Source: Planctomycetota bacterium
GTDB taxonomy: Bacteria > Planctomycetota > UBA1135 > GCA-002686595
Direction of reading: 5' to 3'
DNA length: 64,000 bases
NCBI GenBank assembly: GCA_014237855.1
Contig: JABACD010000007.1
Location: 65,399-129,398 of the forward strand
In this document: one piece after another, positions 1-64,000 of the stretch
Numbering within the stretch: position 1 is the stretch's first letter
Layout of the letters: each line of letters starts with the position of its first letter
Translations under genes and position numbers: made by a program
The notes under the pieces: model-generated
Seen by the model: only the letters and a program-made list of their open reading frames with translations
Database searches by the model: none
What the model was told of the DNA's origin: nothing

Positions 1-1891
1 TCTGGGACGTCTCGAACTCCCACACCTCTCCCGTCGTGGGCACACCGAGCGTCACCATGTCGACGCGCCAGTAGTAGGTCGTCTCGGCCTGCAGGTGCCC
101 GGGCTCGAAGGTCGTCTCGGTCTGCTGCCCCTGCAACTCGGAGGCACCCGGGGTGGGGTTCGTACCGAAGTAGACGTCAAAGGCGTCGGGAGTCTCACAG
201 GGGAACCACCGCAGGGTGGGGGTGTGCGTGACGCCCACCTCTCCATCCAAGGGCTCGGGCGGGCTGTTGCCACTGCTTGACGCGCCGACGTGGAACTGCG
301 CGGGGTCTGACCAGTCGCTCCAGGCGAGGGCCGAGTCACGGTAGCGCACGCGCCACCACACGTCGCGGCAGCCGGGTAGGACCTCGTCCACGAAGATGTC
401 CTCGATCTGCGCGTCCGTGACGGTATCGACGCTGTACCAGCCGTCCCCGTTGGGAGGCCGGTACCAGTTCTCGATCCGGCGCCAGTCATCGGTGATCGGG
501 CTCGACCAGTCATTCTGGAACTCGGAGATCTGGTACTGAGCTTCCAGCAGGGTGTCTCCGTCGGAGTCGCTGAAGGTCGAGCCGACCAGCTCCACATTCC
601 CGGAGGTCTGGTCAGCGCTGGAGGGATTCGGGAAGAGCGCCGTCGGCTTGTCCGGCGGGATGTTGTAGCGGCGGATCGTGATCTCGTCGCTCAGGGTGTT
701 GTTCTTGGCGACGAACTCGTTCCCGCGGCTGAGGCGGCGCAGTCGGAACTGGGGATCGCTTCCCGCATCCACGTCGATGATGCAGAAGCCCCAATCAGGC
801 TCCGAGTACTGGAATTCGGGGTAGTCGGCCTGGGGGTACTCGTACCAGTAGTCCGGGTTTCCCATACCAGTGGCGACGTTCACCATGAGGTGGTCATGAT
901 CCCTGCTCTGGCCGCGGGAGTAGCCGTGGGTGTGGCCAAAGAAGTGGACCGAGGGCTTGCCCGTGTCGTCGGAGAACTGCTCCAACCGCGCGACCAGGTT
1001 CGAGCTGAAGCCTGATTCCCCGGGCGTCCAGAGCTCGGACTTGTGGGGGTGGTGGAAGAGGCAGAAGACGAAGTCGATGCTGTCATTTGTGGCTGCGTCA
1101 GCCAGAACGCCGTCTATCCAGCTGAGCTGCTCGGAGGTGCTCGTGTAGCCGTTGGTGTCGAGGCCGATCAGGCGCACATTCTGGCGGTCCGCCCACCAGT
1201 AGCGTTCCTCACTACCGGAGAGGGAGTTGTGCGGGAGCTGCAGGTACTCGTAGTAGAGCGCCGCATCCGCCTCGTGGTTCCCCAGCACCGAGTAGGAGGG
1301 GACCTGCTCGTAGAGCTCTTGCGCCTGGCCAAAGTAGTGATTCTGCCATTGCGAGTGGTTGCTACCCGTGCTGACCAGGTCACCGCAGTGCACGAGGAAG
1401 GCAAGCTCCTCGGCCATGTCCGGCCCGTACTGCTGGGCCGTGTAGGCCATGATCCCTTCCTCGATGACCTCGCGGTGTTTCTGGGAGTTGTTGCCGTCGA
1501 CCTGAGTGTCGGAGATGGCTGCGAAGCGCCAGGACTCCTCGGAAGTCTGCAGGGGCGGTGTCTTGAAGTGGGAGATGTCGCTGTACCAGCTTCCGGTCTT
1601 CACCCGGTACCAGTACGTCGTCTCTGGCTGCAGGCCGGTCAAGCGCACCTGATGGATGATCGTGCCGGCGGAGGAGTTGAGGAAGTTGCCCGAGGTGGAG
1701 CTGGGGATCGACGGCGTCGTCCCGTACTCCACCACGCTCTCCGTGGTGTTGGCGGTCTCCCAGCAAACCCACATGGTCGTCGGCGAGGGATCTTGCAGGT
1801 AGGGCCCTGCCTCGATTCCTGCGCCGCGAAAGTAGGCTGCGGAAGCGAGGAACAGGCAGGCGAAGATCAGCGGGAGGCGCTTGGAGAACAT
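1..1891 (-). CDS. Secreted purple-acid-phosphatase-like metallophosphoesterase; C-terminus lies beyond the window edge (absent from ORF track)
   Basis: Hand translation of the minus strand from the ATG (rc of cat at 1889-1891) gives MFSKRLPLIFACLFLASAAYF... and stays open to nt 1. Metallophosphoesterase motifs seen: CGDLVSTG, GNHEAD, FHHPH, GHTHGY. Codons are GC3-rich. The listed + ORF 1043..1906 is its antisense shadow. Confidence 0.85.
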   Translation of the reverse strand, partial: MFSKRLPLIFACLFLASAAYFRGAGIEAGPYLQDPSPTTMWVCWETANTTESVVEYGTTPSIPSSTSGNFLNSSAGTIIHQVRLTGLQPETTYWYRVKTGSWYSDISHFKTPPLQTSEESWRFAAISDTQVDGNNSQKHREVIEEGIMAYTAQQYGPDMAEELAFLVHCGDLVSTGSNHSQWQNHYFGQAQELYEQVPSYSVLGNHEADAALYYEYLQLPHNSLSGSEERYWWADRQNVRLIGLDTNGYTSTSEQLSWIDGVLADAATNDSIDFVFCLFHHPHKSELWTPGESGFSSNLVARLEQFSDDTGKPSVHFFGHTHGYSRGQSRDHDHLMVNVATGMGNPDYWYEYPQADYPEFQYSEPDWGFCIIDVDAGSDPQFRLRRLSRGNEFVAKNNTLSDEITIRRYNIPPDKPTALFPNPSSADQTSGNVELVGSTFSDSDGDTLLEAQYQISEFQNDWSSPITDDWRRIENWYRPPNGDGWYSVDTVTDAQIEDIFVDEVLPGCRDVWWRVRYRDSALAWSDWSDPAQFHVGASSSGNSPPEPLDGEVGVTHTPTLRWFPCETPDAFDVYFGTNPTPGASELQGQQTETTFEPGHLQAETTYYWRVDMVTLGVPTTGEVWEFETSQ

Positions 1892-2175
1892 GTCTTTGCT
1901 CGGTGATGGACTGCCCTGGTCCTGTCGTGGGATCCGTGCTGGTACCCTGCTCGCAGGACTGCCTGCAAGCATCTGGGACATTTTCCAGGGTACCGTTTCT
2001 TTGAAATCTGGAGGGCAGAAGGACCGGATCTGTCTGCCGGGAGTGGGCCTCGCTTTCCCAAGCTCCCGTCAATCGCACGCTCCTCACCCCGACCCTGCGC
2101 TCAAGGGTCTGGGTGCGCTCTCGTGTAGGCTCCGCCGCACGCGGCTCTCGGCACCTGCCCGATCAGCTGACGACA

Positions 2176-2206
2176 CGAAAAAACGCCCCTGGCATCCAGT
2201 GGCGTT
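2176..2206 (-). terminator. Intrinsic terminator about 25 nt downstream of repeat copy A
   Basis: Minus-strand RNA reads AACGCCACTGG-ATGC-CAGGGGCGTT (10 of 11 bp) followed by a U run (the A run at about 2177-2183 on the plus strand). Confidence 0.6.
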
Positions 2207-2231
2207 CAGCCTTCTCTCATGACTGGAGAAG

Positions 2232-2360
2232 TGGCTCCCCGGTCTATACACCTCTGCGAACTATCGCTCTCGGGGCAAATCGTGCTTCCCGGGGTCAAGG
2301 AGCAGTGTCTCGGTTCGCAAGAGGTGTGGACTACGGCTCCGGTCCAGACTCGAACTCTGG
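2232..2360 (-). repeat. Copy A of a ~125-nt element: T-arm-like hairpin, long hairpin and a ...GACCGGGGAGCCA tail. Decayed tRNA 3-prime half, possible structured RNA
   Basis: Aligns with 14191..14314 in the same orientation. Identical blocks are AGTTCGAGTCT (11/11), TGCGAACCGAGACA (14/14) and AGTTCGCAGAGGTGTA[T/A]AGACCGGGGAGCCA (30/31). The 14-bp arms ACACCTCTGCGAAC / GTTCGCAAGAGGTGT pair with one bulge. No coding signal. Confidence 0.6.
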
Positions 2361-2542
2361 TGTCGAACGGCATGAACAAGGCATGTGAGTTGCGCCGGGC
2401 CAATGTCTCGATTCCTCGGGGGTAGCCGCTCTCCCCATGCTAAAGTGAGGGCCATACGACCAACTTAGCGGGGACCTCTCGTTGACATTCGGCCAATTCC
2501 GGTCGGCACGATCCCGTCGCCTCCTCTGAGCAAACATGAGGA

Positions 2543-3742
2543 GTGATTATGTCAGCAGGACTCTCGTCGCATGCAAGCGACGTTGACCCGGACAGATCAG
2601 CTAAGCGAGACACATCCGCGCCATCGGCGCTACACGCTAGCAACGGGAGACACGGACGTATTCCCACCGCACTCGTCTACTGCGAGGCGAACTTCGGCGC
2701 CATCGACGGCAAGACCGCGAACGGTCTCGTGCGCCACTCGGAGAAGTACGAGATCCTCACGGTCATCGACAGCGAGAAGGCTGGCCTCGATGCCGGCGCC
2801 GTGCTCGACGGGGAGCAGAACGGAATCCCCATTTGCCGCGACCTCGCCGATGCTCTTGCGTGCACGGGGCATGTGCCCGACTGGTTCATCTTCGGGATGG
2901 CGCCCTCGAGCGGATTGTTGTCGCCGAACGAGCGCAGCATCGTGCTCGAGGCCATCCGTCTCGGCATGAACGTCGTCAACGGCTTGCACGAGTTCTTGAA
3001 CGAGGATTCGGAATTCGCGGAAGCCTGCTTGGCCACGGGCGTGGAGATCCTCGACGTCCGGAGGCCCCGCCCGAAGAAGGACCTGCGAATGTTCAGCGGT
3101 CGAATCAACGAGGTCACCTGCCCGCGTATCGCCGTGCTCGGCACGGATGGCGCCATCGGGAAGCGTACAACCGCCACGATTCTCACCCGCGCTCTGAACG
3201 ATCACGGCCTGAAGGCGGTGATGGTCGGCACCGGCCAGACCGGCATTATCCAGGGTGCCCGATACGGAATCGCGCTCGACGCCATCCCCTGCCAGTACTG
3301 CTCGGGTGAGATGGAAGCGGTCGTCGTGGAAGCCTTCGAGGGTGAGGACCCCGACGTGATCATCGTCGAAGGGCAGGGCGCGCTCAGCCACCCCGCCTAC
3401 CTGAGCTCTTCCTTCATCCTGCGCGGGAGCCGCCCCGATGGCGTCGTCCTGCAGCACGCGCCGGGCCGAAGTCATCTTGGTGATTTCCCCCAGGTGCCCA
3501 TGCCGACACCCGCTTCGGAGATCAACCTCATTCAGACCTTCGCCCACACCAAGGTCATCGGTCTCACGATCAACCATGAGAACATGACTGAAACGGAGGT
3601 CAGTGCAGCCATCACGCTGTACGAGCTCGAACTCGGAATCACCGCCACCGACGCGCTCACCCGGCCGCCGGCACGCCTGGTCGAGATGGTCCTGGCGGCC
3701 TTCCCGGAGCTCGAGGAGAAGCTGTCGGCCAGCGCTCGATGA
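2543..3742 (+). CDS. DUF1611-family protein (DgcN-like putative D-amino-acid N-acetyltransferase)
   Basis: The 399-aa ORF has a P-loop-like region (VLGTDGAIGKRTTA) and the overall DUF1611 pattern (ALVYCEANFGAIDGKTANGL..., IVEGQGALSHPAY). GTG start; its stop overlaps the next start (ATGA). Confidence 0.75.
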   Translation: MIMSAGLSSHASDVDPDRSAKRDTSAPSALHASNGRHGRIPTALVYCEANFGAIDGKTANGLVRHSEKYEILTVIDSEKAGLDAGAVLDGEQNGIPICRDLADALACTGHVPDWFIFGMAPSSGLLSPNERSIVLEAIRLGMNVVNGLHEFLNEDSEFAEACLATGVEILDVRRPRPKKDLRMFSGRINEVTCPRIAVLGTDGAIGKRTTATILTRALNDHGLKAVMVGTGQTGIIQGARYGIALDAIPCQYCSGEMEAVVVEAFEGEDPDVIIVEGQGALSHPAYLSSSFILRGSRPDGVVLQHAPGRSHLGDFPQVPMPTPASEINLIQTFAHTKVIGLTINHENMTETEVSAAITLYELELGITATDALTRPPARLVEMVLAAFPELEEKLSASAR

Positions 3743-4857
3743 CGGCGCCACGGCTGGAGATCGACCTCGACAAGATCGAGCACAACGCCCGGACCCTGGG
3801 CGAGCGGCTAGTCGATCGCGGCATATCGGTCACGGGTGTCACGAAGGCCGCCCTGGGCTCTACCCAGATCGCCGGGGCGTTGCTCCGGGGGGGGCTGAGC
3901 TCGCTGGGCGACTCGCGCATCGAGAACATCGAGGCCATGCGCAGGGCGGCGGTGCCGGCAACGATGATGCTGCTGCGCTCTCCGATGCTGAGCCAGGCGG
4001 AGCGCGTCGTGGCCCATGCCGACGTGAGCTTCAACACCGAGCTCGAGGTGATCAGAGAGCTCTCGTCCGCCGCCCAGGAGGCCGGACGGATTCACGGAGT
4101 CGTGCTCATGATCGAGCTCGGTGATCTTCGTGAAGGCATCATGCCAGGGGACCTGGAACAAGCCGTGCGTGAGACCCTTCGCTGCCCGAACATCGCGCTA
4201 AGGGGCATCGGCACCAACCTCGCCTGTCGCAGTGGAGTGGTGCCGGACGCCACGAACATGGGGGAGCTGTCCGCCCTCGCCGATTCCATCGACGCGACCT
4301 TTGGCCCTGTGCTCGAGATCGTCTCGGGCGGGAACTCCGGTAACCTGGAGTGGGCGCTCAGCGGTGCGCACCCCGGGCGGGTCAACCATCTGCGCCTGGG
4401 AGAGTCGCTCCTGCTCGGTTGCGAGCCCCTCCATCGCCAGCCGATCGACGGACTGCACACCGACGCCTTCACGCTCATGGCCGAGGTGATCGAGTCGAAG
4501 CGCAAACCATCGCGGCCCTGGGGCAAGCTCGCCCAGAGCGCCTTCGGGGAGCTGCCCATACCGGCGGATCGGGGTGACATCTCCCAGGCGATTCTCGCGC
4601 TCGGACGTCAAGACACGGACCCCCATGGCCTCCAGGCACCCGCCGGCATCGAGATCCTCGGGGCCAGCAGCGACCATCTGGTCGTGGAATCCGCTCAGGA
4701 GCCACTGAGCGTCGGCGACGAGATCCGTCTGCAGCCCAACTACAGCGCGCTGGTGCGCGCCATGACCTCACCCTTCGTGGCCAGTGCCGTGCAGGGAATA
4801 CACAGCGGCACGCCAGCTGCAGGCGGAAAGGTCGACCCTCTCGAACGCCGGGCGTGA
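3739..4857 (+). CDS. PLP-dependent alanine/ornithine-racemase-family (fold-type III, YhfX/Orr-like) protein
   Basis: N-terminal LEIDLDKIEHNARTL...GVTKAALG (PLP-Lys context) and ...VSGGNSGNL.. fit alanine-racemase N-terminal domain proteins. Translationally coupled to the DUF1611 gene. Confidence 0.7.
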   Translation: MTAPRLEIDLDKIEHNARTLGERLVDRGISVTGVTKAALGSTQIAGALLRGGLSSLGDSRIENIEAMRRAAVPATMMLLRSPMLSQAERVVAHADVSFNTELEVIRELSSAAQEAGRIHGVVLMIELGDLREGIMPGDLEQAVRETLRCPNIALRGIGTNLACRSGVVPDATNMGELSALADSIDATFGPVLEIVSGGNSGNLEWALSGAHPGRVNHLRLGESLLLGCEPLHRQPIDGLHTDAFTLMAEVIESKRKPSRPWGKLAQSAFGELPIPADRGDISQAILALGRQDTDPHGLQAPAGIEILGASSDHLVVESAQEPLSVGDEIRLQPNYSALVRAMTSPFVASAVQGIHSGTPAAGGKVDPLERRA

Positions 4858-4984
4858 GACTACCGGTCCGTCAGGCCATGCTCTGGGACAGAGTGACGCG
4901 CGTCGCGGGCTGCACGGCTCAAGGGGAACATCCCGGCTGAGGCCCACGGCGCCGGCGCCACGCGTCCCCAAGCGCGCATCTCGC

Positions 4985-5731
4985 CTACTTGGCCAAGAGC
5001 GGACCGAGCGGCCGGAGCTGCGTCGACGGCGCCAGCGGCTCTTCCACGTACTTCCCGTCCTTCCAGTACACCCGATACGCCTTGCGGCCCTTGACAGAGG
5101 CGAGGACCCGGTACTCGTCGTCATGCACGACCAGCGCGCAGTGCTCGTCGAGGGCGATGGCGACGCCCGGGTGCTTCTTCGTCATGGCCTTGAGCGACGG
5201 CCTGCGGTGCTTCTCGACGTCGTAGTGAGGACAGATCAAGGCATCGACGAAGCCCAATCCTCTGACGCGGGCCAGCCTCGTGGGGTCCTGCTTGGTCTTG
5301 TACGAATCGCTGTTGCCCCAGGAGAACCACGCGATCGAACCAGCGCTCGACCCGCAGAGGACGGCGTCGCGCTTCATGGCGGAGCGGAGTGCGTGATCCA
5401 CGCCGTGGCGACGCCAGGTCTTCATCATCCGCAGGGTGTTTCCCTCTCCGACATAGACGATGTCTGCCCAGGCGATCCGATCCCGGATGCGCGCGCGCTC
5501 GGGATCGGTATTGACCAGGAGCATGATGTCGACCTTGCAACCCAGGCGCTTGCTGAACTGCTTGTAGATCGCCGCACAGTACTCGTCGCATCCGGCGCTG
5601 GCGGTGGGGAGGAACAGCAGGCGAGGCGAGCTCTTGCCGCTGATCCGCACGATCTCCCGGTCGAGGGGCGTGGTTCGAACGGTCGAAGAGAAGCGTCCAA
5701 TCCGCCCCCCGCCGATGGCGATGATCTTCAT
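4985..5731 (-). CDS. Peptidase S51 family (dipeptidase E / cyanophycinase-like)
   Basis: MKIIAIGGG...LLFLPTASA...GSSAGSIAWF is typical of S51. I chose the internal ATG at 5731, preceded by AGGTG, over the track start at 5914. Confidence 0.75.
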   Translation of the reverse strand: MKIIAIGGGRIGRFSSTVRTTPLDREIVRISGKSSPRLLFLPTASAGCDEYCAAIYKQFSKRLGCKVDIMLLVNTDPERARIRDRIAWADIVYVGEGNTLRMMKTWRRHGVDHALRSAMKRDAVLCGSSAGSIAWFSWGNSDSYKTKQDPTRLARVRGLGFVDALICPHYDVEKHRRPSLKAMTKKHPGVAIALDEHCALVVHDDEYRVLASVKGRKAYRVYWKDGKYVEEPLAPSTQLRPLGPLLAK

Positions 5732-6034
5732 GTCACCTAAAGTTGCGGGTGGAGAAGTCTGAGGCAGCCAACCCCGACACTCGTGGAGGGGGTGGAGCGC
5801 TCGGACAAGTGGACAGGCCCGGGAGTCTAACGCCCCGGGCTTCGGGGGAGCACTGAAACCCGAGGAGGAGTGAAACGGGGAGAGCGAAGGGGTCAAGGAT
5901 GCATCGCCACCCACCTACCTACCCAGCGCTCCTGCATGGGCGGTAGAACGAAGCGTCCACCTCTTCCTCAGCGGACGGGCCTCGCTCGAGCTGCCCCCGC
6001 CAAGCCAAACCTGGAGCGCCTGCCTGATCGAGGT

Positions 6035-6808
6035 CTACCGCCGCGGAGGGGGAGAGCTGGAGTGCCCCGGATCCGCGCTGTGAGTGTCTTTCCCCACTGA
6101 ACGGCCATGGGCGGCCAGGTCCAGCGCAACCGCCGAACAGAAGCGCCAATGGAACCACACACCGGCGATCACGAAGATGTGGAACAACTCGTGGGCGTGA
6201 AGGACACCGGACCAGAGCCGCGGCCAGCGCAGGAAGTCGAACACGGCACCGGTGGTGTAGGCGATGCCACCCCAGCAGAAAGGAGCGATGTAGCGCAGCC
6301 CGTGGCGCTTCCAGAGCAGGACCCCGGTGCCCAATCCGAGCCAGGGAAATGCGAGGTAGAGCGTCAGGCCGAGCCATTCAGGCATCTCGGAAAAGTAGAC
6401 GGTCTTCAGCGGGACCGCGGTGGCCGTTACGGCCCACGCGAACGCGATCACCCCGTAGCGCAGCCAACCACGGAACAGCATTCCATGCACCGCCGTGAAG
6501 GTCCCGGCGATCAACACGAAGATGCCCGCGTGATCCAATCGCTGGAGCACCGCGCGCCCGGTCGTATCCTGGGGCGACAAGTGGAACACGCCGCTCATGG
6601 CTAGCAAGAAGATGACCGAGCCGGCGTAGATCGCGAGCGTGATCCTCAAACCAGGACTGCCGCGCGCGGATCGCAGGAGCCTGGGCGTCGCGAACGCGAA
6701 GCCAACGGTCGCGATCAGGTGCGAGATGCTGCTGACCGGATCGGTGAAGCCCGGAATCGGGGTGAGCGATATGTCCGTGGCCTGGAGGGTGCTCGCGAGA
6801 CAGTGCAT
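6035..6808 (-). CDS. Hemolysin III / PAQR-family integral membrane protein
   Basis: Seven hydrophobic segments. Family pattern seen: HLIATVGF..., LDHAGIFVLIAGTFT, HELFHIFVIAG. Start moved to the ATG at 6808. Confidence 0.7.
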   Translation of the reverse strand: MHCLASTLQATDISLTPIPGFTDPVSSISHLIATVGFAFATPRLLRSARGSPGLRITLAIYAGSVIFLLAMSGVFHLSPQDTTGRAVLQRLDHAGIFVLIAGTFTAVHGMLFRGWLRYGVIAFAWAVTATAVPLKTVYFSEMPEWLGLTLYLAFPWLGLGTGVLLWKRHGLRYIAPFCWGGIAYTTGAVFDFLRWPRLWSGVLHAHELFHIFVIAGVWFHWRFCSAVALDLAAHGRSVGKDTHSADPGHSSSPPPRR

Positions 6809-7154
6809 GCGTGGTCGTCTCCTCGGTTGCGGCCTCCGAAAGCGTGCGTGGAAGTCGGAGCTACAAGGGACTCCTGCGGAAAGATCGCCCCGCGTCCCTG
6901 TCGATTCAAGGGTGCGCAAGGATCACGAGCAGACCCGAGCACGACCACGAGGAGCGTGCACACCAACGGCCCGTCAACGATCGGATCGAGCGCACCGACC
7001 CGAGGGACAAGGGCGAATTCCGGTGCAACGAGCGCTCGGGGGGGGATCCTCGAGAGCGACGCGCGGACGGAAATAGATCTCGATTGCCTCAGCTTCTCGA
7101 AGGACTCCCCGCTACCCTGCGCCGCCCTATTTTCGGCTATCACTCTAGAAACGC

Positions 7155-8711
7155 TTGTTCGACATCCAAACCAATCCCGAGTTCAGGCTCCGGACGGACC
7201 TCCTCTCGGGAATCACGGTTGCCCTGGCCCTCGTGCCGGAGGCCGTGGCCTTCTCCTTCGTCGCCGGCGTTGATCCCCTGGTCGGGCTGTATGCCGCCTT
7301 CATGGTGGGCCTGATCACCTCGCTCTTCGGTGGGCGGCCCGGAATGATCTCGGGTGCCACGGGAGCCCTCGCGGTCGTTCTCGTCGCGCTGGTCACGCAG
7401 CATGGTGTCCAGTACATGTTCGCGGCCGTCGCCTTGATGGGGGTCCTGCAGATCCTGGCCGGGCTCTTCCGGCTCGGAAAGTTCATTCGCATGGTTCCCC
7501 ACCCGGTCATGCTGGGATTCGTCAACGGCCTCGCGATCGTGATCTTCCTGGCGCAATTGGGGCAGTTCAAGGCACCCGATGGGGACGGACAACTCGTGTG
7601 GATGGAGGGAACTCCGCTCTTCACCATGCTGGGGTTGGTGGTGGCGACCATGGCCATCATCCACCTCTTGCCCAAACTGACCACGGTGGTGCCCGCCTCC
7701 CTGGTCGCCATCGTCACGATCACCCTGGCGACAGCTAGCTTCGGTCTCGACTCGCCCACCATCGTGGACTACCTGCGCACCATGACCGGAGATGCGCAGG
7801 CCTCCCTGGCGGGCGGCTTGCCGAGCTTCGCGATACCGATGGTGCCCTTCAACCTGGAGACGCTGCGGATCATCCTGCCCTTCGCCGCGATCCTCGCCGC
7901 CGTGGGCCTGATCGAGTCGCTCCTCACCCTGACCCTGGTGGACGAGCTCACGGAGACTCGCGGCCGTGGCAACAAGGAGTGCGTGGCGCAGGGCGCCGCG
8001 AACATCGCATGCGGCTTCTTCGGCGGCATGGGGGGATGCGCCATGATCGGCCAGAGCATGATCAACATCAACTCGGGCGGGCGCGGGAGGACTTCGGGCA
8101 TCACGGCTTCACTCTCGCTGATCGCCTTCGTGGTCGTTGCCTCGCCCCTGATCGAGATGATTCCGGTCGCAGCGCTCGTGGGCGTCATGTTCATGGTCGT
8201 CCTGGGGACTTTTGAGTGGTCGAGCTTCCGCGTGATGACCAAGGTCCCCGTGTCGGACGCCATCGTGATCGTTCTGGTCTCCGCCGTCACCGTCGCTACC
8301 GACCTGGCCGTGGCCGTCCTGGTCGGAGTGATCTTCTCGGCACTGGTCTTCGCTTGGAAGCACGCCAAGGTCATCCACGCTGTCTGTGAGACGAACGAGA
8401 GCGGGACGAAGGTCTACTCTCTTCGTGGTCCGCTGTTTTTCGGGTCCAGCAAGAGTTTCCTGGAGCTCTTCGATCCGAAGGGCGATCCCAACGACGTGAT
8501 CGTCGAGTTTCAGCACGCCCGGGTCTCCGACCACTCAGCCATCGAGGCCATCGACACGCTTGCCGAGCGCTACCTGGCCCTCGGCAAGATCCTGCACCTG
8601 CGCCACCTCAGCCCCGAGTGTCGCAAGCTCCTGCGCAAGGCCGGCAGTCTGGTCGAGGTCAACGTGATCGAGGATCCGAAGTACCACGTCGCCACGGACG
8701 CCCTGGCCTGA
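7155..8711 (+). CDS. SulP-family anion transporter with C-terminal STAS domain
   Basis: The N-terminus ([24 protein letters not shown]) and many TM segments fit SulP. The C-terminus ([15 protein letters not shown]...[13 protein letters not shown]) fits a STAS domain. Confidence 0.9.
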
Positions 8712-8961
8712 GGGGCGCCCGGTCCCATACACGGATTCGTGCGTCGGCTCAGCGCGTGCTCGTGCTGAAGTGGCGCGTGTCCCCCGGCCACGGGACGGTG
8801 CTTCCTTCACTCCTTTTGAAGACGAGCTTCGAATTCGGCCCGGTAGATGGGGGCTGCGCAGCCCGCCTTTCAGGGCCGGGAGCGTCGATCCAGAGGCGAG
8901 CGACGATCTACTCGCACATTCCTTGAGGGTTTCGCACGGCCGCGGACAATAGCCGTCCAGC

Positions 8962-9504
8962 ATGGGAGATGAGCAGCGAACGGGAGGGGGGGAGGAGGCT
9001 CTCGATCACTGGATCGCGGCCTTTCGGGGGCCGCTGATGGGTCTGCTCGCTTCCTGGGGCTCTGATTGGCGGGCGGCAGAGGAGCTGGCCCAGGACACCT
9101 TTGCAGAAGCTTGGGTGAGCCAAGCGCGCTTCGCCGGTAGCTTCTCGGATCTTGGAGCCGTGGGCGCCTGGCTACGCGGCATCGCCTTCAACTTGCATCG
9201 AACGGCACGGCGCAAGGCCCAGCGTGCGGGTGCGAAGGATCTGGAGGACTATGAGCCACAGGCCCGTGAAGCCGAACTCGATCCTCGCCGCGCGGCGCTC
9301 GCAGACGCTTTTCGCAAGCTGAGTTCGCCACACCAAACCGTGCTGCGCATGCACTACCTGGAGGAGACCAGCGCGAAGGAAGTGGCCGCGCTTCTCGGGC
9401 TCACAGCCAAGGCCGTCGAGAGCCGCCTCTACCAGGCGCGGAAGGCGTTGCGCAGCGAACTGGACAAGACCGAAGCCATGCATGTTTCGGAGGTGCGATC
9501 ATGA
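8962..9504 (+). CDS. ECF-type sigma-70 family RNA polymerase sigma factor
   Basis: Region 2 (AQDTFAEAW...LRGIAFNLHR) and region 4 (VLRMHYLEETSAKEVAALLGLTAKAVESRLYQARKAL) are recognisable. Confidence 0.85.
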   Translation: MGDEQRTGGGEEALDHWIAAFRGPLMGLLASWGSDWRAAEELAQDTFAEAWVSQARFAGSFSDLGAVGAWLRGIAFNLHRTARRKAQRAGAKDLEDYEPQAREAELDPRRAALADAFRKLSSPHQTVLRMHYLEETSAKEVAALLGLTAKAVESRLYQARKALRSELDKTEAMHVSEVRS

Positions 9505-11312
9505 GCACGAACCATCCCGCGGGCACTGTTTCCGACAAGGACCTGGCTGACCTCTTCGAGAGGCGTGCTCCCGAGCCCATTGCTTTTCGTGCCCAGGTGG
9601 AGGAGCGCATCGCGGAACGTCGCCGCGCTGCTGAAGCGCAAGAAGGGGAGCAGAAGGCGCGTCCGCAGGGCAGGACCTTCATGCGCCGCGCCGCTGCCGT
9701 CCTGCCCATCGATCCGATCGGCGGTGGCCAGGCGGGCTCGGCCTTGCTCAAGTGGATGTACTCCGCACTGGCTCTACCGGCCCTCGTGCTGGGTTCAAGC
9801 ATCGGGAGCTTCCTGGTCAGCGTGCGTGCCGTGAAGCACGAGATGAACTCCGCCAAGCCGACCGTGCCTGGGCCGCTGGCCTGGAGTGCCTTCTCTTCCC
9901 TGCGCTCGGGCAGACACTTCCCCAAGCCCCTCAACGGTGATCTTCAACTCGGCGGCTGGCTGCTCATGGTCGTCAACTTGGGGATGCTACTCACGCTGCT
10001 CATCTCTTTCTTGACCGGAGGGAGAACGGCGATGGACGTGCTCAGCGTGGTCCTCCTGATTGCGATGGGGTCGGTAGTGCTCACGATTCGTGGTCTGGGA
10101 CAGGCGGGCTTGCTGTCCAGGCGCGAGACCGCCCGCTTCACCGTGGGGCTCTTGATCACGGTGTTCACTGGCTGCTTCCTGTGGTTCAGCACCGTACTGA
10201 GCACTCCGGATGGTCATGCCGAGCTGGGCGTCGGGGGATCATCGGCTGCCGTGTTGATCGGAATCGTTGTATGCACCGCTTTCGGTTGGGGTCTTCTCAG
10301 GGGATTGTTGGCTGCATCTGTTGTCGGACTCCTGGTGCTGACCTACAACCCGCTCGCGTTCACAGAGAGCACGCCTTCAGCGCTGCGAACTCAGCTGGCG
10401 CAGTTGGAACTCGAGCCCGAGTCCCTTAGGGGCTGGAAGGACGCAGCGGCGGTCTTCACGGCCCTCGAATCCGTGGGTGAGACAACGCCCGACTTGACCT
10501 CCACGTCGAAGAGCTTGGCCCTGGCGCTCGAAGAAGGAGTGGCTGTGCATCCGGTCGTTTGGACGGCCGCAGCGCGCATGGGGCTGATCGACAACGCCCA
10601 GTGGGTGCAGATCTTGGACCATGCGGGCGAGTCCACAGCGCTGGACAGCCTGGTCCTCCCCGGTCGCAAACTGAACTCCACGACCTACTACGAGTACCGC
10701 GTCCCCATGCTGCTCGCTACTCGCGACCCGTCAGCGGAGGAACGGGAGCACCTGGCCGGCAACTTGGCTGCTGCCTGGCCCGAGGGCGAGAGTCACAGTC
10801 CCCTGGCAACCGCGGCCATGCTGGTGCATTGCTTCGAGTTGCTCGGTCGTGATGACCTCGTGAGGTCACACGAAGCCTCGATTCGGGGACTTCTGAGGAG
10901 CCACTGGATCGCGCCCGGAAGCGCGGCCATCTTTGGCGACCCTGGGGGCTTCTCGCCCGACCCGAAGGAGTTCGAGAGATCGTTCGTCTCGGATACCTGG
11001 GCGGCCATCGAGCTCATGGGCCGCGCAGGCGTGCCGGAAGGCATAGAGCCGCGCTGGATCCGCGGCTATCTTCAGAACGAGGCCCGTGCCGGGCCCTGGT
11101 TCCTGAAGTCAGGGCCCACGAGCGATGCCATGTCCCGCGCCGCTCTGTTGCGCCTGGAACGAGAGCTCGGTCTGCCGGACCGCGGCTGGCTCGAGAGTCT
11201 GCTGGCCGAACGTCTCCTGATCGCTACGCTCCTGCTCGTCGCGCTCTGCGTGATGGCGATTCGCCTGGCCCCGCCGGGTCCGGAGGAGATGGGCACGGGG
11301 GCGCAACCCTGA
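9501..11312 (+). CDS. Polytopic membrane protein coupled to the ECF sigma gene (putative anti-sigma / sensor partner)
   Basis: The start overlaps the sigma stop (ATGA). It has a short cytoplasmic N-terminus, multiple TM helices, a ~300-aa soluble region and a C-terminal TM. No zinc-finger anti-sigma motif is seen, so the function is inferred from position only. Confidence 0.45.
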   Translation: MSTNHPAGTVSDKDLADLFERRAPEPIAFRAQVEERIAERRRAAEAQEGEQKARPQGRTFMRRAAAVLPIDPIGGGQAGSALLKWMYSALALPALVLGSSIGSFLVSVRAVKHEMNSAKPTVPGPLAWSAFSSLRSGRHFPKPLNGDLQLGGWLLMVVNLGMLLTLLISFLTGGRTAMDVLSVVLLIAMGSVVLTIRGLGQAGLLSRRETARFTVGLLITVFTGCFLWFSTVLSTPDGHAELGVGGSSAAVLIGIVVCTAFGWGLLRGLLAASVVGLLVLTYNPLAFTESTPSALRTQLAQLELEPESLRGWKDAAAVFTALESVGETTPDLTSTSKSLALALEEGVAVHPVVWTAAARMGLIDNAQWVQILDHAGESTALDSLVLPGRKLNSTTYYEYRVPMLLATRDPSAEEREHLAGNLAAAWPEGESHSPLATAAMLVHCFELLGRDDLVRSHEASIRGLLRSHWIAPGSAAIFGDPGGFSPDPKEFERSFVSDTWAAIELMGRAGVPEGIEPRWIRGYLQNEARAGPWFLKSGPTSDAMSRAALLRLERELGLPDRGWLESLLAERLLIATLLLVALCVMAIRLAPPGPEEMGTGAQP

Positions 11313-11430
11313 GTCCGCCCGGTCCGGTAGACAGGTCGTGCCGTGAAGAACCGATTCGCGGCCTTCTGCATTCCGAAAGTGGAGAGTGGGAGACCTGCGG
11401 AGCCTCCTCGATCCATGGGCCAGCGCTGCC

Positions 11431-12648
11431 TTAGGCGAGGACCGCGGCAATCTCCGTCAGAGCCCAGGCCAGGTCTTCACGATCGATGATCAGGGGCGGA
11501 GCGAAGCGAATCGTGTGGGTGTGAGTCTCCTTGCACAGGATGCCGCGCCGCATCAAGGCCTCGCAGAACTTCCGCGCACCGCCCGCCTCGTCGTGCAACT
11601 CGACGCCGATCCACAGCCCCGCGCCGCGGATCTCCTTGACGTGGGGCGACTCGAGCTTCCGCAGCTCGCCCTGGAACCAACCGCCGAGGTCGAGGGAGCG
11701 CTCGTAGAGGTTCTCGTCTTGCAGCACGTCGAGGGCGGCCTCGGCCACCGCGCAGGCGATCGGATTGCCACCGTAAGTGGAACCGTGCTGGCCGGGTTGG
11801 AAGACATCCATCACCGCATCGTCAGCCAGGAAGGCAGAGACCGGATAGACGCCGCCGGACAGGGCCTTGCCGATCGTGACCGCATCGGCGCGGATGCCGG
11901 CCTGGCGATGGGCGAAGATGGCGCCGGTGCGTCCCAAACCTGACTGGATCTCGTCGCAGATCAGCAGCGCGCGGTGCTCATCACACAGGGCCCTGAGTCC
12001 CGGGAGGAAGTCCTGCGGTGGCAGGATCACGCCGCCCTCACCCTGGATCGGCTCGACCAGGATCGCCGCGACGTTGGGCGACATGGCGGCCCGGGTCGCC
12101 TCGAGGTCGCCGTAGGGCAGCACCCGGAAGCCCGGCGCAAAGGGCCCGAAGCCCTCACGGCAAGGGTCGTCGGTGGAGAAGCCGACGATGGTCGTGGTGC
12201 GGCCATGGAAATTTCCGTCGTAGACCAGGATCTCTGCCCGCTCGGCCGGGATGCCCTTGACCGTGTAGCCCCACTTGCGCGCCGCCTTGATCGCGGTCTC
12301 GACCGCCTCGGCTCCAGTGTTCATCATCAACACCTTGTCGTAACCGGACAGCTTGGCGAGCTTGGCGCAAAAGGGTCCGAAGCGATCATTGCGGAAAGCC
12401 CGCGAGGTCAGACTCAGATTCTGCGACTGCTCGTGCAGGGCCCTGACGATGCGCGGGTGGTTGTGGCCCTGGTTGACCGCCGAGTAGGCCGCAAGGCAGT
12501 CCATGTAGCGCTTGCCATCGACATCGAAGACCCAGACTCCCTCGCCTCGCGTGAGGACGATGTCGAGGGGATGGTAGTTGTGGGCAGAGTAGCGCGATTC
12601 GAGCTCGATCAACTCGTCGTTCTCGGTTGTAGTTGGCTTCATCGCCAC
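11431..12648 (-). CDS. rocD: Ornithine--oxo-acid aminotransferase
   Basis: Strong match to the OAT pattern: YSAVNQGHNHPRIV...LTSRAFRND...MNTGAEAVETAIKAARKWGY... Confidence 0.9.
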   Translation of the reverse strand: MAMKPTTTENDELIELESRYSAHNYHPLDIVLTRGEGVWVFDVDGKRYMDCLAAYSAVNQGHNHPRIVRALHEQSQNLSLTSRAFRNDRFGPFCAKLAKLSGYDKVLMMNTGAEAVETAIKAARKWGYTVKGIPAERAEILVYDGNFHGRTTTIVGFSTDDPCREGFGPFAPGFRVLPYGDLEATRAAMSPNVAAILVEPIQGEGGVILPPQDFLPGLRALCDEHRALLICDEIQSGLGRTGAIFAHRQAGIRADAVTIGKALSGGVYPVSAFLADDAVMDVFQPGQHGSTYGGNPIACAVAEAALDVLQDENLYERSLDLGGWFQGELRKLESPHVKEIRGAGLWIGVELHDEAGGARKFCEALMRRGILCKETHTHTIRFAPPLIIDREDLAWALTEIAAVLA

Positions 12649-13000
12649 ACTCTATTCGGTTCCTCGGTTGTGCCTCACGAAAACCCTGAGCACCCTCTCC
12701 ATGGTTGCTTCCGTCGCCGCCTGATGCAGGTCGAGTGTGAGCTCCGGGAATTCTGCAGGCCATGCAGGACCTGTACTCCGGCGATGCTCGGTAGAGTCCG
12801 TTGCGAGGAAGGTCGAAACAGGAGTTTGCCCGCCCCCGCGAGTGTGGACCCCAGGGGCACAAATAGCCCTCGTGTAACCCCGCTCAGGTTTGTCGTTGCC
12901 CCATGCAGGCGAGGGGTGTATCCAGATGCGGTCTGGCCTCTGAATTGCCGGGCAGCTTCCACAGGTGACGCGAGCACCTGATCTGCATCCCCGAGCCGCC

Positions 13001-13213
13001 ATGTCCGCCGACAAACTCACCTGGTCCGACGTCCACGAGATCGCCTTCCGACTCTTCGAGGCTGAGCCGGATCTCGATCCGCTGACCTTGCGCTTCACGG
13101 ATCTGCGCCAGAAGATAATCTCGCTGGAGGGCTTCACTTCGGACCCGAAGGACTCGAACGAAGGGATCCTCGAGGCGATTCAGATGGCCTGGATCGACGA
13201 GCGCGAGGACTGA
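13001..13213 (+). CDS. iscX: IscX (YfhJ)-like Fe-S assembly accessory protein, orphan
   Basis: MSADKLTWSDVHEIAFRLFEAEPDLDPLTLRFTDLRQKIISLEGFTSDPKDSNEGILEAIQMAWIDE parallels E. coli IscX ([33 protein letters not shown]...DDPQASNEKILEAIL..W). ATG at 13001 chosen. Confidence 0.8.
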   Translation: MSADKLTWSDVHEIAFRLFEAEPDLDPLTLRFTDLRQKIISLEGFTSDPKDSNEGILEAIQMAWIDERED

Positions 13214-13471
13214 GGCACTATCTGGAGTGAAGAGACCGCCGCGGCTTGTGCTTTCGTCGTCGCCTGATACTGGACGAGCGACGTCGTGGGCCCCATCACT
13301 CAACGCCTGCCCGCCTCCCGCCCGGGCCTCCCGGCGCTGCGGGGGGATCTACGGTGGAACTGTGGCTCTGACCTTCTTTCTAGTTGCCCGGTTACAGTCG
13401 GGCACGTATCACGGATCCTGCGAGGATCTCAACTGCGCGGCCCAATCAACAGCCGATGGAGGAAGAACCAG

Positions 13472-13879
13472 ATGACTCGATGTGTAACTGGAATCCTGAT
13501 CGGGGTCGGGGTGGTCGTGATCACCGGGGGTGCAAACTTGCTGATCACTGGCACCGCTAACGGCACGGAGCGAGGTTTCCTTCAGATTGCTGAGTCCGTA
13601 TTGACGGCACCAAGTAATCCGGGATTACCGAGCGCAATCATCAGCCTCCTCGGATCGATACTAGCGGGTTGGTCAACGAAGCTGATCACATCATCCCAAG
13701 CGTGCGTCGCTCTTTCCGCCGCACTTGTCTTTCTCATGGGTCTAGTGCTAGCCGGACTCGATGCTGGACCTGATGGCGGCTTCCCAACGGGTCTTGGCTA
13801 CATCCTGATCACAGCTGGAATCCTGACCGGCGGAGCGCTTCCCGGACGACGGTCACGACCAAAGGTCGACAAGACTTGA
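13472..13879 (+). CDS. Small hydrophobic membrane protein with atypical (A/T-ending) codon usage
   Basis: The ATG at 13472 is preceded by GGAGGA. The 135-aa product has 4 predicted TM helices. Codons such as GTA, TTA, ATA, CTA, ACA and CAA are frequent here and rare elsewhere in the window. Confidence 0.5.
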   Translation: MTRCVTGILIGVGVVVITGGANLLITGTANGTERGFLQIAESVLTAPSNPGLPSAIISLLGSILAGWSTKLITSSQACVALSAALVFLMGLVLAGLDAGPDGGFPTGLGYILITAGILTGGALPGRRSRPKVDKT

Positions 13880-14134
13880 GAGATCGACAACTGGTAGGGT
13901 CGAGAGCTCGCCCCGCAGCCCCGTCCAGGCAGAGAACTCGGCTGTCAACCGCTCCCTGCCGCTCTCGCAGAGACGCGAGAGAGATCGAGAGCAATCACGC
14001 GCTTAGTTCGCCTGCATGAGCGCCCTCTTCTTGGGGGAGCTGCTCTCGCCGCCACGATCCGAGAGCGTCGCGCGAGGGACCACAAGGCCACAACTCCCGT
14101 CCTTTCCCAGCCTTCCGCCACCTCGCTCGGAGCA

Positions 14135-14163
14135 CGAAGAAACGCCCCCGTCAACCGGCGGCG
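14135..14163 (-). terminator. Intrinsic terminator downstream of the tRNA-Asn / repeat copy B
   Basis: Minus-strand RNA reads CGCCGCCG-GTTGA-CGGGGGCG (8 bp, one mismatch) followed by UUUCUUCG. Confidence 0.5.
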
Positions 14164-14190
14164 CGCCCCATTCCATCGCCCAAAGCGAGA

Positions 14191-14314
14191 TGGCTCCCCG
14201 GTCTTTACACCTCTGCGAACTCTCTCATTTCGGGGAGATCAGGCTTCTTGGGGTCGGGAAGCCATGTCTCGGTTCGCATGACGTGTTAACTGGGGGTCCG
14301 AGCGAGACTCGAAC
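14191..14314 (-). repeat. Copy B of the ~125-nt element; overlaps the 3-prime part of tRNA-Asn and ends in CCGGGGA-G-CCA
   Basis: Aligns with 2232..2360 (blocks as for copy A). Inner stems are GGCTTC/GAAGCC and TCTC/GAGA; outer arms are TGCGAAC/GTTCGCA and beyond. Confidence 0.6.
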
Positions 14315-14366
14315 TTGCGACAAACCGGTTAACAGCCGGTTGCTCTACCAACTGAGCTATCGGGGA
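14291..14366 (-). tRNA. tRNA-Asn (anticodon GUU), canonical 76-nt span, but the 3-prime acceptor strand is non-complementary. See findings
   Basis: Minus strand reads TCCCCGA-TA-GCTC-AGTTGGTA-GAGC-A-ACCGG-CTGTTAA-CCGGT-TTGTC-GCAAG-TTCGAGT-CTCGC-TCGGACC-C-CCA. Only 4 of 7 acceptor pairs form, and there is one A-C mismatch in the T stem. Confidence 0.7.
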
Positions 14367-14381
14367 ACGGTTGGGCTCGAA

Positions 14382-14409
14382 AGACTAGCCCCTTTGAATC
14401 CCTGGTCAA
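14382..14409 (-). promoter_or_regulatory. Candidate sigma-70 promoter for the tRNA-Asn transcript
   Basis: On the minus strand: TTGACC, a 16-nt spacer, then TAGTCT, ending about 15 nt upstream of the tRNA 5-prime end. Confidence 0.4.
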
Positions 14410-14500
14410 GGGACCTCGCCACACTTTTCGGCAGTGTCAACCAGCGAGCCTTAGGGTAGTTCGCAACTTCCTTTCTTGAAGCTGGAAGCGGCTGAGAAGC

Positions 14501-14533
14501 AACCTGAGAGGGCCTTGATGGCCCTCCCAGGTT
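14501..14533 (-). terminator. Hairpin downstream of the peroxiredoxin gene (candidate terminator)
   Basis: AACCTGAGAGGGCC-TTGAT-GGCCCTCCCAGGTT pairs at 13 of 14 bp. The U tract is weak. Confidence 0.45.
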
Positions 14534-14554
14534 GAGAGATGTCAGCAGCCGTGG

Positions 14555-15025
14555 CTACTGACCGAGCTCGCAGGCCTTGGCCAGGAGATCAGCAGGGTTC
14601 CGCTCGCCGCCGGGACCGACGGACTCGGCCCACAGGACCTTGCCGTCCTTGCCGATGAGGACCGTGGCCCGATCGCCGATGCCCGGCTCGTCGAGCCAGA
14701 GACCGTAGGCCTTGCAGACCGCACCCTTGGGGTGGAAGTCAGCCAGGAGCGGGAAGTCAATCCCATTGAAGCTCTTGGCCCAGGCCATGTGACAGAATTT
14801 TGAATCGATTGAAATACCAAGCACCTCGGTATCTGCGTCCTCAAACTTCGCCTTGAGCGCGTTGAGGCCGGGAATCTCGATGCTTCAGGTCGGGGTGAAA
14901 TCGAGTGGGTAGAAGACGAGCAGGACGTTCTTCTGCCCCTTGTAGCTGGACAGATCGACCGTGGTCTCGAGGTGACTGTCGAGACTGAAAGTCGGAGCGT
15001 CAGCGCCGTTGGCGATGATGGCCAT
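14555..15025 (-). CDS. AhpC/TSA-family peroxiredoxin with in-frame UGA (probable selenocysteine) at the peroxidatic position
   Basis: Track ORFs 14885..15136 and 14555..14824 are in the same frame. Read through the TGA at 14885-14887 they give ...VLLVFYPLDFTPT-U-SIEIPGLNALKAKFEDADTEVLGISIDS..., so the TGA replaces the conserved Cys of the FYPxDFTxxC motif. ATG at 15025. Confidence 0.8.
14839..14867 (-). promoter_or_regulatory. Candidate bacterial SECIS hairpin
   Basis: The stem starts 17 nt after the UGA: CCUCAA-CGC-GCUCAAG-GCG-AAGU-UUGAGG. Confidence 0.45.
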
Positions 15026-15132
15026 GATTCGGTTACTTGGGTTGGAATGAATCGCGAGAACCAGCGGGGTACCCCGCCGGCAACGTGCGCATTCTAGACT
15101 CTGACCAGGGCCTTGGTGGAGAGCAACTCCCC

Positions 15133-16089
15133 TCAACTCTGGGTGGAATCCTCAATCTCCTTCCTGGCGCGGCCATCAAAGGTCACCGGGGTCAGCTTCA
15201 GACGTCCCAGATCAAAGCCCTCGAGAAGGTCCCGGGCGGAGAGGGGTCCACAGGCCAGGAAACCACAGGAGCGCGCCAGCCAGGCGATCAGGCTCTCCGC
15301 CTTGACTCCAGCCTCACGCAGGGCCGCCAGGGAGAGGGCATCATGGCGCTTGGCCAGCCGCTCACCCGACTCATCGAGGACCAGCGGGACGTGAATCCAG
15401 GAGGGTGGCTTGAGCCCCAGGAGCGAGTACAGCAAGACCTGACGCGGAGTACTCGACAGGAGATCATCACCCCGGAGCACCTCGGTGATGCCCTGGCGGG
15501 CGTCGTCGAGCACCACGGCCAGCTGGTAGGCAACCTGGCCATCGCGGCTCGTGATTGGAAAGTCGCCCACCTCCCGCTCCAGGTCCTGGCAGAACTCCCC
15601 ATGAAGACGATCCTGAATCGAGAGCTCTCCCCGAGTTACCTTCAGGCGCAGGGCAGGCTCTCGGCCCGAAACTCGACGGGCTTCTTCCAGGCTCTTGAAG
15701 CGCCCTCGACAGGTCCCCGGATAGACGGAGTTCTCCTGATCAGCGTGGGGAGCGGACTGTGCCTCGCTGATCTCCCGCCGGGTGCAGATGCACGGATAGG
15801 CGTGCCCCAGCCGCAGGAGCTCCAGGGCAGTCTCGTACAGCTCCCCCTCGTGGTCACTCTGCAGCACCACCGGCCCATCCCAGTCAAGCCCCAGCCACTC
15901 AAGGTCCCGCAAGCAAGCCTCAACCATTCCAGGCTTCACCCTGGACCTGTCCAGATCCTCCAGGCGCAGCCGCAAGGTCCCACCTGCCGATCGCACCGAC
16001 CACCAGGCCAGCAGGAAGGAGCGCGCGTGACCCAGGTGAAGCAGGCCCGTGGGACTCGGGGCAAGACGTCCGACCGGACCTACCGACAC
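15133..16089 (-). CDS. gluQ: Glutamyl-Q tRNA(Asp) synthetase (GluQRS)
   Basis: GRLAPSPTGLLHLGHARSFLLAW (HIGH-type motif), ...YPCICTRREI..., ...YPGTCR... and the ~300-aa truncated GluRS-like length fit GluQRS. GTG start overlaps the upstream gene. Confidence 0.8.
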   Translation of the reverse strand: MSVGPVGRLAPSPTGLLHLGHARSFLLAWWSVRSAGGTLRLRLEDLDRSRVKPGMVEACLRDLEWLGLDWDGPVVLQSDHEGELYETALELLRLGHAYPCICTRREISEAQSAPHADQENSVYPGTCRGRFKSLEEARRVSGREPALRLKVTRGELSIQDRLHGEFCQDLEREVGDFPITSRDGQVAYQLAVVLDDARQGITEVLRGDDLLSSTPRQVLLYSLLGLKPPSWIHVPLVLDESGERLAKRHDALSLAALREAGVKAESLIAWLARSCGFLACGPLSARDLLEGFDLGRLKLTPVTFDGRARKEIEDSTQS

Positions 16090-17165
16090 GCCACCAGAGC
16101 TCCTCCATGGCGCGACGAGCGCCGGGCAGCCTCGAGGACACGCATGCAGGCCACCCCATCCTCGAAGGTGGCCGCCTCTGGCACCTCGGTGCGGCCGGCC
16201 GCCACGGCCCGGACGATATCCAGGAGGTAGGGAGGTGAGAGCGCACTGAAGGGGCCGCTGGCCTTCATGCCCAGGGCGCCTGGATCCGGCAGAACACCCT
16301 CCACCTCGATGGCCTCCAGCTCCTCACCGTGCACTCCACCGAGGAGCTCATCCTCCATGCCCAGACGAAGGGTCCCGCGCGAGCCCGAGATCTCCGTCAA
16401 CCATCGTGCGGCACCGGGGAGGCACACGCTGGTCGTCAGGCTCACCCGTGCACCGGATTCGAGCTCCAGCCAGAGCTCGGCGAGGTCATCCGCCGTGACC
16501 GCCCTTGGAACACCAGCGCCATCCGGTCGCTCCTTGACGCAGGTCGTCAGGCGCGCGCTCACTGCGCTGACCGGCCCCAGGAGCCATTGGATGCCATCGA
16601 TCACATGGGATCCAAGGGCCCCGAGCACGCCGCCTCCACGAGCCTCGTCGAACCACCAGGAGTGGGGGCGTCGAAGGAAGGCAGGACTGTCCAGGACCAT
16701 GTCGCAGCGGGCATGAAGGATCTCGCCGATGAAGCTGTCCTGCAGGAGCTCTCGCAGCTTGCGGCGGTACGGATTCCAGCGCAGCTGGTGGTCGATCAGG
16801 GCCAGCCTGCCCTGGGCCAGCTGCGCCAGCTCCTCGGCCTGCGCGACGTCGAGTGCGAAGGGCTTCTCACAGAGGACGGCAGAGCCCAGCTCCAGCGCGT
16901 TTTGCACCATGTCAAAGTGCAGGTCTACGGGGGTGGCGATGATCGATAGGTCCGGCTCCAGATCGAAGAGCTCCGGCCAGTTGTCCGTTGCCCTGGGAAT
17001 CTTCCAGGCCTGCGCGGTGGCGGCCGCCTTGTCCCCATCCCTTCCGGCGATGCCCACGACCTCGAGTGCCGCACCATCCTGGGAGCCCACATGATTCAGG
17101 GCCGGGAGGAGTACCTTTTCCGCAAAGGAGTTACCAAACAGGGCGATTCGAACCGGGCGGGTCAT
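16080..17165 (-). CDS. Gfo/Idh/MocA-family NAD(P)-dependent oxidoreductase
   Basis: N-terminal Rossmann segment (VRIALFGNSFAEKVLLPAL) and the EKP motif (LCEKPFAL). Confidence 0.8.
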   Translation of the reverse strand: MTRPVRIALFGNSFAEKVLLPALNHVGSQDGAALEVVGIAGRDGDKAAATAQAWKIPRATDNWPELFDLEPDLSIIATPVDLHFDMVQNALELGSAVLCEKPFALDVAQAEELAQLAQGRLALIDHQLRWNPYRRKLRELLQDSFIGEILHARCDMVLDSPAFLRRPHSWWFDEARGGGVLGALGSHVIDGIQWLLGPVSAVSARLTTCVKERPDGAGVPRAVTADDLAELWLELESGARVSLTTSVCLPGAARWLTEISGSRGTLRLGMEDELLGGVHGEELEAIEVEGVLPDPGALGMKASGPFSALSPPYLLDIVRAVAAGRTEVPEAATFEDGVACMRVLEAARRSSRHGGALVACR

Positions 17166-17231
17166 GGCTGGGGGGAGGCTTGAGGGAAGATCGAGGGGCA
17201 GCCCACGGCGGGCCTAGAGCCTGCGCTCTGT

Positions 17232-17993
17232 GTGACCGGAGTTCAATCAAGACCGAAGGGCCGGGGAAGGGTTGACTTGCGAAGGGGCCTGCTCGACCCT
17301 TGGGGCTCCTGTCGCCCGCCTGGCGACAACTCCAGCCCCGAGATCACCTTGCAAACCTCGCGACTCTACCTCCCCTTGATCCTCCTCGGCGCCTTCGGGT
17401 CCCACGCCCAGGCTCAGTACCGCGACAGTCCCTTCAGCTACAACTACCTGGACATCAACTGGGCCACGACCGAGATCTCCGACCAGGCCTCGCAGGTTGG
17501 CCGGCTCGACGGCTTTGGAGGCAGGCTGTCCTTTGATTCCCCCGAAGGCGTCAGGATCATCCTCGCTTACGATGAGACGGAGACCAATGCCACGCTAGGT
17601 ACAGAGAACTTCAGCCTGCTTCGACAGGACCTGGAGGCCGGAGTGGGCTTCATCACCTCACCTGCCGACACCACCGACCTGGTGCTCGATATCAAGTACC
17701 TCCGAGGAGAGTGGCGGCGACCAGTCTGGGACTCCAGCCTGGGGCTCAACGGTGGCTACAAGAGTCGCAACCGCACACAGAATGGTTATGGGATCGAGTT
17801 CGGCATCCGCTCGCTCTTTACCGACTACCTGGAGTTCGACGTCTCGGCCGAGTACAGGGAGTTCTACAGCTCCGAGATAGGTGGGCACGGTGCCCTGGTC
17901 CTGATGTTCACCGAGAACTTCGGAATCCAATCTCGCTACACCTGGTTCCAGTCTCAGCAACTCCTCACAGCCGGACTGCGGCTCGCCATGTAG
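17232..17993 (+). CDS. Putative outer-membrane beta-barrel protein (start uncertain, possibly TTG near 17349)
   Basis: Signal-like LILLGAFGSHAQAQ is followed by alternating amphipathic strands rich in Y/G/F (GYGIEFGIRSLF, FDVSAEYREFY). Confidence 0.55.
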   Translation: MTGVQSRPKGRGRVDLRRGLLDPWGSCRPPGDNSSPEITLQTSRLYLPLILLGAFGSHAQAQYRDSPFSYNYLDINWATTEISDQASQVGRLDGFGGRLSFDSPEGVRIILAYDETETNATLGTENFSLLRQDLEAGVGFITSPADTTDLVLDIKYLRGEWRRPVWDSSLGLNGGYKSRNRTQNGYGIEFGIRSLFTDYLEFDVSAEYREFYSSEIGGHGALVLMFTENFGIQSRYTWFQSQQLLTAGLRLAM

Positions 17994-18016
17994 CCAGCGC
18001 TTCTGCTTCGCAATGA

Positions 18017-18052
18017 ACGACGGCCCGGTACCAGCAGGTACCGGGCCGTCGT
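18017..18052. terminator. Perfect 16-bp hairpin between convergent genes (bidirectional terminator candidate)
   Basis: ACGACGGCCCGGTACC-AGCA-GGTACCGGGCCGTCGT. No clear U tract on either strand. Confidence 0.6.
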
Positions 18053-18087
18053 CTTGCACTCACCGAGCGCTTGAAACAAGCGCAGTC

Positions 18088-19554
<1,467 letters not shown>

Positions 19555-19639
19555 GTCTCTGTGGCCGTGGGGCCGTATCGCTTGAAGAAAGTGGTTGGTT
19601 GGAATCTGAGTACTTATCAGGCGTGTTCGAGCTGGAAAG

Positions 19640-20638
19640 CTAACGGGGAACACGCCCACGAATGATGTAGAGAGGAAGGCCCTCCTCCCGCTCCGCCCGC
19701 TCCGCCTGCCCGGGCTGGTAGCGATCTGCTGCAATCTCCAGGGCGACCTCGACGAATCCTGCACTCTCGAGGCTCTGAGCGACCAGTTGCGGGTCGAGGC
19801 CCAGGTGGCGGTCCCCGAGAGCCTCGTGCATCCACTCCTGGCGATGGGGGCTGAGCTCCAGTAGCACTGCCGTACCACCGGGCCGGATGATCCGGAACAT
19901 CTCTGCCAGGCAGGCGTCAGGGGACTCGAGGTGGTGCAAGACCATCGCGCAGACCGCTCCGTCGACCTCGCCGTCGGAGAGGGGCAGGCTGTCGAGCTCT
20001 CCAGGCCGGTACTCGATGCGCGTGCCGACAGGAGTCTCATCCAGCCGCTTGCGCGCCTCCTCGAGCATTCCGGTCGAGGAGTCGACACAGATCACTCGCG
20101 AGCAGAGCCCGAGGAAGGCCTGAGCCACATAGCCGGTGCCACAACCAAGGTCGGCAACGGTCAGCTGAGGATCGACGAAGTTGGCTGCCACCCGCTGACG
20201 AGCCTGACCCGTGGCAAAGTCGACGCCAATGGCGTTCCACTCTCCGGCCACCGAATCGAAGAAGTTCCGGGTGTTCTGTCGCCGTTCCTCCAGCACGCCA
20301 CGCAAACGGGCGAGGTCATCGCCATGCTCACGCTGCCTCCTCACCTCGGGGGCCAGAGTCGCCCAGAGCTCTCCCAGGAACCCTCCGCCGGCCTCGAGAC
20401 CAGCGGCATCGAAGTACAGGAAGGTGCTGGGGCCGACATGGCGCTCGGTGAGCAGGGCATACTCCCGAATCACCCGCAGGTGATTGCTGACACGACTCTG
20501 CGAGAGCCCCAGCGACCGGCAGAGTTCGCCGACAGACAGCTCATGGCCGCCCAGGAGACCCAGGATTCGCAGGCGGGTGGGATCTCCCAGGGCCTTGAGC
20601 AGGCTGGCCAGGGAGGGGGAGTCGGGGGGGCTCTTCAA
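19640..20638 (-). CDS. ArsR-family wHTH fused to a SAM-methyltransferase-like domain (SahR-like regulator); start uncertain
   Basis: The HTH region is [16 protein letters not shown]...[23 protein letters not shown]. The MTase motif I is [10 protein letters not shown]. No in-frame ATG lies near the N-terminus, so GTG or TTG at 20638/20635 or the TTG at 20710 are possible starts. Confidence 0.7.
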
Positions 20639-20650
20639 CACTCCATCATG

Positions 20651-20660
20651 ATCAGCTGAT
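20651..20660. promoter_or_regulatory. Perfect 10-bp palindrome ATCAGCTGAT in an AT-rich patch at the 5-prime end of the regulator gene (candidate operator)
   Basis: Seen directly. It lies within TTATATCAGCTGATCATGA on the minus strand. Confidence 0.3.
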
Positions 20661-20773
20661 ATAAGGCGTAAGCAACCCCGGAAGCGTATTTTTCTCCAGT
20701 TTCCGCCCAAATATGAAGAGGCGGCGCTGGCCCAGGCCCGGCGCCGCCTTGCTCTTGGAGATCAGCTGCGGTC

Positions 20774-22954
20774 TCAGTCCACCGGGACCGGCTCGACAGA
20801 GAGCACTTCAACCTCGATCAGGCCCCCGGGAAGCTCGATGGACTGGCTGGCTCCAGGCGAGAGACCGAGCAGGCCCTGGGCGAGAGGGGCGCGGTAGGAC
20901 ACCACGTCATCTCCCCGATCTCCGTCCCAGGGACCGAGCAGGACGATGCTGTTGTCGGTCTTCTCGCCCTTGTCGTGGTAGGAGACGCGGGTGCCGGGGC
21001 AAACGATGTTCTCGGGCAGGATTGCATTCTCCAGCAGCTGAGCACGGCTGAGTTCTTCCTCCATGGTGGAGGCCCGTGTGGAGAGATTGCGCTTCTCCTC
21101 CAGGGCGGCCTCCCACTCGGAGTTCTCCGAGAGGTCGCCGAGGGCTGCGGCCCTGCCGATGGCCTCCTCGTTGGCGGGCATCTTCACATCCTTGAGCTCC
21201 TTCAACTCGCGCGAGATTCGATCCTTGCCACTACGCGTGGTCCAGATCGAGTCGTCCTGCCAGAAGTAGACCGGGCCGGAGTTGGCCAGATCGTCCTCGG
21301 CGTGAATTCCAATGGCGATCAGCAGGTTGTCGATGGACTCTTCCACACCCCTGGCAGTCAGGCGCTGAATACTCCGCACCTCGGAGGCCTTGGAATCATG
21401 CAGCAGTCGTCTCAGCGCCGGAGAGGTGCCGCCTGCCAGGAACTCGACGAGCCGGGTGTGTGTTCGACCGTAAACGGGATCGACTCTCCGGTTCTCAAAG
21501 AGGTGCGCAGCCAGGTTGGCATAGGCCTGGGCCCGAGCAAAGGGCGGCGGTAGCTCACCGCCGAGCTTGTCGCTCTCTGCGAGCTTGGCCAGGGCCAGGA
21601 GCAGGTGCGGGGCACGGTTCGTCCTGGTCAGGAGACGTCGATAGGTATCGCCCAGATCATCAGCACGCTTGGCTGTGGCCAGGCGCTCGACTAGACCACG
21701 GACCATGCCAGGCGGAACGTACTCGAGGTTCTTGACAGCCTCATCCACCCAGGCCTCGTCAAGCACCTCGATCAAGAGGCCCAGGCACTGCTCCTGGTCG
21801 TGGGGAGTAGGCATCGTCTGAAACAGCCACCACAGGGGCGGCACGTGAGACGCATCACCTTCGGGGCTCTCACTCGCCAGGGCAGCATCCACCAGCTCGC
21901 GCAGCTCGGCGGGGGTCTCACCCTGCTTCTCACGCAGGAGGATCCAGGCGGAGAGGCGCCACTCGTAGGGATTGGCCTCGTCAGCGGCCTGCGAGGTCAG
22001 TGCTGCGTAGGTGATCTCCGCCAGCTCGGGGTCCAGGTTCTCGTCGCTCAGGAGTCCGCGGGCCTTGGAGACGATGTTCTCGAGTGTGCCGGCGTGAATC
22101 AGCTGCCGCTCGAGCTGCTCCTTGGGGTCGGCTGCTGTGAGGAGCAGGTGCACCTCGATCTTCTTGCCACTACCGGTCAAACGGAACCACTCGCTGTTCT
22201 CGGCGAGGGGCTTGGTCTTCCTCCACCACGCACTGAAGGCGCTGCCTTCAATCCCTATCTGAGCCAGGGCGTTCTTGATACCAATCGAGGTTGCACGACC
22301 GTGGTAGCGAGTCAGCACCGCCCTGAGCGCGTCGAGAGGATCCTTCTTGACCTCCTTCTTGAGACCCTCGGGGTCACGGAAGGAGCGTGCTCGGAGATCC
22401 GACTCCTCCAGCACGTCAAAGATTTCAAGAGCAGCGCTCAGAGGGAAGTGATCCGTGCGGCCATTCTGGAAGCGAACCATCACGGTCATGCCGTCATCTT
22501 CCTGGTCAAAGATCTCTCCCGTTCCCCAACCAGCAGGGTGGAAGATCAGGACCCCGACCTTGAACTTCTGGAGCTTGACGAAGGAGCTCCAGGCCTTACG
22601 AATACGGCTGGGGTCACTCAGCTCGGTCAGCTCCAGGGCTCGGTCCCACCAGGGCTCGCTACCCCAGGCAGCCGTCGCGAACTTCATCAAGGGCTCGGCC
22701 AGTTCACTCGTCGGCGCACCGGCCTGGATGGCAGTGCCGAGCAAGTTGGCGGCATCCGCACTTCGCTCGGTGACCTCGAGGATCTCCACATGCTGCTTCA
22801 CGAGTGGCACACAGCGGCTGATGCGATTCTTCTCACCAGCACGACGAAGCGCCACGAAGAGCTCATCGAGCGAGTCCTCGGTCGCCATCAATTCGGACCA
22901 GGAATCATCGAAGTCCTGCCATTTGTCCTGGGTGACATAGATCGGAAGGCTCAT
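20774..22954 (-). CDS. GreA/GreB-type transcript cleavage factor domain with a ~570-aa N-terminal extension
   Basis: The C-terminal ~150 aa read ...GDLSENSEWEAALEEKRNL...(coiled coil)...GTRVSYHDKGEKT...VSYRAPLAQGLLG..., matching GreA. The N-terminus is unknown except for a CarD-like FKVG...G.G motif. ATG at 22954 chosen. Confidence 0.7.
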   Translation of the reverse strand: MSLPIYVTQDKWQDFDDSWSELMATEDSLDELFVALRRAGEKNRISRCVPLVKQHVEILEVTERSADAANLLGTAIQAGAPTSELAEPLMKFATAAWGSEPWWDRALELTELSDPSRIRKAWSSFVKLQKFKVGVLIFHPAGWGTGEIFDQEDDGMTVMVRFQNGRTDHFPLSAALEIFDVLEESDLRARSFRDPEGLKKEVKKDPLDALRAVLTRYHGRATSIGIKNALAQIGIEGSAFSAWWRKTKPLAENSEWFRLTGSGKKIEVHLLLTAADPKEQLERQLIHAGTLENIVSKARGLLSDENLDPELAEITYAALTSQAADEANPYEWRLSAWILLREKQGETPAELRELVDAALASESPEGDASHVPPLWWLFQTMPTPHDQEQCLGLLIEVLDEAWVDEAVKNLEYVPPGMVRGLVERLATAKRADDLGDTYRRLLTRTNRAPHLLLALAKLAESDKLGGELPPPFARAQAYANLAAHLFENRRVDPVYGRTHTRLVEFLAGGTSPALRRLLHDSKASEVRSIQRLTARGVEESIDNLLIAIGIHAEDDLANSGPVYFWQDDSIWTTRSGKDRISRELKELKDVKMPANEEAIGRAAALGDLSENSEWEAALEEKRNLSTRASTMEEELSRAQLLENAILPENIVCPGTRVSYHDKGEKTDNSIVLLGPWDGDRGDDVVSYRAPLAQGLLGLSPGASQSIELPGGLIEVEVLSVEPVPVD

Positions 22955-23155
22955 GGGCGTCGCGGGCGTCGGGAGTCTTGGGAGTCGAGGTCTCGCCACT
23001 CAGGTGAATTCTGAACGGCGAGAAATTCCGGTCACGGATTCGCCCTCGGCAGAGAAGGTCTCCGCACGAGGGCGCTACTCATAGATTGACCGATTCCCGG
23101 CCGGAGTTCCAGGTCAGGCCTCCAGCCTTTTTCCACGACACCGGGCCGGGGCTCC

Positions 23156-24331
23156 CTAATCGACCGCCAGGAGCAGCCCCTTCAGGTACCGCGAGCGGGG
23201 AAAGTCCGGACGTTGGGGGTGATCGGGCGCTGCTCCGAGCACCTCGAGCACCCGGATCTCCCGGCCTGCCCTGCGGGCCGCTCGGAAGACTGTCCCGACG
23301 AAATCAGCCAGTTCCACGGCTCCGGAGCACGAGAAGGTGGCCAGAAGCCCACCTCTACCCACACAACCCAGCGCGAGGGCGTTCAGGTCCAGGTACTTCG
23401 CCAGCCCATCCTCGAGCATGCGCTTGCCCCGCACGATCTTGTGGGGGTCGAGCACCACCACCTGGGAGCTCCGGCGGGCCGCGACCTCGTCCCGCATGAC
23501 ATGGAAGGCATCGGCATGGATGAATTCCACCGGGAGCTGGTTCGCTGCCGCAGATGCCTCGGCGCGCTCCAGGACCACCTCGTCAAGATCCACAGCGCGC
23601 ACCCGGCGAGCGCCAGCCCGCGCTGCATGCAGGGCAAACCCACCGATGTTGCAGCACAAGTCCAGCACATTCGCGCCCTTGCAGAAGCCGGCCACCTTGG
23701 CGCGATTGTCGCGCTGATCACAGAAGAACCCGGTCTTGTGCCCCTGGCCTGGAAGCAACCGGAATCGCAACCCATCCTCCTGAATCTCGATCTCACCCAC
23801 ATCAAGCACTTCCTCGGCTGGATCGAAGCCTTCTGCCTTGCGAACGGACAGCGGAACCCGATGGACGAAGGTCGACCCCGGATAGAGCTCTCCCAAGGCC
23901 CAGCTGATCTCGTCCTGAAGCTCGTAGAACCCCAGGGAATGGTACTCACAGACAAGTACATCACCGAAGCGATCCACGATCAGCCCGGGCAGGTCATCGC
24001 CTTCCGCATGCACCACCCGGTAGGCATCCGTTCTCTCAGGAAGCCGCAGGAGCTTCTTGCGGAGGCGATCCGCTGACGCCAGTCGGCGCAGCAGGAACTG
24101 ACGGGGTTGATCGAGATCGCTCTTCTTGCCGCGCGAAAGGACTCGCAAGCGGATGTCCGACCCCGGGTTGTAGAGGCCGTGGCCCACGAATCTCCCCGAA
24201 CGGTCGATGATCTCCACCAGCGACCCAGGCTCCACCTCATCGCGGGGCTCGAGGACCTGACGGCCATAGATCCAGGGGCCACGAGAGATATCGTCGGATT
24301 CTAGTTCGATCTGGTGACGGGTGGCCTTCAT
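23156..24331 (-). CDS. RlmI-like class I SAM-dependent rRNA (m5C) methyltransferase
   Basis: A PUA-like N-terminus, ...GHKTGFFCDQRDNR..., and VLDLCCNIGGFALHAA (motif I) fit the family. Start at MKAT (24331) or MPSMKAT (24340). Confidence 0.75.
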   Translation of the reverse strand: MKATRHQIELESDDISRGPWIYGRQVLEPRDEVEPGSLVEIIDRSGRFVGHGLYNPGSDIRLRVLSRGKKSDLDQPRQFLLRRLASADRLRKKLLRLPERTDAYRVVHAEGDDLPGLIVDRFGDVLVCEYHSLGFYELQDEISWALGELYPGSTFVHRVPLSVRKAEGFDPAEEVLDVGEIEIQEDGLRFRLLPGQGHKTGFFCDQRDNRAKVAGFCKGANVLDLCCNIGGFALHAARAGARRVRAVDLDEVVLERAEASAAANQLPVEFIHADAFHVMRDEVAARRSSQVVVLDPHKIVRGKRMLEDGLAKYLDLNALALGCVGRGGLLATFSCSGAVELADFVGTVFRAARRAGREIRVLEVLGAAPDHPQRPDFPRSRYLKGLLLAVD

Positions 24332-24514
24332 GGAGGGCATGGGGCGTTGGCTGGGGAAGCTGGGGAAGCTGGGGCACTGTTCGTGAGGAGCTTCTTTGTA
24401 GTCTACTGGTCCCGGGCACGGTTCCTGCTCACCGTGCAGCACTTTGCGCGTAGTCCCAGACCGGCTCCCCGACGGTCACCACCTCAAACCGCCTCGCCGG
24501 CCTGTCCGCACCGC

Positions 24515-26491
24515 ATGATCCTCCTCCTTGCCCAAGCCGTCGCTCTCCAGGGAGCCACCGTCCACACGATGATCCCAGGCGAAGAGCCCCGGATCGCCAC
24601 CGTCATCTCCGAGGAGGGTCGCTTCCTCGCCATCGGTGAGGAGCTGGAGGTCCCCGAAGGCGCCCAGGTCGTGGATGCCAGCGGGCTCCACCTGGTCCCT
24701 GGACTCATCGACGGCATGGTCCATCACGACATGGACCACGATCCACTCTACGTCCTCAACGGGGTGACCCTCTGCCGCGACATGGGCAATGACCTGGAGA
24801 CCATCCTGATTGCGGCCCTGCCGAACATCCGCAACCGCATGCCCGGGCCCGACCTCCTCGTGGCGGGGGCCATCTTCGATGGAGTGCCACCAGCAACCAC
24901 CGAAGCAATCATCGTCCGCACTCCCGAGGAGGTTCAGGAGAAGCTTCCGCGCCTGATCGAGCGAGGTATCCAGTTCGCCTCCTATCACCAGGGAATTCCC
25001 CCCGCTGCATGGCGGGCATTGATCACAGCGGCTCACGACGAGGGTATTCAGGTCTGGGGGCCCATCCCCAATGGCGTGGATCCTGATACGGCACGAGACG
25101 CGGGCCTCGACGGGATCGCGTACCTGGAAGGCTTCCGCCAGGCCGGCGCTGAGTGGGACACGGAACTGGCTCACGAACAGGTGCTGGCCTTCGCCACCAG
25201 CGGGGTGGCCAACATGCCTCTGCTCCATGTCTATGCCTACCGCACGGTTGATCAGGGCGACGACCCTCCCATCTTCAATTACCTGGCACCCTCCTACGCA
25301 GACTGGTGGCGGGGGGACCTGGAGGGTCGCCGGGCCAAGTTTGACGAGGAGTACCTCGCCGATGGTGCCCGGCGCTACCAGCAACTCGAGAGCCTCGTCC
25401 TGGACCTGTGGAAGAGCGGCGCTGCCCTGGTTCCCGGCTCCGCAGCTCCCAACCCCTGGATGGCTCCGGGCTCGGGATTGCTAGATGAGCTGGACACCTG
25501 GGTTGAAGCCGGGATACCGGCAGACGAGGTCCTGCGCATGGCCACCTCCGGGGCGGCGCTGGCCTGTGGTGTCGAGGCGGACTTCGGCACGATTGCAGCG
25601 GGAAAGGTGGCCAACGCTGTCTTGCTGGCCCATGACCCTCGCGAGGATCTCGCCACCTTCCGATCTCCCCGCGGGATCCTGCTGCGTGGAAACTGGCTCG
25701 ACGAGACCTACCTGGAGGACCTCAGGGGAGCCATGCGAGATGCACAGCTCGAGGCCACCCTGGAAGCGGAGAAGCCCCTGGAGGTCATCAAGCCGCAGCT
25801 ACCCGAGGGACGTGTCGTCCTCGAGGGACGCGTCGAGGGCCTGGCGTTCGACCGGGTGGTGGCTGCGGAGGAGTACTGGGTCGTTCGCTGCTTCGACGGA
25901 TCGACGGCCTGGGTCGGGAGGATGTCCCTGCCAGGTGGAGTGGGTAGCGCATCGACCACCACCACCATCAGCCAGCGCTTCGTTGATGAGAAGCTGAGTG
26001 AATTCCAGCTGGAGATCTTCAATGGGGGCATCAGCTACAGGGTCGAAGGCCTCCAGACTGGCGGACAGTTTCGACTGAAGCGCTGGCTCAATGATCAGTA
26101 TGTCGATACGAACTCGACCCCCCGGCGCCCCAATCTGGTCGATGCTGGCATGTCCCTGCCTGCGATGATTCTCTCGCACTACATCGCCGACGGCGAGACC
26201 ACGGCGCTCTACTTCGAGGGCATGGATCCGATCATCGTGGACTGGGAGCTCAAGCGAAACGAGAAGGATGTCCTCGCTGTCAGGACTGGCAAGGGACCGA
26301 TGGTCGCCACCTTTGAGGAGAATGGTGCCCTGGCCAAGCTGGTGAGGTCCCAGGGCAAGGCCACCGTTCGATACGAGTCGGCTCGTGAGACCTCCTTCGG
26401 AGGCCCCGGCATGCCCCCGATGAACACCCGCCCCGGGCGAGCAGAGACCGCCAGGGAGTCGGAGCAGCCGGCTCCAGAGGACGGCCAGTGA
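24515..26491 (+). CDS. Amidohydrolase-family protein with an extra ~230-aa C-terminal domain
   Basis: VPGLIDGMVHHD... and ...GTIAAGKVANAVLLAHDP.. match the metal-dependent amidohydrolase pattern, although the first metal motif reads HH rather than HxH. ATG at 24515. Confidence 0.65.
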   Translation: MILLLAQAVALQGATVHTMIPGEEPRIATVISEEGRFLAIGEELEVPEGAQVVDASGLHLVPGLIDGMVHHDMDHDPLYVLNGVTLCRDMGNDLETILIAALPNIRNRMPGPDLLVAGAIFDGVPPATTEAIIVRTPEEVQEKLPRLIERGIQFASYHQGIPPAAWRALITAAHDEGIQVWGPIPNGVDPDTARDAGLDGIAYLEGFRQAGAEWDTELAHEQVLAFATSGVANMPLLHVYAYRTVDQGDDPPIFNYLAPSYADWWRGDLEGRRAKFDEEYLADGARRYQQLESLVLDLWKSGAALVPGSAAPNPWMAPGSGLLDELDTWVEAGIPADEVLRMATSGAALACGVEADFGTIAAGKVANAVLLAHDPREDLATFRSPRGILLRGNWLDETYLEDLRGAMRDAQLEATLEAEKPLEVIKPQLPEGRVVLEGRVEGLAFDRVVAAEEYWVVRCFDGSTAWVGRMSLPGGVGSASTTTTISQRFVDEKLSEFQLEIFNGGISYRVEGLQTGGQFRLKRWLNDQYVDTNSTPRRPNLVDAGMSLPAMILSHYIADGETTALYFEGMDPIIVDWELKRNEKDVLAVRTGKGPMVATFEENGALAKLVRSQGKATVRYESARETSFGGPGMPPMNTRPGRAETARESEQPAPEDGQ

Positions 26492-26732
26492 TCGCAGAAA
26501 CGGGATGTCCCAGGTGAGACCGGGCTCTCTGCCCAACTAATTCGCCCCATCACGCCCAAGCTCCGCGTTTGAGTCCCAGACAGGGACCAGAATTCGGTGG
26601 ACGGAGAGAACCCATCGGTGGCGGGTCCACGCGAAGCCAGAGGGTCTTCGCTGTCCTCTATTGCGGCGACCCGCCAACTTGGTGGGTCGCCACCTTGCCA
26701 GCCAGGGGAGTTCGGCGGAGAATCTGCGCCCG

Positions 26733-27983
26733 ATGACCACGGACAACCCCCAACGAGACGGCGCAGCTGTCCACCTCACGCCCGCTGGAAGACCTGTGGG
26801 CGACAGCTGCAACCGCGAGGTGCCCCCGGCACGAGCGGGGGAGTTCTCTCCGCTCGCGATCGGCCCCCTGCGTGTCTGGCCTCCCGTGGTGCTGGCCCCG
26901 ATGGCCGGTGTGACCAACCTGGCCTTCCGCAAGATGTGCAAGGACTACGGCGCCGGGGTCTGCACCTCCGAGATGCTCACGGCCCGTGGCTACAGGATGG
27001 GAAACGAGATGACCCATCTCCTGGCGGCGGGGGGAGAGGGTGAGTTTCCGCGGTCCGTGCAGGTCTATGGATCGGACCCACTCGACGTCGGAGAAATGGT
27101 GAAGGCCCTGGTCGATGATGGCGTGGATCATGTCGACATGAACTTCGGCTGCCCCGTGCCCAAGGTCACCCGTCATGGCGGTGGCAGCGCCATTCCTGTC
27201 AAGCCACGCTTGCTCGCCCGGCTGGTTCGAGCCGCCGTGCACTCTGCCAGTGATGTGCCGGTGACGATCAAGGTCCGTAAGGGCATTGATGAATCCCTGA
27301 TCACCTACCCGGACGCCGGCGAGGTTGCCCAGGAGGAGGGCGCGGCTGCGATCTCTCTTCACGGCCGGACTGCAGCCGAACTCTACAGCGGCCAGGCTGA
27401 CTGGAGCGCCATCGCCGACCTCAAGACTCGGGTCTCCATTCCGGTCCTGGGCAACGGAGACATCTGGGAGGCCTGGGATGCCCTCAGGATGATGCGAACC
27501 ACCGGCTGCGATGGCGTCGTGATCGGCCGCGGGTGCCTGGGGCGGCCCTGGCTCTTCTCCGAGCTGGCCGCCGTCTTCGACGGCTGCGAACCGGAGCCCC
27601 CCCCGGTCTTCGGCCGCATCGTGGAGATCATGGATCAACATGCGCAGGCATTGATCGAGCTCTTCGGCCCGGTCCGAGGCGTGCATCAGATGCGAAAGTG
27701 GTGTGCCTGGTACACCAAGGGCTTTCGAGGCTCGGCCGCCATTCGCGGTCGCCTGGCACGGATGAGCAGCCTCGAGGAGATGCGCTGCACCCTCTCGGAG
27801 GTCGATCCACAGACTCCCTTTCCCCTGCACGTGCTCCGCGTCAATCGAGCCAAGCGCGGCGGCACCCAGCGGGTGCGTCTGCCGGAGGGATACCTCGACG
27901 ACCTGCTCGATGATACGCCGCCCAAGAGCCCTCACAGCCCTGCGGAGCTCGAGGCGTGGGAGCGCGCCCTCTCGGGGGGATGA
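26733..27983 (+). CDS. tRNA-dihydrouridine synthase
   Basis: VVLAPMAGVTNLAFR..., DMNFGCPVPKV and ...ISLHGRTAAELY fit the Dus family. Confidence 0.9.
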   Translation: MTTDNPQRDGAAVHLTPAGRPVGDSCNREVPPARAGEFSPLAIGPLRVWPPVVLAPMAGVTNLAFRKMCKDYGAGVCTSEMLTARGYRMGNEMTHLLAAGGEGEFPRSVQVYGSDPLDVGEMVKALVDDGVDHVDMNFGCPVPKVTRHGGGSAIPVKPRLLARLVRAAVHSASDVPVTIKVRKGIDESLITYPDAGEVAQEEGAAAISLHGRTAAELYSGQADWSAIADLKTRVSIPVLGNGDIWEAWDALRMMRTTGCDGVVIGRGCLGRPWLFSELAAVFDGCEPEPPPVFGRIVEIMDQHAQALIELFGPVRGVHQMRKWCAWYTKGFRGSAAIRGRLARMSSLEEMRCTLSEVDPQTPFPLHVLRVNRAKRGGTQRVRLPEGYLDDLLDDTPPKSPHSPAELEAWERALSGG

Positions 27984-29260
27984 GAGACTCAAAAGAGGCA
28001 CTGGTCATCGTGGGAGCTGGAGCGGCAGGTCTGTGGGCAGCCCTGCAGTGCGCGCGCGCGGGGGCCAGGGTATTGCTCCTCGAGAAGACCGTGCGCTGTG
28101 GCACCAAGATCCTCGCCAGCGGGGGAACACGCTGCAACCTCACCACGACCCTCGATGCAGAGGAGTCGGGCAGGCTGTTTGGGACTGCTGCCGAGCGCTT
28201 CCTGAGACCTTCCCTGAGGAACCTCCCACCCAGGAAGGTGGTTTCAACCTTCGAGGAGCTGGGCGTGCCGTGCGAGGCAGCAGCACTGGAGAAGATCTTT
28301 CCCCGAAGCCAGCGTGCGCGTGACGTTCGAGATGCTCTCGAGAAAGCCGTTCGAGCGGCCGGCGTCGAGATTCGTTGTGAGCAGGAAGTCCTCTCGATCC
28401 GACCACTCCCCGACGGTCGCTACCAGCTGGACATTGCCGGCCAGACCGCCCTCGAGTGCCAGACCCTGCTGCTCTGCCCCGGAGGTCGTAGCTATCCATC
28501 CACCGGGACGACAGGTGATGGCTACACCTGGCTCGCCGGTCTGGAACTCGAGATCATCGAGCCCGTTCCCGCCCTCGTCCCCCTGGCCAGCTCCCAGGAC
28601 TGGGTCCGTGAACTCACCGGCATCGCCGTGCAGGAGGCTGAGGTGCGCCTTCTGGATAGCGCAGGCAAGGAACTCATGAGGCGCCGACGGCCCATTCTCT
28701 TCACCCACAAGGGCCTCTCTGGACCGGCGGCCATGGATGTCTCGGGGATCGTTGCGGCCACCCAGGCCAAGGCGCGCTTCACCGACGAGACCCCTCGCTT
28801 CGTGCTCTCAATCGACCTGTGCCCTGAGACGACCCGCGAGGAACTCCGCGAGCTGCTGGTGAAGGCAGCCGGGGCCTCGGGGACACCACGCCTGTCTCGA
28901 GCGCTGGAGAATCGCTTTCCTCGCCGCCTGGTGGACGCTGTCTGCACTCAGGCCGGGAGTCAGCCCAACCCCCCGATGACCAGTATCCGTAGGGCCCAAC
29001 GCCATGAGCTCATCGAGGCGCTGAAGGGTTTAAGGGTCGAGGTGGATGGCACCCTGGGCTTTCATCTCGCCGAGGTGACGCGGGGCGGCCTGGCCTTGCG
29101 AGAAGTCAACCCGCGGAGCATGGAGATCAATCGTCATCCGGGTCTCTACGCCTTCGGCGAGCTCCTCGACATCGATGGACCTATCGGGGGCCTGAACTTC
29201 CAAGCTGCCTTCGCCACCGCAGACCTGGCCGCTCGCCACGCCAGCTCGAGACAAGCATGA
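27980..29260 (+). CDS. HI0933/BaiN-like NAD(P)/FAD-dependent oxidoreductase
   Basis: VIVGAGAAGLWAA...GARVLLLEK...KILASGGTRCN...TGTTGDGY. The ATG overlaps the dus stop (ATGA). Confidence 0.8.
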   Translation: MRDSKEALVIVGAGAAGLWAALQCARAGARVLLLEKTVRCGTKILASGGTRCNLTTTLDAEESGRLFGTAAERFLRPSLRNLPPRKVVSTFEELGVPCEAAALEKIFPRSQRARDVRDALEKAVRAAGVEIRCEQEVLSIRPLPDGRYQLDIAGQTALECQTLLLCPGGRSYPSTGTTGDGYTWLAGLELEIIEPVPALVPLASSQDWVRELTGIAVQEAEVRLLDSAGKELMRRRRPILFTHKGLSGPAAMDVSGIVAATQAKARFTDETPRFVLSIDLCPETTREELRELLVKAAGASGTPRLSRALENRFPRRLVDAVCTQAGSQPNPPMTSIRRAQRHELIEALKGLRVEVDGTLGFHLAEVTRGGLALREVNPRSMEINRHPGLYAFGELLDIDGPIGGLNFQAAFATADLAARHASSRQA

Positions 29261-29541
29261 AGTGGTTCGCACTCAGCTACCTGGTGGTCAGCCTGATCAC
29301 CTTCGTATTTTACGGAGTGGACAAGCGCAGGGCTCGTCGGGGCGAGCTGCGCGTGCCCGAGAAGACCCTGCACACCCTCGAACTCCTGGGCGGCTGGCCA
29401 GGCGCCTGGATCGGGCAGCGGGTCTTCCGTCACAAGACCCAGAAGCTCTCCTTCCGGCTGGTCTTCTGGGCAATCGTGGCCCTGCACCTGTCCTTGTGGG
29501 CCTGGCTGATCTACGAGTACGCCATCCCGACCGGTGACTGA
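29257..29541 (+). CDS. DUF1294 small membrane protein
   Basis: FYGVDKRRARRGELRVPEKTLHTLELLGGWPGAWIGQRVFRHKTQK is the DUF1294 signature. ATGA overlap with the upstream gene. Confidence 0.8.
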   Translation: MKWFALSYLVVSLITFVFYGVDKRRARRGELRVPEKTLHTLELLGGWPGAWIGQRVFRHKTQKLSFRLVFWAIVALHLSLWAWLIYEYAIPTGD

Positions 29542-29569
29542 CCTCGCTGCGCGACGGCGACGAGCGAGG

Positions 29570-30691
29570 CTAGCCGTCGCTCTGCAGCACCTCGGCCCTG
29601 GTCATCACGGAGATCATCGTGTGCCGCACCCAGAGTCCATCATTGTGGAGCGTGTCTCGCCGGGTGATGCCGGCCTCCTTGAGCTTCTTGCTCTTGTCGT
29701 GGGTCTTGATCCACTTCTTCAGGAAGGAGTCCCAATCCTCTGAGTCGGGAAGCTCCGACTCCAGCTTCTCCGGCGTACTCTCAGTCGAGTCCCAGAGGGC
29801 GTGAAAGCGCTCGAGGTTGGCCCCATAACCATCCCGGAGAGCGGGATAGCCGGACAGATAGGTCATGGCCATGGCGTGACGCAGGCCCCGGTGGTGCTGG
29901 ATATCCTTGAAGAGGGCACCAACCTGGTCGTAGAGCTGCTTGTGTTTTCTCTCAGGCACCGGAGCGCGATAGCTCTTCCAATCATCCTCGAGATCATGAA
30001 TCACGCCCAGCGTGTCCACGTCCGGCATCTCCATGTTCGCACCTGAGGCCCAGGCATCGTAGAGCGTGAGCCCGGTGTAGGCGCGTCCCGACCGGTCCGT
30101 GTAGAGGTGAGCAAAGGCCTCCGCGGTCGCTTGCTGGGAACCATCATCCAGCCACATTTCGACCAGGGCCTCCGCCAGATCCAGATCCGGAGGGAAGCCT
30201 GCCAGAGCATTTCGAAAGATGCGATCGGGGTCATCGAGTCGCTGAGTGCGACGCAACTCCTGCTCGCCGTAGTCGTAGATGAATGCACTGTCCAGCTTGC
30301 GCTCCGGTACACGAAAGAAGAACTCCTCGCGCTTCTTCTCGAGGGACTTGCTCGTCAAGGAGAGCCGCTTGCGAGCAATCGGCTGCGCGGGAGCATGCAC
30401 CTCGGGGTCATACCAGCTACCCGGGCCCACAATGGGCCAGAGCCCGGCATCCCGCGGTTGATTCTCCAGGCAGAAGCGAACGAGTGAGTTCTGGAAGGTG
30501 TCGAGCCAGACAACCTCGGAACGAAACCACTCGACGAGTTCCTCCTGAACCTCTGGCTCCAGCTTCTCCCAGGCAGCGATCACTTCTTCATCGGTGGGTC
30601 CCTCGAGAGGCCTCGAGAGGGAAGAGGTGCTTGCAGGTGCCGCCAGACTTGTAGCGAGTAGACAGGCAGTGATCGTGGTGAGCATCGTCAA
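29570..30691 (-). CDS. Secreted hypothetical protein
   Basis: Signal peptide MTMLTTITACLLATSLAAPAS, coding-like codon usage, and no family that I recognise. Confidence 0.6.
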   Translation of the reverse strand: MTMLTTITACLLATSLAAPASTSSLSRPLEGPTDEEVIAAWEKLEPEVQEELVEWFRSEVVWLDTFQNSLVRFCLENQPRDAGLWPIVGPGSWYDPEVHAPAQPIARKRLSLTSKSLEKKREEFFFRVPERKLDSAFIYDYGEQELRRTQRLDDPDRIFRNALAGFPPDLDLAEALVEMWLDDGSQQATAEAFAHLYTDRSGRAYTGLTLYDAWASGANMEMPDVDTLGVIHDLEDDWKSYRAPVPERKHKQLYDQVGALFKDIQHHRGLRHAMAMTYLSGYPALRDGYGANLERFHALWDSTESTPEKLESELPDSEDWDSFLKKWIKTHDKSKKLKEAGITRRDTLHNDGLWVRHTMISVMTRAEVLQSDG

Positions 30692-30728
30692 ATCATAGGA
30701 CCACTGCCCCGAAGCAGGCCAGGGTCAC

Positions 30729-31343
30729 TCAGACCTTACGAAAGGACATCCCCGCGCTTCTAGCCGCTGCCCCGTCCGCGTCATCCCTATCACCGATCAC
30801 CAGGCAGGCCTGCGGCGCCACCCCAAGGGCCGCTGCGGCGGCCAGATACCCCACAGGAGAGGGCTTGAGCTCGGTGGGCCCCTGTGGCTCTCCATTGGCC
30901 ACGATGACCTCAAAGAGCCCCTCAGCTCCAAGCGCCCGGAGCTTGTCCCGCGCGGGGTAGTCACTGACCAGGGCGGTGCGCCCTCCGGCAGCTCGGAAGG
31001 CCTCGATCTCCCTCAAGAGGGCAGTATTTCGAAAGTGGGGCAACCAGCGACAGGGCCTCTTCACCATCCACTCCCTCACGGTCCGTTCAAGCTCCTGAGG
31101 ATCAATCCCCAGCCTTGCCGAAGCTCGTGCCAGCTGCAGGGCAAAGGGATCGCCGTGACAGTCCGGCCTCTCTTCTCGGATGGCCTCATGCTCCCGCCGG
31201 AAGGCTCGAATCGCTGACAGGCTGGGCAACCCCAGGAGCAGGAGCTCCGCCGCCATCATCAGCTTGAGAGGCCGCGGAGCGTAGAGCGTTCCATCCAGGT
31301 CAACCAGCCAGGCCTTGGTGGGGGTGGATCCTTCAGCCGTCAT
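30729..31343 (-). CDS. HAD-superfamily hydrolase
   Basis: The DxD motif (LVDLDGTLY) and the distal motif (GDRDDADGAAA) are present. The ATG at 31343 overlaps the end of the upstream gene. Confidence 0.75.
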   Translation of the reverse strand: MTAEGSTPTKAWLVDLDGTLYAPRPLKLMMAAELLLLGLPSLSAIRAFRREHEAIREERPDCHGDPFALQLARASARLGIDPQELERTVREWMVKRPCRWLPHFRNTALLREIEAFRAAGGRTALVSDYPARDKLRALGAEGLFEVIVANGEPQGPTELKPSPVGYLAAAAALGVAPQACLVIGDRDDADGAAARSAGMSFRKV

Positions 31344-31812
31344 CGGTGAAGCGCTCGTGCCCGCTATCCTCCATGTTCCGAATCTCCTTGAACAGCACAC
31401 CAGCCTCCTCGGTCTTTCCGTCCAGGACCAGCTCCTCCAGGTCGAGCAGCTGCTTGCCCATTCGAATCAGCATCCGACGGTACTCCTTAACGAAGTCAGC
31501 ACGCTTCTCGGCGGGCTGCGATTCAGCCATCGGCGGAGTCTGAACCTTGGCCTTGGAGACAGCATCCTGCATGGCAACAATCGACTTCAACGAGGTTGCT
31601 TGCTTGGTCTGGTCCTTGAGACTCTTGCGCAGGACCCGCAGCTCGTCCTCCATGACCTCCATGGCCTCCTCGAGCTCAGTGTGATCGCCATCGTTGACAC
31701 CTGTGGCAGCCGCTCCGGTCTCGTGGCGAGTCGCCGCCGCCTGACTTGACAGGGTGACGAAGAGGAGAAGCGCCGCAATGGTTCCTAGCGAGGAGATGTT
31801 TCTGAGTGTCAT
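31333..31812 (-). CDS. Periplasmic cytochrome b562-like four-helix-bundle protein
   Basis: It has a signal peptide. LEEAMEVMEDEL..., ...AKVQTPP... and ...EAGVLFKEIRNMEDSGHERF parallel b562 (N-terminal Met ligand, TPP turn, C-terminal His ligand). Confidence 0.55.
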   Translation of the reverse strand: MTLRNISSLGTIAALLLFVTLSSQAAATRHETGAAATGVNDGDHTELEEAMEVMEDELRVLRKSLKDQTKQATSLKSIVAMQDAVSKAKVQTPPMAESQPAEKRADFVKEYRRMLIRMGKQLLDLEELVLDGKTEEAGVLFKEIRNMEDSGHERFTDDG

Positions 31813-31840
31813 CGTTTTCTTGTGGGTCGTAGCGGTTGAC

Positions 31841-32971
31841 CTAGCGGCCCCCCTGGCGTTGTTTTTCCTGAATCACGCGAATCTCGTGCAGATCCGCCTC
31901 CCAGTAGCGTGCTTGCTCTTCCTTGGACGGCTCCTTGAGCGGGCGTACAACACGAAAGCCCACGAACTGGGCATCGGTGTGGTACCAGATACTCTTGGGT
32001 AGCTGGGGGTCCTGTACCTTCCAGCTCTTGAGCGACTTCCTTCGACCTGCGCTGCGTAGTTCTTCGATGTCGTCATCCCAGGAACCGCCACGCACGAGCC
32101 GCGGATAGAGCGATCGCGGCCAGTGGATCGGATTGTCGACGATTCCTTCCACCTGCAAGCCGTAGTTCTTCTGGTGACCGTCAAGAACCCACTCCGCGAC
32201 ATTTCCATGCATGTCGAAGAGGCCCCATGGATTGGCTTTCTTCTTGCCAACCTGCCGATAGCCGTCGTCAGCGTTGTCGTAGTACCAGGCGTGATCATCG
32301 ACGTCTGCGGGATCGTCCCCCCAGGAATAGGCCGTGGTCGTACCAGCTCGACAGGCGTACTCCCATTCTGCCTCAGTCGGCAGGCGGTAGAAGCGACCGG
32401 TCTTCATGGAGAGCCACTTGGTGTACTGCTTGGCTGCGAACTGGGTCATGCAGATCGCAGGGTAGCCCTCGACCCCCATGGAGAAGTCCATCGGCACGTA
32501 GGGTGGGGTCGGACGACTGACCGCATCTGCCCAAGGTGCCTGGGGAGCGATCGTGTGGCCTTCCTGTGAACGGAGCTGGATGTCGAGCTTGAACTGGAAC
32601 ACCTGGTACTCGTCCCAGGTGACCTCGTGAGCCTCCATCCAGAATGGATCCACGCGAACCTCATGCTGGGGGCCCTCGTCCTTGTCGCGATCCGGCTCTT
32701 CCCCTGGGCTCCCCATCAGAAAGGTCCCACCTGGGATCGGAAGCATGCGGAAGCTGACGTCAGTCTCCTCCAGCCGCTCCAGGTAGGGCCGCATCTTCTC
32801 GGCACTCGACGCGCTGGCTCCCTCTATTTCCAGCGGCGGTGGATTGCCTTCCGGCGGCTCAGGGTAAACACCCACCTGCTGCCCTTCATCCTCACCGAAT
32901 GAGACGCCCGCAGCACTTGGGAGAACAAGGAGAACCAGCCTGAATGGATGCAAGGTGAGCACGGGGGTCAC
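31841..32971 (-). CDS. Formylglycine-generating-enzyme (SUMF1/FGE-sulfatase) domain protein
   Basis: GGTFLMGSP...[44 protein letters not shown] and RGGSW are present. GTG start. Confidence 0.85.
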
Positions 32972-33024
32972 GGGGAGAAAGGAGAAAGCTCAGCAGGGGA
33001 CTTTAGCGTAGATTCGGGGGTGCG

Positions 33025-34038
33025 ATGATGCGGATATTCCCAGTTCTGCTGCTCCTGTTCGGCAGCTGCGCGGCTCTGGAGACACCAGCCAGATACGAGG
33101 AGTCCCGCCTGCTGATGGGGACCGAGTTCCGAATTGTCCTGTATTCCAGCGAGGAGCAGCTCGCACGTATCGCTCTCGATGAAGCCTGGGCCCGGCTAGA
33201 GCGGCTCGAGGACGTCTTCAGCGACTACCGAGATCAGAGTGAAGTCTCACTCCTTTCGCGCAGCTCGGACGCCGCAGGCGAACGGGTGACCGTGCCCCTG
33301 TCACAGGACCTCTGGTACGTTCTCTCCAGTGCTCAGCTGATCAGCCGTGAGACCGACGGAGCCTTCGACGTCACGGTGGGGCCCTTCGTACGTCTGTGGC
33401 GCCGATCCATTCGACAGCAGCAGCTTCCCAGCCCGGCCCGCCTCGATGAGGCTCGCCGCAAGGTCGGTCACGAGCACCTCGAGCTGCTCTCCAGGCCAAG
33501 GGCAGCTCGACTCGCCATGAGGGAAATGCGGCTCGACCTTGGCGGCATTGCCAAGGGCTACTCGATCGACCAAGCTCTGCTGGAGCTGAGCCGGCAGGGG
33601 ATCGAGAGTGCCCTGATCGATGCTGGTGGAGACATCGTGGTCAGCGCAGCGCCCCCTGGACAGAGCGGCTGGAAGATCGCGCTGGAAGGATCGGCTGAAG
33701 GGGGCAGCTGCCTGCTCCTCAGCCATGGCGCAGTGGCCAGCTCCGGGGACTCCTACCGCTTTGTCGACCTGGGAGGAGTCCGTTATTCCCACCTCATCGA
33801 TCCCCGGACGGGACTGGGACTGACTTCCAGCCCGGCAGTCACCGTCCTCGCGGGGGATGCCATGACGGCCGATGCCTGCGCCTCAGCAGCCTCCGTTCTG
33901 GGGCCCGAGACGGGACTGCCATGGCTTGAAAGGCGAATTGGGGTGGAAGGACGCTTTTGGGTGATCGAAAAAGCTCCCGGGGAAGCTTGCGAGACCTCTG
34001 GATTCGCGAGGAGAATGATCGACCCCACGATGCGCTGA
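33025..34038 (+). CDS. apbE: FAD:protein FMN transferase
   Basis: LMGTEFRIVLY, FDVTVGPFVRLW, LDLGGIAKGYSID and AGGDIVV are ApbE signatures. Confidence 0.85.
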   Translation: MMRIFPVLLLLFGSCAALETPARYEESRLLMGTEFRIVLYSSEEQLARIALDEAWARLERLEDVFSDYRDQSEVSLLSRSSDAAGERVTVPLSQDLWYVLSSAQLISRETDGAFDVTVGPFVRLWRRSIRQQQLPSPARLDEARRKVGHEHLELLSRPRAARLAMREMRLDLGGIAKGYSIDQALLELSRQGIESALIDAGGDIVVSAAPPGQSGWKIALEGSAEGGSCLLLSHGAVASSGDSYRFVDLGGVRYSHLIDPRTGLGLTSSPAVTVLAGDAMTADACASAASVLGPETGLPWLERRIGVEGRFWVIEKAPGEACETSGFARRMIDPTMR

Positions 34039-34080
34039 GCGCGCCTCGCGAATCTCTCTTCCAATCCAGCCGATCAGCCC

Positions 34081-35388
34081 ATGAGCTCGTCCATGTCCGA
34101 ATCCACCCCCTCGGTGCATCCCACCCGGCGACATCTCCTGCGAGGAGGTGCGCTTGCCGCCGTCGCCGCCGCCAGCGCCCCCTACAGCTCCGCGGGACGA
34201 ATCTTCCGCCCTGGAGGCGATGAGATGCTCAAGGTCGGACTGGTAGGCTGCGGCGGTCGTGGCCGCGGAGCGGCCTACAACGCCCTTCAAGCCGACCCGA
34301 ACACCAAGCTGGTCGCCGTCGCGGATGCCTTCCCTGAGCCGATACAGGACGCCCTGAGCTCCTGGCGAAATTCCCCCGACATCGCTGAACAGATCGCCGT
34401 CGACCCGGACCACGAGTTCGTGGGCTTCGACGGCTACAAGGGCGTGATCGAGAGCTGTGATGTGGTCCTGCTTGCCACCAGCCCTCACTTCAGGCCCCTT
34501 CACGTGGAGGCGGGCGTTGAGGCTGGAAAGCACCTGTTCGTCGAGAAGCCCGTGGCCACTGACCCCGCCGGCCTGCGTCGTATCTGGGAAGCCTGCAAGA
34601 AGGCGCGCGAGAAGGACCTCAGCGTCGTGTCAGGTCTCTGCTATCGCTATGAGTTCGGCAAGCAAGCAACCGTCGAACGCATCCAGGATGGTGCCATCGG
34701 GGACATCACGGCCATGCAGACCACGTACAACACGGGAGGGCTGTGGCATCGAGGCAACAAGCCCGAGTGGAGTGAAATGGAGTACCAGATGAGGAACTGG
34801 CTCTACTTCACCTGGCTCTCCGGAGACCACATCGCCGAGCAGCACATCCACAGCCTCGACAAGCTGGCCTGGGTCAAGGGAGGCTATCCCGTCAAGGCAG
34901 TCTCGAGCGGCGGACGCTCGCAGCGCACTCAGGAGCAGTGGGGCAACATCTTCGACCACTTCAACACGGTCTACGAGTGGGATGACGGTGTTCGGGGCTT
35001 CTCCTCCTGTCGCCAGTGGACTGGCACCGCCCACGACGTGTCCGACTGGGTCTTCGGAACCAAGGGTAGGGCCAACATTCAACGGCACCGGATCGAGTCA
35101 GAAGACAATGACTGGCGCCATCGATCAGAGGGACCGGATGACATGTACCAGAACGAGCACGATGCCTTCTTCGCCTCAATTCGTTCGGGGGAGAGGATCG
35201 ACAACAGTGACTACATGTGCGAGTCGACCCTGATGGCCATCATGGGCAGGCTGGCTGCCTACACCGGCCAGAGCGTTACCCGGCAGCAGGTACTGGAGTC
35301 CCAGCTCGATCTCTCACCGAAGGCCTATGCCTGGGGGGACAACCCCGCATCCGAGATCGCCGTTCCCGGCGTGACCAAGATGATCTGA
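34081..35388 (+). CDS. Tat-signal Gfo/Idh/MocA-family oxidoreductase
   Basis: The N-terminus carries a twin-arginine motif (TRRHLLRGGALAAVAAA). It is followed by a Rossmann segment (VGLVGCGGRGRGAA) and an EKP motif (FVEKPVA). Confidence 0.8.
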   Translation: MSSSMSESTPSVHPTRRHLLRGGALAAVAAASAPYSSAGRIFRPGGDEMLKVGLVGCGGRGRGAAYNALQADPNTKLVAVADAFPEPIQDALSSWRNSPDIAEQIAVDPDHEFVGFDGYKGVIESCDVVLLATSPHFRPLHVEAGVEAGKHLFVEKPVATDPAGLRRIWEACKKAREKDLSVVSGLCYRYEFGKQATVERIQDGAIGDITAMQTTYNTGGLWHRGNKPEWSEMEYQMRNWLYFTWLSGDHIAEQHIHSLDKLAWVKGGYPVKAVSSGGRSQRTQEQWGNIFDHFNTVYEWDDGVRGFSSCRQWTGTAHDVSDWVFGTKGRANIQRHRIESEDNDWRHRSEGPDDMYQNEHDAFFASIRSGERIDNSDYMCESTLMAIMGRLAAYTGQSVTRQQVLESQLDLSPKAYAWGDNPASEIAVPGVTKMI

Positions 35389-35413
35389 GTCACGACCCTC
35401 TCGGCCAAGAATC

Positions 35414-35445
35414 AGGCGGCGGCGAGCTCGAGCTCGCCGCCGCCT
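35414..35445. terminator. Perfect 32-nt palindrome between convergent genes
   Basis: AGGCGGCGGCGAGCTC|GAGCTCGCCGCCGCCT. Confidence 0.6.
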
Positions 35446-35495
35446 TGTTCATGGGCGGGCCCCAGCTGGGGTGGCCGCCATCATCACTCGGTCAA

Positions 35496-38015
35496 CTAGT
35501 AGGCAATCGCGTTACTGGTGTTGAACTCGAAGCCGCACTGGAGGATGTTCGACGGATCGCGGAACCAGTACTGGATATTGAAGGCGGAGCCCGTTGCTCC
35601 CGTCGTGTCGAACACTGCCTGGAAGCTGTTGCCACCGGGGAAGTAGACGTTCGAGCGCACGACTGAGCCGATCACGCAGCGACGTCCACAACCAAAGGGC
35701 AGATCAGCCTGGCTATCTCCGTAGAACAGGATCCCGGGAGTGTTGGGAACATCCGAGATGTCGAAGGTCATGACGCCGCCAGGAGTTCCACTCACATGCG
35801 CCAGACTTGCGCCCAGCGGAGAGAAGGAGTTGGGGTTGGCGGGCTCGCAGTAGGCCGTCGGCTCGCCAGGACCACTATCACAGGACACGCTCGAAACGGT
35901 GAAGCCATCGACTCCAGCCTCGACGATGCTCTGCGGGTCGCCGTCGTTCGCAGTAAAGCGAACCACCATGTTGTTGGTCAGGGTGATCCCGGCGCTCTCC
36001 ATGTCGACCGTATGCGAGGTCCAGGAGGAACCATTGTCGCTCGAGTGCGTCGCGATGGTCGTCCAACCGCCGGCGCCTCCATTGTTGTTGGCCTCGACCA
36101 GCAGACGGTCGGTACCGTCAGCATTGGTCAGCTCCAGGTAGTACAGGTAGCTGACCTGGACGTTGCCACCAGTCATGTCGAGCGAGGGTGAGGTCAGCGT
36201 CACAGAGCCACCATCGACGTCCGTGTTGCCATTCTCGTTCTGAGTCAGGTAAGCAGAGCCGCTTCCGTCACCGTCCGAGGCGGGGTCGTAATCCCAGCCA
36301 CCATCGTCAACAGGCACACCGCGCTGCCATTGCCCCGAAGAGGCGTTACTCACCGAGGTGCTCCAACCCTGGTTGCTCTCGAAGTTGTCCGCGAAGACCG
36401 AAGTGGCCTCGCCAACCGATGCAGTCCACGGAGAGCTCGAGCCATTCTCCGGCAGGGTGCTGCTGCCGCAGGATGCGGAGTCGAAGCTGATGTAGAACTC
36501 CGGGCTATCGGTGCAGAGCGCTACCGGCAGGTCCCCCGAGTAGCTGTTCCCGCCCGTGTTGGACATCACCACCGAGCTGTAGGAGCCTCCCTGGTAGCGA
36601 TAGTTGAGCACCACATTGCCCGTGACATCGCCAATCAGGTCGCAGTCAACCGGGGTCGTGGCCTGGGAGCTGACGATCGTGGGGGGGGTCGCCGAGCCAC
36701 TCACGCCCGCGTACAGGGGCAGGCAGTTGTTGACGTCGGGCGTCACCTGAGCGACCACCGTGGGGTGGAAGAAGGTCGTGATGTTGGCAAGGCCACCGGG
36801 GCAGAGGTGGCAATAGCTCATGATCGTGCCCTGGTTCGTGCAGACGTTGCCGCTCGAGCACTGGCCCGATGAGCACTCATCGAGGGGCGGGCAGTAGTCG
36901 TGAGAGTGGGGCGAGGAGAAGTTATGGCCCAGCTCATGGCAGAAGACCATGAAGTCCCAGTTCTGGGGACCCTGAGTGACAGGGAAGTTCACGTTACTGT
37001 TGATGTTCCCGCTGACGCCAAAGTTGAACTCGTTGTTGCAGAGCACACTGAGCCAGGCAACTCCACCACCGAGCGAGGCGCCCGAGAGGAAGTGGCCGAG
37101 GGTAGCGCCGGTGGGGACGTTGCCACTCCACGCGCCTTGGAATTCATAGAGCAGGTCCACGCTTCCACCGCCACTGTCCTGGCTCGACCAGCCGTCATTG
37201 CTGGTCGTGTAGAACTGGAGGTAGGGAAATGTCAGGACCGTGTTGAACTGACTCTCATAACGATCACTCGCTGCCGCGGTGAGTGAGGTGATGTAGGCAG
37301 TCTCCGCGGACAGGTTGTTGTTGAAGACGTCGTTGTACATCTGCCAGTCGGTCTCAACAGCAACGGTGCACTCCCGTGCCGAGCAGGCGCCCAGCATCTG
37401 AGTTCCAAAGCCCTCACCAGAGAGGTCGTTCTGGCCGCCGGGCTGGCGGGCAGTATGCTCACCACTCACCTCCGAGATCCGGCTCGACTCACAGAAGTTA
37501 TCCATCGGGCCGTTGATCTCGATCAGGGAAGACTCCGTGATCAGGAGCGATGTAGTATCGAACCAATCGTTGCCTTCGCCTGGCTTCGGCATCAGGTGGA
37601 CGAGGCCACTATCACGCTTGATCCAACCGCGTGATCCAACAGTCGAGAACGACAGAACCACGTCCGAACTGGGCTCACCAACCACGGTGCCGACCCAGAC
37701 GCTCAGGTCGAGGCCCTCCAGCAGGTCGGTACGCGTCTCGCCATTGACCTGGAAACCGTACTTGTAGCGACCGAGGTCGAGCTGCCGCAGGTTCAGATCG
37801 ATCATCTCACCGCCAGGCAGATAGACCTCGTTGAACGTCACAGAGCGCGTGTTCATCAAGTCTGCAATGGCATCCAGGTCAGGCTTGACCGTGACCATGT
37901 TCGTGGAGGTGTCTTCCCTGGCAACTTCCATCGGGAAGGCGCGTTGCATCTGAGAAAAGGCTGGGCTGGCAAGCAGCACCAGACCGAGGAGGGACGAGGA
38001 CATCTGGAGTCTCAT
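35496..38015 (-). CDS. Secreted reprolysin/M12B-like zinc metalloprotease with large C-terminal beta-rich region
   Basis: The signal peptide is MRLQMSSSLLGLVLLASPAFSQ. The zinc site is FCHELGHNFSSPHSHD (HExxHxxxxxH). The C-terminal ~125 aa are shared with the 42328..43659 product. Confidence 0.8.
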   Translation of the reverse strand: MRLQMSSSLLGLVLLASPAFSQMQRAFPMEVAREDTSTNMVTVKPDLDAIADLMNTRSVTFNEVYLPGGEMIDLNLRQLDLGRYKYGFQVNGETRTDLLEGLDLSVWVGTVVGEPSSDVVLSFSTVGSRGWIKRDSGLVHLMPKPGEGNDWFDTTSLLITESSLIEINGPMDNFCESSRISEVSGEHTARQPGGQNDLSGEGFGTQMLGACSARECTVAVETDWQMYNDVFNNNLSAETAYITSLTAAASDRYESQFNTVLTFPYLQFYTTSNDGWSSQDSGGGSVDLLYEFQGAWSGNVPTGATLGHFLSGASLGGGVAWLSVLCNNEFNFGVSGNINSNVNFPVTQGPQNWDFMVFCHELGHNFSSPHSHDYCPPLDECSSGQCSSGNVCTNQGTIMSYCHLCPGGLANITTFFHPTVVAQVTPDVNNCLPLYAGVSGSATPPTIVSSQATTPVDCDLIGDVTGNVVLNYRYQGGSYSSVVMSNTGGNSYSGDLPVALCTDSPEFYISFDSASCGSSTLPENGSSSPWTASVGEATSVFADNFESNQGWSTSVSNASSGQWQRGVPVDDGGWDYDPASDGDGSGSAYLTQNENGNTDVDGGSVTLTSPSLDMTGGNVQVSYLYYLELTNADGTDRLLVEANNNGGAGGWTTIATHSSDNGSSWTSHTVDMESAGITLTNNMVVRFTANDGDPQSIVEAGVDGFTVSSVSCDSGPGEPTAYCEPANPNSFSPLGASLAHVSGTPGGVMTFDISDVPNTPGILFYGDSQADLPFGCGRRCVIGSVVRSNVYFPGGNSFQAVFDTTGATGSAFNIQYWFRDPSNILQCGFEFNTSNAIAY

Positions 38016-38267
38016 TGGTGTGTTGGGCTGGGGGGCTGAAACAGGATCGATTCACAACTTGATCAAAGCGGAATCCACGTATACAGACCAGTAGACAGCC
38101 TTCTCACTGCTCAGGTTCCCATAATGGGACGAAGAACCTCTATTTTGCTCCAGAGGTCACTATTTGGGCCCGAATTCGAGCCTGGCGTGCATCGCTCAGC
38201 CCCCTCGCCCCCCAGTCAAGCATCCGACAACCGGATCGCCACTTCCGGGTTTCTGAGCCGCCGGCGC

Positions 38268-39314
38268 TCAGGCAGCTCTGAGAACCATGCCCGCACCCTC
38301 GTCCGCGGACTCGAAGCAGATCCTCTTGGCCTCCAACAAGACTGCCTTCCGGCGCTCCTCGGGGACCTCGAGAAACTCGAGCTCTGGGCAGCTGACCAGA
38401 CTCTCATAGGGGCTACTGCGCTCGAAGGAGAGATGAAGGTCCAGCTTGTGTGCCAGGCAGGCAAGGGCAGCCCCTTTTGAGAACCCTGTATTCGACGCGA
38501 AGTCATGATGCTGTCCGGCGACGCTTGCGATCTCCGGATCCAGTCTCCACTTCTCCGCGAGTGCTTGGCCAGCTCGCTCGTGATTGAGCATCAAGACTCT
38601 TCCCACGGTAGGCGCCGACGGCGCGTCGCTGCCCTTCGTCTCCTCGGAGATTATCGACAGCAAGGCGATCTTCCCAACATCATGCAGCAGCCCGATGAGG
38701 AAGGCCCGATCCCGATCGATTCCCACCTTGGGAGCAATGGCTCGTGCAATCGAAGCCACACTGAAGGCCTGCCTCCAAACCTCAGCGGTGTATGTCTCCA
38801 GCGATTTGACGCGCATCACAGTTCCACGCACGGAAACAGTGAAGATCAACGAGCGCAATCCACGAAGACCGATGCGCATCACGGCGTCCTCGAGTGTCTC
38901 CGCAGGATTGTGAGTCGCGTAGACGACCGAATTCGCCAGGCGGAGGAGCTCACTTGCCAGTGCTGGGTCCGACGAAATCAGGCCCACCACGCGTGCAACC
39001 TCCACGTCAGGACGACCTGCAAGCGATACCAGCGCCATACTCGTGGCAGGCAGCTGAGGAAGCGTGAAGCGTCCCAGGTCGACCATCGTCCCCACGCGCT
39101 TCACCAGAGCTTCGTCCATGGGAGAGAGCTCTGAGCTCAGGTAGTCGGTACTGTCCAGGTCCAGCGTCGACAGGGGTCGAATCGGGAGCGAATCGTCACC
39201 CACACCCCCAGATGCGTGCTGCGCTTCCCCTTTCGAGGTGCTTCGACGCTTCCTGGGTACGACCTGGGAATCCAGGCCTAGCGCTTTCTTGAGCCTTCCA
39301 AATAGAGGGGACAT
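38268..39314 (-). CDS. HDOD-domain signalling protein
   Basis: LPQLPATSMALVSL....DPALASELLRLANS...IGLLHDVGKIAL fits the HDOD pattern. ATG at 39314 chosen over the track start. Confidence 0.75.
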   Translation of the reverse strand: MSPLFGRLKKALGLDSQVVPRKRRSTSKGEAQHASGGVGDDSLPIRPLSTLDLDSTDYLSSELSPMDEALVKRVGTMVDLGRFTLPQLPATSMALVSLAGRPDVEVARVVGLISSDPALASELLRLANSVVYATHNPAETLEDAVMRIGLRGLRSLIFTVSVRGTVMRVKSLETYTAEVWRQAFSVASIARAIAPKVGIDRDRAFLIGLLHDVGKIALLSIISEETKGSDAPSAPTVGRVLMLNHERAGQALAEKWRLDPEIASVAGQHHDFASNTGFSKGAALACLAHKLDLHLSFERSSPYESLVSCPELEFLEVPEERRKAVLLEAKRICFESADEGAGMVLRAA

Positions 39315-39679
39315 GGATATAGCTGGCCCGGGGTAGCAAGACACAGGACCAACGGGGTCTTCGGTGGTCACCGCACCTTGACTGAAGTCCGACCGCCGGG
39401 TCTCTGACAAAAGAAGTGACCCCCCATGAGCGCTTCCCGACAGCCATCGCACAGGTGCGGGTCCATACGATTCCAGCGCTCGACCGCAAAACGGCCTCCA
39501 GACCCCAAGAACGGCATTCCATGAGGAACACATGGCTCCCCGGCAGCAGCTGGTGCCTGCCGGGCAGGGCATGACCCAGCTCTGTGGAGAGACAGCAGAG
39601 GCCCGCGAATCCTGAGCCGATCGACCCCTCTCAGACAGGGGGCTGCCAGGAGGTCAGCCGCGCCCAGACCGGGCAGTAC

Positions 39680-41215
39680 CTACAGATCACCGGGCTCCTG
39701 CTGCTCACTGGAGTCGCCGTCAGAGTTCCTGGCGGGCTCATCGGCTCCACCTCCGAGGTAGCCGAGATTCTTCAGCTCTGCAATGCGCTCCTCGCTCAGC
39801 GTGGCGCCATCACCGGAATCAAGGCTGGCGAGCATCTCGTTGATGTCCTTGCAATCAGCAAACAGCTCGTTCAGCTGCGTGTAGATCGCGAGCAAGCGGG
39901 CTCGCTGGTCCGTCTGATACTGGGTGTCCGAGAGCAGGTTGTGTTGCTCGCCGGGATCCTCTCCGCGATCGTAGAAGATGGGCGGCTTGTTCCGTCCGGT
40001 CTTCACGAACTTGTACTCACCAACCTCGTCGCGGCCCACCAGGATGTGTCCATGAAAGAGGATCAGCCCATCATCAGGCTCTTCATTCAGCATGATGGCC
40101 GGTGCCAACGAGGGAAGCTGACCTATCGGCTCGAGCCCACACAGGTCCAAGATCGTGGGGGCCAGATCAGTGGACTGGGTGAGTGCCTCGATTCTTCTGG
40201 GTGCAACGCCTGACGTCGAGGGCAAGAGAATGATAAGCGGAACGCGGGCCACCTCATCGTGGTGAGTGTCATGCAACATCGACTCATGCTCGAAGAAGGA
40301 CTCGCCGTGGTCCGAGGTGATGATCACCAGCGTATTCTCCAGCTGGCCGCGCTTCTCGAGCTCCTCGAAGAGGCCCCGTAGCTTCTCGTCGAGATGTCGA
40401 ATACCAGCGTCATAGAGTCCGATGATGTACTCGAGATGATCTTCAGGAAGCGGCTCGATCTTCATCGAGAGGTCCTTGAGATACTTTGACGAGCACTGAT
40501 GCTCTCGGCCGGGGGTAGAGGAGCAGCCGGTAAAGCCCTCGGGCTTCTCTCCGGCAAACTGCTTCACCAGCTTCGGCGTCGACTGGTAGGGCAAGCAGGG
40601 CCCCTTCTGAGCATTGTCAGAGTGGATGTCGAAGAAGTGCAGGAAGGTGAAGCTGTTCTCCTGAGGGCTTTCGTCGACCAGCTCCAGGTAGTCCTCGATG
40701 ATCGTGTCAGCATCCGTCCAGCGGGAGACGAAGTGGTCAAAGCCCTGATTGAAGCCGTGGGCTTCATTCAACCAGGCGCCGTGGCTGGTGAAAGCTGCGG
40801 TGCTGTAACCCTCCTCTTGAAAGCGCTCAGCGAGAGTGACCGCAGACTGAGGCAGGACCTTGATCGGGTCGGTGTCGTTCTTGGGCGGAAATACCCCGTG
40901 GCTGGGGTAGTGCAACCCTGTCAGCATGGTCGCATGTGACGGAAGGGTGCAGTTGGAGTTCGCGAAATGGTTGTCGAAGACCACCCCTCGCTCCGCCAGT
41001 GAATCCAGGAACGGGGTCGTGTCCTGGTCATGGCCGCCAAAGCCCGTGTGATCCGCCCGGAGCGTGTCCAATGAGATCAACAAGACCCGCTGGGGTAGTG
41101 GCCCGTCGGCAGGGAGTGCCCCTCCGTCACCGCACGATCCAGCCAGGGCCAGCCCCAGGGCCAGGATCATCGAAGGGGTATGCCGGAGTGCAAGCAGGGG
41201 GGTGTTTCGAACCAT
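39680..41215 (-). CDS. Sulfatase-like alkaline-phosphatase-superfamily hydrolase (non-canonical active-site motif)
   Basis: LISLDTLRADH...NCTLPSHATMLTG...ITSDHGE. The motif is C-T-L-P-S-H rather than CxPxR. Confidence 0.75.
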   Translation of the reverse strand: MVRNTPLLALRHTPSMILALGLALAGSCGDGGALPADGPLPQRVLLISLDTLRADHTGFGGHDQDTTPFLDSLAERGVVFDNHFANSNCTLPSHATMLTGLHYPSHGVFPPKNDTDPIKVLPQSAVTLAERFQEEGYSTAAFTSHGAWLNEAHGFNQGFDHFVSRWTDADTIIEDYLELVDESPQENSFTFLHFFDIHSDNAQKGPCLPYQSTPKLVKQFAGEKPEGFTGCSSTPGREHQCSSKYLKDLSMKIEPLPEDHLEYIIGLYDAGIRHLDEKLRGLFEELEKRGQLENTLVIITSDHGESFFEHESMLHDTHHDEVARVPLIILLPSTSGVAPRRIEALTQSTDLAPTILDLCGLEPIGQLPSLAPAIMLNEEPDDGLILFHGHILVGRDEVGEYKFVKTGRNKPPIFYDRGEDPGEQHNLLSDTQYQTDQRARLLAIYTQLNELFADCKDINEMLASLDSGDGATLSEERIAELKNLGYLGGGADEPARNSDGDSSEQQEPGDL

Positions 41216-41368
41216 CGGGTAAGGGAGTCAGCAAGGCCTTGGCTTGAGCCAGAAGTATATAGCCCATTTACCGGGGGGCTCGGACCTCATCGCCCAACTT
41301 GAAGCCTGCGCCCAGGTTCCGGTGGTGTCCAGGCCGGAGGAAGTCGGCATCCGGCTGGCCCAGGACCA

Positions 41369-42124
41369 TCAGGAGGCCTTCCAGGCCGCGGTGAGAACCT
41401 TGGCGTACTTCAGGAAGCTGTGAATCCCTGACAGGAGCGCCACACAGATCCCAGCGAGTCCATCAAGGAATGCCCGCTTGATGACGAGCAGCTTGAAGAA
41501 GGTCCAGGCTCCTCGCGTGAGGGGTGTGAGGATCGAAACCCGGCGGCCCTCATCAATCAGCCGCTGGGCCGAGATTGTCGTGTAGCGATCAACCGTCTGC
41601 AGATGATCCGAGAGGCTTGCAAAGGAATAGTGCTGTAGATCCCCGCTGAGCTGGCCGGTCGTTCCTTGAAGAACCTCCACGTGCTCGTGTGGATCAACTC
41701 CCCGGACCTCACAACTGCGGCGATCGAAGAGCCTGGTGCGCCACTCCGGATACCAGCAGTGATCCAACCAGCGATAGATGTAGAAGCTCTTGCGTGGCAT
41801 CTCGAATGCCGAGTGCTGCGGCTGTTGGCCTAGCGCCTCAGTGATTGACTCCGCCAGCTCCTGAGTCAGGCGCTCATCGCAATCCAAGTTGAGGATCCAA
41901 TCATGTCTCGCCAGGGAGTACGCCAGGGCCTTCTGAGCTCCCATCCCCAGCCATTCTTGATGAATGATGCGAACCCCATGGCGTTCGGCAATTGCAACCG
42001 TGTCGTCCGTGCTTCCGGAGTCAACAAGGATGACCTCATCGACCACCCCCACGAGGCTCTCCAGGCATCCTTCGATCCTGGTACCCTCGTTGAGGCTGAT
42101 GATGCAGGCAGATATCTTCGGCAT
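41369..42124 (-). CDS. Family 2 glycosyltransferase
   Basis: ISACIISLNEGTRIEGCL....VILVDSGSTDDT...LDCDE (DxD). Confidence 0.85.
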   Translation of the reverse strand: MPKISACIISLNEGTRIEGCLESLVGVVDEVILVDSGSTDDTVAIAERHGVRIIHQEWLGMGAQKALAYSLARHDWILNLDCDERLTQELAESITEALGQQPQHSAFEMPRKSFYIYRWLDHCWYPEWRTRLFDRRSCEVRGVDPHEHVEVLQGTTGQLSGDLQHYSFASLSDHLQTVDRYTTISAQRLIDEGRRVSILTPLTRGAWTFFKLLVIKRAFLDGLAGICVALLSGIHSFLKYAKVLTAAWKAS

Positions 42125-42327
42125 GAAAATTCTGAGTCGAGTCGCGAGGGTACCCTTTTGGAGCCTCTATCCCTCATGGCGAACCCGCGCTCGAAAGCGG
42201 AAGTGTGTGTAGAGTCACCACGAACACCCCACTCACAGCCCCTTGTGGTAGGGTTGCCAGACAGCCGCATGGGCGAGCCCCCGACTTACCCCCTGAGGAT
42301 CCCTGTCACCACGAGCCAATTGAACCT

Positions 42328-43659
42328 ATGAACCCCAAGCTTCTTCTTCCCACACTCGCTGCCTGCAGCCTAGGTCTGACTGGCTTGACCAGCGCCCAAG
42401 GATCAGATCAGTGCACCACGGCACAGGCGATCACAGGTCTTGGTTTCTTCAACTTTGACAACTCCGCTGCGACAACCGACGGCCTCCCCGATCCGCTCTG
42501 TGATTACTTCAGTCAGTCCGACGTGGAGAATGATGTCTGGTTCAGCTGGGTAGCTCCCTCCAGTAGCATCTACACCTTCGAGACCTGCGGGCTCACAACC
42601 GTCGACACCAAGGCCGGAATCTATGATGGGAGCTGCGCGGGGACCCTGCTCGCCTGCAACGACGACTCCTGTAGCTCCCTCCAGACCAGCATCACCTGGA
42701 GCGCTACCGCCGGAAGCACCTATCTCATTCGACTGGGGACCTACCCCACGGCCCTCGGCGGGGTCGGCCAGTTCGAGCTAAGAGAGGAGATCCCCGCGTC
42801 CAACCCCGGCAATGGGAATAGCTACATGGTCGTGACCGCTGGGCTCTCCTGGCAAGACGCGGACACCTCGGCCCAGAGCTACACCTACGGCGGCAGCCCG
42901 GGCCACCTCGTGACAATTAGCGACCAGGCCGAGCTCGACTGGATTCTCGCCAACCTGGTCGTCGACCGCCCCTGGATCGGCCTCTACCAGGACACCGGCA
43001 ACCCGAACTACTCGGAGCCCAGCGGTGGTTGGGTGTGGGTGACCGGAGAGCCCAGGGTCTTCACCAACTGGTTCCCCGGCGAGCCCAACGACAACAGTGC
43101 GACCGCAGGCCCTGAGAACTACTGCGAGATGTTCGCCTCTGGTGAATGGAACGATGCCGAGCTGAATCACCTTCAAACCAATTCCTACATCATCGAGTTC
43201 GAGGGCAGCAGCTCAGGTAATGCTTATTGTGCAGGCGACGGCAGTGCAACCTGCCCCTGCTTCGCGATCTTCGGCCCGGGAGTCGGCTGCCAGAACACAG
43301 GCGGTCCCGGAGCAGGCCTTGCAGGCACTGGAAATGCACAGGTCAGCAACGACACCTTCCAGTTTGATGTCAGCGGGGTCCCCGGTGCCAAGCCCGGCCT
43401 ACTCGTGAAGGGATCGGTGCAGATCTTCAATGCGGTGGGGGACGGAATCCTCTGCACCGCGCCCCAAATGCGCTCTCACGTGCAGATCACCAGCGCGGCA
43501 GGGGAAGCCACCTACGCGGACTTTGACTCCCAGCCCTTCGGCGCCATCGCCAACATGGGCAGCCCGACCTACTTCCAGTACTGGTATCGCGACCCCGGCA
43601 ACACCTGTGGTGGTGGCTTCAACTTCTCCAATGCCTGGGAGGTCTCGTTCACGCCCTAG
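42328..43659 (+). CDS. Secreted C-type lectin domain protein with N-terminal Cys-rich domain and shared C-terminal domain
   Basis: It has a signal peptide (MNPKLLLPTLAACSLGLTGLTSAQG). The CTLD pattern is WIGL...GGWVWVTGEP..FTNWFPGEPND....ENYCEM..SGEWNDAE. ATG at 42328. Confidence 0.8.
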   Translation: MNPKLLLPTLAACSLGLTGLTSAQGSDQCTTAQAITGLGFFNFDNSAATTDGLPDPLCDYFSQSDVENDVWFSWVAPSSSIYTFETCGLTTVDTKAGIYDGSCAGTLLACNDDSCSSLQTSITWSATAGSTYLIRLGTYPTALGGVGQFELREEIPASNPGNGNSYMVVTAGLSWQDADTSAQSYTYGGSPGHLVTISDQAELDWILANLVVDRPWIGLYQDTGNPNYSEPSGGWVWVTGEPRVFTNWFPGEPNDNSATAGPENYCEMFASGEWNDAELNHLQTNSYIIEFEGSSSGNAYCAGDGSATCPCFAIFGPGVGCQNTGGPGAGLAGTGNAQVSNDTFQFDVSGVPGAKPGLLVKGSVQIFNAVGDGILCTAPQMRSHVQITSAAGEATYADFDSQPFGAIANMGSPTYFQYWYRDPGNTCGGGFNFSNAWEVSFTP

Positions 43660-43736
43660 CCACGGCCACCGATTTTTTCTCCAAGGCGAGGCGCAGCCCT
43701 TTACGGACTGCGCCTCGCCTCTGTAACTTCTGGCCC

Positions 43737-44270
43737 ATGAAGCTCTGGTCATCGATCCTCCTCTTCGCCTGCCTGGCCTGCGCCGGCCAGACGCCCCCCG
43801 AAGCCTCTAGCGCCACCTCGATAGAGGTCATGCGCATCGGAGACCTCCAGCTGAGCAATCCGAGCGTCCCCCGAACCGGCCTGCTGTGCACCGGCCAGCT
43901 GAGCAAGGAGCAGTTCGACGCCCTCGTTCGCGCGGGCTATCGAAACTTCATCTGCCTCCGCTTGCTCTCGGAGCCCGGCACCGGCTGGGAAACCGCACAC
44001 GCGGGCGCCCTGGGCGTGCAATTCACACGCCTGCCCATCGCGAATGCTGACGCCATCAATGAGGCGAACGCCATCGAACTGGGGCGAATCCTCGCGCAGA
44101 CCAGTGAACCGACCGTGCTCTACTGCAAGGGCTCCAGTCGGGTTGGAGCCCTCTATGGAGCGATGCTCTACTTCGTCGATGACAGCGACGCTCAGGAGGC
44201 TCTGCAGGGTGCTCGGGAGGCGGGCCTCGGCGGTCTGGAGCCTCGCCTGCGCGTGGTGCTCGAGCTCTAG
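43737..44270 (+). CDS. Lipoprotein with a phosphatase/sulfurtransferase-like Cys loop (DUF442- or rhodanese-like, tentative)
   Basis: The lipobox is LFACLAC. The candidate active-site loop is VLYCKGSSRVGA. The family assignment is tentative. Confidence 0.4.
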   Translation: MKLWSSILLFACLACAGQTPPEASSATSIEVMRIGDLQLSNPSVPRTGLLCTGQLSKEQFDALVRAGYRNFICLRLLSEPGTGWETAHAGALGVQFTRLPIANADAINEANAIELGRILAQTSEPTVLYCKGSSRVGALYGAMLYFVDDSDAQEALQGAREAGLGGLEPRLRVVLEL

Positions 44271-45763
44271 TCGCTCGCTTCGCCCGTGTACCCCAGGGCT
44301 TCGAGCGAGCTCGAGTCCGGTACCGCTGTCTCAGCTGAACTGGGCACGAGCCTGAAGGCGTCCTTCATCTCCAGGAACCGCCTGAGCCGCTGCACGACCT
44401 CCGGATGCTGTGCGTGAACATTCACGAGCTCCAGTGGATCAGCCTCCAGGTCATAGAGCTCCGAGTTGGCAGGCAAGGTTGCGTGATGAATGAGCTTCCA
44501 GCGCTGGTCCATGGCCACGAAGAGGTTGTCGCGCTGGTTCTCGGGCAGCCGACTCCCAGGCGAGTGGGCATCCTCGAGGTTCAGCGCATCCGCGTAGGCA
44601 ATACGTGGCTCGTCGAGTTCACCACGGAGGATCGGAAGGACACTGCGCCCCTCGAGCCCTCCCGGGGGATCCAGATCAAGCGCTTCCAGAACCGTGGGAA
44701 GGATGTCGATCGTACGCACGAGCTCAGGCACGACCACGCCCCCCTGCTCACCCGGCAGTCGGAGGATCAAGGGCACGCGAATCGACCACTCATAGACCAG
44801 CCGATGAAGCAGCCACGAGTGACGCTGAAGGCCGTCACCCAGTCCCTGGCCATGGTCGGCCACGACCACGATCAAGGTTTGCTCCAGCTGCCCCGAGCTC
44901 TCTAGATGCTCGAGCACCCGACCAATCTGCGCATCGACGAATGAGAGCTCCAGGTCGTACATCAGCTCCCGTGCACTGACATCCTTCGGACCGAGAGTCT
45001 TGTCATAGACGACTCCGGCACGTTCTGCGAATTCAACTGGCGGCACCAGTGAGAAGTCGTGCACATCGAAGTAATGCAACCACATGTGCCAGGGACCCGC
45101 ATCACCGAACTGCTCCAGCCAGGTGAGCGCCTCGTCGGTGGTGTGATCTCCTCGCCGCTGCGTGTGGGTGAGCTTCGAGTCCTGCCAGTAGCCACGATGC
45201 TTCTGTGGATGGGAGATGTCCAGCTCAGCAATGCTGTCCCTGACCCCGGTTCGAAAGCGCTGGTACCCGTTGTCCAGCCCATAGATCTCAGACACCGGAT
45301 AGGCGCTGACGAAGGCGGCCGTGCGCCAACCACGAGCGGCAAGCATGCTGGGGAGACTGGCGATGTCCGGCGAGAGCCGATGCTCCAGATCTCCGTAGAA
45401 GACTCGCAGTCCATGCGAGTAGGGATTGCGACCGGTCAGAATCGAGGCGTGAGCCATCGGTGTCAGGCCCGCAGTGGAGATCGCGCACTCGAAACGCACG
45501 CCCTCCTGCGCGAGGCCATCCAGGTGCGGTGTGGACGCAGCCTGGTCCCCGTAGCAACCAAGTCGGTCAGCCCTGACGGTATCCAACGTCACCAGCAGGA
45601 CATTCCACTCCTGGCCCCACTCCTGTTCATCCAGGTCTTCGGAGGAGCATCCGGATAGCACCACTCCGCCAACCAGCAGCAGGCAGGCAAGCCCCTTGAT
45701 GGGGGCTCTCAGGCTCCTACCTGGGGCAGTGAGCAGAGAAGGGTGGATCGATGTCGAGGGCAT
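44267..45763 (-). CDS. Sulfatase-like alkaline-phosphatase-superfamily hydrolase (Thr/Gly in place of the FGly Cys)
   Basis: LLVTLDTVRADRLG...STAGLTPMAHASILTG...VVADHGQ. It has a lipoprotein-like N-terminus. Confidence 0.75.
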   Translation of the reverse strand: MPSTSIHPSLLTAPGRSLRAPIKGLACLLLVGGVVLSGCSSEDLDEQEWGQEWNVLLVTLDTVRADRLGCYGDQAASTPHLDGLAQEGVRFECAISTAGLTPMAHASILTGRNPYSHGLRVFYGDLEHRLSPDIASLPSMLAARGWRTAAFVSAYPVSEIYGLDNGYQRFRTGVRDSIAELDISHPQKHRGYWQDSKLTHTQRRGDHTTDEALTWLEQFGDAGPWHMWLHYFDVHDFSLVPPVEFAERAGVVYDKTLGPKDVSARELMYDLELSFVDAQIGRVLEHLESSGQLEQTLIVVVADHGQGLGDGLQRHSWLLHRLVYEWSIRVPLILRLPGEQGGVVVPELVRTIDILPTVLEALDLDPPGGLEGRSVLPILRGELDEPRIAYADALNLEDAHSPGSRLPENQRDNLFVAMDQRWKLIHHATLPANSELYDLEADPLELVNVHAQHPEVVQRLRRFLEMKDAFRLVPSSAETAVPDSSSLEALGYTGEASD

Positions 45764-45863
45764 GAGGGAAAAGCAGTTTCGCCGAACTCCGCAGAGTCTA
45801 GGTTAGAATTCGCCCGGTACCAGCGCCCCCTCACTCTCTGACACCGGGCAGGCTTCCGCCTCG

Positions 45864-48257
45864 ATGACTCTGATCATGATCCGACGCCCTCGAACGCGAC
45901 TCAACTTCACGGTATTCCCCTCGATCCTGGCCTTTGCGGGGCTGATGCTGCTCTCCGCCATCGTTCCCGAAGTCAGCCCGGATCCTCCCCAGGACACGCT
46001 CGCCAAGGACCTCAAGTCAAAGGACGCCAACGTGCGCCTCGCTGCCGCCAGGCAGGTTGCGGAGTCCGGTGGAGAGGATGCCGAGAAGGCCCTGACCAGG
46101 CTCCTCAAGGACGATGACTGGGAGGTGATGATCGTGGCCTGCGAGGGGCTTGGACGTCATGGGGGGGAGAAATCGGTGGATACCCTCGTCAAGCTGGCCT
46201 ACGACGGACCGATCCGTTACGTGAGGGCCAGCGCCGCAGATGCCGTCGCCCAGCTCGACCCCAACGAGGCCGCCAAGTCCCTGGGCAAGAAGCTAAAGAA
46301 GGACACGGCGCTGGCCGCCTGTCAGGCTCTTGTCCGGATTGCACCGAGCCTTCAGGGCTTCGAGGCTCCCAAGGGCCTGAAGAAGCTGCTTGGTGACAAG
46401 AACCTGCGGGTTCGCGCTGCAGCCTCCGGCGCCATGGTGGCGCTCTCCCGCGAAGACCGAGCTGAGGTGATCGAGTCCCTGCTGGGCTCGGAGCACCTGG
46501 CAGTACGCGCCTCCGCTCTCGAGGTTGCAGCGGAGCAGCCCCGGACCGAACAGGTCCAGCCAATCCTGTCGCTCCTGGAAGAGGCTACCCTCTCCGACGT
46601 GGTCCAGCGCCGGGCCCTACCTGCCCTCGCGGCAGGCATCGACTGCATCGAGAAGAACCCCGGAGAGACCTTCGAATCCTCGCTGGCAGCACTCTGCAGC
46701 TCGAAGGAAGCCAGCGTGGCTCGCCGGGGGCCACTGCTCGCGAGGCTCGCTCTGGAGTACGACTGGGGCCAGCGGCTTGACCTCGTCGCCAGCACCAAGA
46801 CAGCTCGAGAGCACGACGATCCGGGAGTTCGTGCATCCGCCGCCTTCCTGCTGCGCTTTCTGGGCGCCGACCAGGGTCTCGAGACAGCCCATGGGATCTA
46901 CGCTGCTGACAGTAGTGTTCGTGTTCGCCGGGCGGCCTTCGAATCGATCCTGGAACTTCAGCCGATCACCACCGACGAGACCCGCACCTGGATCATCGAA
47001 CAGCTGGGCAAGGAAGGTAGCGCCGAGCTACGAGAGGTCATGGTCGTTGCACTGGGCAGCAGGGAACTGACGGAGCAGGGCGATGCCGTCCAGGCCCTGA
47101 TCGACTCGCTCCAGGACAGCAACTGGGCAGTGGCCTGCTGTGCTGCCGTGTCGCTCGGCCTGACACGCAGCGAGTTCGCCGTGGAGCCACTCGAGGCACT
47201 GGTTCGCGAGGCGCCCGGCTGGCGTCTGCGCGGCGCGGCCGTCGTGGGCCTCTCCAAGTGCCTGCAAAAGGACGGCATCGACAGCATCATCGCCGCACTC
47301 GCCGATGACGAACCGCTCGTCGCCAGGACCGCCCACTCCTACCTGCTCTCGATCGCGCGCGGCGAGGTGATTCCGCCCGAGATCGAGGCCTGGGCCACCT
47401 GGTGGTCCGAAAAGCAGGACAAGCTGCGCCTGCTCGATCCTCGCGATCAGCAAGAGAGGAACAAGAAGTACGGCTATGAGGCGACCCCCGAACAGGTCTA
47501 TCGGGGACTCGACGTCGTGGTCCTCGAGAGCCGCGGTGATCGGATCCAGGAGATCTTCGAACGACTTGGAATCGTGCACCGCATGACGATCTCCAATCGA
47601 ATCAAGCAGGATGGGCTCGATCCCTCCGGCGTGTTCGTCTCCAACTGCACTGGAGAGATGGAGGTCGAGGATCTCGAGCGACTCGACTGGTTCGTGAAGG
47701 TCGGCGGCTATCTCTGCGGCTCTTGCTGGGCCGTCACCGAGACCATCGCGAAGATCGAGCCCGGGGTCGTCGCCAAGGTGGCCACGCGCGATCAGGTCAT
47801 GGACAACGTCCTCTCCACTTCCTGTGCTCCCGACAGCCCCTACACCAAGGGAGTCTTCGGCAAGCACGTGGTTCCCATCTACCGGCTCGAAGGCGCCCAC
47901 CTCATCAGGGTCCTGCAACCCGAGCGGGTCGAGATGCTGGTGGACAGCGTCGAGTGCGCGGAGAAGTGGGGGGGTGGAAACCTGGCTTGCTGGTTCACCT
48001 CGGGTCACGGCACCATCCTGGACTCGGCCAACCACTTCAACCTGCAGGGCTTCGAGTATGCCACCTACCTGAAGAAACCCGAGCAACGCATGGCCTATGC
48101 AGTCGATCACATGGGGACCTCCTTCGAGCGCATTCGAGAGACAGAGAAAGAGAGGTTCTGGAGCTCCAACAACAAGGCCGGCGAGCAGATCTTCGACGAC
48201 TCCGTGTTCCGGCTGGTGACCAACTTCGTGCGGCTCAGACGCCTCGAGGGTCGCTGA
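45864..48257 (+). CDS. Membrane-anchored HEAT-repeat protein with a ~300-aa C-terminal domain of unknown function
   Basis: Repeated ...D.NVRLAAA..L...G... HEAT/PBS-lyase-like units. The C-terminal part (VVVLESRGDRI...FVKVGGYLCGSCWA) is only vaguely reminiscent of class-I GATase-like folds, which I could not verify. Confidence 0.7.
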   Translation: MTLIMIRRPRTRLNFTVFPSILAFAGLMLLSAIVPEVSPDPPQDTLAKDLKSKDANVRLAAARQVAESGGEDAEKALTRLLKDDDWEVMIVACEGLGRHGGEKSVDTLVKLAYDGPIRYVRASAADAVAQLDPNEAAKSLGKKLKKDTALAACQALVRIAPSLQGFEAPKGLKKLLGDKNLRVRAAASGAMVALSREDRAEVIESLLGSEHLAVRASALEVAAEQPRTEQVQPILSLLEEATLSDVVQRRALPALAAGIDCIEKNPGETFESSLAALCSSKEASVARRGPLLARLALEYDWGQRLDLVASTKTAREHDDPGVRASAAFLLRFLGADQGLETAHGIYAADSSVRVRRAAFESILELQPITTDETRTWIIEQLGKEGSAELREVMVVALGSRELTEQGDAVQALIDSLQDSNWAVACCAAVSLGLTRSEFAVEPLEALVREAPGWRLRGAAVVGLSKCLQKDGIDSIIAALADDEPLVARTAHSYLLSIARGEVIPPEIEAWATWWSEKQDKLRLLDPRDQQERNKKYGYEATPEQVYRGLDVVVLESRGDRIQEIFERLGIVHRMTISNRIKQDGLDPSGVFVSNCTGEMEVEDLERLDWFVKVGGYLCGSCWAVTETIAKIEPGVVAKVATRDQVMDNVLSTSCAPDSPYTKGVFGKHVVPIYRLEGAHLIRVLQPERVEMLVDSVECAEKWGGGNLACWFTSGHGTILDSANHFNLQGFEYATYLKKPEQRMAYAVDHMGTSFERIRETEKERFWSSNNKAGEQIFDDSVFRLVTNFVRLRRLEGR

Positions 48258-48282
48258 TAGCCGGCAATACAGGAATCAGGTA

Positions 48283-49197
48283 GTGGGCACCCCGATCGAG
48301 AAGCAAGCCAGCATACCGGGGCCCAACCTGCGCTTTGGAACCTCCAGCTGGTCCTCGAAGAGCTGGGTGGGAAGCTTCTATCCCGAGGGCACCAAGCCCG
48401 CCGACTTCCTGAGCTCCTACGCGAGGGTCTTCAACACGGTGGAGGCCGATGTCACGTACTACCGCATCCCCAGCCACTCGATGGTGCAAGGATGGAGGCG
48501 CCGAACCCCGAGTGGCTTCCAGATCTCGGCCAAGTACCCACGGACAGTGGTCCATGCAGGAAGCGGACGCACCCCCGACCCCGACCGAGTCCTGGTCTAC
48601 GACCATGTTCAAAAGGACAGTGAGAACTTCCTGACAGTGATGCGCGAGCTGGGTGACAGATGCGGCCCACTCGTACTTCAGTTTCCCTACTTCAACAAGC
48701 AGGCCTTTGGCGAACCAGGACCTTTCCTGGAGCGCTTGGACTCCTTTCTCGAGCACTTACCGCCGGACTTTCAATACGCGGTGGAGATACGAAACAAGAA
48801 CTGGGTGACCGAGGACTTGCTCGAGCTCCTGCGCAGCCATCAGGTGGCCTTCGTCTTGCTGGACCTCTCCTACATGCCGCACCCAGCTGATCTCGCCACT
48901 CAGCATCAGCTGGTCACCTCCGACTTCATCTACGCGCGCCTGATCGGAGACCGCAAGAAGATCGACTCGATGACGGACAAGTTCGACCAGATCGTCCTGG
49001 ATCAGAGCTCGCGACTGTCGCGTTGGGCCGACCTGCTGAAGCAGCTGTCGGGCCAGGTCCATGATTTCTTTGTCTACGCCAACAATCACTACGCCGGCCA
49101 CGGCCCAGCCACGGCTGCCGAGCTGGCCGCCCTCGTCCGGGGCGAGGAGCCGCCGCCTGCGCCTCAGGTTCCACGGCCCGGCGAGCTTCCATTCTAG
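48283..49197 (+). CDS. DUF72 (YecE/UPF0759) family protein
   Basis: LRFGTSSWSSKSWVGSFYP......F.TVEADVTYYRIPS......W....P.GF.F. GTG start. Confidence 0.8.
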   Translation: MGTPIEKQASIPGPNLRFGTSSWSSKSWVGSFYPEGTKPADFLSSYARVFNTVEADVTYYRIPSHSMVQGWRRRTPSGFQISAKYPRTVVHAGSGRTPDPDRVLVYDHVQKDSENFLTVMRELGDRCGPLVLQFPYFNKQAFGEPGPFLERLDSFLEHLPPDFQYAVEIRNKNWVTEDLLELLRSHQVAFVLLDLSYMPHPADLATQHQLVTSDFIYARLIGDRKKIDSMTDKFDQIVLDQSSRLSRWADLLKQLSGQVHDFFVYANNHYAGHGPATAAELAALVRGEEPPPAPQVPRPGELPF

Positions 49198-49204
49198 GTA
49201 GGCC

Positions 49205-50734
49205 GTGCAACATCGCTCCCTCTTCAGCCGCTGGCCCTGTCTGGCGCTCTGGCTGATCTTCGGCGGTGTCTTCCTCTGGAGCCTTCCTGGTCGAATGCCC
49301 CTGCTGGACGATGCCTGGCTCGGTGAGCAGGCCTACTGGTTGCAGCGCGATGGAGTGGTGCACTCGAGACTGTTCACAAGCTTCGAGGACTGGGGCACGC
49401 GAATCTGGGTCTTCCACAAGCTCTTCATCCCCCAGGGGGCACTGGCCATCGGGCTCCTTGGCTGGTCCTTGCCCGCGCTGCAGGCCGTCAGCCTGCCCTG
49501 GTTTGCCCTGGTCCTGGTGCTGCTCGCCTGGCGTGCGAGACGGCTGCCAGGGAACAACGGAACGACGACCGCGCTGCTCGTGCCCCTGCTCTTGTTTGCG
49601 CACCCCCTGGCCATCACACATGCCTACAGCTTTCGCCCCGAGCTCTGCCTGGCTGCCCTCGGCCTGAGCTCTTACCTGCTGCTCGAGAACGGGCTGCGCA
49701 ACAACTCCAGAATCACACTGCTCGCTAGCGCCATCGTGGCCGGCCTGGCCGCGCTCGTGCATCTCAATGGTCTGCTCTTCATCGCAGCCGGATGCCTGAC
49801 CCTCCTGGCGAGTCGCGAAGTCTCAAGAGCCCTCCAGTTCCTGTTCGTCGCGCTCTTCATCGCCTCTCTCTACCTCGCCGATGCCTTGAGTTCCGGAGAG
49901 CTCGCGAACCTCTGGGCGCAGCTCAGGTCCGACCCAGCGCTCGATGCCAGGGACTTCACCGTGGGAGGGGCACTGGAGCGTCTGCTCAGGGAACCCAGGC
50001 GCTGGATTCGTCACGGCGAGGATGTGACCACCACAGCCCTGGTCATCCTCGCTGTCGCCGTGGCTCGGGGCAGACTCTGGCGGGAGCACAGGCAGCTGGC
50101 CGTCTACACCGGCAGCGCCCTGCTTGGCCTGGCCCTCCTGGCACAGAGCACCACCGCCAAGTACATGCTCCCCGTGCTGCCGATGCTCCTCCTGGTGGTG
50201 GGGGTGGCCCTGCAGGAAGTGGAGGGGTGGAGCCCCAGGAGGCGAGGGTGCGCCATCGGCTTTCTCCTCCTGGCCCTCGGAGTGCTCGGCTCCCGGAGCC
50301 TGCGCTACTTCTCCCACCGAGTGGACATCCAGGAACGCCACGCGGCCTCCCTCGATGAGCAGATTGAAGCGGGTTCGCGTGTGCTGGCCGACCTGACCTT
50401 CATTTTCGACCAGCTCGAGAGTCATGACGTGCGGGGCCTGTGGGCCTACCGCATCGAGTCCGAGTCAGGCGGTGCGCCGCTGGAGATCGAGTGGCTACTC
50501 CGGCGCGCCCGAGAGGACCGGGTTCCATTCGTCGTCCTCGATAGTCTCCACGAGCTGCCCAAGAAGCTGGCCGGCGAGTGGCTGAGCCAGGACCGCATGG
50601 ACACTGGCTGGGACACCCGTCAGCTGGACCTCAGTCCGCCAGTCTTGCTCTTGAGCGACTCAAGGCAGCAGGCATCCAGGCCGGCCGTGGGATTGAACTC
50701 GGGGCCGAGCGGCGCCGCTCCGCGGCACCGCTGA
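49205..50734 (+). CDS. ArnT/PMT-like (GT39/GT83-type) polytopic membrane glycosyltransferase
   Basis: About 11 TM helices and an N-terminal loop (LDDAWLGEQAYWLQRDG) typical of dolichyl/undecaprenyl-phosphate-sugar transferases. Family-level call only. Confidence 0.55.
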   Translation: MQHRSLFSRWPCLALWLIFGGVFLWSLPGRMPLLDDAWLGEQAYWLQRDGVVHSRLFTSFEDWGTRIWVFHKLFIPQGALAIGLLGWSLPALQAVSLPWFALVLVLLAWRARRLPGNNGTTTALLVPLLLFAHPLAITHAYSFRPELCLAALGLSSYLLLENGLRNNSRITLLASAIVAGLAALVHLNGLLFIAAGCLTLLASREVSRALQFLFVALFIASLYLADALSSGELANLWAQLRSDPALDARDFTVGGALERLLREPRRWIRHGEDVTTTALVILAVAVARGRLWREHRQLAVYTGSALLGLALLAQSTTAKYMLPVLPMLLLVVGVALQEVEGWSPRRRGCAIGFLLLALGVLGSRSLRYFSHRVDIQERHAASLDEQIEAGSRVLADLTFIFDQLESHDVRGLWAYRIESESGGAPLEIEWLLRRAREDRVPFVVLDSLHELPKKLAGEWLSQDRMDTGWDTRQLDLSPPVLLLSDSRQQASRPAVGLNSGPSGAAPRHR

Positions 50735-50764
50735 GGCTCCCTGGCGCACCGAGAAGACGCGCGC

Positions 50765-51256
50765 TCAACCCAGGACCGCCAGGATCTCGTCAGCCTGGCC
50801 CCCTGGATCCTGAGTATCGATTGCCATCTCGATCAAGCCATCGGGGTTGATCAGGAAGGTGTAGCGGGCTGCAAACTTGGTATCAGCCGCGGCTGCAGCA
50901 CCGTAGGCAATCGCCAGCTTCCGCTCCGTGTCACACAACAACGGAAAGGGGAAGTCGTGCTTCTCTGCAAAGGCACGGTTCTTCTCGGGCGAGTCGAAGG
51001 AGACGCCATAGACGTGGATGGCGCGCACGTCGAAGTCGGAGATTCGATCACGGAACCCCCTGCCTTGCTTGGTTCACCCAGGCGTGTCCGCCATCGGATA
51101 GAACCAGAGCAGGTAACGCTGACCTGCCAGGTCGGTCGATCTCACCAGGTTGCCATTCTGGTCCTCACACTCGAAGGCCGGGGCGGGATCACCCACCCTC
51201 AAGCTCAACTCGCTACCGCCACCGGGCAAGAAGCGCTGGATCATTTTCTTGAACAT
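50765..51256 (-). CDS. bcp: Bcp-type peroxiredoxin with in-frame UGA (probable selenocysteine) at the peroxidatic position
   Basis: Track ORFs 51074..51256 and 50765..51028 share a frame. Read through the TGA at 51074-51076 they give ...LLWFYPMADTPG-U-TKQGRGFRDRISDFDVRAIHVYGVSFD..., against the canonical FYPKDxTPGCTxExCxFRD. Confidence 0.8.
51030..51073 (-). promoter_or_regulatory. Region expected to hold the SECIS element (two alternative hairpins)
   Basis: Two alternative hairpins are possible. One is GAACC-N13-GGUUC, starting inside the UGA. The other is UCGAA-UCUCCGAC-UUCGA, about 27 nt downstream. I cannot choose between them by eye. Confidence 0.3.
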
Positions 51257-51275
51257 GCGTGGATACTAACCGCCC

Positions 51276-52181
51276 TCAGGACGGAGGTGAAAGCTTCCGC
51301 AGGTACCAGGCCACCGGATAGAGTGCCAGGATCAGGACCACCAGGTGGAGCGACCGCGGCTCGGTGAAGAGCGCAGCCAGGGCAGCGCTGAACACCAGCA
51401 TCCTGCGCAGGGCACAGCCCATGGCCGGGATGATCTCAGCAGGTGACCAGCTGCCGAGCTGCCTGGCCTGCTGGAGGAGGCCCCAGCTGGCACCAAGCAC
51501 AAGGGCGGCCGAGACTCCACGACCCCACAGGGTTGCCTGCTCGACCGGAAGCAGAGGCACGGCCAGGAACGTGGCCACCATGGCCACGAGCAAGCGACGG
51601 GGAGTGGCCAGGCCCGCAGAGCTCTGCTCTCCGTCCTCCAGCCTCCCCAGCCGTGACAGCAGGAAGACGTAGAGCCCGTACAGCAGCGGGGCCAGCAGCA
51701 GCAAACCAACGGAACCGAACCCCATGCCCAGGGCGACGAAACCAATCGAGAAGTTCCCAAAGCGGCACAGGCCCAGGAGTCCGGGGCCCAGCCACGGTCC
51801 GCGCCCGAAGAGGTCGTAGCTCGCGGCGCAGAGCCCGACACCGGCCACCCAGAGCCCCGCGCTGGTTGAGATGGTGGACGCGAGCAGTGGTCCCGCCACG
51901 AAGAGGGCCAGGGCTGCCAGGAGCGCGGCCCCAGCGCCAATCCGACCGGAGGGGATGGGCCGATCCGGCCGCACCAGAGCGTCCTCCTTCCTGTCGGCCC
52001 AGTCGTTGAGAGCCATGCCCCCGTGATAGACACACAGAGAGCTCCCAACCAGCGCCAGCGTGCGCGGCCAGGGACTCAACCCTCCTCCGGCCACAACCAG
52101 CCCTGCCAGGACATCCGCAACAGCCGTCGGCGAGAGCGAGATGCGCAGCAATCGCGCCCAGGCCTGTAGCCAGCAGAGCAC
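51276..52181 (-). CDS. UbiA-family prenyltransferase
   Basis: The Asp-rich motif is GMALNDWADRKEDA. About 8 TM helices. The GTG start overlaps the rseP stop by 1 nt. Confidence 0.8.
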   Translation of the reverse strand: MLCWLQAWARLLRISLSPTAVADVLAGLVVAGGGLSPWPRTLALVGSSLCVYHGGMALNDWADRKEDALVRPDRPIPSGRIGAGAALLAALALFVAGPLLASTISTSAGLWVAGVGLCAASYDLFGRGPWLGPGLLGLCRFGNFSIGFVALGMGFGSVGLLLLAPLLYGLYVFLLSRLGRLEDGEQSSAGLATPRRLLVAMVATFLAVPLLPVEQATLWGRGVSAALVLGASWGLLQQARQLGSWSPAEIIPAMGCALRRMLVFSAALAALFTEPRSLHLVVLILALYPVAWYLRKLSPPS

Positions 52182-54019
52182 TAGTTGAAGACGTGTGTCG
52201 AGAGATCGTTGTAGATCACGAAGACGAAGATCGAGACGATCAAGACCAGCCCCACCAGCTGGCTATAGCTGAAGATGCGCTCGCTGACTGGAGATCCCTT
52301 GATCTTCTCTATCAGAAGGAAGAACAGGTGCCCTCCATCAAGGATTGGAATCGGCAAGACGTTCAAGAAAGCCAGATTCATCGAGAGCAGGCAGAGGAAC
52401 CAGAAGAACTTGACCCAACCAATCTCAGCGGTGTGGTGCGCGATCACGCTGATCTTGATGATGCTACCGACATTCTGTTTTCCAACCTCCTGACGCATCA
52501 TGCCGCGCAGGTGTCGCCAAACATCACGAATCATCTTGAAGGAAGAAGTAACACCTAGCTTGACAGCCTCTCCGGCGCCCGCCACCCGGAAGGTGTAGCG
52601 CTCCATGGTCAGGTTCAAGCCGGTCTCCATCAACTGCAAGGGAGCGGGGCTCGCCTCGAGCTCCAGGTACTGCGCCCCGCCGGTCACCCCTTGATCTCGC
52701 CGCAAGGAGAACCTCAGGGCAGCTCCTGTCTGGGCAGCCAGCACAGACGCGTCCTTCAGGTCCTGGTACTCGCTGACGGCGGCACCATTGAGCTCGAGCA
52801 CCTCGTCTTCGGTACGCATGCCTGCGACCTCGGCCGCAGAGCCCGGCAGAACCACGATACGGGTGCTCTCCAGGTCGTAAGAAAGAGCCAGTGACTCGGC
52901 CAGCGCGATGCCCCGGTCCTGGGAGAGCTCCGGCGTCACCAGCTCGAGCGCCTCACCCTCCCGCTCGATGAGCCACTCCACGGGTCCCTGGGTGCTCGTC
53001 AGGGCTGCGAGCAGATCTCCCGGTCGCAGCACCCGAGTGCCGTCAATGGACAGGATACGATCGTCTTCCCGCAGCCCCGTCTCCGACACCTGATCCGTCG
53101 GCAGGAGCGCGATCAGCCGGCGGAAGGGGCTGGTAAAGCCGATCAGCTCATTCGGGGAGAGTTCGCCGGGTTCGGGCTCGATGACGAACTCCAGCTCCTG
53201 GCCGCCACGTTCGACAGCCAGGATGAATGGCTCCTCCGCGTCGACCGCACGAAACAGCTGCTTCTGGGGACTGAGTCCCGGAGTCTGCCCAGCGACCCCC
53301 AGCAGGTGATCGCCCATCTTGACACCTGCCTTGGAAGCCGGGCTGTCCTCGGCCACGGTCAGCGGCAGGCCCTCCTCCAGGGGCGCTGAGATCCGACCGA
53401 TGCTGTAAATGTCGTAGACCTCGTCGAAGGTCGGCAGGATCGAGAGCTCAACGGGTTCCAGTTCGCCCGGCTGAAGCACCTTCAGGATCACCGGCCCCGT
53501 CCCGCCGTAGGCCACCTCCGGGGCGACCTGGTCGAGGTCGTAGATCATCTCTCCATTGACCTCCAGGATGAGCGTCCCCGACTCGACTCCAGCCATCCAG
53601 GCCGGAGAACCGGGCTCGATCTCCCCAACGACCGGCGGGGTCGAGGGGATCCCCACCGCAAACAGGATGGGGAACACCACCAGGCCGAAGATCACATTCA
53701 TGATCACGCCTGCCGAGTAGATGAAGAACCTCTGGCCGACGGTCTTGGATCCGAGCTCCCATGGCTGAGCCGGTTGGTCCGAGTAGTGGCTCTCCTCACC
53801 GGCCATCCGCACGTAGCCGCCGAGTGGAACAGCGGCTACCTGGTACTCCGTGTGACCTCTACGCCAGGAGAAGAGCTTGGGGCCAAAGCCCAGGCTGAAC
53901 ACGTGGACGCGCACCTTGCAGAGTCGAGCGGCCATGTAGTGACCCGCTTCGTGAACAAAGATCACAAGGCCGATTCCGAGGACGACCTGAACGATGCGCC
54001 AGAGAGAGAGAAGATCCAT
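52181..54019 (-). CDS. rseP: RIP (site-2) zinc metalloprotease RseP with multiple PDZ domains
   Basis: VHEAGHYMAAR (HExxH), ...GGYVRMAGE..., and the C-terminal NLAFLNVLPIPILDGGH motif. Confidence 0.9.
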   Translation of the reverse strand: MDLLSLWRIVQVVLGIGLVIFVHEAGHYMAARLCKVRVHVFSLGFGPKLFSWRRGHTEYQVAAVPLGGYVRMAGEESHYSDQPAQPWELGSKTVGQRFFIYSAGVIMNVIFGLVVFPILFAVGIPSTPPVVGEIEPGSPAWMAGVESGTLILEVNGEMIYDLDQVAPEVAYGGTGPVILKVLQPGELEPVELSILPTFDEVYDIYSIGRISAPLEEGLPLTVAEDSPASKAGVKMGDHLLGVAGQTPGLSPQKQLFRAVDAEEPFILAVERGGQELEFVIEPEPGELSPNELIGFTSPFRRLIALLPTDQVSETGLREDDRILSIDGTRVLRPGDLLAALTSTQGPVEWLIEREGEALELVTPELSQDRGIALAESLALSYDLESTRIVVLPGSAAEVAGMRTEDEVLELNGAAVSEYQDLKDASVLAAQTGAALRFSLRRDQGVTGGAQYLELEASPAPLQLMETGLNLTMERYTFRVAGAGEAVKLGVTSSFKMIRDVWRHLRGMMRQEVGKQNVGSIIKISVIAHHTAEIGWVKFFWFLCLLSMNLAFLNVLPIPILDGGHLFFLLIEKIKGSPVSERIFSYSQLVGLVLIVSIFVFVIYNDLSTHVFN

Positions 54020-54047
54020 TTGAAGTCGAGTGGCTCTTGGAGTCGCC

Positions 54048-55202
54048 TTACTCCGTCAGGCTGGCGATCTCGTCGCGGGCCATTTCACGGGCGATGCGGT
54101 CGGCGGTCATCAGATCATCCAGGCTGGCGCACAAGCCAGGGCGACGATCCAGAACCGTTGCGTTGATTCGATTGATGTCGGTGAACTGTATTCGTGATTC
54201 CAGGAAGGCTGCTACGGCTACCTCATCGGACGCATTCAGCACGCTTCCAGAGTCAGCACCTTCTTCCACACAGCGGTACCCAAGTCCGAGTGCTGGGAAA
54301 CGCTCCAGGTCCGGAGGAAAGAAATCCAGCTGCCGAAAGAGTGAGAAGTCAAAACCCTTCAGGTCAGCTGGGGCGCGATCGGGGTGATGTAGCGCGTAGT
54401 GAATCGGCCCACGCATGTCCGGTGGACCCAGCTGCGCGATCACGGAACCGTCAACGAACTCCACCATGGAGTGCGCGATCGACTGGGGATGCACAACGAC
54501 CTGGATGCGATCCGGCCCCAGCCCGAACAGATGGTGCACCTCGATCACCTCGAGCGCCTTGTTCATGAGGGTTGCGGACCCGACCGTGATCCGGGGCCCC
54601 ATGTCCCAGTTGGGATGCTGGAGCGCCATCTGCGGCGTGACCGTCGCCAGGGACTCCACACTCCTCTCCCGGAAGGGACCGCCGCTGGCTGTCAGCAGGA
54701 CGCGCCGAACTCGCCCCATATCCTCGCCACGAAGACACTGGAAGATGGCGCTGTGTTCGCTGTCGACCGGAATGATCTCGGCGCCATGCTCACGGGCCAC
54801 CTGCATGAGACGCGTCCCGCCAACCACCAGGGATTCCTTGTTTGCCAGCGCCAGCGTCCTACCGAGCTCCAGCACGGCGACCGAGGGCCGCAGCCCTGCT
54901 GCACCCACGATGCCGTGGACGCAAGTCTCGTACCGCGCCTCGCGTACCAGCCGTGTCGCAGCATCGGGTCCCCCGAGGACATGGCAGCTCGCGGGAACCG
55001 TCTTCCTCAATTCCTCCGCAGCTTCGGGGTCCGCCATCGCAACGAAGTCGGGCTTGAACTCGGCAACCTGCTCAGCCACCAGCTGCCAGGAGGAGCCTGC
55101 CGCCAGGCCGCTGACCCGCAGCCCCCCCTCAGACTCTCGGACGAGAGCCAGGGTCTGGGTGCCGATCGAGCCGGTAGATCCAAGCAGAGCGATTTCTTTC
55201 AT
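54048..55202 (-). CDS. dxr: 1-deoxy-D-xylulose-5-phosphate reductoisomerase
   Basis: MKEIALLGSTGSIGTQTL..., LANKESLV, PVDSEHSAIFQC and NKALEVIE. ATG at 55202. Confidence 0.95.
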   Translation of the reverse strand: MKEIALLGSTGSIGTQTLALVRESEGGLRVSGLAAGSSWQLVAEQVAEFKPDFVAMADPEAAEELRKTVPASCHVLGGPDAATRLVREARYETCVHGIVGAAGLRPSVAVLELGRTLALANKESLVVGGTRLMQVAREHGAEIIPVDSEHSAIFQCLRGEDMGRVRRVLLTASGGPFRERSVESLATVTPQMALQHPNWDMGPRITVGSATLMNKALEVIEVHHLFGLGPDRIQVVVHPQSIAHSMVEFVDGSVIAQLGPPDMRGPIHYALHHPDRAPADLKGFDFSLFRQLDFFPPDLERFPALGLGYRCVEEGADSGSVLNASDEVAVAAFLESRIQFTDINRINATVLDRRPGLCASLDDLMTADRIAREMARDEIASLTE

Positions 55203-55352
55203 GGACGGTGTGGGGACTCCGGGAGGATATAACTCTGGAGACACCGGCTACGAGTCTAGGATGGAAGAGCCCGGATCGAAGCTCCGGTCCTGGATTAGGA
55301 CGAGGAGGATCGCTCCGATGCCCACTCCGAGCTACGGGGAGGAAGACATTCA

Positions 55353-55889
55353 ATGTGGATGAATCGCGCGAAATTCTGCCCGGCCTGCACGACCCCCCTC
55401 CAGGAGGAGGAGGTCGCGGGCCGTCTCCGACCCAAGTGTCTGGATTGCGGACTCGTCCTCTTCAAGAATCCGGCCTCTGCAGCCGCAGGGGTCGTGCTGG
55501 ACCGCAGGTCACGGGTTCTCTTGATCCGGCGAGCCATCGAGCCGTACAAGGGATACTGGGCACTGCCTGCCGGCTACCAGGAGATCGACGAGACCCCCCA
55601 GGAGACAGTCTCTCGGGAGGTGAAGGAGGAGACCGGCATCATCGTGGAGCCCGTACGCCTGATTGATCTGATCTTCATTCCCGACGACTCCAGGAAGCCC
55701 GCCAACCTCTCGATCTATCTTTGCATCCCCGTCGGGGGGGAGCTCTGCCCCGCAGACGACGCCGAGGATGCGGCCTGGTTCGCCATGACCGACCTGCCAG
55801 AGGATATGGGCTTCCACAACCGTGAGCGTATCCTGCAGCCCCTCCTCGAGCAGCTGGGCCGCGAGGCCGGCGAATCCTCGCTCGACTGA
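55353..55889 (+). CDS. NUDIX hydrolase with N-terminal zinc-ribbon
   Basis: The zinc ribbon is CPAC...CLDC. The Nudix box is GYQEIDETPQETVSREVKEETG. Confidence 0.85.
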   Translation: MWMNRAKFCPACTTPLQEEEVAGRLRPKCLDCGLVLFKNPASAAAGVVLDRRSRVLLIRRAIEPYKGYWALPAGYQEIDETPQETVSREVKEETGIIVEPVRLIDLIFIPDDSRKPANLSIYLCIPVGGELCPADDAEDAAWFAMTDLPEDMGFHNRERILQPLLEQLGREAGESSLD

Positions 55890-55981
55890 TCCTGCCGCGG
55901 GAGAGGCCCCAGGGAGCCTGCCAGCCAGACGAGGCCTGGCAAGCGTAGGAATGGGGACGTAAGCCGAGTACATTGCCTGAC

Positions 55982-57055
55982 ATGAACGCCAGCCGAGACA
56001 CCATGGATCAAGAACCCCTCTCTTACCGCGATGCGGGCGTGGACATTGGAGCCCAGGACGAGACCCTGGAGCGGGCCAAGAAGTCCATCCAGGCCAGCTT
56101 CACCCCCGGTGTCCTCGGCGACGTGGGCCTCTTCGGCGGACTCTTCGATCCCGCCAAGGTCGGCTGTGCCGGACAGATCCTGGTGGCCAGTGCTGATGGC
56201 GTTGGCACCAAGCTGGACGTGGCCAAGCGAGCGGGTATCCACGACACGGTCGGCCGCGACCTCGTGCAGCACTGCATCAACGACATCCTCGTCCAGGGCG
56301 CACGCCCCCTGTTCTTCATGGATTACGTCGGCACCGGCAAGCTCGACCCCCTGGTTGTCTCGGACCTCATTCGCGGCTGTGCAGACGCCTGTCGGGAGAA
56401 CGGCCTCGCCTTGCTGGGGGGGGAGACCGCCGAGATGCCCGGCCTCTATTCCGCGGGGGACTTCGACCTGGTGGGCTTCATCGTTGGAGCCGTAGCTCCG
56501 GACAAGATCATTGATGGCAGCCGAGTTCGAGCGGGCCAAAAACTGATCGGCCTCGAGAGTGACGGGCTGCACACCAATGGCTATTCCCTGGCACGCAAGA
56601 TCCTGTTCGAGCGCCAGGGACACGAGCTCGGAGATCGTCCCGTCGAGCTGGGCGGCGCGAGCGTCCAGGAGGCCCTCCTGGCTCCCCATAGATCTTACCT
56701 GGAGCCGATCTGGCCGCTGCTCGAGGAAGGCCGACTGGCCGGAATCGCTCACATCACAGGCGGGGGTCTGCTCGACAATCTGCCGCGCATCCTCGGTGGC
56801 CTCCGCGCCGTGATTGACATCTCGTCCTGGGAGAGACCACCTCTGTTCCGCTACCTGGTCGATGCGGGACGCGTCGAGACCTCCGAGGCCTATCAGGTCT
56901 TCAACATGGGCATCGGCCTGGTCCTGATGGTCGAAGAAGACGATGTCAATCAGGTCCTCGCCTCCCTCGAGAAGTCCGGCGAGCGTGCCCACCTGATCGG
57001 CCACCTCGATGACGGCCCGTCCGGCGTGGTCCTCGAGCAAGGTCCCACCTCGTGA
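55982..57055 (+). CDS. purM: Phosphoribosylformylglycinamidine cyclo-ligase (AIR synthetase)
   Basis: LSYRDAGVDI..., DGVGTKL, ...DLV.HCINDILVQGA.PLFFMDY. ATG at 55982 (the track gives an alternative start at 55973). Confidence 0.9.
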   Translation: MNASRDTMDQEPLSYRDAGVDIGAQDETLERAKKSIQASFTPGVLGDVGLFGGLFDPAKVGCAGQILVASADGVGTKLDVAKRAGIHDTVGRDLVQHCINDILVQGARPLFFMDYVGTGKLDPLVVSDLIRGCADACRENGLALLGGETAEMPGLYSAGDFDLVGFIVGAVAPDKIIDGSRVRAGQKLIGLESDGLHTNGYSLARKILFERQGHELGDRPVELGGASVQEALLAPHRSYLEPIWPLLEEGRLAGIAHITGGGLLDNLPRILGGLRAVIDISSWERPPLFRYLVDAGRVETSEAYQVFNMGIGLVLMVEEDDVNQVLASLEKSGERAHLIGHLDDGPSGVVLEQGPTS

Positions 57056-57732
57056 GCTCAGGCCGCAGGCTCTGGCTGGCTGGACTCGCCGTTGCCAGCT
57101 TTCAGTGCCTGGCTGGCCCCGCGCAGGCTGAAGCTGGTCTCCCTCAGGATCCATCAGTCCTGCGGGCCCTGCAGTTCGAGTCCACCGATGAACGCACCGC
57201 CTTCCTGGTTGAGACCCTCCAGGGGACCAGTGCAGAGGACCTGGCGGGCGTGCTGCAGGTCGTGTTCGAGGAGTTCATCGATTCCACCCGCAGGTACGAG
57301 ATCGAGCAGGCTCGAGCCCTCGCCGAGGCCATGTTCGCCCGAGCACCCGCGGGCTGGAGCGCCATGAGCCTGGCCCTCATCTGCACGCGGGCAGGGGAAA
57401 GTTCTCGAGCGCTGGAGGTCCTGAGGACCCAGGTAGCCGGGACTCCTGAGGGCCCAGCTCAGTACGAGCTTCTGGAGCGCCTGGGGCTGGCCATTCAGGG
57501 AAGCGGCCATGAGGCCGCCGCTCTGGGGCCCCTGGGCAGTGCCTTTGCCCGGGGCTCGGCCAATGCGGGAGTCGTCCTCGGGCGCATTGCCCTCCGAGAA
57601 GGGCAGCTAGAGCAGGCGCGCTCCATCTTTCGTACCCTGCTTACACAGGAGCCACCGCAATCCTGGGCTATGAGGGGCTGGGGGCTTAGCATGTTGCCTC
57701 CCCGACCGCCCAACGTAGCTCGAACAAAGTAA
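57052..57732 (+). CDS. Secreted helical (TPR-like) hypothetical protein
   Basis: Signal peptide LWLAGLAVASFQCLAGPAQA and an Ala/Leu-rich helical repeat character. The GTG start overlaps the purM stop. Confidence 0.5.
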   Translation: MSSGRRLWLAGLAVASFQCLAGPAQAEAGLPQDPSVLRALQFESTDERTAFLVETLQGTSAEDLAGVLQVVFEEFIDSTRRYEIEQARALAEAMFARAPAGWSAMSLALICTRAGESSRALEVLRTQVAGTPEGPAQYELLERLGLAIQGSGHEAAALGPLGSAFARGSANAGVVLGRIALREGQLEQARSIFRTLLTQEPPQSWAMRGWGLSMLPPRPPNVARTK

Positions 57733-57810
57733 CCCCACGCGCGGCCCAATCGGAGCCGCCCTAGAGGATTCATCCTGTCACTTCCCCTGAGTCGAAGGCT
57801 ATACACCTCC

Positions 57811-59136
57811 ATGTTCACGCGAATCCTGCTCTGCGCCAGCCTAGGTCTCCCGCTCCTCGCGAGCGCACTCACTCCTGTCTCAAGCCCGACCCCGCTCGAG
57901 GAACTGCAGAAGAGCAGCGAGCACAAGAAGGTCGGCCAGAAGATTGCTGAGTGCATCGAGGGCTACGTCAACCGAGACGGACAGCGTGATGCTGAGGAGG
58001 AGCTCAGCGAGTACCTGGACAAGAAGTGGACCAAGGCAGCCAAGGGAAGAAGCCCTCTCGCGCTGTCCGATGACCTCGCCGCTGCTCTCTGGTACGCCAC
58101 CGATGTTTCAAAGGTCAAGGGAATCAAGAAGGGCCGCGTGAACGACCTGCTGGTCCCCGTTCCCTTTTATGGCGAGGACTACGTCTCCGAGTCAGCTGTC
58201 TGGGTTCCGAAGAAGTACTCCACCAAGATCAAGTACCCGCTGATCCTCAGCATTCCGGCGGAGGGTGAGCGGCCCCAGGACAACCTCAACGAGCAGTGGA
58301 ACGACTCCACAATCCGGGACAACGCCATCATCGTGGCTCTCGGCATGCCCACCACCACCGAGAACTGGGGCTCGCTTGGTGAAGCTGGCAATCCGGAGAA
58401 GGCCGGAGGAATCGGGGTCCTGTTGATGAACTTTCGCAAGGCTCTGGAGTCCTACTCGATCGACTACGACCGCATCTATCTCGCAGGACAGGGAATTGGC
58501 GTTGCAGCCGCCATGGAGATCGCCAATTACTCCCCTGATCGCTTTGGGGGAGTCATCGGCAGGACAGGAGACGCCGCGGAGATCTCACCGGACAACCTGA
58601 GCAACATCCCGTTCATCTTTGCCGGAGGAGGCAAGCGTGCCACCGAGTTCAGCGAGAAGGCCAAGGAAGCTGGCTACGCCGATTGCACGCTCCAGGCAGA
58701 CGCAAAGGCCGAGCACATCTGGGCCTGGATCGAGGAGAACAGCCGCAGGTCCAACCCCGAGAAGATCGTCTTGCGCCCCGGCTCTCCCTATCCCAACAAG
58801 GCGTATTGGATCGACGTGCCCGCGACCGAGTACTCAGATGACGCCATGCTCACCGCCGTGGCTGATCGAGCCTCAAACACGATTACCGTCGACTCGACGG
58901 GCATCGCCTCGATCAAGCTCTATTTCAACGACACCATCGTCGACATGGACAAGCCCATCAAGGTGATCTGCAACGGGGTCGAGAACGAGGACCTCGTCCC
59001 GCGTAACTTTGGAACGATGATGACCTTGATCTATCGATCACGTAGCGACCCAGGAAAGCTCTACACTGCCTTCCGCTCGTACGACATCCCTCTCACCGAG
59101 GGAGAGGCGAAGGACGCCGCCGCAGGCCCCAAGTAA
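57811..59136 (+). CDS. Secreted alpha/beta-hydrolase-like protein lacking the nucleophile Ser (GQGIG in place of GxSxG)
   Basis: It has a signal peptide. The esterase/PHB-depolymerase-like core is YPLILSIPAEGE...RIYLAGQGIGVAAAMEIA...IPFIFAGGG. Confidence 0.55.
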   Translation: MFTRILLCASLGLPLLASALTPVSSPTPLEELQKSSEHKKVGQKIAECIEGYVNRDGQRDAEEELSEYLDKKWTKAAKGRSPLALSDDLAAALWYATDVSKVKGIKKGRVNDLLVPVPFYGEDYVSESAVWVPKKYSTKIKYPLILSIPAEGERPQDNLNEQWNDSTIRDNAIIVALGMPTTTENWGSLGEAGNPEKAGGIGVLLMNFRKALESYSIDYDRIYLAGQGIGVAAAMEIANYSPDRFGGVIGRTGDAAEISPDNLSNIPFIFAGGGKRATEFSEKAKEAGYADCTLQADAKAEHIWAWIEENSRRSNPEKIVLRPGSPYPNKAYWIDVPATEYSDDAMLTAVADRASNTITVDSTGIASIKLYFNDTIVDMDKPIKVICNGVENEDLVPRNFGTMMTLIYRSRSDPGKLYTAFRSYDIPLTEGEAKDAAAGPK

Positions 59137-59156
59137 CCCCTTCAACTGGAGCCCCG

Positions 59157-60782
59157 ATGAAGAGAGCTAGGGGCAGTCCCGGGTTACTCGCCATCGTTGC
59201 CCTGGCAGGAGCCGGGACGATGATCGTCGAACTAGCAGCCGTTCGAGTCCTGGCACCCTGGTTTGGGACCTCCTCAGCAGTCTGGACCAACGTGATCGGC
59301 GTCGTGCTGCTCGCGCTGGCCATCGGATATCTGCTTGGGTCACGCCTCGCCATGCGGCCCAACCCAACCCGCACCCTTGGCTGGGCCCTCCTGACAGCTG
59401 CCCTGGTGGTTGCCTGTCTCCCCGCAGCCGCCAATCCCATCGCCAGCCTCTTCCGGCCCGAAGGCGGCACCCTTGACCGCGCCAGCGAGCTGCTCATGTG
59501 GGGCAGTCTGACAGCCTCCCTGCTGCTCTTCTCTCCCGCTGCCATCGCCCTGGGATGTGTCGGGCCCCTGGCTGTGGAGTGTGTCCAGCAGCGAACCGAA
59601 GGTCATGCGGGCACGGCGGGCGGGGCTGTACTCTGCGCCTCCACACTCGGGAGTCTGGCAGGCACTTTCGGCACGACTCACTTCCTGGTCCCCGCTCTCG
59701 GCATCTCCTTGAGCTTCTACATCGCTGCAGGGACCCTGGCGCTGCTCGGACTGATCACCCACTGGATGGCCGGTGGCGTGACCACGGCTGGCGGAGGTAC
59801 GGCTGCCGCCTGCGCACTCTTCGCCCTGGGCCCTGGATTCCAGCCACCACAGCTCGGCCCCAACACCAGGCTGCTGGAAACGGCCCAGTCGACCTACCAG
59901 ACAGTGCGGGTCGTTGAGACCGGAGAGGGACCTACGCTCCAGAGACAGCTGCAGGTCAACGAGGGGCTGGATTCCTTTCAATCGGTCTGGCAGCCAAGCC
60001 CAGGCCTGCTGCCAGCAGGCTACTACTACAACTACTTCTGCCTGCCGGCCTGGTGGTCCGCGGGCGCTGGCCGCTGGCGCGTGATGGTCCTGGGGCTCGG
60101 TGCTGGAACAGCATGGCGGGTGCTCGAAGGTGCCATGCCCGATGACACGACCCTGGACGCGAGCGGTGTGGAGATCGACCCCAAGGTCGTCGAGCTGGCT
60201 CGAAGCCACATGGATCTCGCAGCAGAAGGTCCAGGGCGGAGAACCTGGTCTGGTTGGGACGCCAGAGCCGCGCTTGCACAAGGCGCTCAAGAGTACGACC
60301 AGATCATCCTCGACACCTATGCGAATCAGATGGAGGTCCCCGCGCATCTTTGCAGCGAGGAGTTCTTCACAGAGGTGCACGAGCACCTCGTCGATGGGGG
60401 CTGGCTGACCATCAACATTGGCGGCTTTGACCTGGACGATCCGGTCGTCGAGGCGATCACGAGTACAGCCGCTTCCGCCTTCGAGCGCCCGGCACTGCTC
60501 GTTCGCGTCCCCTTCTCGCGCAACTGCATTGCGTACCTGCGGAGGGGCGCGCTCCCCTTCACTCCAGGGAGCCCGGGATGGACCATCGAGGATGGCCCCG
60601 CTGCGTCCTTGCTCCCTCCTGTGGAGTTGGACGGCGCCTGGAAGCTCATCAGACCGGGCAGCGGACCTCTCCTGACAGACGATCGCAATGGCATCGACGC
60701 CCTGCAGCGCGAATCGCTCTCCCGGGCCTCCCTGAGGCTGGCCCGTCTGGAGGCCAGCAAGCCCGGGCAGCCCAAGCCGTGA
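59157..60782 (+). CDS. Fused polytopic membrane domain / spermidine-synthase-like (class I MTase fold) protein
   Basis: The N-terminal half has ~7 TM helices. The C-terminal half reads RVMVLGLGAGTAWR...GVEIDPKVVELAR...YDQIILDTY, as in aminopropyltransferase-like proteins. Confidence 0.75.
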   Translation: MKRARGSPGLLAIVALAGAGTMIVELAAVRVLAPWFGTSSAVWTNVIGVVLLALAIGYLLGSRLAMRPNPTRTLGWALLTAALVVACLPAAANPIASLFRPEGGTLDRASELLMWGSLTASLLLFSPAAIALGCVGPLAVECVQQRTEGHAGTAGGAVLCASTLGSLAGTFGTTHFLVPALGISLSFYIAAGTLALLGLITHWMAGGVTTAGGGTAAACALFALGPGFQPPQLGPNTRLLETAQSTYQTVRVVETGEGPTLQRQLQVNEGLDSFQSVWQPSPGLLPAGYYYNYFCLPAWWSAGAGRWRVMVLGLGAGTAWRVLEGAMPDDTTLDASGVEIDPKVVELARSHMDLAAEGPGRRTWSGWDARAALAQGAQEYDQIILDTYANQMEVPAHLCSEEFFTEVHEHLVDGGWLTINIGGFDLDDPVVEAITSTAASAFERPALLVRVPFSRNCIAYLRRGALPFTPGSPGWTIEDGPAASLLPPVELDGAWKLIRPGSGPLLTDDRNGIDALQRESLSRASLRLARLEASKPGQPKP

Positions 60783-61303
60783 GCGGCCTGGCCTCACTCG
60801 CCTTCCTGGCCGTGGCCTTCGCCGCTGTGCCCCAGGAGCAGGAGAACGGCCTCCAGGCGGCCGTCCGCCTGGTGGGGGAGGAGCGCTATCGCGCTGCCCT
60901 CGAAGCCGCCAGGGCCGAGAGTCAACCCCTGGCGCGAGCTCAGGCGGAGCTCTACGTCCTGCATCAGGGGGGAGCCCTCGAGGAGGCTCTCCTCGCCGGC
61001 CTCGAGGGGTTGGAGACCTCGCCCGAGGACCCCTGGCTACTCGAGCGCTCGGCCTACCTGGCCCTCAGCCTGAATGCGGGCTCGCTCGCCGAGGAGCTCT
61101 ACCTGAACCTCCAGCAGGTCACTGACGAGGCAAGCTGGGATCTTCACGAGCCCCGACTGGGAGAGGCCAGAGCCATTCAGGAGCGCAGGGAGGCCGAGGC
61201 CCTGGCCCTGACACGGGCCCGACTGGGAGTCATCGCGGTGCTGCTGGCGACCCTGGTGCCGCTGCTCTTCTGGTACCGAGCTTCACGGGTGGAACCCGAG
61301 TAG
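60779..61303 (+). CDS. Small helical protein with N-terminal signal/anchor and C-terminal TM
   Basis: The GTG start overlaps the upstream stop (GTGA). VSGLASLAFLAVAFAA..., then a TPR-like helical middle and a C-terminal LGVIAVLLATLVPLLFWY. Confidence 0.5.
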   Translation: MSGLASLAFLAVAFAAVPQEQENGLQAAVRLVGEERYRAALEAARAESQPLARAQAELYVLHQGGALEEALLAGLEGLETSPEDPWLLERSAYLALSLNAGSLAEELYLNLQQVTDEASWDLHEPRLGEARAIQERREAEALALTRARLGVIAVLLATLVPLLFWYRASRVEPE

Positions 61304-61358
61304 TCGACGGCAGGGAGAGAGCCCCCAGGGATCGTCAGGCGCACCAGGTAGAACAAGA

Positions 61359-61395
61359 GAGCGGGCCCGGACGAGGAACTCGCCCGGGCCCGCTC
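61359..61395. terminator. GC-rich hairpin between convergent genes
   Basis: GAGCGGGCCCGG-A-CGAG-GAA-CUCG-C-CCGGGCCCGCUC. Confidence 0.6.
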
Positions 61396-61413
61396 GCTGT
61401 GGGAAGAATCAAC

Positions 61414-63498
61414 CTACAGGATGTCGAGCAATCCTGTTCCGGACTCGCCGGTCAGCGTCGTGGTGTTCGCGCGGTAGTTGATGTCCACGGAGAACTTGGC
61501 GTTCCACGGGAGCTTCTCCTTGTCCGCGACGATACCAAGAGCCACCGCAGCAAAGCCTCGAGCGGCACCGGTAAGGCTATCGTCCTGGAGCATCTCAACC
61601 AGCGGATCAACCGAGCGGGCATCACCGATGAAACCCAAGGCCGAAGCCAGGGCAGCCTGAGTCGTGAGAGTCTTGGCCTCGGCGAGCATGGTGGTCAGCT
61701 TCGTGACCAGAGCCTTGTCACCAAGCAACCCGAGGGAGATGGCAGCCTGCTTGAGGAGTTCGCCACGATACTTCGACTTCTCGACAACTTCCTGGATGGG
61801 CTCGATAGCCGTCACCGAGTTCATCAGGCCGAGCCCGATCGCGGTGTAACCCCGAACGTCGTCGTCCGACATGCTGTCGAGCTTGTCCAGCAAGATCTTC
61901 TCCGCGTCCGTGTCACCAGCGATTCCGCAGGCGATTGCGTAGGCGCCAACCTCGATCTTCGTCTTCGTACCCTGAAGGGCCTGGCGAAGAGCTCCGAGTG
62001 AAGCCGAGGAGGGCTCCTGGTTGTTGTCAAGGAGACCACGCTCCATGACACCGATCGCGAGGCCAGCCCAGGGCTTGACCTGAGTCTTGCCCTTGGAGAG
62101 CTGGGTCAGGAGGTACTTGCGCACATCCTTCACACCGGCCATCGGGTCATCGCCATCACCGGGACGGCCACCGACCTGTCCCATCGCAATCACGCTGAAG
62201 TTCTTGACCTGAGCATCTGCGTTGGCTGAAGCATCCTGCAAGCTGGCACGGATGGTTACATCGGCATCGTCATCGTCGAGGTCACCAAGCATCCCGAAGG
62301 CCAGAGAGGCACTCTGACGCATCTCACGAACACCGACGTTTCCACGCTTGGTGACGTAGGGAGCGATCGCGTCGACCACTCGACTCTTGATCTCCTTGTC
62401 ATTCAGGTCGTCCATCAGCTTGACGATTGCGCGAGGAGCATGGGCACGCACCAGGTAGTGCTTGTCCTTGCTCTTCTCGTCCGAGAAGAACTCGATCAGA
62501 TAATCGATCTGCTCCATGCGGTTCTGGGGCGACAGGGGGCCTTCGGCCTCCGGGTCCACAGGAGCCGCCGAGGCAATCTCCAGGGGCACCAGGCCCATGG
62601 CGACGACCGCTGCAACCTTGACGTCACGAGTACGACCACGCGGCGACTCGCAAATCTGCCAGAGGATGTCGACGATACGCTGACGCTGCTCGGGATCCTC
62701 GGTGTAGTAACCGATCTGGCCAAGGCCGAAGGCGGCGAATGCCCGCGTGCGATAGTTGACGCCAGCCTCGCTACCGACCAGCTTGCGACCCGCGGCATTG
62801 TCCAGCAGCAGGTTCTCAAGCGTATCGATCGACTTGACATTGCCCAGGATGCCCAGCGCCACGGCGGCGGTCTCGGCGATCTCCTGGTTGCCATCCTTCA
62901 AGAAGGGACGAATCAGCTCTTCGAACTGGGAGGTCCCATCCTCGGACTGCTCATCGCCGATCTTGGCCAGCGCGATCATGGCGCCGGTCACGATGTCATT
63001 GTTCGTCTCGGTCTCGAGCGACTTGATCAGCGCAGGCACGATTGTTCCACGAATGGTCTCCTCCGAGGGAGCCATGCTGTCCTTCGCCTGGTTCGTCTGG
63101 CCGTGCCCCAGGAAGAAGTCGTCCGAGCCGGTCAGCGTGCTATCGCTGTGGATATGGCTCTTCAAGTTGAGGTAGGGATCCTTGTTGAAGCCCCACCAGA
63201 ACTGCCAGAGGGTCAGGTCCGGGCCAGCAGAACCACCGGAGGTCGTCGGGCCCTTGGGACCGGAGTTGCCAGGAGCTGCCGGGCCTGCGGGGCCGGGCGT
63301 GCTGGGGCCGGAGGGACCTGGAGCAGAGGGGCCGGAGGGGCCGGGCGTGGAGGGTCCACCACCACCGCCGCCGCCGCCGCCGCCGGGTGGAACCGTGTCA
63401 CCAGGTCCTCGATACGTTCCACCGTGACCGGTAGAAACGTCTTGAAGGCCGATGGCACCCGCAGTGATCAGGGTGCCTAACAAGAGCAGCTTTTTCAT
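61414..63498 (-). CDS. Secreted HEAT-repeat protein with Gly/Pro low-complexity N-terminus
   Basis: Signal peptide MKKLLLLGTLITAGAIG, then poly-G and (PSGPS/TPG)n, then LWQFWWGFNKDPYL, then many HEAT-like units. ATG at 63498. Confidence 0.8.
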   Translation of the reverse strand: MKKLLLLGTLITAGAIGLQDVSTGHGGTYRGPGDTVPPGGGGGGGGGGPSTPGPSGPSAPGPSGPSTPGPAGPAAPGNSGPKGPTTSGGSAGPDLTLWQFWWGFNKDPYLNLKSHIHSDSTLTGSDDFFLGHGQTNQAKDSMAPSEETIRGTIVPALIKSLETETNNDIVTGAMIALAKIGDEQSEDGTSQFEELIRPFLKDGNQEIAETAAVALGILGNVKSIDTLENLLLDNAAGRKLVGSEAGVNYRTRAFAAFGLGQIGYYTEDPEQRQRIVDILWQICESPRGRTRDVKVAAVVAMGLVPLEIASAAPVDPEAEGPLSPQNRMEQIDYLIEFFSDEKSKDKHYLVRAHAPRAIVKLMDDLNDKEIKSRVVDAIAPYVTKRGNVGVREMRQSASLAFGMLGDLDDDDADVTIRASLQDASANADAQVKNFSVIAMGQVGGRPGDGDDPMAGVKDVRKYLLTQLSKGKTQVKPWAGLAIGVMERGLLDNNQEPSSASLGALRQALQGTKTKIEVGAYAIACGIAGDTDAEKILLDKLDSMSDDDVRGYTAIGLGLMNSVTAIEPIQEVVEKSKYRGELLKQAAISLGLLGDKALVTKLTTMLAEAKTLTTQAALASALGFIGDARSVDPLVEMLQDDSLTGAARGFAAVALGIVADKEKLPWNAKFSVDINYRANTTTLTGESGTGLLDIL
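63240..63390 (-). repeat. Coding simple-sequence tract (GGC/GCC run plus imperfect ~15-24-nt tandem units)
   Basis: The plus strand reads ...CCACCACCGCCGCCGCCGCCGCCGCCGGG..., preceded by repeated GGGCCGGAGGG/GGACCTGGAGC units encoding G10 and PSGPSxPG repeats. Confidence 0.7.
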
Positions 63499-63770
63499 CT
63501 TGGATTTGAAGAGTCGAGTATTTGGTTGATTGGGAGTCCCACAGGCATGTGCGCATGCAGGCAAATGGCGAGCAAGGCGCGTGCCACTCCGATTCTGCGA
63601 CCCTCATTGAATCGCCGAATCGGGCAGGAAGCAATCCCAGGAGAGGATGCTTCCTGGGCCCAGGCCCCATGTTTTGCGTGGAGCGGAGCTTTCGCGTTCC
63701 GCCTACGTAGCGCCCTGTGCCCGAGGGGTTACCAATTCCCGAATCCGGCCTCCTGGGCCAGCAGGACACT

Positions 63771-64000
63771 TTAAGCGCTTCCCTCAGGCCCTTGCGGGGG
63801 ACAGACTGGCCTCCCATGACCTCCAGGGGAACAGGATCGGTACAGGAGTGCCTCTTTGGTGGCCTGCTGGCCGTACGCGAAGGTCGCGATCCACTTCTGG
63901 CAGGACTCACGGCCGCACGGCTTGGCCTGGGAGCCTCCCGAGGGATCTGGGTCTCCAATCGGCCAGGCCGCGGCGCCATTTCCCTGAGCGAGCCCGGCTG
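63771..64000 (-). CDS. C-terminal 76 codons of an unidentified protein running off the window edge (absent from ORF track)
   Basis: Hand translation in a GC3-rich frame gives ...AGLAQGNGAAAWPIGDPDPSGGSQAKPCGRESCQKWIATFAYGQQATKEALLYRSCSPGGHGRPVCPPQGPEGSA-stop (TAA, rc at 63771-63773). The listed ORF 63398..63979 is in another, Arg-rich frame. Confidence 0.45.
   Translation of the reverse strand, partial: AGLAQGNGAAAWPIGDPDPSGGSQAKPCGRESCQKWIATFAYGQQATKEALLYRSCSPGGHGRPVCPPQGPEGSA

What the first reader, a model, noticed from the sequence alone, without database searches (positions are those of the whole stretch)
14555..15025. AhpC/TSA peroxiredoxin with TGA at the peroxidatic Cys codon: probable selenoprotein split by ORF calling
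ORFs 14885..15136 and 14555..14824 are in one frame, separated by a single TGA (14885-14887). Read-through gives VLLVFYPLDFTPT-U-SIEIPGLNALKAKF...GISIDS, with the TGA exactly where peroxiredoxins carry the catalytic Cys.

A hairpin (14839-14867) starts 17 nt downstream, in the position where bacterial SECIS elements sit.

Sec-containing peroxiredoxins are an established bacterial selenoprotein class. A standard pipeline would annotate this one as two fragments or as a pseudogene.
Basis: partly seen in the sequence, partly recalled or inferred. Interest (0 to 1): 0.6.

Follow-up and report, generated by a model that had tools for sequence, protein, structure and literature searches.

The report
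Selenocysteine peroxiredoxin with two-hairpin recoding signal
The two small ORFs are one intact peroxiredoxin gene whose catalytic residue is selenocysteine encoded by UGA, a known kind of selenoprotein that gene finders cut in two.

Summary
Confirmed. Window 14555-15025 (minus strand) is one 156-codon AhpC/TSA peroxiredoxin gene (Pfam E 1e-31). Its closest solved relative is the 1-Cys peroxiredoxin AhpE of M. tuberculosis. It has a single in-frame TGA (14885-14887) at the peroxidatic position of the PxxxTxxC motif.

The same TGA is present in 79 distinct orthologues from at least six phyla, and more distant homologues carry Cys. dN/dS is below 1 on both sides of the TGA. TGA is otherwise the commonest stop codon in the window. 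The genome encodes tRNA-Sec, SelA, SelB and a Sec-containing SelD, plus further selenoprotein genes. Public protein databases hold this family almost only as 88-108 aa C-terminal fragments. It is a new member of the known "Prx (TxxU)" selenoprotein class, not PrxU.

The less ordinary part is the recoding signal. Directly 3' of it lies a second hairpin (H2, 14813-14833) with a GGUN-type loop like the selD SECIS of this genome. H2 has strong compensatory covariation but sits 60 nt from the UGA, outside the 16-37 nt rule. I infer (about 0.55) that H2 binds SelB and H1 acts as a folded spacer.

The parts
14555..15025 (-). Complete coding sequence of the selenoprotein: 156 codons (ATG 15025-15023, Sec-UGA as codon 47, TAG 14557-14555)
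   Evidence: Pfam AhpC-TSA E 1e-31 and Redoxin E 3e-21 on the read-through product. Orthologues start and stop at the same places.
14885..14887 (-). In-frame TGA, read as selenocysteine 47 (peroxidatic residue)
   Evidence: Aligns with the peroxidatic Cys of M. tuberculosis AhpE. TGA sits at this codon in 79 distinct orthologues and Cys in 35-37 homologues.
14885..14908 (-). Active-site motif P40-L-D-F-T44-P-T-U47 (PxxxTxxU)
   Evidence: Read directly from the sequence. The motif is described for Sec-peroxiredoxins in PMC13188914.
14669..14671 (-). Codon of Arg119, the conserved active-site arginine (GDRATV)
   Evidence: Invariant in the 17-sequence alignment A3. Aligned with the Arg of the NRGTF motif of Rv2238c.
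14836..14870 (-). Its apical loop is CAA at +33..35.
   Evidence: It is present at the same place but with varying sequence and register in the orthologues: 68% of cells paired in one fixed register, reached by 3 of 500 shuffles.
14813..14833 (-). Hairpin H2 (columns 55-75): GAUACCGAG-GUG-CUUGGUAUU, 9 bp, loop GUG at 14824-14822 (or GGUGC if the closing pair opens). Proposed SelB-binding head of the recoding signal.
   Evidence: -8.1 kcal/mol, z = -4.5, 0 of 200 shuffles as good. 94% of cells paired over 32 orthologues, 5 of 9 pairs with changes on both sides, 0 of 500 shuffles reach the covariation score. Thr66 is ACC in 27/27 and Gly70 is GGT in 26/27.
14501..14533 (-). 14-bp inverted repeat (AACCUGGGAGGGCC-AUCAA-GGCCCUCUCAGGUU) 22 nt after the stop codon. 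Possibly a transcript-end or stabilising hairpin.
   Evidence: Read from the sequence. The terminator scan did not call it because no T-run follows.

Best explanation
Window 14555-15025 (minus strand) is one gene for a 156-residue peroxiredoxin of the AhpE-like, 1-Cys type. In it the peroxidatic cysteine is replaced by selenocysteine (U47 in PxxxTxxU, with Thr44 and Arg119 completing the active site). The UGA at 14887-14885 is decoded by Sec-tRNA(Sec) delivered by SelB. The enzyme would reduce peroxides through a selenenic acid intermediate. Because no second Cys is conserved, that intermediate must be recycled by an external thiol partner. Relatives fused to a GST-N/glutaredoxin-like domain point to a glutathione or glutaredoxin-type reductant; this last point is inferred.

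The recoding signal is a tandem pair of hairpins. H1 spans +18..+52 and is variable in sequence. H2 spans +55..+75 and is strongly conserved with a GGUN loop. My inference (about 0.55) is that H2 is the part SelB binds and that folded H1 acts as a spacer. If H1 is skipped, the H2 loop lies an effective 22-25 nt from the UGA.

What is shown: gene integrity, conservation of the TGA, Cys in homologues, the Sec machinery, and RNA-level selection on H2. What is inferred: actual selenium insertion, the enzyme activity, and which hairpin binds SelB.
For: Identity of the gene:
- Pfam AhpC-TSA E 1e-31.
- The best solved relative is Rv2238c/AhpE, E 5e-28, with U47 on its peroxidatic Cys.

Sec decoding:
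- The Sec machinery is complete: tRNA-Sec, selB, selA and selD.
- All 9 orthologues in related genomes, all 12 close ones in named MAGs, and 18 of the 24 matches found among 401 genomes of the phylum carry the TGA. The matches without it are all at 50% identity or less. In total there are 79 distinct TGA forms against 35 Cys forms.
- dN/dS is 0.18-0.56 upstream and 0.10-0.34 downstream of the TGA.
- TGA ends 21 of 43 long ORFs in the window, so there is no code reassignment.
- Database relatives are 88-108 aa C-terminal fragments, or carry G or W at the site.
- Other selenoprotein genes occur in the same genome: Bcp-type Prx, SelL-related protein, DG protein, NMT1-like binding protein.

Hairpin H2:
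- 94% of cells paired, 23 compensatory cells, 0 of 500 shuffles reach this.
- For the same peptide context (A/T-Q-V-L/V-G), Sec forms fold H2 at a median of -12.6 kcal/mol and Cys forms at -6.0.
- 63 of 79 Sec forms have at least 8 of 9 pairs plus a GU loop, against 4 of 35 Cys forms.
- The 11 Sec forms with fewer than 7 pairs all have a canonical proximal hairpin with loop GGA, UGGAU/C or GUG at +23/24.
- 67 of 68 H2-bearing sequences fold as tandem H1+H2 once the first 13 nt are removed. The effective spacing is then a median of 23 nt.
- The selD gene of this genome has the hairpin ucgcgca-GGUCU-ugcgcgg and its DG gene has gcucgc-GGUC-gcgagc.
Against: - There is no direct evidence of selenium in the protein or of expression.
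- Neither hairpin meets the published bacterial SECIS model in full. H1 has no G in the first two loop positions. H2 lies 60 nt from the UGA, where the model allows 16-37 (rule text).
- In this window's own copy the hairpins are among the weakest of the family. The 78-nt MFE is an alternative fold (-24.0) rather than H1+H2 (-21.6), unless the UGA-proximal 13 nt are sequestered.
- Excess folding relative to synonymous shuffles is not unique to the post-UGA region. Two other regions of the gene show it too.
- One Cys form nested among Sec forms keeps H2, and 14 of 37 Cys forms reach 7 of 9 pairs. The Sec/Cys state changes only 4 times on the tree, so the association between H2 and Sec cannot be tested with phylogenetic control.
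- The 11 forms without H2 come from only two clades.
Confidence: 0.93

Rival explanations
1. H1, the first reader's hairpin, is the functional SECIS. H2 is an RNA structure kept for another reason, such as mRNA stability, a translational pause that aids folding of the beta-strand it encodes, or a general enhancer of recoding that does not bind SelB.
For: The H1 loop lies 29 nt from the UGA, inside the 16-37 nt window. A hairpin occupies this position in every orthologue. A Cys form keeps H2. The Q/E-V-L peptide is intrinsically palindromic at codon level, which gives 5-7 of 9 pairs even in Cys forms.
Against: The H1 loop (CAA, CCA, UCA, CUC ...) lacks the G or GU that the model and the SelB structures require. 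Its sequence and register drift: 68% paired in one register, and RNAalifold finds no consensus. H2 carries the GGUN loop seen in the selD and DG genes of this genome. H2 is missing exactly in the two clades that have a canonical proximal G-loop hairpin.
Confidence: 0.3
2. The TGA is a genuine stop. The locus is then either a pseudogene or two separate products: a 46-residue peptide and an N-terminally truncated protein started at an internal codon such as GTG 14824.
For: Standard ORF calling gives this reading, and public databases record the family this way.
Against: The truncated product would lack the whole PxxxTxxC active site. TGA is conserved at the same codon in 79 distinct sequences from six phyla, with purifying selection on both sides. 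The codon at 14824 is GUC or GUU, not a start codon, in most orthologues. The Sec machinery is present.
Confidence: 0.02
3. The UGA is read through, but not as Sec. It would be read by near-cognate tRNA (Trp or Cys) or under a reassigned code (table 4 or 25).
For: A few database entries show W or G at the site.
Against: TGA is the commonest terminator of long ORFs in the window, 21 of 43. The site is the redox-active residue, where only Cys or Sec works. The W and G entries are therefore most likely TGA translated under tables 4 and 25 (inference; their DNA was not fetched). The genome has dedicated selA/B/C/D.
Confidence: 0.03

Closest known systems
Sec-containing peroxiredoxins, 'Prx (TxxU)' class. 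PrxU of Eubacterium acidaminophilum (Sohling et al. 2001) and the 43 Prx selenoprotein genes of the Sargasso Sea survey (PMC1088965) are examples; the class is listed in PMC13188914.
   Same: AhpC/TSA fold (PF00578), Sec at the peroxidatic position of PxxxTxxU, Cys homologues widespread, bacterial SelB-dependent decoding.
   Different: It is not PrxU: NF040737 scores 75.8 bits against a cut-off of 270. PrxU is a 233-position Prx1/AhpC-type model. This protein has 156 residues and is closest to the AhpE type. The Sargasso Prx set was filed under COG1225 (Bcp type). I found no paper that describes an AhpE-like Sec subfamily, but my literature search was limited.
Mycobacterium tuberculosis AhpE (Rv2238c; PDB 1XXU, 1XVW, 4X0X, 5ID2), a 1-Cys peroxiredoxin
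   Same: Best solved relative (E 5e-28 over residues 3-143). Same length class, same PxxxTxxC and Arg positions, and no conserved resolving Cys.
   Different: AhpE uses Cys. The reductant of AhpE (mycothiol/mycoredoxin, from my own knowledge) is not expected in Planctomycetota. Relatives of this protein are instead fused to a GST-N/glutaredoxin-like domain.
Bacterial SECIS: E. coli fdhF element and the bSECISearch consensus model (Zhang and Gladyshev 2005, as summarised in PMC13188914 and PMC8659212)
   Same: It lies in the coding sequence 3' of the UGA. H2 has a 9-bp stem, a small apical loop with G followed by U, and an energy at or below -7.5 kcal/mol. The loop reads GGUNN, like GGUC of fdhF.
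   Different: The H2 loop is 60 nt from the UGA, where the model allows 16-37 nt and fdhF has 18. A roughly 35-nt hairpin (H1) is intercalated between the UGA and H2. No bulged U was identified.

Membership tests
Peroxiredoxin (AhpC/TSA, PF00578) | Sequence matches the family model above its curated threshold | tested here: met
   109.9 bits against a cut-off of 26, E 1e-31, covering profile positions 2-123 of 124.
Peroxiredoxin (AhpC/TSA, PF00578) | PxxxTxxC active-site motif with the peroxidatic residue, plus the conserved Arg | tested here: met
   P40, T44, U47 and R119 are present. U47 aligns with the peroxidatic Cys of AhpE and R119 with the AhpE Arg.
Peroxiredoxin (AhpC/TSA, PF00578) | Thiol- or selenol-dependent peroxidase activity | not testable with these tools
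   Needs an enzyme assay.
Bacterial selenoprotein (SelB-dependent UGA recoding) | In-frame UGA conserved among orthologues and aligned with Cys in homologues | tested here: met
   79 distinct TGA forms and 35-37 Cys forms at the same column.
Bacterial selenoprotein (SelB-dependent UGA recoding) | Genome encodes tRNA-Sec, SelA, SelB and SelD | tested here: met
   All four score above the curated cut-offs in G000. The assembly is 93.7% complete with 1.8% contamination.
Bacterial selenoprotein (SelB-dependent UGA recoding) | Selenium is actually incorporated at the UGA | not testable with these tools
   Needs 75Se labelling or mass spectrometry.
bSECIS consensus model (PMC13188914, Fig. 2 legend) | 3-9 nt apical loop on a 4-16 bp upper stem, MFE <= -7.5 kcal/mol | tested here: met
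   H1: 3-nt loop, 4+6 bp, -9.7 kcal/mol. H2: 3-nt loop, 9 bp, -8.1 kcal/mol.
bSECIS consensus model (PMC13188914, Fig. 2 legend) | G in one of the first two apical-loop positions (mostly G[G|U]) | tested here: inconclusive
   H1 does not meet it: the loop is CAA here and CCA, UCA or CUC in orthologues. H2 meets it: the loop is GUG here, and columns 63-67 read GGUUC, GGUCC, GGUCG, GGUCU or GGUGC in 57 of 67.
bSECIS consensus model (PMC13188914, Fig. 2 legend) | 16-37 nt between the UGA and the apical loop | tested here: inconclusive
   H1 meets it (29 nt). H2 does not in linear distance (60 nt). If H1 is skipped as a folded insert, the H2 spacing is a median of 23 nt, range 18-31.
PrxU (NCBIfam NF040737, equivalog) | Score above the equivalog cut-off | tested here: not met
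   75.8 bits against a cut-off of 270.
AhpE subfamily of peroxiredoxins | Closest to AhpE among characterised Prx; 1-Cys mechanism with no conserved resolving Cys | tested here: inconclusive
   The top seven PDB hits are all Rv2238c/MT2298-type AhpE chains. No other Cys is invariant. No subfamily-specific model was available, so I call it AhpE-like rather than a member.

The most novel reading that the evidence does not exclude
This peroxiredoxin family uses a distinct class of bacterial SECIS. The SelB-binding GGUN-loop hairpin (H2) lies about 60 nt from the UGA, and a variable intercalated hairpin (H1) folds so as to bring it to a canonical effective distance of about 23 nt. The arrangement is kept in at least five phyla. 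It was exchanged for a canonical proximal SECIS in two subclades. A similar layout may occur in another selenoprotein gene of the same genome, the NMT1-like binding protein, which has a GGUCG loop at +53.
Probability: 0.5. Interest if true: 0.6.

Novelty: new member of a known kind. Interest (0 to 1): 0.42.

Why it matters
Annotation. The active-site half of this enzyme is missing from nearly every database entry of the family. More than 100 of the 120 best hits listed are 88-108 aa fragments, and some entries were translated with the wrong genetic code. The oxidative-stress repertoire and selenium dependence of Planctomycetota, Acidobacteriota, Myxococcota and other environmental phyla are therefore under-counted.

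Mechanism. If H2 is the SelB-binding element, the 16-37 nt spacing rule built into SECIS-based selenoprotein finders is too narrow. A folded spacer hairpin would then be a new way of setting the distance between UGA and SECIS. This can be tested directly with reporter constructs and SelB binding assays.

Tried and rejected
- My first orthologue searches used window:14555-15024, which is one base out of frame. still found orthologues through DNA conservation, but its "stops inside" column refers to the wrong frame. One search found nothing. Both were repeated in frame.
- Rfam has no match for a SECIS family here.
- RNAalifold on nine sequences predicted no consensus structure, because the H1 register shifts between orthologues.
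- Folding energy of the 54 nt after the UGA against synonymous-codon shuffles gives a mean z of -1.5 in 34 Sec forms and -0.05 in 4 Cys forms. A sliding-window version showed two other regions of the gene with similar excess, so I do not use this as specific evidence.
- Mean synonymous-codon entropy is not lower after the UGA (0.64) than elsewhere (0.66 and 0.59). The constraint is confined to the H2 codons.
- The phylogenetically independent-pairs test of Sec against H2 has no power, with only 4 state changes.
- An alternative hairpin in this copy, cucaag-GCGAAG-uuugag, formally meets the loop and spacing rules. It has only -3.8 kcal/mol and is seen in just one other orthologue (L072), so I rejected it.
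- The sigma-70 promoter and intrinsic-terminator scans found nothing around the gene.
- I considered internal initiation at GTG 14824 and rejected it, because that codon is GUC or GUU in most orthologues.

Full report
**Observation.** On the minus strand the sequence reads ATG (15025-15023) ... TTC TAC CCA CTC GAT TTC ACC CCG ACC TGA AGC ATC GAG ... TAG (14557-14555). The two listed ORFs (14885..15136 and 14555..14824) are in one frame with a single TGA between them. Read-through gives a 156-residue protein. The hairpin 14839-14867 folds at -9.7 kcal/mol (z = -1.81) but is unremarkable in its context (z = -0.46).

**What the protein is.** The read-through product matches Pfam AhpC-TSA (E 1e-31, nearly the whole profile) and Redoxin. 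Its best relatives among solved structures are the seven depositions of M. tuberculosis Rv2238c/AhpE and its close homologues, a 1-Cys peroxiredoxin (E 5e-28). U47 aligns with the peroxidatic Cys, and Arg119 aligns with the Arg of the NRGTF motif. The motif P40-x3-T44-x2-U47 is the PxxxTxxU described for Sec-peroxiredoxins (PMC13188914). No other Cys is conserved in the family, so a one-selenol mechanism with an external reductant is expected. It is not PrxU, since NF040737 scores 75.8 bits against a cut-off of 270.

**Evidence that the UGA is Sec.**
1. The genome (5.3 Mb, 112 contigs, 93.7% complete) has:
   - tRNA-Sec at 74.7 bits, which ARAGORN calls SeC with anticodon tca;
   - selB at 339 bits;
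   - selA at 476 bits;
   - selD at 321 bits, itself carrying an in-frame TGA (CAG-U-AAK) and lying 1.7 kb from selC.
2. Every close orthologue has TGA at the same codon:
   - 9 of 9 in related genomes;
   - 12 of 12 in named MAGs, from Planctomycetota and Krumholzibacteriia at 69-83% identity, plus a Dehalococcoidia gene at 40%;
   - 18 of the 24 matches in 401 genomes of the phylum; the matches without TGA are all at 50% identity or less.
   
   A wider scan raised this to 79 distinct TGA sequences and 35 Cys sequences. It added Acidobacteriota, Myxococcota, Binatota and Pseudomonadota-labelled MAGs.
3. Pairwise dN/dS against 12 orthologues is 0.18-0.56 upstream and 0.10-0.34 downstream of the TGA, with dS of 0.35-1.2. 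Both halves are therefore translated in this frame.
4. TGA terminates 21 of 43 long high-GC3 ORFs in the window, so the code is not reassigned.
5. In the 5.8-billion-protein collection the closest relatives are almost all 88-108 aa C-terminal fragments. The few full-length ones have G or W at the site. These are most likely TGA translated under tables 25 and 4, which I infer without having fetched their DNA.
6. The genome has other selenoprotein genes:
   - a Bcp-type peroxiredoxin in this same window (50765-51256, WFYPMADTPG-U-TKQ, Pfam E 2e-33);
   - a SelL-related redox protein (NF040769, 133.7 bits, above the cut-off);
   - a zinc-ribbon "DG" (seleno)protein;
   - an NMT1-like binding protein whose Pfam match spans its TGA.

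**The recoding signal.** The bacterial SECIS model requires:
- a 3-9 nt apical loop on a 4-16 bp stem;
- a G in the first two loop positions, usually G[G|U];
- 16-37 nt between UGA and loop;
- MFE of -7.5 kcal/mol or lower (PMC13188914).

In E. coli the 17-nt head sits 11 nt from the UGA, and U17, G23 and U24 are essential (PMC8659212).

It meets the size and spacing rules, but its loop is CAA here and CCA, UCA, CUC and so on in orthologues. Its register drifts. RNAalifold finds no consensus, and a fixed register pairs only 68% of cells.

*H2, found while checking synonymous codons.* Thr66 is ACC in 27 of 27 sequences. Gly70 is GGT in 26 of 27, although GGC dominates elsewhere. These codons belong to a second hairpin, H2 (columns 55-75, window 14833-14813): GAUACC(C/G)AG-GUN-CU(G/U)GGUAU(C/U).

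*Covariation in H2.* In this window H2 folds at -8.1 kcal/mol with z = -4.5. Over 32 orthologues 94% of cells are paired. Five of nine pairs show changes on both sides:
- U-A, C-G and G-C at 57:73;
- G-C and A-U at 63:67, through synonymous CAG/CUG to CAA/UUG changes;
- A-U and G-C at 58:72.

No shuffle out of 500 reaches the covariation score, and slid controls pair at most 50%.

*H2 in Sec forms against Cys forms.* For the same peptide (A/T-Q-V-L/V-G), Sec forms fold this stretch at a median of -12.6 kcal/mol and Cys forms at -6.0 (Mann-Whitney p 1.5e-6, not corrected for phylogeny). 63 of 79 Sec forms have at least 8 of 9 pairs plus a GU loop, against 4 of 35 Cys forms.

*Sec forms that lack H2.* The 11 Sec forms with fewer than 7 pairs come from two clades, one of mostly Myxococcota-labelled MAGs and the L062/L064 group. 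All 11 have a canonical proximal hairpin of 6-8 bp with loop GGA, UGGAU/C or GUG starting at +23/24.

*Tandem fold and effective spacing.* With the 13 nt that a ribosome at the UGA would cover removed, 67 of 68 H2-bearing sequences fold as tandem H1+H2. The H1 base lies at columns 14-19 and 47-56, mostly 51-53, and H2 mostly starts at 54-56. If H1 is skipped, the spacing from UGA to the H2 loop is a median of 23 nt (IQR 22-25). Columns 63-67 read GGUUC, GGUCC, GGUCG, GGUCU or GGUGC in 57 of 67. For this window the pair probabilities of H1 and H2 rise from 0.4 and 0.05 in the free 78-mer to about 1.0.

*Other genes in this genome.* The likely SECIS heads of other genes here have the same loop type. 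selD has ucgcgca-GGUCU-ugcgcgg at +36. DG has gcucgc-GGUC-gcgagc at +24. The SelL-related gene has uggag-GUA-cucca at +28. The NMT1-like gene has gugaaggag-GGUCG-uucuuucgc at +53, again distal.

**Mechanism proposed.** The ribosome reaches UGA 47. H1, whose base sits just outside the mRNA channel, stays folded and places the adjacent H2 at the channel entrance. The SelB C-terminal winged-helix domains bind the GGUN loop of H2 and deliver Sec-tRNA(Sec) to the A site. Sec47, activated by Thr44 and Arg119, reduces peroxide and forms a selenenic acid. This is then reduced by an external thiol system. Relatives carry a C-terminal GST-N/glutaredoxin-like domain (P0067: PF13417, PF13409), and long Sec forms also exist (L058-L061). 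Both hint at a glutathione or glutaredoxin-type partner.
- Shown: the gene, the conserved UGA, the machinery, and selection on the H2 structure.
- Inferred: SelB binding to H2, the spacer role of H1, and the reductant.

**Caveats.**
- The association of H2 with Sec is confounded by ancestry. On a 116-sequence tree the Sec/Cys state changes only four times, and the independent-pairs test has no power.
- A Cys form nested among Sec forms keeps H2 (L070). It may be a relic of a recent conversion.
- The Q/E-V-L peptide is palindromic at codon level, so Cys forms already reach 5-7 of 9 pairs.
- Excess folding against synonymous shuffles is also seen in two other parts of the gene.
That agrees with my reading, but it is an unchecked AI note, not independent evidence.

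**Surroundings.** Upstream on the same strand is a glutamyl-Q-tRNA synthetase-like gene (15133-16089; PF00749), and beyond it a GFO/IDH/MocA oxidoreductase. A 107-nt gap precedes the peroxiredoxin start. A 14-bp hairpin follows the stop codon. A tRNA-Asn(GUU)-like sequence lies at 14298-14363. No promoter or terminator consensus was found.

**Verdict.** This is a real and conserved but unannotated selenocysteine peroxiredoxin. It is a new, AhpE-like member of the long-known Prx (TxxU) selenoprotein class. The most interesting residue of the analysis is the tandem-hairpin recoding signal with a distal GGUN-loop hairpin. It would be a variant class of bacterial SECIS if confirmed experimentally.

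Noticed in passing
window 50765-51256 (-): A second peroxiredoxin (Bcp type) has TGA at the peroxidatic codon (WFYPMADTPG-U-TKQ). Pfam AhpC-TSA E 2e-33. A proximal hairpin ggggguuc-CGUGAUC-gaaucucc has its loop starting at +25.
   Followed up: partly
window 14298-14363 (-): A tRNA-like sequence, anticodon loop CUGUUAA (GUU, Asn), scores 51.2 bits in Rfam RF00005 but matches only model positions 4-67. ARAGORN does not call it. It may be a tRNA gene with an aberrant acceptor stem or a tRNA remnant.
   Followed up: partly
G000 C28, + strand, TGA at 0-based offset 19656: An NMT1/SsuA-like substrate-binding protein has an in-frame TGA (LPVT-U-HLTCP). The Pfam NMT1_2 match (residues 4-235) spans the TGA at residue 18. 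A 9-bp hairpin with loop GGUCG starts at +53, preceded by a hairpin at +19..+35. This may be a second case of a distal SECIS head in this genome.
   Followed up: partly
G000 C55 and C27, reverse-complement strand, TGA at 0-based offsets 1361 and 71358 from the start of that strand: Two further selenoprotein candidates. One is a zinc-ribbon 'DG' (seleno)protein (NF049953, 81 bits, below the cut-off of 130) with a GGUC tetraloop hairpin at +24. The other is a SelL-related redox protein (NF040769, 133.7 bits, above the cut-off; FG-U-SFC) with a GUA-loop hairpin at +28.
   Followed up: partly
G000 C15:33969-36690: selD itself contains an in-frame TGA (CAG-U-AAK), followed by the hairpin ucgcgca-GGUCU-ugcgcgg at +36. 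It lies about 1.7 kb from the tRNA-Sec gene.
   Followed up: partly
loci L058-L061, L070; proteins P0056, P0067: A sister group of 247-258 aa proteins fuses this peroxiredoxin to a C-terminal GST-N/glutaredoxin-like domain (PF13417/PF13409 in P0067). The group exists in both Sec and Cys versions, and the one Cys version whose DNA was read (P0056 = L070) still carries H2.
   Followed up: partly
proteins P0005 and P0059 (public database entries): These full-length database entries of close relatives show Gly (FTPT-G-SIEIPG) or Trp (FTPT-W-SKEMPD) at the Sec position. The TGA was most likely translated under genetic code 25 or 4 in the source annotation. I did not fetch their DNA.
   Followed up: no
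window 14501-14533 (-): A 14-bp inverted repeat with a 5-nt loop lies 22 nt after the stop codon and has no following T-run. It may mark the transcript end or act as a stabiliser (not called).
   Followed up: no
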